Source: Candidatus Colwellbacteria bacterium (lineage in GTDB: Bacteria > Patescibacteriota > Minisyncoccia > UBA6257 > Colwellbacteraceae). From it: a stretch of 24,000 nucleotides of DNA. The notes under the pieces are model-generated. The model was not told where the DNA came from. It made no database searches and saw only the letters and a list, made by a program, of their open reading frames with translations. A program made the translations under genes and the position numbers. The stretch is from assembly GCA_028718505.1 (NCBI GenBank), contig JAQULQ010000007.1, positions 6,353 through 30,352 on the forward strand, given 5' to 3'. This document shows positions 1-24,000 of the stretch, piece after piece (positions within the stretch are counted from its first letter, which is position 1; each line of letters begins with the position of its first letter).

Positions 1-750
1 GACTACATTGGAGTTCAACACCGGACCTCTCCTCCGGCAGACCTGCAGGGCAGAGACCTCTATCTGATAGATTTCTCGTATCCCCCCGAGATTACTCAAA
101 CCCTTTTAAAAGAGACGCACTCCCTAGTTGCCATCGACCACCACCTTACCGCTAAGGAGACCGTAGCGAATATCCCCAACCACGTGTACAGCGAAGATCA
201 TTCCGGCTGTGTTCTGGCGTGGCATTATTTTTTCCCCGAAGAGAAGGCGCCTCTCTTCCTTCAGTATGTTGAAGATGGTGACCTATGGAGCTTTGAACTG
301 CCCCGTTCACGGGATTTTTATTCTCTTATGCTCACTCTATCTTTTGACTTCGAAGTTTGGGACAGAATAATAAATGACTTCGAAAATAATGACAAAAGAA
401 GGGGGCATCTCGATTACGGCGCTCATATTAAGCAGTATCAGGAGAACATCATTGAGGAACAGTTAAGTCAGGCTCAGGAAGTAATTTTAGAGAACCATTC
501 CGCTTTGGTGGTCAATTCTTCTATTCTTGAATCGCAGATCGGTAATGTCATTGTCGGTAGAGGTTATGATATTGGTATTATTTGGCGCTATCTGGCGGAG
601 GGAGATATAAAAGTTTCTCTGCGTTCCCAAAAAAACGGAGGCGCGGATGTTCGTAAAATAGCTGAAAAGTATGGCGGGGGTGGACACGCATCCGCTGCCG
701 GTTTTATTCTGGAATCAGGTACAGCTTTGCCATGGCAGCCGAAAAGTTAA
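1..750 (+). CDS. DHH/DHHA1-family phosphoesterase (NrnA/RecJ-like), 5'-truncated by window edge
   Basis: Frame 1 is open from nt 1. It translates VAIDHH (DHH motif, nt 127-144) and a C-terminal GGGGHASAAGF (DHHA1 motif). The ORF-track start at 184 is internal. Confidence 0.85.
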   Translation, partial: DYIGVQHRTSPPADLQGRDLYLIDFSYPPEITQTLLKETHSLVAIDHHLTAKETVANIPNHVYSEDHSGCVLAWHYFFPEEKAPLFLQYVEDGDLWSFELPRSRDFYSLMLTLSFDFEVWDRIINDFENNDKRRGHLDYGAHIKQYQENIIEEQLSQAQEVILENHSALVVNSSILESQIGNVIVGRGYDIGIIWRYLAEGDIKVSLRSQKNGGADVRKIAEKYGGGGHASAAGFILESGTALPWQPKS

Positions 751-1145
751 TTATTTATACGGACGGAGGGTCGAGGGGTAATCCGGGACCAGCCGCTATC
801 GGCGCTGTTGTTGGCAATAAGGAGTATTCTCAAGCCATCGGTAATACCACCAACAATATTGCTGAATACAGTGCTGTTATCTTTGCCTTGAAAAAAGCTA
901 AACAGCTCCTGACGAAAAATAAGGCTAGGAAAACGCATATTGAACTCTATACCGACAGTGAGCTGCTGGTGAATCAGTTGAACGCCAAATATAAGATCAA
1001 AGACACCGATCTAGTTCCGCTTTTTATAGAAGCCTGGAATCTCAAACAAGATTTTGCTTCGGTTAAATTCATACACGTGTTAAGAGAGAAAAATAAGCTG
1101 ACGGACCGATTAGTCAACCGGGCTTTAGATACTTTGGGTATCTAG
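732..1145 (+). CDS. rnhA: Ribonuclease HI
   Basis: 137 aa with IYTDGGSRGNPGPAAIG, NNIAEY and YTDSELLVNQL, the RNase H catalytic D/E/D context. Overlaps the upstream gene by 19 nt. Confidence 0.85.
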   Translation: MAAEKLIIYTDGGSRGNPGPAAIGAVVGNKEYSQAIGNTTNNIAEYSAVIFALKKAKQLLTKNKARKTHIELYTDSELLVNQLNAKYKIKDTDLVPLFIEAWNLKQDFASVKFIHVLREKNKLTDRLVNRALDTLGI

Positions 1146-1182
1146 ATTGATAAAATCAGTTTTTTGTGGTATAAACTCTCTC

Positions 1183-1595
1183 GGAGGTAATTCAGGCAGC
1201 AGCTCTGCGAGCCCCCGTTAAGCAGAATACTGGAATGTTCTTCACATTGGGGAACTTGCGGAGAGGAAAGTCCGGACACTCAGCCGCCATAAAGTGACGG
1301 CAGGGTAGCGGGTAACACCCGTCGCGCGTAAGCGTAGAGGTGCGAACAGTGACGGTCTGATCTGAAAAGATCAGGCGGACCCGATCCCAACGTAGATGGT
1401 CTAACCCGGTTATAGGGAGAAAAATGCCGGGGTGAAACGGTTAAATCCTTACCAGAGTGCAAGGCCGAGCCGTGAACTGTGCTTATGCTCTAGTTCATGG
1501 AGCGCCGCTTGAGCCTGAGAGTAATCGATGGCCTAGATAGATTGCTGCGCTCCGACCTATGTCGGAGAACAGAATCCGGCTTATGGATTGCCTCC
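1183..1595 (+). ncRNA. rnpB: RNase P RNA, bacterial type A
   Basis: GAGGAAAGTCCGG at 1263-1275, GGGTGAAACGGT at 1431-1442 and ACAGAATCCGGCTTA at 1569-1583. P1 pairs GGAGGTAATTC (1183) with GGATTGCCTCC (ends 1595). The small minus-strand ORF at 1280-1462 is spurious. Confidence 0.9.
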
Positions 1596-1598
1596 AAA

Positions 1599-1628
1599 GA
1601 AAAAAACCGCCAGTTGGCGGTTTTTTTC
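1599..1628 (+). terminator. Intrinsic terminator after rnpB
   Basis: CCGCC-AGTT-GGCGG hairpin (1607-1620), extended by A/T pairs and followed by a T-run to 1627. Confidence 0.8.
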
Positions 1629-1679
1629 TATTCGCTATCCACTATTAACTATCCGCTACAAACTATAAACTAATAAAGT

Positions 1680-2432
1680 ATGTCCCAATACTACAATTCC
1701 AGGAGAACAAAGGGTATGTACGAAGTAGACAGCCCAGAGCCTTTTAAATTAAGCCGCTCAAAGGTTGATCTTTTTTTAGAATGTCCTAGGTGTTTTTATC
1801 TGGACAGGCGTTTGGGTGTGAGCCGGCCTCCAGGCTTTCCTTTCAGCTTGAATTCAGCGGTTGATGCGCTTCTTAAAAAAGAATTTGACATTCATCGTGC
1901 CCAGAAGTCAGCCCACCCCCTGATGAAACAGTACGGAATAAATGCCGTCCCATTTGAGCATAAAGATATAAATAAGTGGCGGGACACATTTGTGGGTGTT
2001 CAATATCTGCACGAACCTACTAATTTCTTATTAACTGGTGCCATCGATGATGTCTGGGTTGATCCCAAAGGTCGATTATCCATTGTGGACTACAAGGCTA
2101 CTGCTAAAGACAGTGAGGTCAATCTCGACGCCGATTGGCAAATCGGCTATAAACGGCAAATGGAGTTCTATCAATGGCTTATGAGACAAAACGGTTTCGA
2201 CGTTTCTGCAACGGGTTATTTTGTCTACGCCAATGGCCGGACAGATAAGGAGGCCTTCGATGGAAGGCTCGAATTTAACGTCAAGGTGATTCCTTATGAA
2301 GGCGACTCTTCCTGGATAGAGCCTACTTTGAGAAAGATAAAAGAAGCCTTGGGGTCAAATAAGGTCCCTAAAGCGGATCCCGATTGCGATTACTGTCTTT
2401 ATAGGGATGCCGTTAAGGATGTATATAAATAA
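1680..2432 (+). CDS. PD-(D/E)XK nuclease, Cas4/RecB-like, with four Cys
   Basis: DDVWVD...IVDYKAT (D...D/ExK) and QMEFYQWL (QxxxY). N-terminal CPRC and C-terminal CDYC pairs suggest a metal or Fe-S site. Confidence 0.7.
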   Translation: MSQYYNSRRTKGMYEVDSPEPFKLSRSKVDLFLECPRCFYLDRRLGVSRPPGFPFSLNSAVDALLKKEFDIHRAQKSAHPLMKQYGINAVPFEHKDINKWRDTFVGVQYLHEPTNFLLTGAIDDVWVDPKGRLSIVDYKATAKDSEVNLDADWQIGYKRQMEFYQWLMRQNGFDVSATGYFVYANGRTDKEAFDGRLEFNVKVIPYEGDSSWIEPTLRKIKEALGSNKVPKADPDCDYCLYRDAVKDVYK

Positions 2433-2435
2433 CAT

Positions 2436-2768
2436 ATGAGAACACTTATTCGGTGGGCTGTTCTTACGTTCGTGATCATGGTACTGGCCAATTGGATCCC
2501 GAACGTAACGGTTGAGAATTGGAAAGCAGCCGTGATAGCCGCTTTAGTGCTAGGGCTGATTAATACTTTGCTCAAGCCAGTTATTACTTTCATTGCCTTT
2601 CCAATTAATTTGCTGACCTTCGGACTTTTCAGCGTCGTGATCAACGCCTGGCTGGTTTTGCTGGCCTCTGATATGGTGGCCGGTTTCGGGGTAGAGGGAT
2701 TCTGGACGGCCGTTCTATTCAGTCTGGCTTTCTCTATCGCTTCTTCACTTATTTCCTGGATTTTATAG
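2436..2768 (+). CDS. DUF360 / phage-holin-4-like small membrane protein
   Basis: 110 aa with 3-4 predicted TM helices. N-terminal RWAVLTFVIMVLANWIP...LINTLLKPV resembles the YvlD/DUF360 family. Starts 4 nt after the upstream stop. Confidence 0.65.
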   Translation: MRTLIRWAVLTFVIMVLANWIPNVTVENWKAAVIAALVLGLINTLLKPVITFIAFPINLLTFGLFSVVINAWLVLLASDMVAGFGVEGFWTAVLFSLAFSIASSLISWIL

Positions 2769-2806
2769 CCCCTTATTCCGTCAAAAAAGCCGTTTTTAGG
2801 CGAATC

Positions 2807-2836
2807 TTGACAAGGGACGGGGTGGTATTTTACAAT
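2807..2836 (+). promoter_or_regulatory. Candidate sigma70 promoter TTGACA-N18-TACAAT
   Basis: TTGACA at 2807-2812 and TACAAT at 2831-2836. It lies in the spacer between the DUF360 gene and a strong terminator. Confidence 0.4.
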
Positions 2837-2842
2837 ACAAAG

Positions 2843-2910
2843 GTCTTCTGGAGGATCCGTCTTCCGGCAGACACCTAAGAAACGCCCCCGCCAGGGGGTG
2901 TTTCTTTTTT
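2843..2910 (+). ncRNA. Candidate ~68-nt small RNA (promoter to terminator unit)
   Basis: Runs from the predicted TSS just after TACAAT. Contains a GGAGGA-UCCG-UCUUCC hairpin (about 2849-2874) and then the 2877-2910 terminator. No ORF. Confidence 0.3.
2877..2910 (+). terminator. Strong intrinsic terminator
   Basis: 14-bp stem AAGAAACGCCCCC / GGGGGTGTTTCTT with a GCCA loop, followed by a T-run at 2905-2910. Confidence 0.85.
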
Positions 2911-2937
2911 GACGGTATTTTACAAACGTGGTAGTTT
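2909..2937 (+). promoter_or_regulatory. Promoter TTGACG-N17-TAGTTT for the pgsA-like gene
   Basis: TTGACG at 2909-2914 overlaps the terminator T-run. TAGTTT at 2932-2937. Confidence 0.5.
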
Positions 2938-2986
2938 CCGACTAGGTCTTTAAGAGCAAGCTTATCCTCACGAAAGGGGATTGAAT

Positions 2987-3571
2987 ATGAAGTGGTATAT
3001 TCCGTCCGCGTTCAGTTTTTCGAGGCTCATTCTCACCCCAGTAGTGATGTGGCTCATCTTGACCGCCAGATGGAAGTGGGCAGCGCTTGTCTTTGTGGCG
3101 GCCGCTATCACTGACGGTTTGGATGGAGCTTCTGCCCGGCTCTTCGGGGTTATGTCCAAATTCGGCCTCTATCTGGACACGACCGCTGACAAAGTGCTCA
3201 TTTCGTGCACTCTGTTGGCTTTGGCTTTCTCTCAGCGCATTTCGACCTGGGCAGTTTGGGCGGTGGCCGTCATCCTGGCTCGAGAGATTCTCGTCTTGGG
3301 ATTGAAGGCCCAGATTGCTGTTGGGCGGACAGTCCAGCCCTCTTGGTCGGGTAAGATCAAGATGGGCATTGAATGCGTAGCCATTACCTTTGTCATCCTT
3401 CATCCATGGGAATCTGGATGGTTCAGTCTTCCCTGGAGCGACTGGATGCTCGTCGGAGCGGCCCTGGCTGGCCTTCAGTCCGGTACCGGTTATCTCCTGC
3501 GGTATCGACACAGGATTATCGGTCCGGCTGAGGAGGCTTATGCCAGCGAGGAACACCGCTGGGCTGCGTAA
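2987..3571 (+). CDS. pgsA: CDP-alcohol phosphatidyltransferase (PgsA-like)
   Basis: DGLDGASARLFGVMSKFGLYLDTTADKV matches DGxxARx8Gx3Dx3D. Multi-TM and GC-rich, with the SD-like GAAAGGGG upstream of the ATG at 2987. The ORF-track TTG at 2981 is also possible. Confidence 0.85.
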   Translation: MKWYIPSAFSFSRLILTPVVMWLILTARWKWAALVFVAAAITDGLDGASARLFGVMSKFGLYLDTTADKVLISCTLLALAFSQRISTWAVWAVAVILAREILVLGLKAQIAVGRTVQPSWSGKIKMGIECVAITFVILHPWESGWFSLPWSDWMLVGAALAGLQSGTGYLLRYRHRIIGPAEEAYASEEHRWAA

Positions 3572-3585
3572 AGAAGCGAGGCGGA

Positions 3586-3624
3586 GGAGGGGGTTGGTTC
3601 ATCCAGCCCCCTCCGAGATTTTTG
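3586..3624 (+). terminator. Intrinsic terminator after the pgsA-like gene
   Basis: GGAGGGGG (3586-3593) pairs with CCCCCTCC (3607-3614), followed by GAGATTTTT. Confidence 0.6.
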
Positions 3625-3642
3625 TATGTATAATAAAACTAT

Positions 3643-3716
3643 TGCCGGATCGTCTAATGGCAGGACGCCGCGCTCTGGACGCGGTAATCTAGGTTCGAGC
3701 CCTAGTCCGGCAGCCA
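3643..3716 (+). tRNA. tRNA-Gln (anticodon CUG), CCA encoded
   Basis: Acceptor TGCCGGA/TCCGGCA with the U1-A72 pair typical of bacterial tRNA-Gln. Anticodon arm is CCGCG-CTCTGGA-CGCGG with CTG at 3675-3677. T arm is CTAGG-TTCGAGC-CCTAG, followed by discriminator G and CCA. TGTATAAT lies upstream at 3627-3634. Confidence 0.9.
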
Positions 3717-3735
3717 TCTCGTGCTAGCACGAGAT
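3700..3735 (+). repeat. Junction repeat J0: tRNA 3' end + CCATCT hinge + element B
   Basis: AGTCCGGCAGCCATCTCGTGCTAGCACGAGAT. Positions 3716-3735 form a perfect 20-nt palindrome. Confidence 0.7.
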
Positions 3736-3781
3736 CTATAGCCGTCTCGGGCGCACTGAGAGAGGGGTGTAGAATTAACGT

Positions 3782-4447
3782 ATGGACTTCAAAGAAGAAC
3801 TATGGGGAGAGATTCGACCCACCGGCAGATCGGCGGAGGAGTGCTTTGAGGATCTTGGAATATCACTCGAGTTCTTGAAGGGGAAGAAAATCCTTGATAT
3901 CGGATCTGGACTGAACCAGTTTGCCCAAGATCTTAAACAAGAGCACCTTGATCTTACGTCCATCGATATGTTCTATGCGCTAACACCGGAAGAACGGAAA
4001 AAAGTATTCAGTGAGTTGTCTCCGGAGAATTTTGAAACAGTAAAGACAAGTCTTGATAGGATGGCGATTAAGGACAAAGACTCTCATCTCGTTGGAGGAC
4101 GAGCTGAGTCCCTGCCATTTTTAGATGAGACGTTTGACGTCGTGCTCGCAGAGTATTCTATGCCGCACTACGCAGAAAATCGCGAAAGCATGCGAGATTT
4201 CTTTTTTGAAGTTGCTCGCGTTCTAAAGCCAGGAGGAGAGGCTCATATATACCCCATGCGGATTAGGCCGGGACGAAACGTAACAAGAAAGGATGCAGAA
4301 GAGGTCCTTTCAAACTTACGAAATTTGGGATTCTCTGTTGAGGTGTCCGGCAAAGAACTAGGAGATGATCCGCCAGATACAAGGCCACTGCTGTTGGTTC
4401 TTGGAAAACCTCAAATACCCCCAGACCGGGGGGGTCAGCCATCTTGA
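3782..4447 (+). CDS. Class I SAM-dependent methyltransferase
   Basis: ILDIGSGLNQFA (motif I) and VLKPGGEAHIY. TAGAAT lies 6 nt upstream of the ATG. The last 9 codons are encoded by junction element A. Confidence 0.8.
   Translation: MDFKEELWGEIRPTGRSAEECFEDLGISLEFLKGKKILDIGSGLNQFAQDLKQEHLDLTSIDMFYALTPEERKKVFSELSPENFETVKTSLDRMAIKDKDSHLVGGRAESLPFLDETFDVVLAEYSMPHYAENRESMRDFFFEVARVLKPGGEAHIYPMRIRPGRNVTRKDAEEVLSNLRNLGFSVEVSGKELGDDPPDTRPLLLVLGKPQIPPDRGGQPS
4421..4444 (+). repeat. Junction repeat J1: element A + CCATCT hinge (no B)
   Basis: CCAGACCGGGGGGGTCAGCCATCT. Confidence 0.75.
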
Positions 4448-4521
4448 GAAAAATTCGGATGTCCGAAGAGGATTCGAGTCCCGTTGGACACCCATAACAA
4501 ACAGCTTGGTATAATGAAAGT

Positions 4522-5250
4522 ATGAACAAATACTTAGTCGTCGCTTTGGTAGTCATAGTGTTTGGGGCAGTCGGTGTTTTGAGCTACAGATTTTTTCTTT
4601 CTGGTCCCGAAGATACCTGGCTCTGTGAAAATGGAGAATGGATCAAACACGGCAATCCTTCTGCTTCAATGCCGGAGGAGGAGTGCGAAGAAGAGGGAGT
4701 TCGGAATGATGAAGCGGTAAACACTTGGCCTATCTACACTAATGAGTCTTTCGGCATAACATTTGTTTACCCAGAGGGGGCAGAAGTTGTACCTCCTAAC
4801 GGAGAAAGCAACGAGTTTTTTATTCTCTATCCAAAGGATTTAGAGGACCCCGCCATAGTACTGGCAGAGATTAATCCACTAATAATAGGACAAAACATGT
4901 ATGTTTATGATGGGAGCGGCGATGCCAGTGCATTAAGCAAGGCATTCTCGGAAGGGGGCATTAGGGGTGTCGCTAATACGTCGAGAGAGACAAATCTAGG
5001 AGATTACAATCCGAACATCGAGAATGACTTTGTCGGGGCGTTACGGGAATTCAATATTTCGTCCGGAGAAGCATGGGGTTTTGAGGTAGGTGGAGACTTT
5101 ACTTACGGGTTTGTCAGCACTGCCGACGGCACGATAATCGAGACGCGTAGTTACGTAGTTTTTGTGTCTAATGGACAAAGCGTATTCAGAGTGATTGTCC
5201 CGAAGGATAGTCTCGAATCTCTACAAATCCTCGAAAGCCTTGTCGTTTAG
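4522..5250 (+). CDS. Hypothetical secreted/membrane-anchored protein
   Basis: 242 aa with an N-terminal hydrophobic anchor (LVVALVVIVFGAVGVL). TGGTATAAT lies 6 nt upstream of the ATG. No recognisable domain. Confidence 0.6.
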   Translation: MNKYLVVALVVIVFGAVGVLSYRFFLSGPEDTWLCENGEWIKHGNPSASMPEEECEEEGVRNDEAVNTWPIYTNESFGITFVYPEGAEVVPPNGESNEFFILYPKDLEDPAIVLAEINPLIIGQNMYVYDGSGDASALSKAFSEGGIRGVANTSRETNLGDYNPNIENDFVGALREFNISSGEAWGFEVGGDFTYGFVSTADGTIIETRSYVVFVSNGQSVFRVIVPKDSLESLQILESLVV

Positions 5251-5271
5251 TGAGTCTCACTATAGGGGGTA

Positions 5272-5322
5272 CCAGACCGGAGGGGTCAGCCAAGGTTGGA
5301 AGTATCGAGTGACCGAGACGGG
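5272..5322 (+). repeat. Junction repeat J2: A + CCAAGG hinge + B variant
   Basis: CCAGACCGGAGGGGTCAGCCAAGG ... GTGACCGAGACGGG (5309-5322). Confidence 0.75.
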
Positions 5323-5342
5323 TATCAAGGTATACTAAAACT

Positions 5343-5693
5343 ATGAAGTCAGCGCAATCAATCGAAGATTTCTATGTTGGACGTGGTTATCGTGGGGAGA
5401 GACTGAGAAAGGCTCTGGAAGCCGACAGGGAATACCAAGAAGTTCTGAAACGCAAAAGAAGTACATTAACTAAGCGAGTAAATGCGACTAGCGCAGAACA
5501 GCAACGCTATGTCCTCTCAATAGATCCCGATTTCACGATACTGGACCGATGCAAAAAGTTAGAAAAACAAAAGCTATCTTTAAGTGATCAGCAGCTAGTC
5601 CATTTAATTAAATCGCAATTAAAACAGGACTGGAGAAAGCCGCTTAACTCGATGTTAAGAAAGTTGGAGACAAAATACCGTATCGAGAGATAG
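5343..5693 (+). CDS. Hypothetical basic protein (116 aa)
   Basis: Clean ORF with TATACT 6 nt upstream of the ATG. No recognisable motif. Confidence 0.5.
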   Translation: MKSAQSIEDFYVGRGYRGERLRKALEADREYQEVLKRKRSTLTKRVNATSAEQQRYVLSIDPDFTILDRCKKLEKQKLSLSDQQLVHLIKSQLKQDWRKPLNSMLRKLETKYRIER

Positions 5694-5703
5694 TATCGGG
5701 GTA

Positions 5704-5723
5704 TCAGACCGCAGTGGCCATAT
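5704..5723 (+). repeat. Junction repeat J3: degenerate A + CCATAT hinge
   Basis: TCAGACCGCAGTGGCCATAT. A GC-rich module follows immediately. Confidence 0.5.
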
Positions 5724-5730
5724 AGATATT

Positions 5731-5769
5731 TAAAAATGACACGACCCCGCCTCCAATTGGGGTCGTGTC
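5731..5769 (-). terminator. Intrinsic terminator of the minus-strand GC-rich membrane gene
   Basis: GACACGACCCC (5738-5748) pairs with GGGGTCGTGTC (5759-5769). The A-run at 5732-5736 reads as a U-run on the minus strand. Confidence 0.8.
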
Positions 5770-5795
5770 TAATGTACGGCTCCGTGGAACGGGGT

Positions 5796-6182
5796 CTAGT
5801 GAACTAATCGCCCGAGGGTCTTTGCGTCATCTTCCACGATGAGCAGGTAGGGCAGAAGTATGAACGAAGCTCCTGCCAGGGCAGCAACCGCTCTGGCAAG
5901 CCAGATGGCCCACCCCTGCCACCAGTTGGTCCAGAGGCTGATCGCCGCGAGCGTGACTGCTGCCACAACGAGCGTGGCGAGGCAGGCGCCCAGTACTAGG
6001 CGTAGATGACCCGCTCGCCGCCGGGGAAGGGGTGGAAGGAAGGTGGCGGCAAGAATGATGGTCACCACCAGGAATGTGATCGAAGCGATGATGGTCGACC
6101 TCCACTCGTGATCAGCTGGATGGCGGTAGAACGCGGATGGCAACAGGGCGCCGACAAGCACCAGAAAGGTCACGAACAACAT
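5796..6182 (-). CDS. Hypothetical 4-TM membrane protein (GC-rich orphan a)
   Basis: ATG at 6182 preceded by GAGAGGGG. The frame stays open up to 6335, but that stretch is the promoter and leader hairpin. Start is uncertain. Confidence 0.55.
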   Translation of the reverse strand: MLFVTFLVLVGALLPSAFYRHPADHEWRSTIIASITFLVVTIILAATFLPPLPRRRAGHLRLVLGACLATLVVAAVTLAAISLWTNWWQGWAIWLARAVAALAGASFILLPYLLIVEDDAKTLGRLVH

Positions 6183-6238
6183 GACCCCTCTCAGCCTCAG
6201 CCGGTTAGAGCTCGAGTGCTCTCGAGTTTTCGTAAGTT

Positions 6239-6354
6239 CTCCTTTGTCGGGGATATCTAAGCTCAATAAGCTATCAAGCCCAGATATCCCCGACACAGGT
6301 ATATAAATATTCAAAGAACACCCTCTATATGCCATAGGGAGGTCATACAGTCAA
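6239..6354 (-). promoter_or_regulatory. Promoter TTGACT-N17-CATATA plus conserved structured leader, copy 1
   Basis: On the minus strand, the -35 box is at 6354-6349 and the -10 box at 6331-6326. A 14-bp perfect hairpin pairs 6245-6258 with 6282-6295, and AAGGAG is at 6244-6239. Homologous to 10564-10674. Confidence 0.65.
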
Positions 6355-6548
6355 TAATCGAACGACTAGATGATCTTTTATAGATCGTCTCATTTATCCG
6401 ATTTTGATCTCCGCCATAGGCGAGACGAGCCTGGCAGGGACCCTTAGTTTCTGTCACTTTTGTCACCTTTTATACGTGCTCGAAGAGGGTCGTTCTGGTA
6501 TCATAAAGCTAGCTTAAATCGCCAAACAAAGCTTGATCATTATTGGTT

Positions 6549-6589
6549 CCAGCTCGGGGAGGTGAATCATCTAGCGTTAGAGCGAGAAG
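6549..6589 (+). repeat. Junction repeat J3b: degenerate A + CATCT hinge + B variant
   Basis: CCAGCTCGGGGAGGTGAATCATCTAGCGTTAGAGCGAGAAG. Confidence 0.55.
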
Positions 6590-6599
6590 CACCATAAAT

Positions 6600-7139
6600 A
6601 TGGAAAACAAAGTTCTAATAGCCGAAATCTCCAATACTGACTTTGATCCCGAATACAAGATGAGGGATCGGGATAAATATGCTATTAGAAGAGCCGCGCG
6701 CGGGATACTCATTAACGATGGTAAAATTGCGCTTCTAAATGTCACCAAATTTAACTATCACAAATTACCGGGTGGCGGTGTAGAAAAAAACGAAACAATT
6801 GAGAAGGCTTTTAAAAGAGAGGTGGTCGAAGAAACGGGTTGTAAATGCGAAGTATTAGATCAACCGGGAATAGTAATGGAATGGCGCGATCAATGGAGTC
6901 TGCTCCAAATTAGTTATGTTTTTCTAGCTAAAGTTGTGGGTGAGATCGGTAAAAGTAAATTTGAACAGGGAGAAATAGATGAGGGCTTTGAGCTAGGGTG
7001 GGTACCCTTTGAGAAAATAGATGAGATTCTCAAAAATGATAGTCCAACAAATTATGAAGGAAAATTCATAACGATCCGAGATAAAGGTATTTACGAATTC
7101 TATAAAGAAAAACTGCGGGGGAACGTGAAGTTAGCATGA
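6600..7139 (+). CDS. NUDIX hydrolase
   Basis: GGGVEKNETIEKAFKREVVEETG matches the Nudix box Gx5Ex7REUxEExGU. The ATG at 6600 is preferred because the ORF-track start at 6543 lies inside the junction repeat. Confidence 0.85.
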   Translation: MENKVLIAEISNTDFDPEYKMRDRDKYAIRRAARGILINDGKIALLNVTKFNYHKLPGGGVEKNETIEKAFKREVVEETGCKCEVLDQPGIVMEWRDQWSLLQISYVFLAKVVGEIGKSKFEQGEIDEGFELGWVPFEKIDEILKNDSPTNYEGKFITIRDKGIYEFYKEKLRGNVKLA

Positions 7140-7140
7140 T

Positions 7141-7197
7141 ACCGGACCGGAGGGGTCAGCACTCCGACTCGCATTGCTCGCTCAGTGCAAGCCAAGT
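7141..7197 (+). repeat. Junction repeat J4: A + 30-nt insert + CCAAGT hinge
   Basis: ACCGGACCGGAGGGGTCAGCACTCCGAC...GTGCAAGCCAAGT. The insert is homologous to the one in J5. Confidence 0.75.
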
Positions 7198-7206
7198 AGG
7201 GCAACT

Positions 7207-7998
7207 ATGAACTCGATTCATCAGATTAAGCAAAATAGTATCGCTGAATTTGGATCTGTTGCCACACAAAGTCAGTATAAGGAAATTGCCGAGGCGGGGC
7301 TTTGGGAAAGCGAGACAATGCTGATCGAAAAGTACTTCGCGCCAGAGATAAGTGTACTTGATGTGGGTTGTGGTTCGGGAAGAACGACTATACCGCTACA
7401 CCAAGCTGGGTATAGTGTTATCGGAGTTGATATAACTCCCGAGATGATTAATACAGCGCGAAGTGTAGCTAAGTCCAAAAATCTTGAAATAGACTATCTG
7501 GTCGGCGACGCCACACAGCTAGAGTTCGATGATAACACCTTCGAGGGAGCGATTTTCGCAAATAACGGGTGGTCCCAAATTCCAGGGAAAGACAATCGTC
7601 AGAAAACCTTAAATGAGATCTACCGAATTTTAAAGCCAGGCGGTATCTTTATATTTACCGCACACAAAAGATATATATCATTAAACAACTTTTTATCCTG
7701 GTCAGTAGAATGGATAAAGTATCACTTACTAGTTGGCCTTGGTATAAAAATGAAAGGGATTGATTACGGAGATATATTTTTTAGACGAAAATATGATAAA
7801 ACCCAGAGACAATTTATGCATATGGTAGGTACAGAAGAAGTCGCAGGGCAAGTAAAAAAGGCGGGCTTTACGCTCGTTCTAGAGAGGGGGATGGGAGACA
7901 TCTCTGAATCAGACGCAAAAGCAATGAGGGGATCTTTATCTAAGACGTTCAATTCCTATAAATCACCGGTCTTTTATGTTTGTGAAAAACCGAGTTAA
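7207..7998 (+). CDS. Class I SAM-dependent methyltransferase
   Basis: VLDVGCGSGRTTIPL (motif I), DDNTFEGAIF and ILKPGGIFIF. The ATG at 7207 is preferred over the TTG at 7174, which lies in the repeat. Confidence 0.8.
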   Translation: MNSIHQIKQNSIAEFGSVATQSQYKEIAEAGLWESETMLIEKYFAPEISVLDVGCGSGRTTIPLHQAGYSVIGVDITPEMINTARSVAKSKNLEIDYLVGDATQLEFDDNTFEGAIFANNGWSQIPGKDNRQKTLNEIYRILKPGGIFIFTAHKRYISLNNFLSWSVEWIKYHLLVGLGIKMKGIDYGDIFFRRKYDKTQRQFMHMVGTEEVAGQVKKAGFTLVLERGMGDISESDAKAMRGSLSKTFNSYKSPVFYVCEKPS

Positions 7999-8000
7999 CA

Positions 8001-8067
8001 CCAGACCGGAGAGGTCAGCACTTCGGCAAAGCTCGGTGTAAACCAAGTCGTGCTAGCACGAGACGGG
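8001..8067 (+). repeat. Junction repeat J5: A + insert + CCAAGT hinge + B
   Basis: CCAGACCGGAGAGGTCAGCACTTCGGC...AAACCAAGTCGTGCTAGCACGAGACGGG. Confidence 0.8.
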
Positions 8068-8075
8068 TTATAAAC

Positions 8076-8669
8076 ATGACCGAGAAAGAGATTCTAAATC
8101 TTATACAGGCGGATAAATGGATGATGAGGGTTCTTTTAACCGCATCATCTCTCAATCTTAAAGATTGGGCCGTGGGCGCCGGATTTGTTAGGAATAAAGT
8201 GTGGGATTATTTGTCCGGAAAGACTAGAGAGACAGTTGACACAAATGATATTGATTTAGTTTATTTTGATCCAAATGGGAATAACGAAGAGGCTGACAAA
8301 GAATTATCGAAGGAGATGTTAACTCGGACTGGCCTTGATTGGGAGATTGTGAATCAATGCTATGCACACAAGTGGAACAACGTCCCGCCATACAAATCTA
8401 CAAAAGACGCCATAGCACACTGGCCAGAAACAGTGACCGCTATAGGAGTGACTATTGATAAAAATAACAAGCTTAAACTCATTGCCCCGTATGGGATAGG
8501 GGATTTAGTTCACTTCATTGTCAGGCTAAGTCCAAAATTTGAGGGCGGAAGTGGAGTGCTGCAAGAAAGGGTCCGCAAGAAACAGTGGCTAGAGAAATGG
8601 CCAGGGCTTAAGATAGTCAATGAAGGTGCTAGGCCGGAAGGGCCAGCACCTTCGATAAACTCAGTATAA
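8076..8669 (+). CDS. Nucleotidyltransferase family protein (DUF925/NTP_transf_6-like)
   Basis: WAVGAGFVRNKVWDYL...DIDLVYFD is a typical N-terminal nucleotidyltransferase-fold signature of this family. Confidence 0.7.
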   Translation: MTEKEILNLIQADKWMMRVLLTASSLNLKDWAVGAGFVRNKVWDYLSGKTRETVDTNDIDLVYFDPNGNNEEADKELSKEMLTRTGLDWEIVNQCYAHKWNNVPPYKSTKDAIAHWPETVTAIGVTIDKNNKLKLIAPYGIGDLVHFIVRLSPKFEGGSGVLQERVRKKQWLEKWPGLKIVNEGARPEGPAPSINSV

Positions 8670-8670
8670 A

Positions 8671-8695
8671 CCATCTAGTGCTAGACCGAGGAGAG
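8671..8695 (+). repeat. Junction repeat J6: CCATCT hinge + B (no A)
   Basis: CCATCTAGTGCTAGACCGAGGAGAG. It contains GACCGAGGAG (8684-8693), which is repeated at 11290-11299. Confidence 0.75.
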
Positions 8696-8705
8696 TATCC
8701 TTACG

Positions 8706-8734
8706 TTGACAGAATATATTAATTGTGTTATAAG
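8706..8734 (+). promoter_or_regulatory. Near-consensus sigma70 promoter TTGACA-N17-TATAAG
   Basis: TTGACA at 8706-8711 and TATAAG at 8729-8734, about 135 nt upstream of the ATG at 8871. Confidence 0.7.
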
Positions 8735-8784
8735 CTGTGCTAGTTCTATTATAATTTCAATCTTTGCGACAAGTAGACAACCTA

Positions 8785-8863
8785 CAGGGTAAGGAAAGTG
8801 TTTATCAAATATTTGGTAGATACTTTCCTTACCTTGTACTCCGATCTGGGGGTAAGGAGAAAG
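8785..8863 (+). promoter_or_regulatory. Structured 5' leader with SD mimic / anti-SD / SD arrangement
   Basis: A 15-bp hairpin pairs CAGGGTAAGGAAAGT (8785-8799) with ACTTTCCTTACCTTG (8822-8836). The real SD region GGTAAGGAGAAAG (8851-8863) nearly duplicates the 5' arm. Confidence 0.55.
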
Positions 8864-8870
8864 AGGCACC

Positions 8871-9419
8871 ATGCCCGATCGTGAGACAGTTGATATCAGC
8901 GGCCTCTCCAAGGCAGCAGTTCTCGCTGTTCTCTGGAACCACTCGGCTCCCGCCGGAATGGGATTCCTCCAAGCGGCTCTCGGACCCAAAGACGGTATGA
9001 CGGAGGAGGCGGCTTGGGAGATCATCAAGGCCAATGTCGATCCGGACTATCCCGGGCCTCGCACCATGCGGGGAAGCAACCTCAGCTTCGAATACCTCTT
9101 CGGTAGGCCTCTGAAGATCGATCTCGTCGAGAACGAGTTCGATCCGTGGGGCTATGACCGGGACAATGGTGGCGACGGCACGGCCCAACGGATCATCAAC
9201 CAACTCCGTGAAACCGGCGAGGTCAATCCGCCGGAGGCACAGGCCGGACACCGCTCGAAGGTCATCCTCAACGCCCACAGGGCGATGGAGATGGTCAACA
9301 CCGTCTCGACTCTCGAGAAGGGCGGCGGCGTTGCCATATTCCACCTCGGTGCAGACGAGCTCGCCGAGCCGTTGGAGAAGGCCATAGACACTGTCGTCGA
9401 CCGTGTCGAGAGCAGCTGA
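8871..9419 (+). CDS. Hypothetical protein (GC-rich orphan b, 182 aa)
   Basis: Strong SD (GGTAAGGAG) with a GC-rich codon pattern. Overlapping minus-strand ORFs are shadows. I cannot assign a family. Notable motif: GRPLKIDL...FDPWGYDRDNGGDG. Confidence 0.65.
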   Translation: MPDRETVDISGLSKAAVLAVLWNHSAPAGMGFLQAALGPKDGMTEEAAWEIIKANVDPDYPGPRTMRGSNLSFEYLFGRPLKIDLVENEFDPWGYDRDNGGDGTAQRIINQLRETGEVNPPEAQAGHRSKVILNAHRAMEMVNTVSTLEKGGGVAIFHLGADELAEPLEKAIDTVVDRVESS

Positions 9420-9466
9420 TTCACTGACGGAACTCCGTCAAAGCGGCTGCGTCTACTTGTCGCATC

Positions 9467-9517
9467 CGCTTCCATAAATGTGTATTTATGCTGATGAGCT
9501 CAAAAGAGCGAAAAGCG
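9467..9517 (+). ncRNA. Hammerhead self-cleaving ribozyme, type III
   Basis: Stem III CGCUU/AAGCG. C17 at 9472. Stem I is 7 bp, CAUAAAU-GUGU-AUUUAUG. Core CUGAUGA at 9491-9497. Stem II is GCUC-AAAA-GAGC. Core GAA at 9510-9512. A15.1-U16.1 pair is present. Confidence 0.8.
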
Positions 9518-9547
9518 TTACTCTTCTATATAAATCATAGATTATTT

Positions 9548-9561
9548 CAGACCAAGGGGGT
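9548..9561 (+). repeat. Junction element A-like
   Basis: CAGACCAAGGGGGT, compared with CAGACCGGAGGGGT. Confidence 0.45.
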
Positions 9562-9572
9562 TTTTAATATCT

Positions 9573-9624
9573 AAAAAGAACGAGGCCCGCACCGGAAGAC
9601 GACACCGGTGCGAAACACTCGTTC
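9573..9624 (-). terminator. Intrinsic terminator of minus-strand operon (orphans c-d)
   Basis: Nested stems GAACGAG/CTCGTTC (9578-9584 with 9618-9624) and GCACCGG/CCGGTGC (9589-9595 with 9605-9611). The A-run at 9573-9577 reads as a U-run on the minus strand. Confidence 0.75.
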
Positions 9625-9646
9625 CTGATGTCGGCCCCAGTGAGGG

Positions 9647-9660
9647 CCATCTCTAGCTGC
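9647..9660 (+). repeat. Junction hinge + B-like
   Basis: CCATCTCTAGCTGC, compared with CCATCTAGTGCTAG. Confidence 0.45.
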
Positions 9661-9680
9661 TGCCCCCGTCGTTCAAGGCG

Positions 9681-10148
9681 TTACGATGATGCCGGAAAGA
9701 AGTGGGCGACGTGACTCTGGGGCACTCGCATAATGACACGCTGACCCTGCTCGAGCTTCAGGTCGGCCTCCGCCACGACTTCCGGGAGTTCGTCGCCGAA
9801 GGCAATGATCTCTGCCCTCTTAGCGTCGTCGGGGTACGAAACGATTACCCACTTGCCTTCATACTCCGGCTCCATGAGCTGTTCCTGGATACGAACCGGT
9901 ATAACCTGGATGACCTTGCCCCTCCCGTGAAGCACGTCTTCGAGCCAGTGAATGATCCTGCGCTGGAAGGACAGGATCGGGAAGACCGCCAGAAGGTTGC
10001 CAAAGACCATAGACAGCCACCACGGGCTGTGGCCGACCACTATCCACGCGATCGCGAAGAACCCGGGGAGGAAGAGGACCACGACGAGAAGGCAGAGGAT
10101 GAGTGTCAGAAGCGCCAGAAGCCTCAGAATATTGAGAAACGTTCTCAT
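9681..10148 (-). CDS. Hypothetical protein, 2 N-terminal TM helices + soluble C-terminal domain (orphan d)
   Basis: 155 aa with AGGAGG 8 nt upstream of the ATG. GC-rich and second in a two-gene operon. Confidence 0.6.
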   Translation of the reverse strand: MRTFLNILRLLALLTLILCLLVVVLFLPGFFAIAWIVVGHSPWWLSMVFGNLLAVFPILSFQRRIIHWLEDVLHGRGKVIQVIPVRIQEQLMEPEYEGKWVIVSYPDDAKRAEIIAFGDELPEVVAEADLKLEQGQRVIMRVPQSHVAHFFPASS

Positions 10149-10210
10149 TTCGAAAACCTCCTACTCGCGAATAGTCCAGAGATAACAGCTTATTGCGGCG
10201 TAGCGGGTGA

Positions 10211-10555
10211 TCAAAGTCCTCTTCTCGCGCGCTTGGAGGCTCTGATCTTTCTGATGAAGGCTCGCATCACTGTCTCAGGGTTGTCGCCCGGCTCGATACG
10301 CAAGACCGTCCCGTTCCAACTGGAGAGAACCGACGCATAAGCTGTTCTCGCTTTGTCCAGCTGGGACCGGACAATTTCACGCAGGAGCTGACCTGCATAG
10401 GGTTGATAGTAGAGGGTGTGCCCATAACCGGCATTGGGAGACTCCAGAATCGCCAGCAAAAGACTAGCGACGTCCTCTGGAATGCCTCCGTGCGCCACGA
10501 GGGCATTGACTTCCCTTTCAGCGTCTCGAACAGCCAATTCGTAGTTGCACGCCAC
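10211..10555 (-). CDS. Hypothetical protein (orphan c, 114 aa)
   Basis: GTG start at 10555, 8 nt after AGGAG. GC-rich and first gene after the conserved leader. Confidence 0.55.
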   Translation of the reverse strand: MACNYELAVRDAEREVNALVAHGGIPEDVASLLLAILESPNAGYGHTLYYQPYAGQLLREIVRSQLDKARTAYASVLSSWNGTVLRIEPGDNPETVMRAFIRKIRASKRARRGL

Positions 10556-10563
10556 GTTTTCTT

Positions 10564-10674
10564 CTCCTATGTCGAGGTGTCTATATCCAACAAGGTGTTG
10601 GCCACAGATACCTCGACACAGATATTAATTTAAAAGAACATTCTCTGTATGCCACGTGAAGACTACATAGTCAA
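10564..10674 (-). promoter_or_regulatory. Promoter TTGACT-N17-CATACA plus conserved structured leader, copy 2
   Basis: On the minus strand, the -35 box is at 10674-10669 and the -10 box at 10651-10646. A long hairpin spans 10570-10618, and AGGAG is at 10568-10564. Homologous to 6239-6354. Confidence 0.65.
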
Positions 10675-10762
10675 TACGTCTGGCGCCTAAAATATGTACG
10701 TACACTGATCTAGGGAGGTAGAGTCTAGTGTTGAAATAAATTTATTAATACTCATAAACGCA

Positions 10763-10792
10763 GGAACCCCACCACCGGAATGGCGGGGTTCC
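10763..10792 (-). terminator. Probable terminator of orphan e
   Basis: GGAACCCC (10763-10770) pairs with GGGGTTCC (10785-10792). The minus strand continues UGCGUUUAUG. Confidence 0.5.
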
Positions 10793-10810
10793 GCAATTCG
10801 GTAGTGGGGT

Positions 10811-11155
10811 CTATTCAGAGATGACGAGATGGAGTTCACCTCTACGGTTAGCGATGCTGAAGAGTGCCGTGAACTTCAGCCCCATCAGTCTCAGTTCGTA
10901 CTGCATGCCGCTTGGGACGTCGACGATAACGCCCTCGACATCCCATTCGGTCCTATCGCTACCAACGCGATGAAGCCCGTCGATGACTGCCTCGATCCAT
11001 CGACCTGACGACAAGATGTTCCTCACGCTCGGATGCTCAAGCGTGAACCTCACTACTGGTCGATAGTGAGGAGTAGCCCCGTGCGTCCCGAGCAAGGAGA
11101 TGCCCATGTCGAGCAGTGATGGACCATCGATGATGAAGATGTCCCGATCGGTCAT
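10811..11155 (-). CDS. Hypothetical protein (orphan e, 114 aa)
   Basis: ATG at 11155 preceded by TTAGGAGGTCGG. The ORF-track start at 11260 runs through the leader hairpins and promoter. Confidence 0.55.
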   Translation of the reverse strand: MTDRDIFIIDGPSLLDMGISLLGTHGATPHYRPVVRFTLEHPSVRNILSSGRWIEAVIDGLHRVGSDRTEWDVEGVIVDVPSGMQYELRLMGLKFTALFSIANRRGELHLVISE

Positions 11156-11286
11156 CCGACCTCCTAAGGTGCAAGCCCTTATTGAGCAAGAGCAACTCCT
11201 TCCTGAGATTTCTCCCAGAGACCTGATTATCCAATCAGGAATTGTAAGAAAAAAGTACAACTATTATTGACGTACGTCAAATAACC

Positions 11287-11301
11287 CCTGACCGAGGAGC
11301 C
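11287..11301 (+). repeat. Junction element (CCTGACCGAGGAGCC)
   Basis: Contains GACCGAGGAG (11290-11299), identical to 8684-8693. CCTGACCGA recurs at 16660 and 22000. Confidence 0.6.
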
Positions 11302-11464
11302 TAATTCCGCTACATTGTCGTGGCGGACAGACAAAGAAAAGAGCGAAAGAAAGAATGGCGGGGACAGATGGGCGAGAGAATGACTTGAATTCTAATTTTG
11401 GTTAGAATAATCGCTATAGCGTTGAGCTTAGCTCTGTAAGTTAAGCTGCGTGTATACGTATTAG

Positions 11465-11992
11465 ATGATGAGGGCAGGAAATTTGAGAGAAGAATTCACC
11501 AGAGCATATGATAGTTATGCAGATGCAATTTTCAGACATTGCTACTTCAGAGTATCTGACAAAGAGAAGGCAAAGGATCTGATGCAGGAAACTTTTATCC
11601 GTACCTGGGACTACATCGAAAAGGGCAATAAGATTCAATTTAAAAAGATAAAATCTTTTCTGTATAAAACTGCCAGCAACCTGATTATTGATGAATACCG
11701 TAAGAACAAAGGTACTACCTCGTTGGAAGGGTTGCGGGACAAAGGTTTTGAGATTGGGATCAAGCCGGAGCTGGATCGAGCCGCGGATGTTCAGATAGAA
11801 GTGAGGAGGGTAATGGAGGTCTTAGACGACTTAGGCAAACAATATAGGGAGGTGGTAATTATGAGATATATAGACGGACTTGCCCCAAAGGAAATTTCTG
11901 AGATAACGGGGGATACAACTAATAACGTCTCGGTGAAGCTTAATCGCGCAGTGAGAAATATTAAAGAGATTATTGCAGCAGATGAAGAATAA
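11465..11992 (+). CDS. RNA polymerase sigma factor, ECF (sigma-70 group 4)
   Basis: Region 2 is DLMQETFIRTWDY. Region 4 HTH is REVVIMRYIDGLAPKEISEITGDTTNNVSVKLNRAVRNIKE. TATACG lies 6 nt upstream of the ATG. Confidence 0.85.
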   Translation: MMRAGNLREEFTRAYDSYADAIFRHCYFRVSDKEKAKDLMQETFIRTWDYIEKGNKIQFKKIKSFLYKTASNLIIDEYRKNKGTTSLEGLRDKGFEIGIKPELDRAADVQIEVRRVMEVLDDLGKQYREVVIMRYIDGLAPKEISEITGDTTNNVSVKLNRAVRNIKEIIAADEE

Positions 11993-13169
11993 AACAAAAA
12001 GTTTATTCCAGGGTGCTGATAAAATGACTCTGACCGATAAGGAGAAAGAGGGAGTTAAATACATCATTAATGCGTATATCGACACCCACCCCGTAAGAGT
12101 CGGGCTCTTAGAACGTATTAGAGAGCAAAGGTCGGCAAGGAAATCAAAGTTAAGAATAATGCCATTAGCATTAGCATTACTACTGACTTTTAGCGGGGGA
12201 ACCGCACTGGCGGCTAGCGGATCTCTACCAGGAGACCTACTCTATCCGGTGAAAGTCGGTATAAACGAGCAACTTAGAGGAGCAATAGCTTTTACTAGTG
12301 AGGCCCAGGCGAATTATCAGGGCGATCTTGCTGCCAGAAGGATAGCAGAGATGGAGCAGCTCGCCGCCGAGGGAAAACTAGGAGCGGACATAAAAGAAAA
12401 AGCCGAGGCTCGCTTTGAGAAACACTCAGAGAAAACACTTGATTTGATTGAGAAGCTGGAGGCAAAGGGAAACTTTAAAGCCGCAGCTGCCGTAAGCTCC
12501 AGGTTTGAGGCTTCTTTGGAGGCCCACGAAGAGCTAATAGCTGAGATGTCCGAGAGGGGAGAATCTATAAGAACTCGCCTTGCGGACATACAAACAAGAA
12601 TAAATTCAAGGTTAAATGCAGCAGCTCAAGCAAGAATTGACGCAGAAGCTCAGATAACAGCAGAAGGCGAACAAGCTAAGAGCGAGTTGCGGGCTTCCAT
12701 AGAAACTAGAGCAAGACAATCTGAAAGGGAAATTAGCTCTGCTGAAAGTGAGCTTAGGAAATACGAGGCCGGGCTTAGTAGCCGAGTGAAGGCCGAGGTG
12801 GAAGCCAGGATCAAGGCCGCTGAAGACGCTCACGCAAACGGCGTAGCGCAAATGGAGGTTAATAATCCTACTGCCGCTCTCAAATACTTCCAGAACTCGG
12901 TAAATCTTACATACCAGTCTGAAGTGATGATGAGGTCGTGGATATCTTTCGCTCTTAAACTCGAGGAAAGAAATAGATTCCAAGGCGGAGACGGGGACGA
13001 TGTTTCCAACGACAACGTCGATGAAGTTGAACAGGAGGAAGAAAGTAGCCAAGAAGAAAGCAACATCGAAACCGAGACTAACATGGGAGGTAGTATCGAT
13101 GTTGATACGGGCGGTCTGGACGCCGGAGTGAACGGTAGGCTTGATGGCCAGATTAGAATAGGATCGTAG
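11973..13169 (+). CDS. Putative anti-sigma / DUF5667-like single-pass coiled-coil protein
   Basis: Overlaps the sigma gene end. A TM segment (LRIMPLALALLLTF) is followed by PGDLLYPVKVGINE and a long Ala/Glu-rich coiled coil. Start is ambiguous (11973, 11982 or 12024). Confidence 0.6.
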   Translation: MQQMKNKTKSLFQGADKMTLTDKEKEGVKYIINAYIDTHPVRVGLLERIREQRSARKSKLRIMPLALALLLTFSGGTALAASGSLPGDLLYPVKVGINEQLRGAIAFTSEAQANYQGDLAARRIAEMEQLAAEGKLGADIKEKAEARFEKHSEKTLDLIEKLEAKGNFKAAAAVSSRFEASLEAHEELIAEMSERGESIRTRLADIQTRINSRLNAAAQARIDAEAQITAEGEQAKSELRASIETRARQSEREISSAESELRKYEAGLSSRVKAEVEARIKAAEDAHANGVAQMEVNNPTAALKYFQNSVNLTYQSEVMMRSWISFALKLEERNRFQGGDGDDVSNDNVDEVEQEEESSQEESNIETETNMGGSIDVDTGGLDAGVNGRLDGQIRIGS

Positions 13170-13196
13170 AGAGTCTTCTCAGGGGGTAAACCACGG

Positions 13197-13232
13197 ACAA
13201 AACCTCGCATTCAAGTGCGGGGTTTTGTTCGT
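13197..13232 (+). terminator. Intrinsic terminator
   Basis: A 13-bp stem pairs ACAAAACCTCGCA with TGCGGGGTTTTGT, with a TTCAAG loop. Confidence 0.65.
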
Positions 13233-13388
13233 ATACGCAACAAGGAAAGGACGTTCATTCAGTGCCTTCTCATAGAGACGACTACGGTGAAAAGGGGGCC
13301 GGCCAAACAGAGCATAGCATTGGGGTGGCTGAGATGTATAATTTAATTAGGTCGTCGGGTTAAACGTACAAACCAATTTTGAATAAAT

Positions 13389-22146: not shown

Positions 22147-23070
22147 ATGATCATCGAATTTTCTAAGGAACTGGAGAAGCAAGACTTTTATGCTAACGGC
22201 AAAGAGTTGGCGAGTATAATGGGCCTAGATAAAGACGAAGCGGGCAAGAGGGTTTATGAATATCCAGACGATAAGAGGGTTCATGTAGCCACTCTCGAAA
22301 AGCCGGTTTTGGTAACTGATATATATAGAATTACGCAGCTCGAACCGACCCAAAGAGACACCGTCTTTAAACTCTTTGAATCATCGGTAAGGCACACTAT
22401 CTATGACGGGGTTAGCATTGATTTTGAACAGGAAAAATACCCAGGAGTCTGGGGTCCGAGTATAGACACCGTGGCTTTCTGTCTGGGATTAAGCCGACTG
22501 GATTTATCTAAAATTAAAAACGCCATTGAGATCGGTGCTGGTTCAGGATTCATCTCGAAATATTTACTTGAGAAATTACCTAACTTAAAAAGCATGGACT
22601 TAGTCGATTTGAATCAACGCGCGGAAGAATGCTGGAAGGACAATATCAACGATCCCCGAGCCCATTTTTACATAGAAGATGGCGCCCTATATATGGAGTC
22701 TCGCAAGACAGACCTTCTAATTTGTAATCCGCCCTATATCCCAAGACCGAGAAGTATTGACGACAATGCCTATGAGGGAATCGGATTAATGAGGTTTCTG
22801 ATCAGTGGAGCGAAGAAAACGCTCTCCGATTCCGGCATATTAGTGATTAACTATTCGAGTCTATCGGAGAAAGAGGCGATGGAAGCAATCAGCGAATCCG
22901 GAATGACGATGGAGACCTTGGTGAAGATGGAAGTGCCGCTGAAGGTCTGCAACGTTTTAAATAATAGTGAGTGGGTGAATTATCTACTTCAGCGAGGTAT
23001 GCAAAGTAAAAATCAGAACGGCTATCAATATTGGCATAACATTTTTATCGTTGCCCTGAGACGCACATAG
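22147..23070 (+). CDS. Class I SAM-dependent methyltransferase with NPPY motif (HemK/PrmC- or N6-adenine-MTase-like)
   Basis: IEIGAGSGFISKYLL (motif I) and LLICNPPYIP (motif IV), with a ~120-aa N-terminal extension. TATACT lies 6 nt upstream of the ATG. Confidence 0.7.
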   Translation: MIIEFSKELEKQDFYANGKELASIMGLDKDEAGKRVYEYPDDKRVHVATLEKPVLVTDIYRITQLEPTQRDTVFKLFESSVRHTIYDGVSIDFEQEKYPGVWGPSIDTVAFCLGLSRLDLSKIKNAIEIGAGSGFISKYLLEKLPNLKSMDLVDLNQRAEECWKDNINDPRAHFYIEDGALYMESRKTDLLICNPPYIPRPRSIDDNAYEGIGLMRFLISGAKKTLSDSGILVINYSSLSEKEAMEAISESGMTMETLVKMEVPLKVCNVLNNSEWVNYLLQRGMQSKNQNGYQYWHNIFIVALRRT

Positions 23071-23091
23071 AGCGGTTTAATAGAATTAGAA

Positions 23092-23126
23092 AAGAAAAAA
23101 CCCCGAAGTCTGGTGTGACTCCGGGG
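23092..23126 (-). terminator. Terminator between convergent genes (best oriented for the minus-strand flotillin gene)
   Basis: CCCCGAAGTC (23101-23110) pairs with GACTCCGGGG (23117-23126). The A-run at 23092-23100 reads as a U-run on the minus strand. Confidence 0.6.
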
Positions 23127-23203
23127 CCTCTGTGAACTTCAAAAGTACGACGGGAGAGGGGAGCGGCCACAGTTGTCTGCGACCGCTCCCCATCCCGGTT
23201 GGG

Positions 23204-24000
23204 TTACGCCTCCACCTCCTTGAGGGGGGCGTCAGTAGCGGGAGCTGGAGCGACCGGCGAGACGAGACTCGCCAGTGCTTCTCCCTTGGTCAGCCTGCGG
23301 GTCAGAGTGCTGAAAAGGGCATCTATAGATGACCCCTCAGCACCGACCTGCACATCCGGAGTGATCCGGACGTTTCCCTTGCCGACTTCGCCCATGACGG
23401 CGATGGCTGCAGTCGCTTCTGCACCCACGGCCTCCACTTGGGCCTTGTAAGCATCGGCCTGAGCCAGACCGATTGCTTTCGTGGCCGTAGCGTTGGCCAG
23501 ACCCTTGACCTCGATGACCTGAGCTTCGGCCGTACCAGTGGCGAGGGTGAAGGCTGCCTGCCCTCTGGCCTTGTTCTCCTGAGACTTGGCATCGTTGTCA
23601 GCAACAGTGACCCGAACCACCGAACGAGCCAGTTCCTCCTGCATCTCAGCGGTACCTCTGGTCGCCTCAAAAGCGACACGAGTCTGCTGAGCACGTTCCT
23701 TCTCTTGGAAGGTCGCCTGCTCCTGACGGGCAATCTCACGCTCCTGAAGGACTTTGACCAGTCCTTCCGGCAAAACCACATCCTGGATGTAGACGCCGCG
23801 CGTCTCCACCTGATACCCCGCGAGGTATTCTCGAATGTGCTTTTCCGCCGCTGCCTGCACTTGGTCTCGGGTCTCGATGAACTCGATGGCAGGCAATTTC
23901 TGCAGAGCATTGCGGAAGTAGTTGCCGACGGCGCTCTGCAGAACTTCGTTGACGAGCGCTTGCATCGTCCCGACCATGCTGATGACCTTAGGAGCCAAAG
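23204..24000 (-). CDS. SPFH/band-7 flotillin-like protein, 5'-truncated by window edge
   Basis: Translates YIQDVVLPEGLVKVLQEREIARQE followed by a long Ala/Glu/Gln-rich flotillin-type helical region. GC-rich, with the frame open to the window end. Confidence 0.8.
   Translation of the reverse strand, partial: LAPKVISMVGTMQALVNEVLQSAVGNYFRNALQKLPAIEFIETRDQVQAAAEKHIREYLAGYQVETRGVYIQDVVLPEGLVKVLQEREIARQEQATFQEKERAQQTRVAFEATRGTAEMQEELARSVVRVTVADNDAKSQENKARGQAAFTLATGTAEAQVIEVKGLANATATKAIGLAQADAYKAQVEAVGAEATAAIAVMGEVGKGNVRITPDVQVGAEGSSIDALFSTLTRRLTKGEALASLVSPVAPAPATDAPLKEVEA

Follow-up and report, generated by a model that had tools for sequence, protein, structure and literature searches.

The genes that follow tRNA-Gln in the window (the whole 24,000-nucleotide stretch of DNA analysed) are separated by junctions which belong to a lineage-restricted family of modular intergenic repeats. 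The repeat is genuine, far beyond what chance would produce. Each junction combines a near-invariant left module, similar to the 3' end of tRNA-Gln and ending in CCA, with a right arm of one of at least five unrelated types, and genuine tRNA-Gln genes precede arms that also follow the left module. All significant copies point the same way as their genes. The junctions are tentatively regarded as a new modular junction repeat, like PeSL or BIME, in which a portable gene-end/gene-start block is also a crossover point, a reading with slightly less than even chances; nothing shows a dedicated integron-like cassette machine.

Organization of the array

The array, located at 3643-8695, contains the following elements.

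3643-3716, plus strand: tRNA-Gln, anticodon CTG (ARAGORN; Rfam tRNA model, 57.4 bits)
3717-3781, plus: right arm R1, TCT + CGTGCTAGCACGAG + ...TCTCGGGCGCA... (from sequence)
3770-3775, plus: -10-like TAGAAT, six nt 5' of the methyltransferase 1 ATG
3782-4447, plus: SAM methyltransferase 1 (Pfam Methyltransf_11/25)
4421-4447, plus: J1, left module CCAGACCGGGGGGGTCAGC + CCA + TCT + TGAG (right arm R5)
4454-4515, plus: remainder of J1, with palindrome, T-loop-like fragment and -10 box
4454-4467, plus: J1 palindrome TTCGGATGTCCGAA
4470-4494, plus: J1 T-loop-like fragment GGATTCGAGTCCCGTTGGACACCCA
4510-4515, plus: J1 -10 box TATAAT, six nt 5' of the ATG
4522-5250, plus: orphan ORF, 242 aa, signal-like N-terminus
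5252-5292, plus: J2 left part, upstream-block remnant (GAGTCTCACTATAGGGGGTA) + left module CCAGACCGGAGGGGTCAGCCA
5293-5342, plus: J2 right arm R2 (AGGTTGGAAGTATCGAGTGACC) leading into GTGACC-16 nt-TATACT, six nt 5' of the orf3 ATG
5343-5693, plus: orf3, basic orphan ORF, 116 aa, missing at the corresponding place in L125
5694-5722, plus: degenerate upstream block + left module (TATCGGGGTATCAGACCGCAGTGGCCATA)
5796-6335, minus: array-interrupting ORF, 179 aa, 61% G+C, with its own intrinsic terminator at 5738-5769 (z = -2.3)
6453-6556, plus: conserved promoter-bearing module, 5' of NUDIX
6545-6586, plus: degenerate left module + TCATCT + AGCGTTAGAGCGAG, before NUDIX, part of 6453-6599
6600-7139, plus: NUDIX hydrolase (Pfam PF00293)
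7142-7206, plus: J3, left module CCGGACCGGAGGGGTCAGC + 31-nt insert + CCAAGT + AGGGCAACT
7207-7998, plus: SAM methyltransferase 2 (Pfam Methyltransf_25/11)
8001-8075, plus: J4, left module + 23-nt insert + CCAAGT + CGTGCTAGCACGAGACGGGT
8076-8669, plus: NTP_transf_6 (DUF925) nucleotidyltransferase (Pfam PF06042, E = 1.3e-51)
8629-8690, plus: J5, degenerate left module CTAGGCCGGAAGGGCCAGC + 23-nt insert + CCATCT + AGTGCTAGACCGAG (arm R4)

An earlier note on this DNA had anchored the array at tRNA-Gln, as found here, and had listed six same-strand genes in succession; the gene identities hold, but the minus-strand ORF interrupts the series. Each unit is a single gene and the spacing is regular, with the repeats in direct orientation every 0.6-1.3 kb. 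The 242-aa orphan matches no Pfam or PHROGs family and has weak N-terminal relatives only. Methyltransferase 1 traverses the left module, as already noticed, with its stop in CCATCTTGA, while the final ~14 codons of NTP_transf_6 (197 aa, versus 176-187 aa in homologues) are encoded by J5. The latter (8625-8693) aligns over its full length with J4 (7999-8066), the global score being 21 versus -7.9 +/- 3.9 for shuffles; what had been taken at 8671-8695 for a hinge and element B without element A is preceded by a degenerate A at 8629-8647 and by the insert, within the 3' end of the gene.

Several junctions have counterparts in related loci, designated here by L numbers. The left part of J2 matches L125 4779-4819 at 95% identity over 41 nt and L123 242-268 at 27/27 positions, and the layout of J3 (A, insert, CCAAGT) recurs in L123 and L132. 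The terminator region at 5738-5769 is 82% identical to L125 2903-2978; the region of the 6453-6556 module is 74% identical to L123 2784-2887, located there 5' of NTP_transf_6. In assemblies of the source sample, contigs break at 4462-4487, inside J1. Segments of deviant G+C content are found within and beside the array.

The left module

The repeat had been described as element A, a hinge and element B. This description captured a repeat beyond chance but was incomplete: a larger left module of 21-27 nt, GGGGTACCAGACCGGAGGGGTCAGCCA, has element A as its core and is joined to several right arms. With at most one mismatch, all four reported A copies were found (4421, 5272, 7142, previously placed at 7141, and 8001), against 0 expected from 100 shuffles, and the degenerate copies at about 5704 and 6549 are present as well. 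Searched with a left-module profile, the window and related loci together yield 15 significant copies, 15/15 on the gene strand. The hinge is indeed CCA-led, but is not a separate element, since it consists of the CCA ending the left module and the three bases with which the right arm opens. The switch from left to right module is abrupt and invariably follows CCA immediately; the left edge is ragged, being truncated by upstream genes at varying points. Upstream genes have their stop codons within the left module or as much as about 20 nt 5' of it.

The resemblance to the tRNA 3' end, already proposed, is borne out by a gapless alignment of positional equivalents between the left module and the T-loop-to-CCA end of tRNA-Gln. 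In (GGGGTA)CCAGACCGGAGGGGTCAGCCA T54-T55-C56 of the T-loop has become T-A-C and the module is a non-functional look-alike of that end. A copies are identical among themselves at 18-19 of 19 positions but match the local tRNA at 15 of 25, and they are unchanged across genomes with differing tRNA-Gln acceptor stems; therefore they are not displaced native tRNA fragments. Conservation exceeds that of coding DNA, which is merely 68-81% identical between the genomes compared, while the left module remains near-invariant. Full-length copies extend further 5', where the left module is preceded by a ~45-nt block and by another promoter-like module; these units, found in L125, L127, L136 and L123, are ~84% identical over 118 nt and end constantly at CCA. 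The window copies are all 5'-truncated.

Right arms and promoter-like modules

Most right arms contain at least one of two features, a GTGCTAG box and a promoter-like module (TGACCGAG, a ~12-17 nt spacer and TATACT). R1, the arm of the window's tRNA-Gln, is also found behind A copies in L125 and L136 and behind tRNA-Gln in L121; R2, behind A at 5272, sits behind a real tRNA-Gln in L125. Element B, whose conserved part is GTGCTAG, was located at 3721, 8050 (not 8051) and 8678; at up to two mismatches, the window contains 7 matches versus 1.2 expected. As a hairpin its palindrome is not conserved (only 61.7% of cells pair, equalled in 339/500 shuffles).

Promoter activity of the modules is predicted. 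The scan indicated GTGACC-16 nt-TATACT at 5309-5336 and CTGACC/ATGACC-17-TATACT at both full-length units of L125, and the same module lies directly 5' of an ORF in L123. Gene starts are often found six nt 3' of a -10 box, as for the ATGs at 3782, 4522 and 5343, with comparable spacing before tRNA and RNase P RNA; such spacing is what would be expected for leaderless mRNA. No convincing promoter was detected in J3, J4 and J5, and J3 and J4 separate genes without promoters of their own.

Distribution and rearrangements

The repeat had been described for 3700-8695; outside this interval, further members occur in the window.

11287-11310, plus: promoter-like module CCTGACCGAGGAGCCTAATTCCGC, without a left module behind
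13171-13198, plus: upstream-block remnant (GAGTCTTCTCAGGGGGTAAACCACGGAC), just 3' of the DUF5667 gene and followed by an intrinsic terminator (z = -6.0)
14560-14596, plus: degenerate left module (GGTGACCGGCCGAGGGGTTA) + TTC + GGTGCTAGACCGAG, B exact, between the 382-aa ORF and NTPase_I-T

The first of these is 26/26 identical to L123 12139-12164, there directly 5' of a YjbQ gene. The family is carried by the source Colwellbacteria MAG, related Patescibacteria contigs and one Saccharibacteria MAG, and is absent from other Patescibacteria; together with this absence, the sharing of the 19-nt core between Colwellbacteria-like genomes and the Saccharibacteria MAG suggests that the repeat moves horizontally or that a specific protein recognises it. 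The search of related genomes, advocated in the earlier note, revealed copies at gene ends and tRNA-linked arrays, but also a locus, L123, with at least five copies in 3.5 kb and no tRNA across 13.5 kb. Arrays begin at tRNA-Gln in three lineages (window, L061, L125/L133), and no other tRNA is found in any family locus. In L061, A's place 24 nt behind tRNA-Gln is taken by a genuine 3' piece of a foreign-type tRNA-Gln, with its T-arm intact, that resembles a scar of integration.

Relatives differ by rearrangements that coincide with junctions. L125 and L133, 99.98% identical over 4084 nt, split directly after ...CAGCCAGC, past which one contig reads CATCTTGAG, like the window at 4440. The divergence point lies between ...CAGC and CATCTTGAG, and this J1 sequence also opens one variant at the L133/L132 divergence point; a single strain-level breakpoint is available. 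The neighbours of NTP_transf_6 differ between the window and L123, and nucleotide homology stops exactly at the left-module end (8647). The L127 ortholog of the window's 382-aa ORF is also followed by a left module, but with another right arm, and in L132 the order of the FNR/cytochrome b5 and CsoR/CopA blocks is changed. Between genomes only gene and A are linked; the arm 5' of a gene, e.g. NTP_transf_6, is not conserved with it. The suggested reshuffling of arms at the hinge agrees with the L125/L133 split, but not with the orf3 unit, present in the window and not in L125, whose indel boundaries are AGTGRCC, typical of unspecific recombination, and not a hinge/CCA junction.

In the Patescibacteria contig L143, NTP_transf_6, NUDIX, an ITPase and DUF5667 adjoin without any repeat. 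The array genes are therefore not an arbitrary set of captured cassettes; the neighbourhood fits the entry of repeats and insertions into an inherited one.

Interpretation of the junctions

The blocks may be portable gene-end/gene-start signals, copying the combination of tRNA-Gln 3' end, trailer and next promoter. Recombination between direct repeats, either homologous or based on short homology, would need no dedicated enzyme; it would delete, insert and reshuffle single genes, thereby giving rise to mosaic junctions of left and right arms and, 3' of tRNA-Gln, to a hyperplastic accessory region. Against this reading, a purely regulatory repeat does not predict the tRNA-Gln link seen in three lineages, nor do the L061 fragment, the patchy 19-nt core and the sharp CCA boundary favour it; no terminator or stable RNA structure supporting a gene-end role was found at the junctions, and promoters are predicted only, none convincing in J3-J5.

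A site-specific cassette system appears rather unlikely. In it, a recombinase encoded elsewhere would recognise the left module, its primary site being the 3' end of tRNA-Gln. Strand exchange right after CCA would move single-gene units in and out as in an integron, a tRNA-end-like site standing in for attC. This would agree with arrays starting at the tRNA-Gln CCA end, arms common to real tRNA ends and A copies, the sharp switch after CCA, the strain-level split, ORFs running into the site, and a left module near-invariant in several genomes and taxonomically patchy. However, the sizeable ORFs of the window gave no recombinase domain, in line with the earlier note, and none was found in ~60 kb of family loci when the search was carried beyond the window to L123, L125 and L061. 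The unconserved arm 5' of NTP_transf_6, the orf3 indel, the ragged left edge, the predicted promoters of several units, the repeat-free adjacency of NUDIX and NTP_transf_6 elsewhere and the single strain-level breakpoint also weigh against it. The junctions lack attC-type symmetry, consistent with the reported absence of attC cores. A recombination-built cassette array, as first envisaged, retains the tRNA starts, shared arms and L125/L133 split, but is opposed by the recombinase, orf3 and L143 results; the alternative named alongside it, a mosaic intergenic repeat of the BIME type, fits no less well.

In plant mitochondria, tRNA-like 't-elements' separate messages. On this model the left module, by mimicking the tRNA-Gln 3' end, would let the tRNA 3'-maturing enzyme cut read-through transcripts after ...GGUCAGCCA, parting upstream and downstream messages. 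Co-orientation of every copy with transcription, the position of the module at gene 3' ends, kept behind orthologous genes, the tRNA-type CCA boundary, with the same trailers behind the true tRNA, and the promoterless genes around J3 and J4 point this way. Such RNA punctuation is nonetheless quite improbable, since the left module shows no tRNA-like or minihelix fold, its T-stem being lost, and no match to the Rfam tRNA model even at E = 10; its folding energies are no better than those of shuffles, the T-loop triplet is altered, and the post-junction hairpin lacks statistical support.

Serial integration (accretion) of tRNA-Gln-targeting elements, with loss of integrases and most genes and tRNA-end scars left behind, is very unlikely. 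The left module's alignment to the 3' part of the tRNA, the L061 fragment, the second tRNA-like fragment at 4470-4494 and the deviant-G+C segments speak for it, whereas the mutual likeness of A copies despite differing acceptor stems, the regular spacing of single-gene units and the copies in loci without tRNA speak against, and integrase remnants were not found. A small-RNA gene family, with promoter module, ~45-nt block and A to CCA as full-length unit and the short window copies as remnants, is hardly credible, as the well-spaced promoter-like module, constant 3' end and identity of the full-length units are accompanied by no consensus structure or compensatory pairs, no Rfam family and no terminator after the unit, and all window copies are 5'-truncated.

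The reading as a modular junction repeat has precedents. In PeSL cassettes, conserved promoter-plus-motif blocks located between small non-essential ORFs mediate indels (PMC2839356, PMC4122927). The junction repeats follow the same logic as these elements of T4-like phages, combining promoter blocks and single-gene indels, and in their mosaic structure resemble the BIME/BOX repeats of bacteria.

Setting and content of the array

The window region is chromosomal, with a G+C content of about 43-47% interrupted by segments of 55-62% at 3000-3700, 5740-6330, 8850-11100 and 23200-24000. Its landmarks are the following:

1184-1598, RNase P RNA, 114.8 bits
3643-3716, tRNA-Gln(CTG), the sole tRNA in the window
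5738-6335, minus strand, G+C-rich ORF (5796-6335) with its own terminator, interrupting the array

An array layout is present, made up of co-oriented, mostly single-ORF units with a recurring site between them. The earlier note had described six small genes following one another on the same strand; its gene assignments were upheld by a domain scan of the window ORFs and the genes are indeed those proposed, but the run is broken at 5738-6335 by the minus-strand G+C-rich ORF. Element A, the core of a left module (21-27 nt) resembling the tRNA-Gln end, was found in the four copies originally listed, each with one mismatch or none, where chance would give no copy, and the first methyltransferase ORF does read through it. 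Element B, a GTGCTAG-type box, occurs as reported at 3721, 8050 and 8678, but its range had been drawn too narrowly, a further copy being located outside it at 14584. Nor is the repeat as a whole confined to 3700-8695, additional copies or remnants being found at 11287, 13171 and 14560. The last of the five window junctions (J1-J5, at 4421, 5252, 7142, 8001 and 8629) had been mistaken for a 6-nt CCANNN 'hinge' followed by B only; it is a complete copy, whose degenerate A and 23-nt insert are contained within the 3' end of the NTP_transf_6 gene. The segment 8625-8693 can be aligned end to end with 7999-8066 (score 21, against -7.9 +/- 3.9 for shuffles).

Just upstream of tRNA-Gln, a CDP-alcohol phosphatidyltransferase gene (2981-3571) has a G+C content of 55-57%; one relative shares 70% identity with its product, the best homologues being otherwise Actinomycetota proteins at about 40%. 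Composition and homologues together suggest horizontal acquisition of this gene. No close relatives were found for the orphan ORF 4522-5250, so that no strain comparison is possible through it.

Anatomy of the junction repeat

In a multiple alignment, A matches the 3' part of the tRNA without gaps; GGTTCGAGCCCTAGTCCGGCAGCCA and GGTACCAGACCGGAGGGGTCAGCCA agree at 15 of 25 positions, chiefly in the T-loop and in the terminal CAGCCA. The hinge consists of CCA and the initial three bases of the downstream arm. At least five unrelated right arms are found downstream of CCA:

R1, YCT-CGTGCTAGCACGAG...TCTCGGGCGCA
R2, AGG-TTGGAAGTRTCGAGTGACC
R3, AGT-AGGRCACAGTATCGYGCATRACCGAA
R4, YCT-AGTGCTAGACCGAG
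R5, TCT-TGAG

In some copies, GTCAGC is separated from CCA by an insert of 23-61 nt. A full-length unit is found in the related loci L125, L127, L136 and L123, where a block of about 45 nt (AAAGAACCYTYTCTGGGTCTCACNGTAGGGGGTA) stands upstream of the left module and is itself preceded by a promoter-like module, (C)TGACCGAGACCCCTAATTCMGMTATACT; the window copies correspond to this unit, truncated at the 5' side. Their upstream gene ends either 2-21 nt 5' of A or with a stop codon within the junction. A profile of the left module detected 15 significant copies in the window and related loci, all 15 on the gene strand. Mosaic, dispersed extragenic copies follow a wide variety of genes in the window, L123, L125 and L127, and the combination of CCATCT and GTGCTAG at 3714 recurs at 8671 with 81% identity.

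A tandem pair of left modules, spaced by 15 nt, is present in L136 (52-125), where the second module (GGTTCTAGAGACTGGAGAGGTCAGCCA) resembles a tRNA T-loop more than the first does.

Promoter-like modules and possible leaderless starts

Within the full-length unit, CTGACC/ATGACC-17-TATACT was called by a promoter scan. The same module is also located immediately 5' of an ORF in L123 and at window position 11287, and the arm behind A at 5272 leads into GTGACC-16-TATACT, which ends six nt 5' of an ATG. The hexamers predicted for J2 and the full-length units are consensus-like and correctly spaced; no promoter was found at J3-J5. Boxes resembling a -10 element (TAGAAT, TATAAT, TATACT, TATAAA) are located 6-7 nt from the start of five genes:

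3770-3784, 4510-4524 and 5331-5345, before the ATG of three ORFs
3628-3642, before the first base of tRNA-Gln
1170-1183, before the first base of RNase P RNA

For the ATGs at 3782 and 4522 the box is six nt upstream, and the spacing is similar for the tRNA and RNase P RNA. Such short distances from the ATGs suggest that the mRNAs of these ORFs would be leaderless.

Short CCTGACCGA motifs, corresponding to the start of the promoter-like module, occur at 16660-16668 and 21999-22007. They border the CsoR-CopA-DsbD and FNR-cytochrome b5 blocks, the order of which is opposite in the related locus L132 (923-4963).

Equivalence of the tRNA-Gln end and element A

The mosaic junctions proposed in the earlier note are real and general, because right arms are common to tRNA-Gln ends and A copies across loci. 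R1, located behind tRNA-Gln in the window, occupies the same position in L121 (a relative of about 74% nucleotide identity) and is found behind A copies in L125 and L136; R2, located behind A at 5272, is the arm behind the genuine tRNA-Gln of L125. Downstream of tRNA-Gln(TTG) in L061, a Saccharibacteria MAG, come a true tRNA 3' fragment, its T-arm intact, and then same-strand accessory genes, with an A copy at one of the junctions between them. The homology between fragment and A copy spans about 56 nt, and both contain TGCGACCCYTACCGAGACGGGT. A true tRNA-Gln fragment is found only in L061, and the tRNA genes in the family loci are limited to three tRNA-Gln.

Three further observations concern tRNA-like sequences and their surroundings. 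A second tRNA-like fragment (GGATTCGAGTCCCGTTGGACACCCA) is contained, at 4470-4494, within a long hairpin of J1. In the assembly of source sample SRR22315506, two contigs (L120 and L122) break at 4462-4487 and again near 5749, which hints at a repeat or strain variation there. In L125, a perfect 31-nt direct repeat (2393-2423 and 2770-2800), covering the promoter and the first tRNA-Gln bases, encloses an 82-aa GIY-YIG ORF preceded by a G+C-rich stretch; the arrangement resembles the insertion of a small nuclease gene ahead of the tRNA-Gln.

Distribution in related genomes

Searching reference genomes for A by itself returned at least 118 matches, mostly single chance ones in G+C-rich genomes; L061 is the only true relative among the matches listed, and L053 and L119 were rejected as coding chance matches. 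L123 (GCA_964452685.1) was reached through the nearest NTP_transf_6 homologue (82% identity); at least five copies are found there within 3.5 kb, behind or ahead of different genes, with no tRNA in 13.5 kb. Six true family contigs, with a G+C content of 0.43-0.47, were identified in JGI metagenomes by using a specific 21-nt pattern; G+C-rich matches to the same pattern were discarded as coding chance matches. In the near-identical contigs L125 and L133 the array is again located behind tRNA-Gln(TTG), with copies 854, 2009, 2650 and 4010 nt downstream, and the genes between them encode orphans, a serine hydrolase and a HIT-like protein. A metagenome scan with A plus GAGACGGGT gave no match, no family member was found in phage, plasmid and IMG/VR collections, and no junction modules were found in four distant Patescibacteria contigs with NTP_transf_6 orthologues (L139, L140, L142, L143).

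Structure, recombinase and RNA-family tests

Pfam and PHROGs scans of all sizeable window ORFs bore out the earlier statement that the window contains no recombinase; no recombinase or integrase was found in L061, L123 and L125 either, and no RAYT (IS200/IS605-like) transposase in the window. Integron attC cores were rightly said to be missing, no junction having end-to-end complementarity, and an attC reading was rejected for absence of core sites and symmetry. The RNA folding energies of the junctions equal those of shuffles (z -1.8 to +1.2), A can form only a 4-bp GACC/GGTC stem, and no stable or covarying hairpin or T-tract was found at the junctions; REP-like hairpins and terminators were rejected, as folding is no better than for shuffles and T-tracts are absent. 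The conserved portion of B is the sequence GTGCTAG; a conserved B hairpin with compensatory changes was rejected (61.7% paired, as high in 339 of 500 shuffles), as was a structured small RNA from the full-length unit, which has no covarying pairs. A known RNA family was rejected, no Rfam family having been detected for the repeat in the window, L127 and L136, and only the true tRNA-Gln matched the tRNA covariance model, even at E up to 10. The T7/T3 phage-promoter likeness of CTCACTATAGGG (5256; L061 3244) is coincidental, because the full-length copies read GGGTCTCACNGTAGGGGGTA.

A hammerhead type III-like motif was detected on the plus strand at 9465-9519 (33.2 bits, gathering score 48.5, E = 0.0011), in which the CUGAUGAG and CGAAA cores are complete and three short stems are present; none was found in the related loci. 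A perfect 14-nt inverted repeat (TGCGACAAGTAGAC / GTCTACTTGTCGCA, 8765-8778 / 9451-9464) encloses a G+C-rich orphan ORF (8871-9419), and the motif begins immediately 3' of the right arm of this repeat.

Rearrangements between related loci

L125 and L133 share a 4084-nt stretch at 99.98% identity and become unrelated immediately past ...ACAGCCAGC; one variant proceeds with CATCTTGAG, matching the window at 4440, and both variants come from the same sample. At strain level this is the single case of a breakpoint at a junction, L125 diverging there from L133/L132. The unit of orf3 (basic orphan ORF, 5343-5693) is present in the window, absent from L125 and bounded by AGTGRCC rather than by a CCA junction. 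More distant comparisons agree with blocks bounding replacements. Homology of the NTP_transf_6 genes of the window and L123 (79%) extends from the ATG to the exact end of the left module, both flanks being different; the 382-aa ORF at 13389 has an L127 orthologue behind which the left module is kept and the right arm differs; and gene blocks are found in changed order in L132. Junction modules are conserved at 27/27 positions and at 95% over 41 nt, against 68-81% for coding DNA. Conservation of a gene does not extend to its upstream arm.

In L143 (42-3418), the genes for NTP_transf_6, NUDIX, a Ham1-type ITPase, 5'-nucleotidase and DUF5667 are adjacent and free of repeats, and in the window NUDIX, NTP_transf_6, DUF5667 and NTPase_I-T are contained within 8.5 kb (6600-15136). 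From the repeat-free adjacency in L143, the latter four look like an inherited nucleotide-housecleaning neighbourhood, punctuated and expanded later; a neighbourhood for nucleotide-pool housecleaning may be conserved.

Segments of 55-62% G+C with minus-strand ORFs are located directly behind junction copies in the window (5725-6335, 9561-10800), L123 (369-1420, 2270-2780) and L125 (2900-3500). Their ends are conserved: one is an intrinsic terminator with the plus-strand tail TAATATCTAAAAA(T)GA, the other a promoter region that is AT-rich and ATATTAATTTAAAAGAACAT-like. In the terminator regions the genomes share 82-90% identity, and the ORFs differ.

Interpretation

The best-supported reading, to which we assign somewhat less than an even chance, is that of a new, lineage-restricted modular junction repeat. 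The blocks would be portable gene-end/gene-start units modelled on a tRNA-Gln 3' end with its trailer and promoter, and, lying in direct orientation between small accessory genes, might serve as crossover points. A dedicated site-specific system, which we regard as unlikely, would better explain the link to tRNA-Gln, the sharp boundary and the patchy distribution: single-gene units would move in and out by strand exchange directly after the tRNA-type CCA end, the tRNA-Gln 3' end acting as primary attachment site and the conserved look-alike as cassette-borne site. Such a system would be unrelated to integrons, with a recombinase gene at another site of the genome or on a helper element; however, the scans of the window, L061, L123 and L125 revealed none, and the non-conserved upstream arms, the AGTGRCC borders of orf3 and the repeat-free L143 speak against it. 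An RNA-processing role of the tRNA-end look-alike is possible, in which case transcript ends would be expected at ...GGUCAGCCA.

The genomes of Patescibacteria (candidate phyla radiation) are tiny, and to our knowledge the ways in which accessory genes are gained, lost and expressed in them are little known. The conserved block accompanies single accessory genes, is found again beside tRNA-Gln in distinct lineages and falls where near-identical strains differ, and thus offers a concrete, testable handle on the genome plasticity of these uncultivated bacteria. Were the blocks only portable expression signals, they would still provide the first promoter and gene-boundary consensus for the group, with evidence for leaderless genes; were a recombinase to act on them, the integron principle would have been invented a second time, independently.

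Comparison with known systems

Tandem accretion is known for tRNA-targeting islands, with CIME-type elements. Under the Islander/TIGER concept of tRNA-gene-targeting genomic islands (PMC4383910), the present loci are similar in that foreign or accessory DNA starts at a tRNA gene 3' end and tRNA-3'-end-like direct repeats mark internal boundaries, with a true displaced fragment in L061. They differ in the absence of an integrase from the loci scanned, in the single-gene units of 0.6-1.3 kb, and in a repeat which does not appear to be copied from the resident tRNA end and shows conservation instead of decay.

With integrons (attI/attC, IntI) they share co-oriented single-gene units separated by a recurring site into which ORFs extend, a fixed anchor at one array end, hybrid junctions, and a cassette content varying between close strains. 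In contrast to integrons, there is no IntI or any nearby recombinase, nor the R''/L''-L'/R' inverted symmetry with RYYYAAC ... GTTRRRY cores; the site is conserved in sequence, not in structure, several units have their own predicted promoter, and the anchor is a tRNA gene end.

BIMEs of E. coli and pneumococcal BOX elements (boxA-B-C) are mosaic intergenic repeats. As in these, modules are combined in varied orders and subsets, and copies are extragenic, dispersed, located right behind stop codons and lineage-restricted. Unlike those of BIMEs, the modules are not palindromic REP units (imperfect palindromes of 20-40 nt) and include tRNA-end-like and promoter modules; all copies are co-oriented with genes and, in the contigs examined, clustered rather than genome-wide.

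T4-like phages carry mobile regulatory cassettes termed PeSLs (promoter-early stem-loop; Arbiol et al. 2010, PMC2839356; Comeau et al. 2014, PMC4122927). In both cases short conserved composite blocks, combining a sigma-70-type promoter (here predicted, at some of the junctions) with another motif, span from the stop codon of a small non-essential ORF to the next start, are concentrated in a hyperplastic region, and bound indels or replacements between close relatives, a dedicated recombinase being unnecessary. The present blocks differ in residing in a bacterial chromosome rather than a phage, in having a tRNA-3'-end look-alike in place of the G/C stem-loop terminator, and in forming arrays tied to tRNA-Gln. 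By analogy, the junction repeat would be functionally closest to PeSL cassettes, with a mosaic make-up like that of BIME and BOX.

Follow-up and report, generated by a model that had tools for sequence, protein, structure and literature searches.

The GC-rich region at 8694-11289 probably consists of three independent accessory units that lie next to each other, rather than one inserted element, and the 10-bp direct repeat at its edges probably reflects an overlap of motifs. Each unit would be moron-like, with a GC3-rich foreign ORF flanked by an AT-rich promoter and a 3′-end signal that belong to that unit alone; for chromosomal units, the label "moron" is used by analogy. The region is part of the window, the whole 24,000-nt stretch of DNA analysed here, which comes from a Candidatus Colwellbacteria MAG. 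This arrangement suggests that reduced Patescibacteria genomes may acquire orphan genes with phage links in the form of small autonomous expression units and retain them, and that unrelated ORFs in such units have regulatory ends in common.

Composition and gene units of the block

The block sits in a chromosomal region, not in a phage genome, and is located in a variable cassette-like stretch downstream of tRNA-Gln (3643-3716). It is flanked by an NTP_transf_6 gene on the left and a sigma-factor gene/operon on the right; RNase P RNA, tRNA, pgsA and the sigma factor make up the neighbourhood of the units, with no prophage. Domain search of the window ORFs revealed no recombinase or transposase. 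When the host proteins on either side of the block (NTP_transf_6 and the sigma factor, the latter taken with either of two start codons) were looked up by exact sequence, no other contig matched, and the same look-up with the ORF1 protein found no further contig. A scan with the sigma factor reached relatives at ≤55% amino acid identity, the nearest at ~54%, which is too distant for junction comparison.

The base composition of the block was measured. The GC contents given in the earlier note (63% at 9001-9060, 62% at 10261-10320 and 32% at 8221-8280) were reproduced as 0.633, 0.617 and 0.317, and the GC of the block was 0.53 vs 0.46-0.47 in the flanks. In a tetranucleotide comparison, of the kind that the same note had proposed, the L1 distance between the block and the rest of the window was 0.307, exceeding all 82 other 2.6-kb segments (largest, 0.233). 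The GC3 values of the four ORFs in the block were 0.74, 0.76, 0.61 and 0.67, compared with 0.36-0.55 for host genes. Everything between the repeats had been described as foreign; this holds for the ORFs and for the block taken as a whole, but not for its intergenic parts, which are host-like (GC 0.37-0.50). Other lone GC-rich units were found in the window at 5796-6335, 15296-15703 and 23204 to the end, with GC3 of 0.67-0.71. The following features were assigned.

8629-8693, plus strand: junction paralogue, with a motif-A variant (8629-8649), a hinge and a degenerate motif B (8671-8693) that carries the left 10-mer
8705-9545, plus strand: module A, supported by nucleotide homology, hammerhead score, panhandle folds and covariation
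9546-9571, unstranded: remnant at the boundary of A with B that looks like the 3′ end of a junction element, CAGACCAAGGGGGT; a weak likeness, compared by eye with motif A and the L002 array
9572-10680, minus strand: module B, with a terminator (9572-9626), ORF2, ORF3, a 5′UTR hairpin and a promoter-like sequence
10681-10741, unstranded: spacer in which 10709-10735 may be a vestige of the ribosome-binding site and start codon of a further module; a weak resemblance to L085 5630-5665, judged by eye
10742-11281, minus strand: module C, with a terminator (10757-10811), ORF4 (10811-11155), a structured 5′UTR and a promoter-like sequence
11282-11316, plus strand: 5′ part of a conserved ~110-nt junction element, identified by nhmmer with the element profile and by alignments

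Module A contains the promoter-like parts TTGACA(8706)-17-TATAAG and TATAAT (8750-8755), followed by a 5′ arm (8765-8778), a 5′UTR hairpin (8783-8838), ORF1 (8871-9419) and a 3′ arm (9451-9464). It matched L001, L002 and L003 at 74% at the nucleotide level over exactly 8705-9545. In L001 and L002, the neighbouring genes are different, and elsewhere module A was found unaccompanied by B or C; the contexts also differ for the module A-type units of L004, L216 and L286. A total of 121 ORF1 homologues were found, and the family is also present in phage contigs and in Streptomyces phage Gilgamesh. The AlphaFold model of ORF1 was confident (pLDDT 90), and the search with it gave no fold match in the PDB and one unnamed match in BFVD. 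None of the four ORFs in the block matched Pfam, PHROGs, PADLOC or NCBIfam, integrase and recombinase families included.

Modules B and C would be ordinary promoter-to-intrinsic-terminator units on the opposite strand. Module B encodes ORF2 (9681-10148), which has a membrane N-terminus, and ORF3 (10211-10555), behind a promoter-like TTGACT-17-CATACA (10646-10674, by inspection) and a 5′UTR hairpin at 10567-10621 (-37 kcal/mol, z -7.3). Its terminator folds at -34.5 kcal/mol and is followed by a U-run, and the terminator region resembles L002 9421-9560 (73%). No relative of ORF2 was found among 5.8 billion proteins, and ORF3 gave three weak matches. In module C, the true start of ORF4 is the ATG at 11155, the promoter-like sequence is TTGACG-17-TACTTT (11252-11280), and the terminator folds at -33.9 kcal/mol (z -5.7). 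Homologous units in L085-L088 showed 65-78% amino acid identity, with homology continuing through the UTR and promoter, and substitutions in the ORF4 units were biased toward the third codon position. The structure model of ORF4 was unusable (pLDDT 39). In these other genomes, module C is always fused to the same promoter element and never stands beside A or B; in L086, a host gene shares 78% amino acid identity with its relative here, yet module C is at a different locus. The consensus promoter scan did not list the promoters of units A, B and C, which were assigned by inspection and by conservation of the hexamers in homologues.

These results confirm the four orphan genes, three self-contained units and one hammerhead that had been described, and support the proposal that the block was built from smaller modules. 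In other genomes, A and C were each found apart from the rest of the block, which is therefore not a single unit; this is an outcome that the earlier note had named as refuting its reading.

The 10-bp repeat and the recurrent junction motifs

Along the cassette-like stretch from tRNA-Gln, two short sequences recur between the units: motif A (CCAGACCGGRGGGGTCAGC) and the palindromic motif B (TCGTGCTAGCACGAG). The perfect 10-bp direct repeat is present as originally described: GACCGAGGAG occurs exactly at 8684-8693 and 11290-11299, with no third exact copy in the window, and the match stops at 10 bp, as the bases differ on either side of both copies. Exact direct 10-mer pairs number 402 in the window, and 73 have their copies 1.5-4 kb apart. 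A 10-mer was shared in 5.9% of trials with simulated boundary zones (~6% chance expectation), and by 10 of the 231 real intergenic pairs in the window. The 10-mer shared by the boundary zones is not beyond chance.

The left copy lies inside the degenerate copy of motif B, where it would represent a decayed form of that motif. The adjoining motif-A variant is within the 3′ end of the NTP_transf_6 gene, and the junction aligns with the junction at 8001-8065, the tRNA-Gln trailer (3714-3734), 14584-14600 and L002 2266-2297. GTGCTAGACCGAG, taken from the left junction, occurs again at 14584 without an adjoining insertion. The right copy is the -35/spacer portion of a conserved promoter-like element, AACCCCTGACCGAGnnCCTAATT-TATACT, which is also present at 16656 and in several related Patescibacteria assemblies. 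At 11282-11316, the element reads CTGACC-17-TACATT, contains the right 10-mer and faces the sigma-factor gene; the repeat copy would there serve as -35 box and spacer for the sigma-factor operon. A second partial copy of the element was found at 16656-16685, with CCCTGACCGA at 16659 and no insertion beside it. The element is unbroken across the right repeat copy in L001 (four copies), L002, L085-L087 and L088, and relatives keep AACCCCT+GACCGAG..CCTAATT contiguous there. As candidates for the nature of the ~110-nt element, a structured RNA was rejected (no Rfam family; a weak RNAalifold consensus of -9 kcal/mol that covariation does not support), as was a phage-borne sequence (no true copies in IMG/VR).

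Both copies of the repeat therefore belong to motifs that recur insertion-free, in the window (14584 and 16656) and also in L001, L002, L085 and L088, so the earlier reading of a target-site duplication or att pair is not supported. The 10-bp repeat is probably an overlap of two motif families in the common core GACCGAG and no insertion scar. In a genome whose intergenic motifs recur, finding a compositional island bounded by a perfect but short repeat is a weak indication of insertion. A whole-block empty site would read GTGCTAGACCGAGGAGCCTAATTCC contiguously in place of the 2.6 kb. The predicted empty site GTGCTAGACCGAGGAGCCTAATT and its degenerate form were absent from 303 fetched loci and from IMG/VR, the relatives reached with the sigma factor being at ≤55% amino acid identity in that protein.

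GC-rich units repeatedly adjoin GACCGAG-bearing motifs (in the window, L002 and L085), so these motifs may have a role in recombination. One alternative, which we consider unlikely, is site-specific accretion, in which att-like motifs derived from the tRNA-Gln 3′ end or trailer received stepwise insertions by a recombinase encoded elsewhere, with the repeat as recombination core. The sequence after tRNA-Gln (3714-3752) is found again at 8043, at 8671 and after the L085 element. The L085 tRNA-Gln trailer recurs after motif A at window 5286 and L002 12886, which places motif A plus CAGCCA in the position of the tRNA 3′ end. Moreover, L002 9400-12900 forms a regular array of terminator, GC-rich ORF, promoter and element, repeated three times; the L002 block holding module A is bounded by CTAGACCCGAGAGG and CTAGCTCGAGGAGG; and L001 and L002 differ by an island of >9.7 kb that encodes a large serine recombinase and has a copy of the element at its end. 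However, the sole natural breakpoint seen, in the comparison of L001 with L002, falls not at GACCGAG but at the opposite end of the element, CAGCAACCAG. The window has no recombinase, the element also lacks a GC-rich neighbour at window 16656 and L001 9667, the module A-type units of L004 have no such motifs alongside, and the element's absence from IMG/VR also speaks against this explanation.

Transposition of the block as a non-autonomous transposon, with the repeat as its target-site duplication, is highly improbable and already contradicted. Although the perfect repeat stands exactly at the compositional boundaries, no terminal inverted repeats turned up at 8694 or 11289 when 8600-11400 was searched for them, in agreement with the earlier note, which had seen no convincing ones. 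No transposase is encoded by the window ORFs, the whole block was never found as a unit while modules A and C were found apart, the homology of module C with L085/L088 crosses the right repeat and continues for ~20 nt, and each repeat copy is part of a longer recurrent motif. An assembly chimera, in which GC-rich contigs of another organism were joined at a short shared repeat, would fit the MAG source, the sharp composition shift and the short repeat on both boundaries, but is scarcely credible given that L089, a Logan assembly made independently (SRR22315506), matches 8854-10166 with 100% identity and spans the A/B junction, that the right junction (module C promoter plus element) is contiguous in the four assemblies L085-L088, that L002 likewise has motif B upstream of its module A, and that the intergenic parts of the block are host-like in composition.

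The hammerhead ribozyme and the predicted pairing of the mRNA ends

Within the three-unit arrangement, module A has a distinct 3′-end signal. A type III hammerhead would mark the end of its mRNA, whose 3′ end would be paired with the 5′ end. The hammerhead was located at 9465-9519, directly after ORF1, with cleavage predicted after C9472. The Hammerhead_3 match scored 33.2 bits (E 3.7e-4), which is below the Rfam gathering score of 48.5 bits; the hammerhead of the sister copy in L004 scored 39.3 bits. In the RF00008 alignment, every core position was present (CUGANGA...GAAA, A15.1-U16.1, H17) and the three helices were intact, with stem III open. The same stem II/loop variant was observed in >120 IMG/VR stretches.

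The panhandle, formed by 8765-8778 and 9451-9464, was found in both the MFE and centroid folds. Among six sequences, hammerhead helices I-III were paired at 86-100%, with compensatory changes. Covariation in the six homologous units extended to all four helices including the panhandle: 92% of cells were paired and 13 pairs had double changes, with slid controls at 30-43%. This covariation supports both the hammerhead end and the 5′-3′ pairing. We suggest that transcription of module A would begin near 8741-8765, that the hammerhead would cut itself off at the predicted site, and that the last nucleotides of the freed ORF1 mRNA would then pair with the first. The end pairing would replace a terminator hairpin and would protect both ends of the mRNA. 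At least one family is predicted to combine a hammerhead with 5′-3′ end pairing, as a substitute for the terminator, in shaping its mRNA. This offers a concrete function, open to testing, for the hammerheads of bacteria and phages; what they do has been unclear since 2011.

The 5′UTRs of sister units matched RAGATH-10 (RF03147), with 43.3 bits in L286 (gathering score 41.2) and 32.4 bits in L004, and no covariance-model match to this family was obtained in the window's 5′UTR at E≤5. In prophage-like settings, hammerheads of bacteria have been described on the flanks of single genes (PMC3088659). A full-text search turned up no article connecting hammerheads with Patescibacteria.

Comparison with known systems

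Like integron arrays, the stretch is a row of mostly single-gene units with a recurrent short motif just after the stops and a fixed anchor. Unlike integrons, it has no IntI and no attC-type imperfect inverted repeat with RYYYAAC/GTTRRRY ends, and each GC-rich unit comes with its own promoter and may be on either strand. An integron cassette was rejected on these grounds: junction motifs without attC architecture, no IntI, own promoters and mixed orientation. One could imagine, as a speculative and rather improbable scheme, that some Patescibacteria build such rows by recombinase-poor, tRNA-Gln-anchored accretion of ready-to-express single-gene units, with swaps at the ~110-nt element or its derivatives and the GACCGAG and CAGCCA boxes as exchange points. 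Common promoter, 5′ hairpin and terminator "sockets" would then hold unrelated GC-rich ORFs, and the result would resemble an integron minus IntI and attC. The array is also like tandem genomic islands at tRNA genes, in which repeats of the tRNA 3′ end form attL and attR, since it begins at tRNA-Gln, trailer sequences recur at later junctions, and one junction of this type in a related genome is occupied by a serine-recombinase island. On the other hand, the repeated pieces share only CAGCCA and the trailer with the tRNA, there is no integrase, and the units are far smaller (0.5-1.1 kb).

Module A is like the hammerhead gene units of Perreault et al. (2011, PMC3088659) in that a canonical-core type III hammerhead directly follows one hypothetical gene, and the RAGATH-10 matches of its sister units relate it to the RAGATH motifs (Weinberg et al., 2017, PMC5737381). 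It differs from phage hammerheads in that, where these have a preceding hairpin, it has a duplex formed over a long range with the 5′ end of the mRNA, so that the whole ORF is enclosed, and from known hammerhead units in that its host is a Patescibacteria genome.

The units also resemble the morons of temperate phages, as defined in PMC4378225. The units are single ORFs or a two-gene operon between neighbouring genes, with their own promoter and terminator, the promoters being assigned by inspection and the hammerhead standing in the terminator's place in module A. They are accessory or orphan, have no recognisable recombinase target, and differ in composition from adjacent genes (GC3, tetranucleotide outlier). 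Morons are sited between genes that are adjacent in related phages; the units here are in a chromosomal context instead. Also unlike morons, several of them have unrelated ORFs set among promoters, 5′ hairpins and terminators that are homologous between units, and one has a ribozyme as terminator substitute.

Composition and setting of the GC-rich block

The 2.6-kb block at 8684-11299 had been described in an earlier note as compositionally foreign. The GC figures cited there were recomputed and were correct, and in a tetranucleotide comparison the block was the top outlier among the 2.6-kb segments of the window (0.307 versus a maximum of 0.233). GC3 was 0.74 for ORF1, 0.76 for ORF2, 0.61 for ORF3 and 0.67 for ORF4, and 0.36-0.55 for host genes. 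Non-coding GC within the block was 0.37-0.50, and the compositional shift resides in the coding parts. Three comparable single GC-rich units lie elsewhere in the window.

Features of the window
1184-1598, RNase P RNA
3643-3716, tRNA-Gln
5796-6335, minus strand, comparable single GC-rich unit
8705-9545, plus strand, module A
8706, TTGACA, 17-nt spacer and TATAAG, promoter-like hexamers of module A; second TATAAT at 8750-8755
8783-8838, 5′ hairpin of module A with 28-nt arms (fold -44 kcal/mol, z -6)
8871-9419, ORF1
9465-9519, type III hammerhead with all core nucleotides present (RF00008 33.2 bits, E 3.7e-4, under the gathering score)
9572-10680, minus strand, module B (ORF2, ORF3)
10742-11281, minus strand, module C (ORF4)
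15296-15703, plus strand, comparable single GC-rich unit
23204-end, minus strand, comparable single GC-rich unit

The window is ordinary chromosome. It codes for RNase H, a PD-(D/E)XK nuclease, a CDP-alcohol phosphatidyltransferase, two methyltransferases, a NUDIX protein, NTP_transf_6, a sigma factor with its DUF5667 partner and a CsoR/copper-ATPase operon. Domains of integrases, transposases or resolvases were not found in it. ORF1 has a 100% identical match in a hypothetical protein from a Candidatus Colwellbacteria MAG (Patescibacteria). The RNase P RNA is of bacterial type A (114.8 bits), and compared with the Rfam consensus it carries large insertions. After tRNA-Gln, 3717-8700 forms a cassette-like run of single accessory genes, in which the junction motif A (CCAGACCGGRGGGGTCAGC) stands 0-22 nt past the stop codons at 4421, 5272, 5703, 7142 and 8001 and also within the 3′ end of a gene at 8629-8649.

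The direct repeat and the junction element

As reported earlier, GACCGAGGAG occurs at 8684-8693 and 11290-11299, and it has no other exact copy in the window; the flanking bases of the two copies differ, which limits the repeat to exactly 10 bp. Exact direct 10-mer pairs number 402 in the window, and in 73 the copies are 1.5-4 kb apart. A 10-mer was common to both boundary intergenic zones in 5.9% of Markov-simulated trials, and 10 of the 231 real pairs of intergenic regions also have a 10-mer in common. Each copy sits in a longer motif recurring elsewhere, and from the shared 10-mer these motifs run out to opposite sides. The left copy lies within GTGCTAGACCGAG, which occurs again at 14584-14596, upstream of gene 14615, without an insertion; the right copy lies within CCCTGACCGA, found again at 16659 in the upstream region of CsoR. 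The 10-mer therefore amounts to the 7-nt core GACCGAG of two families plus three further matches. The left copy is a decayed palindromic motif B (TCTCGTGCTAGCACGAGA), which stands immediately 3′ of the tRNA-Gln CCA end at 3717 and again at 8043, and the junction 8629-8693 is a paralogue of the junction 8001-8065, both running from motif A through a hinge to motif B.

The right copy is part of the first 35 nt of a ~110-nt promoter-like element. An nhmmer profile of this element gave four matches in L001/L002, two to three in each of L085-L087 and one in L088 (all loci fetched for comparison), and two partial copies in the window (5245-5297 and 11282-11316).

Element copies in three comparison loci
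L001, 9667, 17926, 19503 and 20242
L085, 4326-4444 and 5481-5599
L088, 1-118

Every full copy reads AACCCCTGACCGAG(nn)CCCTAATTCnGnTATACTAAAAG ... GGGGGTACCAGACCGGAGGGGTCAGCC, in which 17 nt separate a CTGACC box from TATACT and a further ~65 nt end in motif A. The corresponding window hexamers are CTGACC-17-TACATT, ~150 nt upstream of the sigma-factor gene, and conservation across genomes is contiguous over AACCCCT and the repeat copy. The element had no Rfam match, its RNA fold conservation was not convincing, and no copies were found in viral contigs of IMG/VR. In several Patescibacteria assemblies it separates GC-rich units.

The repeat had been read as a target-site duplication or a pair of att sites left by insertion of the block. 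This reading is unsupported, because both copies belong to motifs that recur elsewhere and modules A and C occur apart. The predicted empty site, the hybrid GTGCTAGACCGAGGAGCCTAATT, was absent from the 303 fetched loci and from IMG/VR, and, as noted before, the block has no terminal inverted repeats at its ends.

L001 1-9780 and L002 1-2320 come from near-identical genomes apart from an island of >9.7 kb in L001, whose genes encode a large serine recombinase along with DNA methylases, a KAP NTPase and an HNH protein. At the island end, an element copy, the breakpoint is CAGCAACCAG; at this position L002 keeps a degenerate remnant of the 3′ part of tRNA-Gln.

As the leading alternative, the motifs could derive from the 3′ end and trailer of tRNA-Gln and serve as att-like sites for the stacking of units. 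Trailer sequences are repeated at junctions, L002 has a regular array (terminator, GC-rich ORF, promoter, element), and the recombinase-bearing island finishes in an element copy; however, the sole natural breakpoint seen, at CAGCAACCAG, counts against GACCGAG as the crossover, and we regard this origin as unlikely.

Separate units within the block

The proposal that the block was built from smaller pieces was right, as homologues of modules A and C were found apart. In blastn, module A aligned with L001, L002 and L003 at 74% identity, the match spanning the -35 box to just beyond the hammerhead and then stopping. There one neighbour is an unrelated operon for 82-aa and 110-aa proteins, and the other is an MFS gene or the serine-recombinase island; remoter units of this type in L004, L216 and L286 again have different contexts. 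Only three relatives of ORF4 were found; they lie on L085-L088, where modules A and B are missing, and the homology covers the 5′UTR, the promoter and then the element to ~20 nt beyond the right repeat copy. L086 has a host gene 78% identical in amino acids to window 20697-21377, with module C at another locus. For ORF2, no relatives were found among 5.8 billion proteins, and ORF3 had weak matches only; the terminator region of module B is similar to one in L002.

In each of modules B and C the leader is structured and the intrinsic terminator strong, and their promoter-like hexamer pairs, assigned by inspection and missing from the consensus scan output, are kept in homologues. Substitutions are concentrated at third codon positions in ORF1 (76 versus 33 and 21) and ORF4 (33 versus 18 and 12), indicating that both are real genes. 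Between modules B and C, CTAGGGAGGTAGAGTCTAGTG at 10709-10735 is similar to L085 5630-5665, where a GC-rich unit has its ribosome-binding site and GTG start, and it may be what is left of a unit since lost.

Homologous promoters, 5′ hairpins and terminators were also seen around unrelated GC-rich ORFs, as if different genes sat in a common expression "socket".

Pairs of shared frames
6290-6350 and 10600-10690
5735-5775 and L085 6216-6255
10748-10758 and L002 3381-3391

The stretch 8854-10166 was reproduced exactly in a Logan assembly from SRR22315506 and the right junction was contiguous in four other assemblies, which makes an assembly chimera unlikely. The locus is a set of moron-like units with a hammerhead-associated gene unit. 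The units would have come in separately, and each would be expressed independently.

The hammerhead unit and its predicted end pairing

The ORF1 family has at least 121 members, 5 of them in viral contigs, and its genes are often higher in GC than their surroundings. The N-terminal ~115 aa also occur as a stand-alone protein and in Streptomyces phage Gilgamesh gp28. The predicted ORF1 fold was confident (pLDDT 90), and no PDB analogue of the model was found.

No U-tract terminator follows ORF1. TGCGACAAGTAGAC (8765-8778) is fully complementary to 9451-9464, just 5′ of the ribozyme, and this 14-bp duplex of the 5′ and 3′ ends stops 8 nt ahead of the predicted cleavage site (after C9472). In the fold of 8763-9472, MFE and centroid structures both shut the whole mRNA through this duplex. 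The end pairing is kept by compensatory changes in L004 (GACAAACAGAGA/TCTCTGTTTGTC), at about 24 of 27 positions in L216, and with a G-U pair in L286. On a six-unit alignment, this panhandle and the three ribozyme helices were 92% paired, with 13 pairs changed on both sides; 0 of 500 shuffles reached this, and slid controls were 30-43% paired. Self-cleavage after C9472 would make the mRNA 3′ end, which would remain paired with the 5′ end, so that the duplex would take the place of a terminator hairpin.

L004 also has a second promoter-to-hammerhead unit (1072-1600) with its own end pairing (GACAAACAGAGA/TCTCTGTTTGTC) and without a convincing ORF, a candidate hammerhead-processed non-coding RNA. 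Another hammerhead candidate, with a CUGAAGA core and an 8-bp stem I, lies at ~2650-2730 of L069, from a different Colwellbacteria genome. In the 5′UTR of module A and its sister units (window 8783-8870, L286 2419-2495, L004 208-284), three segments, GGGTAAGGAAAG, CTTTCCTTACC and GGGTAAGGAGAAAG, are complementary to one another, and the last holds the ribosome-binding site, an arrangement that suggests a switch.

The 5′UTRs of sister units match Rfam RAGATH-10 (L286 43.3 bits, over the gathering score; L004 32.4 bits), one of a set of motifs that lie close to genes linked with self-cleaving ribozymes (PMC5737381). Hammerheads beside single genes in prophage-like contexts were already known (PMC3088659). 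The stem II/loop variant of the module A hammerhead occurs in >120 IMG/VR stretches, mostly after a local hairpin, and the panhandle resembles such a hairpin drawn out to enclose an ORF.

Follow-up and report, generated by a model that had tools for sequence, protein, structure and literature searches.

The locus and its features

The window, by which we mean the whole stretch of 24,000 nucleotides that was analysed, carries a small protein-coding gene on its + strand that is followed by a type III hammerhead ribozyme. Judging from sequence comparison, this hammerhead belongs to a portable single-gene unit, common among Patescibacteria/CPR genomes and here called a frame. The order of elements in a frame is promoter, leader, 5' box, structured 5' UTR, a variable small ORF (the payload, usually GC-rich), anti-ribozyme arm, 3' box and hammerhead. 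The features of the window are the following, those within the hammerhead having been verified base by base:

8706-8734, + strand: putative sigma-70-type promoter, inferred from sequence (TTGACA 8706-8711, 17-nt spacer, TATAAG 8729-8734)
8750-8755, + strand: second possible -10 element, TATAAT, from sequence
8765-8778, + strand: 5' box UGCGACAAGUAGAC, the 'anti-anti-ribozyme', an exact 14-nt complement of 9451-9464
8783-8859, + strand: structured 5' UTR, from fold and sequence
8871-9419, + strand: payload gene encoding a 182-aa protein, from the ORF and from homolog and fold searches
9426-9439, + strand: small hairpin GACGGAACUCCGUC directly past the stop codon, from folds
9441-9451, + strand: anti-ribozyme arm AAGCGGCUGCG, from MFE folds and covariation
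9451-9464, + strand: 3' box GUCUACUUGUCGCA, predicted to alternate between a helix with the 5' box (ribozyme on) and the local anti-ribozyme hairpin (ribozyme off)
9467-9517, + strand: type III hammerhead ribozyme, from base check, fold, shuffles and covariation in 92 relatives
9467-9471, + strand: stem III 5' strand, CGCUU
9472, + strand: C17, the cleavage-site base
9473-9490, + strand: stem I, CAUAAAU-GUGU-AUUUAUG
9491-9497, + strand: core, CUGAUGA
9498-9509, + strand: stem II, GCUC-AAAA-GAGC
9510-9512, + strand: core, GAA
9513-9517, + strand: stem III 3' strand, AAGCG

The payload gene has a GC content of 0.62, compared with 0.47 in the rest of the window. An earlier note on this DNA had called it an orphan, which it is not: we found 121 homologs of its protein, the closest with 74% identity and none with a Pfam domain. 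The protein itself had no match in Pfam, PHROG, NCBIfam or PADLOC, and its AlphaFold2 model (pLDDT 91) had no fold match in the PDB. Its N-terminal domain is matched by the phage protein A0A1S5V012 (E 3.8e-4). The "two GC-rich modules" between which the ribozyme had been placed are the payload gene of the frame, which is rich in GC, and a gene next to it that is probably convergent. In sibling frames the payload ORFs fall into at least 25 unrelated clusters. Transposases or integrases were not consistently adjacent in the neighbourhoods, and no integrase or prophage context was seen.

The promoter of the window is absent from a consensus-scan list because its -10 element ends in G, and in about 40 sibling frames an equivalent TTGAC-N17-TATAAT promoter precedes the 5' box at the corresponding place. 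Since promoter and leader are upstream of the 5' box, the box is transcribed. The 5' box often reads TTGACA and was considered as a -35 element itself, but no consistent -10 element was found 17 nt downstream; in the window the box reads TGCGACA and the proper promoter lies upstream of it.

The 5' UTR of the window contains a long hairpin (8783-8838), formed in part by GGUAAGG (8788-8794) and CCUUACC (8827-8833), which pair with each other. GGUAAGG recurs at 8851-8857, where it shares bases with the Shine-Dalgarno sequence AAGGAG (8854-8859). At the equivalent place, sibling frames carry the Rfam motif RAGATH-10 (RF03147), with 88.5 bits in L110, 43.4 bits in L142 and about 32 bits in L004, L107 and L158. 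The model has a P1 that closes a three-hairpin junction and ends in GAGGAGAAAG; the elements of L110 and L142 match it, while the 5' UTR of the window does not. Region 8600-8900 of the window gave no RAGATH-10 match even at E up to 10, and the visible remnant is confined to a P1-like CCUUACC/GGUAAGG-AGAAAG. The window's 5' UTR is an apparent degenerate counterpart of RAGATH-10.

A type III hammerhead ribozyme downstream of the payload gene

All bases that the earlier note had assigned to a type III hammerhead are present. The invariant core is complete at 9471-9472, 9491-9497 and 9510-9513 (C3 U4 G5 A6 N7 G8 A9, G12 A13 A14), position 17 is not a G, and both the A15.1-U16.1 and the G10.1-C11.1 pairs are in place. 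Stems I and II are capped and stem III is open. Folded alone, the 51-mer has the hammerhead secondary structure as its minimum free energy (MFE) structure, with a z-score of -1.13 against shuffles. A type III descriptor run over the window gave exactly one match, at 9467-9517. In 400 dinucleotide-preserving shuffles of the window there were 0.005 relaxed matches per window (both strands), and none as good as the 7/4/5 bp found here.

The Rfam hammerhead model RF00008 aligned over its full length (positions 1-54) at 9465-9519 (33.2 bits, E 1e-5 in a 221-nt region). Formally this is below the gathering score of 48.5 bits, which is a curated annotation threshold and no biochemical criterion, and because of this score the ribozyme is not reported by a standard gathering-threshold scan. 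The family members that we examined all scored below this cutoff, at about 23.6-42 bits. A sub-threshold score had been named in the earlier note as grounds for refutation, but the scores are low throughout the family and the covariation described below overrides this result, and it is the comparative evidence that settles that the hammerhead of the window is genuine.

In about 10 other Patescibacteria genomes, too, homologs of the payload gene are followed by a type III hammerhead, 47-109 nt past the stop codon (loci L001/L002/L003/L007, L004/L008, L005, L006, L009, L011, L014, L029 and L042). A metagenomic sample chosen by 3' box plus catalytic core gave more than 120 matches, and 109 of the 123 raw pattern matches fold as hammerheads, with stems that lie outside the pattern. 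The covariation alignment (A2) consists of 92 sequences. Its core columns are invariant apart from one CUGACGA at the permitted position N7, although most of these relatives had been retrieved with a pattern demanding CUGAUGAG and CGAAA. Twelve loci that were reached via the protein, and were thus free of this constraint, have the identical core.

The stems vary and covary. Paired cells make up 90.2% of A2, compared with 72.5% after shuffling, and changes on both sides of a pair occur in 366 cells against 125 +/- 12, a value reached by 0/500 shuffles; this count and the permutation counts given below overstate independence, since the sequences are phylogenetically related. Pairing amounts to 98.4% in stem I, 99.7% in stem II and 79.6% in stem III, and compensatory changes on both sides are seen in 17 of 20 pairs and in all three stems; when the partner columns were slid as a control, pairing was 27-46%. 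While the stems vary, the loop bases U17, G18 and A41-43 are conserved at 90% or more. Loop 1 reads U-G-Y-G-U and loop 2 R-A-A-A, several of their positions being conserved to at least 90%. These conserved loops suggest a tertiary loop-loop contact between stems I and II, of the kind that hammerheads need to cleave fast at physiological Mg2+. As for a viral origin, three pattern matches on viral contigs turned out to be a different motif without a type III hammerhead fold, and the viral collection contained no match to this hammerhead family.

Cleavage is predicted between C9472 and C9473; the mRNA would then end in a 2',3'-cyclic phosphate, and the RNA downstream of the cut would start with a 5'-OH. 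That hammerheads produce such ends is established biochemistry.

A predicted helix between the two ends of the transcript

The 5' box sits 690 nt upstream of the 3' box in the window and 0.4-1.5 kb upstream across frames. Their helix is present in both the MFE and the centroid structure of 8740-9520, and the end-to-end helix is part of the MFE structure in 52 of 63 full-length RNAs. Among the frames having enough upstream sequence, 66 of 75 show an in-register duplex of at least 10 bp, and the duplex length across frames is 12-18 bp. Boxes pair better with the partner from their own frame than across frames (12.44 vs 10.94 +/- 0.13, reached by 0/5000 permutations), and extensions of the helix covary as well, as in TGACAATTCGTTCA/TGAACGAGTTGTCA. 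Mismatches in the core helix are G.U in 18 cases and A.C in one. On the sequence evidence, this bias of G.U over A.C is a strand-specific signature of RNA, which DNA repeats would not show.

The anti-ribozyme arm and its predicted effect on folding

The small hairpin at 9426-9439 is unlike a terminator, since no U-run follows it. Next to it lies the anti-ribozyme arm. Its AAGCGG (9441-9446) mimics the stem III 3' strand AAGCG (9513-9517) and is complementary to CCGCUU (9466-9471), and its UGCG pairs with CGCA (9461-9464). When 9420-9580 or the last 160 nt of the transcript are folded, the MFE structure is this competing hairpin and not the hammerhead. A corresponding arm ties up the stem III 5' strand together with the 3' box in 44 of 62 frames. 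The arm matches the linker and stem III strand of its own frame better than those of others, an effect that is significant yet small (7.21 vs 6.43 +/- 0.10 nt, reached by 0/3000 permutations). The switch proposed in the earlier note was thus correct as far as the competing helix is concerned, the window providing one instance of a conserved and covarying arm whose hairpin is the predicted local fold, but that account had not recognised a third element of the switch, namely the 5' box (8765-8778).

The role of the 5' box emerges from in silico folding of 470-1180-nt RNAs, for which MFE predictions are unreliable and blind to co-transcriptional kinetics: the hammerhead is predicted to fold in 46 of 62 full-length transcripts, but in only 9-10 of 62 when the 18-nt 5' box is scrambled, with 36-37 transcripts losing the fold and none gaining it. 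A control scramble elsewhere in the 5' UTR leaves the number at 46/62. The last 160 nt alone fold into the hammerhead in 3/62 frames and the hammerhead sequence alone in 54/62. The window itself follows this pattern exactly. In 10 of 62 frames the MFE structure remains the local one (off) despite the presence of the 5' box. Kinetically, the adjacent arm should form before the box helix.

After cleavage, the end-to-end helix is still the MFE structure in 51/62 frames. We considered that cleavage might make the 3' box change partners and leave the end-to-end helix for the local hairpin, but rejected this, as it is predicted in only 2/62. We also considered a coupling of the 5' box pairing to exposure of the Shine-Dalgarno sequence and rejected it, as scrambling of the 5' box did not change the predicted Shine-Dalgarno accessibility (0.346 vs 0.363, p = 0.36).

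Terminators and the mRNA's 3' end

The payload gene lacks an intrinsic terminator of its own, as the earlier note had stated: there is none after 9419 on the + strand of the window. Terminator-like sites within 150 nt past the hammerhead occur in only 6 of 60 frames. Strong hairpin-plus-U-run terminators are found at the end of the gene in 11 of 19 distant full-length homolog loci that have no hammerhead. Together with the position of the hammerhead 47-109 nt past the stop codon in about 10 other genomes, this bears out the proposal that the ribozyme is placed where it could define the 3' end of 8871-9419. Other ribozyme classes as a replacement for the hammerhead in distant homologs were looked for at Rfam gathering thresholds in 40 loci; there were none, and terminators were found instead. 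Since 4 of 10 hammerhead-bearing homolog loci have a weak hairpin and a U-rich tract within their 3' UTR, termination and cleavage may coexist.

Proposed mechanism and alternatives

We propose the following course of events. The arm past the stop codon, which copies the stem III 3' strand and part of the box, would mask both the 3' box and the 5' strand of stem III and so keep the hammerhead off. Pairing of the 5' box with the 3' box would dissolve this inhibitory hairpin, and the freed hammerhead could then fold and cut after C9472. The ribozyme would thereby be controlled by three mutually exclusive pairings. The product would be an mRNA with its ends joined in a helix, followed by a short 3' tail with a 2',3'-cyclic phosphate, and the module would take the place of the intrinsic terminator of sister lineages, both defining and protecting the 3' end. 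From its sequence we infer that the hammerhead of the window cleaves itself; that the pairing gates this cleavage in vivo is what the folding models would predict, and 3'-end formation and stabilisation is the presumed purpose. We consider the formation and protection of the mRNA 3' end, with 5'-3' pairing as the licence, the most likely role. We regard the account as a whole, in which the hammerhead ends the frame, box pairing licenses cleavage and an mRNA 3' end is made and protected, as probable, though with considerable reserve.

A simpler possibility, which we consider unlikely though the strongest of the competitors, is that the hammerhead is constitutive. It would always cut, either ending the mRNA or separating it from downstream or antisense transcription; the box helix would stabilise the product or serve as a stalk for a double-strand RNase as in rRNA precursors, and the arm would be a protective 3' hairpin without any gating. 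Such a ribozyme would fit the persistence of the end-to-end helix after cleavage (51/62 frames), the correct folding of the isolated hammerhead (54/62) and the small size of the arm covariation, and transcript processing has been proposed for bacterial hammerheads that flank single genes (PMC3088659, PMC6765202). A purely protective hairpin would, however, have no need to overlap a ribozyme strand, whereas the arm specifically extends onto the variable linker and the 5' strand of stem III, with which it covaries, and the predicted fall from 46 to 9-10 of 62 hammerheads occurs only when the 5' box is scrambled. If gating is accepted, it logically implies a regulated decision, and cleavage could then also lead to decay by removing or exposing the 3' end, with the hammerhead as a negative regulator resembling glmS (PMC6765202). 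The 5' box would report the conformation that the RAGATH-10-type 5' UTR has when a ligand, protein or ribosome is bound, and ribozyme-dependent turnover of the mRNA would tune expression. The 5' box does adjoin a 5' UTR of conserved structure in which the Shine-Dalgarno sequence is sequestered. We rate this reading as improbable, less likely still than constitutive cleavage: Shine-Dalgarno accessibility is predicted to be indifferent to the 5' box (p = 0.36, see above), plain terminators serve in sister lineages, neither a ligand nor a partner is known, and a cleaved product that keeps a paired 3' region and a cyclic phosphate fits protection better than decay.

The boxes might belong to a mobile cassette (MITE- or integron attC-like) and be its recombination sites or terminal inverted repeats, acting at the DNA level with RNA pairing as a by-product. 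They are inverted repeats flanking a variable GC-rich payload, the same gene and frame are found in different neighbourhoods (L001 and L002 differ upstream), and tRNA genes adjoin several frames. However, beyond the 5' box there are still the conserved promoter and leader, and beyond the 3' box the hammerhead, so the boxes are not the termini of the element; with the 18 G.U against one A.C in the core helix, the inconsistent presence of transposases or integrases and the lack of a family match in the viral collection, this makes a DNA-level function very improbable. Production of a circular, viroid-like or retrozyme-like RNA by hammerhead cleavage and ligation of the paired ends seems barely credible. 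The box helix would bring the 5' and 3' ends together, cyclic-phosphate products of hammerheads are substrates of RtcB, and frames occur in tandem on some contigs (L004, L179, L205, L208). But there is only one ribozyme per unit, none having been found in the leader or 5' UTR of the frames, and for this reason the 5' end, some 45 nt upstream of the box, should carry a primary triphosphate. Moreover, the stem III strands of tandem frames do not match (UUUCGCU/AGCGAAA vs UCUUCACU/AGUGAAGA in L004), and the units are DNA-encoded with promoters of their own. Finally, the Rfam score below the gathering threshold and the fold z-score of the 51-mer (-1.13) speak for a functionless chance match to the hammerhead consensus. 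To this we assign practically no weight, since chance is ruled out by the shuffled windows (0.005 relaxed and no strict matches per window), by the conserved position in about 10 genomes, by more than 100 metagenomic loci and by the compensatory changes in all three stems.

It is tempting to go further and view the frame as a natural allosteric device of three parts (the arm, the 3' box with the ribozyme, and the 5' box) that acts through an end-to-end helix in the kilobase range, replaces a terminator and serves as a portable frame for many unrelated GC-rich, probably horizontally acquired small genes, with the state of the RAGATH-10 5' UTR possibly deciding whether the RNA is cut. We would put the chances of this extended picture at somewhat below even.

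The family offers more than 100 natural examples of a conserved architecture and a specific, falsifiable mechanism in which ribozyme folding depends on pairing of the mRNA ends. It also suggests a plausible job for a bacterial hammerhead, namely to give the mRNA a protected 3' end in place of the terminator of related genes, and it links RAGATH-10, an orphan motif of Rfam, with a complete functional unit. The gathering threshold of RF00008 hides the whole family from routine annotation. The payloads draw attention to small accessory genes as an unexplored class within the reduced genomes that CPR bacteria have. Should the gating prove true, it would be a compact natural control of mRNA ends by a ribozyme, of a type that synthetic biologists had to engineer.

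Comparison with known systems

RAGATH stands for RNA associated with genes associated with twister and hammerhead ribozymes. RAGATH-10 was taken from Weinberg et al. 2017 (PMC5737381), the main text of which does not mention RAGATH. It serves as the 5'-UTR element of sibling frames; the 82-nt model by the Shine-Dalgarno sequence differs from a frame in having neither the 5' box nor the 3' module. In the literature covered we found neither RAGATH-10 by name nor a relevant link of hammerheads to Saccharibacteria, Patescibacteria or CPR, and no description of the box helix or the anti-ribozyme arm, though these may have been described before.

With the type III hammerheads of RF00008 (clan CL00010) the ribozyme of the window shares the full core, the capped stems I and II, the open stem III and conserved loops that may allow a tertiary contact between stems I and II. 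It differs in its stem II loop, which is a 4-nt RAAA instead of the 8-nt loop of the model, and in belonging to a chromosomal, DNA-encoded family of CPR bacteria rather than to a viroid, satellite or retrozyme.

Self-cleaving ribozymes, hammerheads among them, number in the thousands in bacterial genomes, and their roles have been largely elusive except for glmS (PMC6765202). Perreault et al. 2011 (PMC3088659) described hammerheads of bacteria and prophages that flank single genes of variable identity; their function was unknown, and processing to single-gene mRNAs was proposed. The hammerhead of the window likewise borders a short unit with inconstant gene content, but the frames have their own promoter, a single 3' hammerhead, a box helix and an anti-ribozyme arm. 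Dependence of a 3'-UTR hammerhead on distant RNA segments has a parallel in the 3' UTRs of mammalian Clec2 genes, in which a discontinuous hammerhead is split by an insertion and becomes active when the distant segments meet (PMC6765202). In contrast, the ribozyme of the window is contiguous, and it is a separate long-range helix that is predicted to relieve an inhibitory hairpin.

Mutually exclusive helices also control the fate of a small-protein mRNA in the hok/sok system, where the hok mRNA folds back from its 5' to its 3' end (fbi/tac). There, the 3' end is slowly trimmed by exonucleases and translation is controlled; the frame, in contrast, uses a ribozyme and has no predicted effect on access to the Shine-Dalgarno sequence. 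Comparable, too, are the intrinsic (Rho-independent) terminators, which lie 30-110 nt past the stop codon in the same gene family and likewise give the mRNA a base-paired 3' end. In the frame, this end would arise by the predicted self-cleavage and not by release of the polymerase, and it would carry a cyclic phosphate in place of a U-run.

A conserved hammerhead ribozyme downstream of gene 8871-9419

An earlier note had read a complete type III hammerhead past the stop of gene 8871-9419, and all of its bases were confirmed:

Hammerhead elements in the window, read from the sequence
9467-9471, + strand, stem III 5' strand CGCUU
9472, + strand, C17
9473-9490, + strand, stem I (7 bp, loop GUGU)
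9491-9497, + strand, core CUGAUGA
9498-9509, + strand, stem II (4 bp, loop AAAA)
9510-9512, + strand, core GAA
9513-9517, + strand, stem III 3' strand AAGCG

The hammerhead is the MFE structure of the isolated 51-mer and the single match to a type III descriptor in the whole window; 400 dinucleotide-preserving shuffles predict 0.005 relaxed matches per window and none of equal quality. The Rfam covariance model Hammerhead_3, proposed before as a check, aligns over its full length (9465-9519, E 1e-5 for the searched region), but its score of 33.2 bits is below the curated gathering score of 48.5 bits. A standard Rfam scan of the window therefore omits the hammerhead and returns the RNase P RNA and one tRNA, nothing else. 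Core, helices and covariation all place the element in the hammerhead class; it fails only the annotation cutoff of Rfam, and we are almost certain that it is a genuine conserved ribozyme.

Gene 8871-9419 had been called an orphan, but it has 121 homologs, the nearest at 74% identity. We retrieved the DNA surrounding them and scanned it for hammerheads. A type III hammerhead lies 47–109 nt past the homolog's stop at L001/L002/L003/L007, L004/L008, L005, L006, L009, L011, L014, L029 and L042 (such handles denote other loci or contigs with homologs or hammerhead pattern matches). Across these loci the stem changes are compensatory, in stem I from CAUAAAU/AUUUAUG to CAUGAGU/ACUCAUG and in stem II from GCUC/GAGC to GUCC/GGAC to GCUG/CAGC.

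A search pattern made of a short conserved box and the catalytic core, with none of the three stems included, recovered at least 120 metagenomic loci. Although the stems were outside the pattern, 109 of the 123 raw matches listed fold as hammerheads. In an alignment of 92 distinct hammerhead sequences, 90.2% of cells are paired (72.5% in shuffles), 17 of 20 pairs have changed on both sides, and 366 cells carry both-side changes against 125 ± 12 expected, a value reached in 0 of 500 shuffles. Stem I is 98.4% and stem II 99.7% paired, and sliding the partner columns lowers pairing to 27–46%. The loop nucleotides are conserved while the stems vary, as expected for a putative loop-loop tertiary contact. 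Since all family members scored against Rfam (23.6–41.6 bits) fall below threshold, the family is invisible to routine annotation.

Two further elements were seen. In L022, a Lysobacterales MAG, a box-less type III hammerhead (3750-3799) lies about 270 nt past a homolog of gene 8871-9419 and has an upstream complement of 13 nt that differs in sequence (AGGGATACTTGGT/ACCGAGTATCCCT); it may be an independent or diverged form of the same logic outside the CPR. A motif common to phage-classified and metagenomic contigs, CTATTTGTCAAGTTTTAAAAACTAAGTCAAACTGATGAGGCTTCAATAGCCGAAA (L087 2291-2345 on the minus strand, L089 9007-9061, L114, L202), has the hammerhead core and a good stem II but lacks stems I and III of the type III form. 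Possibly a hammerhead with a different topology, it is not related to the CPR frames described below.

A probable long-range helix between the ends of the transcript

In every locus, a box GUCU(A/G)CUUGUC (3' box) lies 0–6 nt upstream of stem III, and its complement GACAAG(U/C)AGAC (5' box) lies in the 5' UTR. Together with a promoter, a leader, a variable payload ORF and the hammerhead, the boxes make up what we call a frame. In the window, the boxes at 8765-8778 and 9451-9464 are perfectly complementary over 14 nt and 690 nt apart. Of the 75 frames whose upstream sequence reaches 1 kb or more, 66 have an in-register duplex of at least 10 bp. A 3' box pairs better with the 5' box of its own frame than with those of others (12.44 versus 10.94 ± 0.13 bp; 0/5000 permutations), and the non-conserved box extensions covary as well (TGACAAGCAGAAGAA/TTCTTCTGCTTGTCA, ACAAGCAGATCATGAGCT/AGCTCATGATCTGCTTGT, TGACAATTCGTTCA/TGAACGAGTTGTCA). 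Because covariation would be equally expected of inverted repeats in DNA, we compared the mismatch types in the core box helix. G.U outnumbers A.C by 18 to 1, a strand-specific RNA signature. The long-range RNA helix is very probably real.

Upstream of the 5' box, the frames (about 40 siblings) carry a TTGAC-N17-TATAAT promoter, usually with a conserved leader hairpin. Since both precede it, the 5' box is transcribed, about 45–50 nt into the RNA. Sibling frames contain RAGATH-10 (RF03147) in the stretch that separates the 5' box from the start codon; the P1 3' strand of this motif overlaps the Shine-Dalgarno (SD) sequence.

Promoter candidate and RAGATH-10 matches
Window 8706-8711 / 8729-8734, + strand, promoter candidate TTGACA / TATAAG, read from the sequence
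L110 2387-2472, RAGATH-10, 88.5 bits
L142 176-256, RAGATH-10, 43.4 bits
L004 208-284, L107 1028-1105 and L158 184-260, RAGATH-10, about 32 bits each

The RAGATH-10 entry shows that the 5' UTR of the frames has already been catalogued as associated with ribozyme-linked genes. The window's own 5' UTR (8783-8859) retains only a degenerate remnant with a P1-like CCUUACC/GGUAAGG pairing; an upstream duplicate GGUAAGG at 8788-8794 could serve as an anti-anti-SD.

The leader hairpin, absent from the window and L001, often has its own GACAAG/CUUGUC pair, for example CTTTTGTTGACAAGTTGAG...CCTTGTCCGAAAG (L116, L151, L197, L111, L093 and similar frames), and such leaders place about 45 nt between promoter and 5' box. 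From its sequence, this miniature copy of the box helix could be a rival for the 5' box and add an extra layer of exclusive pairings.

Predicted gating of the ribozyme

Folding was predicted for full-length RNAs of 470–1180 nt, which begin at the 5' box and stop where the hammerhead ends. Of 63 frames, 52 have the box helix in their MFE structure; the complete hammerhead appears there in 46 of 62. When the 18-nt 5' box was scrambled, the hammerhead remained in 9–10 of 62 (36–37 frames lose it, none gain it), whereas scrambling 18 nt elsewhere in the 5' UTR left it in 46 of 62. The ribozyme folded alone forms the hammerhead in 54 of 62 frames; the last 160 nt do so in 3 of 62. The same inhibitory structure appears in 44 of 62 frames: a segment just past the stop codon, the anti-ribozyme arm, repeats some of the box and the 3' strand of stem III. 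Its predicted partners are the 3' box, the linker and the 5' strand of stem III. The arm covaries with the linker and stem III strand of its own frame (7.21 versus 6.43 ± 0.10; 0/3000 permutations).

In the window, the 3' fragment folds into the competing hairpin proposed in the earlier note. When 9420-9580 is folded, this hairpin (AAGCGG 9441-9446 with CCGCUU 9466-9471, lengthened by UGCG/CGCA) beats the ribozyme. For the full-length RNA 8740-9520, MFE and centroid structures instead agree on a fully formed hammerhead together with the 14-bp box helix (z = -6.3 versus shuffles). The "built-in competing helix" was therefore correctly seen, but it is two-thirds of the device, the 5' box having been missed.

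We infer cleavage and its gating from sequence, covariation and thermodynamic folding. In the proposed mechanism, the anti-ribozyme arm would sequester the 3' box and the stem III 5' strand and so switch the hammerhead off; pairing of the 5' box with the 3' box would allow it to fold. We lean, with some reserve, towards the box helix gating cleavage in this way. The folds predict no coupling of 5' box pairing to Shine-Dalgarno access and no partner switch after cleavage.

The ribozyme module takes the place of a terminator

No ribozyme was found at Rfam thresholds in more distant full-length homologs of gene 8871-9419, and 11 of 19 of these have a strong hairpin-plus-U-run terminator 30–65 nt past the stop. 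A terminator-like site within 150 nt past the hammerhead occurs in only 6 of 60 frames; in the window there is none after the gene on the + strand, as had been noted before. The ribozyme module therefore occupies the terminator's place. Cutting after C9472 would give the mRNA a 3' end with a 2',3'-cyclic phosphate. This end would be protected by the box helix, which in 51 of 62 frames is predicted to stay the ground state once the RNA is cut.

Of 10 homolog loci with a hammerhead, 4 have a weak U-rich hairpin within the 3' UTR, so cleavage may operate alongside termination. In L011, L014, L029 and L042, a small CACGG...CCGUG hairpin with a U-rich tract (UGUGUUUU or AUGUUUUU) is found about 60–70 nt past the stop, upstream of the 3' box. 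To judge from its sequence it may be a weak internal terminator, and these loci could then produce two mRNA forms side by side, a short terminated one and a long one cut by the ribozyme.

Further downstream in the window, a long hairpin at 9586-9625 (AACGAGGCCCGCACCGG...CCGGTGCG...CTCGTT, then CTTTTTAG on the minus strand) has the look of a terminator for a convergent minus-strand gene. Beyond it, a GC-rich region holds overlapping ORFs at 9681-10148 (-) and 9702-10340 (+), neither with a family match.

Payloads and genomic neighbourhoods

The window is ordinary chromosome of a Patescibacteria MAG (Candidatus Colwellbacteria), with RNase P RNA, tRNA, Nudix, methyltransferases, an ECF sigma/anti-sigma pair and a P-type ATPase. 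Compared with the Rfam consensus, the class A bacterial RNase P RNA (1184-1598, 114.8 bits) carries an early hairpin enlarged by an insert of about 35 nt; the tRNA gene is at 3643-3713 (57.4 bits). The product of gene 8871-9419 has no match in Pfam, PHROG, NCBIfam or PADLOC. AlphaFold2 models it with confidence (pLDDT 91), in a fold that has no PDB match, and its N-terminal domain is matched by one phage protein only.

The payload between the boxes varies. Only about 18 of 103 frames carry a homolog of gene 8871-9419, and the longest payload ORFs, 50–270 aa in length, make up at least 25 clusters unrelated to one another. Payload proteins of L142, L107, L189 and L134 gave function hints from Pfam, all sub-threshold. 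Such matches include Tad4 anti-Thoeris (21.9 versus 25 bits), the Xre/MbcA/ParS antitoxin C-terminal domain (18.1 versus 24.5 bits) and an Rce1-like/CPBP protease (20.4 versus 22.4 bits), and hint, below threshold, at conflict or accessory functions. PADLOC returned nothing convincing for the payload proteins.

In the 40 frames flanked by 3 kb or more of sequence (e.g. window, L001, L004, L042, L191), payload GC is 0.543 versus 0.483 in the flanks and higher in 33 (Wilcoxon p = 1.6e-5), which points to a foreign origin or to particular constraints on codons or structure. The window is extreme (0.62 versus 0.47); the "GC-rich module" of the earlier note arises because the payload of the frame is GC-rich.

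On L004, a contig shared with L008, a second complete frame (1074-1606) directly follows the first, with promoter, 5' box GACAAACAGAG, 3' box CTCTGTTTGTC and hammerhead (1550-1606). It lacks a homolog of gene 8871-9419, and its ORFs are all tiny (52 aa or less); a non-coding RNA or a small peptide may therefore be its payload. L179, L205 and L208 carry tandem frames too. tRNA genes adjoin several frames or homologs (L005 1242-1316; L182 89-170 and 1720-1792; L206 727-799 and 2128-2202; a tRNA array in L052), compatible with tRNA-proximal insertion hot spots. In L001, a LOOT RNA (RF03000, 84 bits, 1368-1481) lies about 4.5 kb upstream of the gene and hammerhead frame and adjoins genes resembling T4 endonuclease IV, KAP NTPase and HNH nuclease.

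Alternative explanations and known systems

We regard as unlikely a constitutive ribozyme with an end-to-end helix that does no more than stabilise. More doubtful is a destabilising switch of the glmS kind, with the 5' UTR as its input. If the boxes were DNA-level inverted repeats of a mobile cassette, they too would covary, but their mismatches are strand-specific, and we give this reading very little weight. Formation of circular RNA seems hardly credible, and a chance match can practically be dismissed. Gating by the box helix remains our preferred reading. The overall interpretation of the earlier note is supported, once the homologs of the gene and the 5' box are added to it.

Bacterial hammerheads of all three topologies were reported in 2011 to flank single genes of inconstant identity, with function unknown (PMC3088659). 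A 2019 review called the biology of bacterial ribozymes largely elusive, with 3'-UTR and polycistron processing as ideas (PMC6765202). In the literature searched, outside which some key sources lie, we found no earlier description of the box helix or the anti-ribozyme arm. As far as sequence and folding indicate, the frames place a known ribozyme class in an apparently allosteric, conserved long-range architecture.
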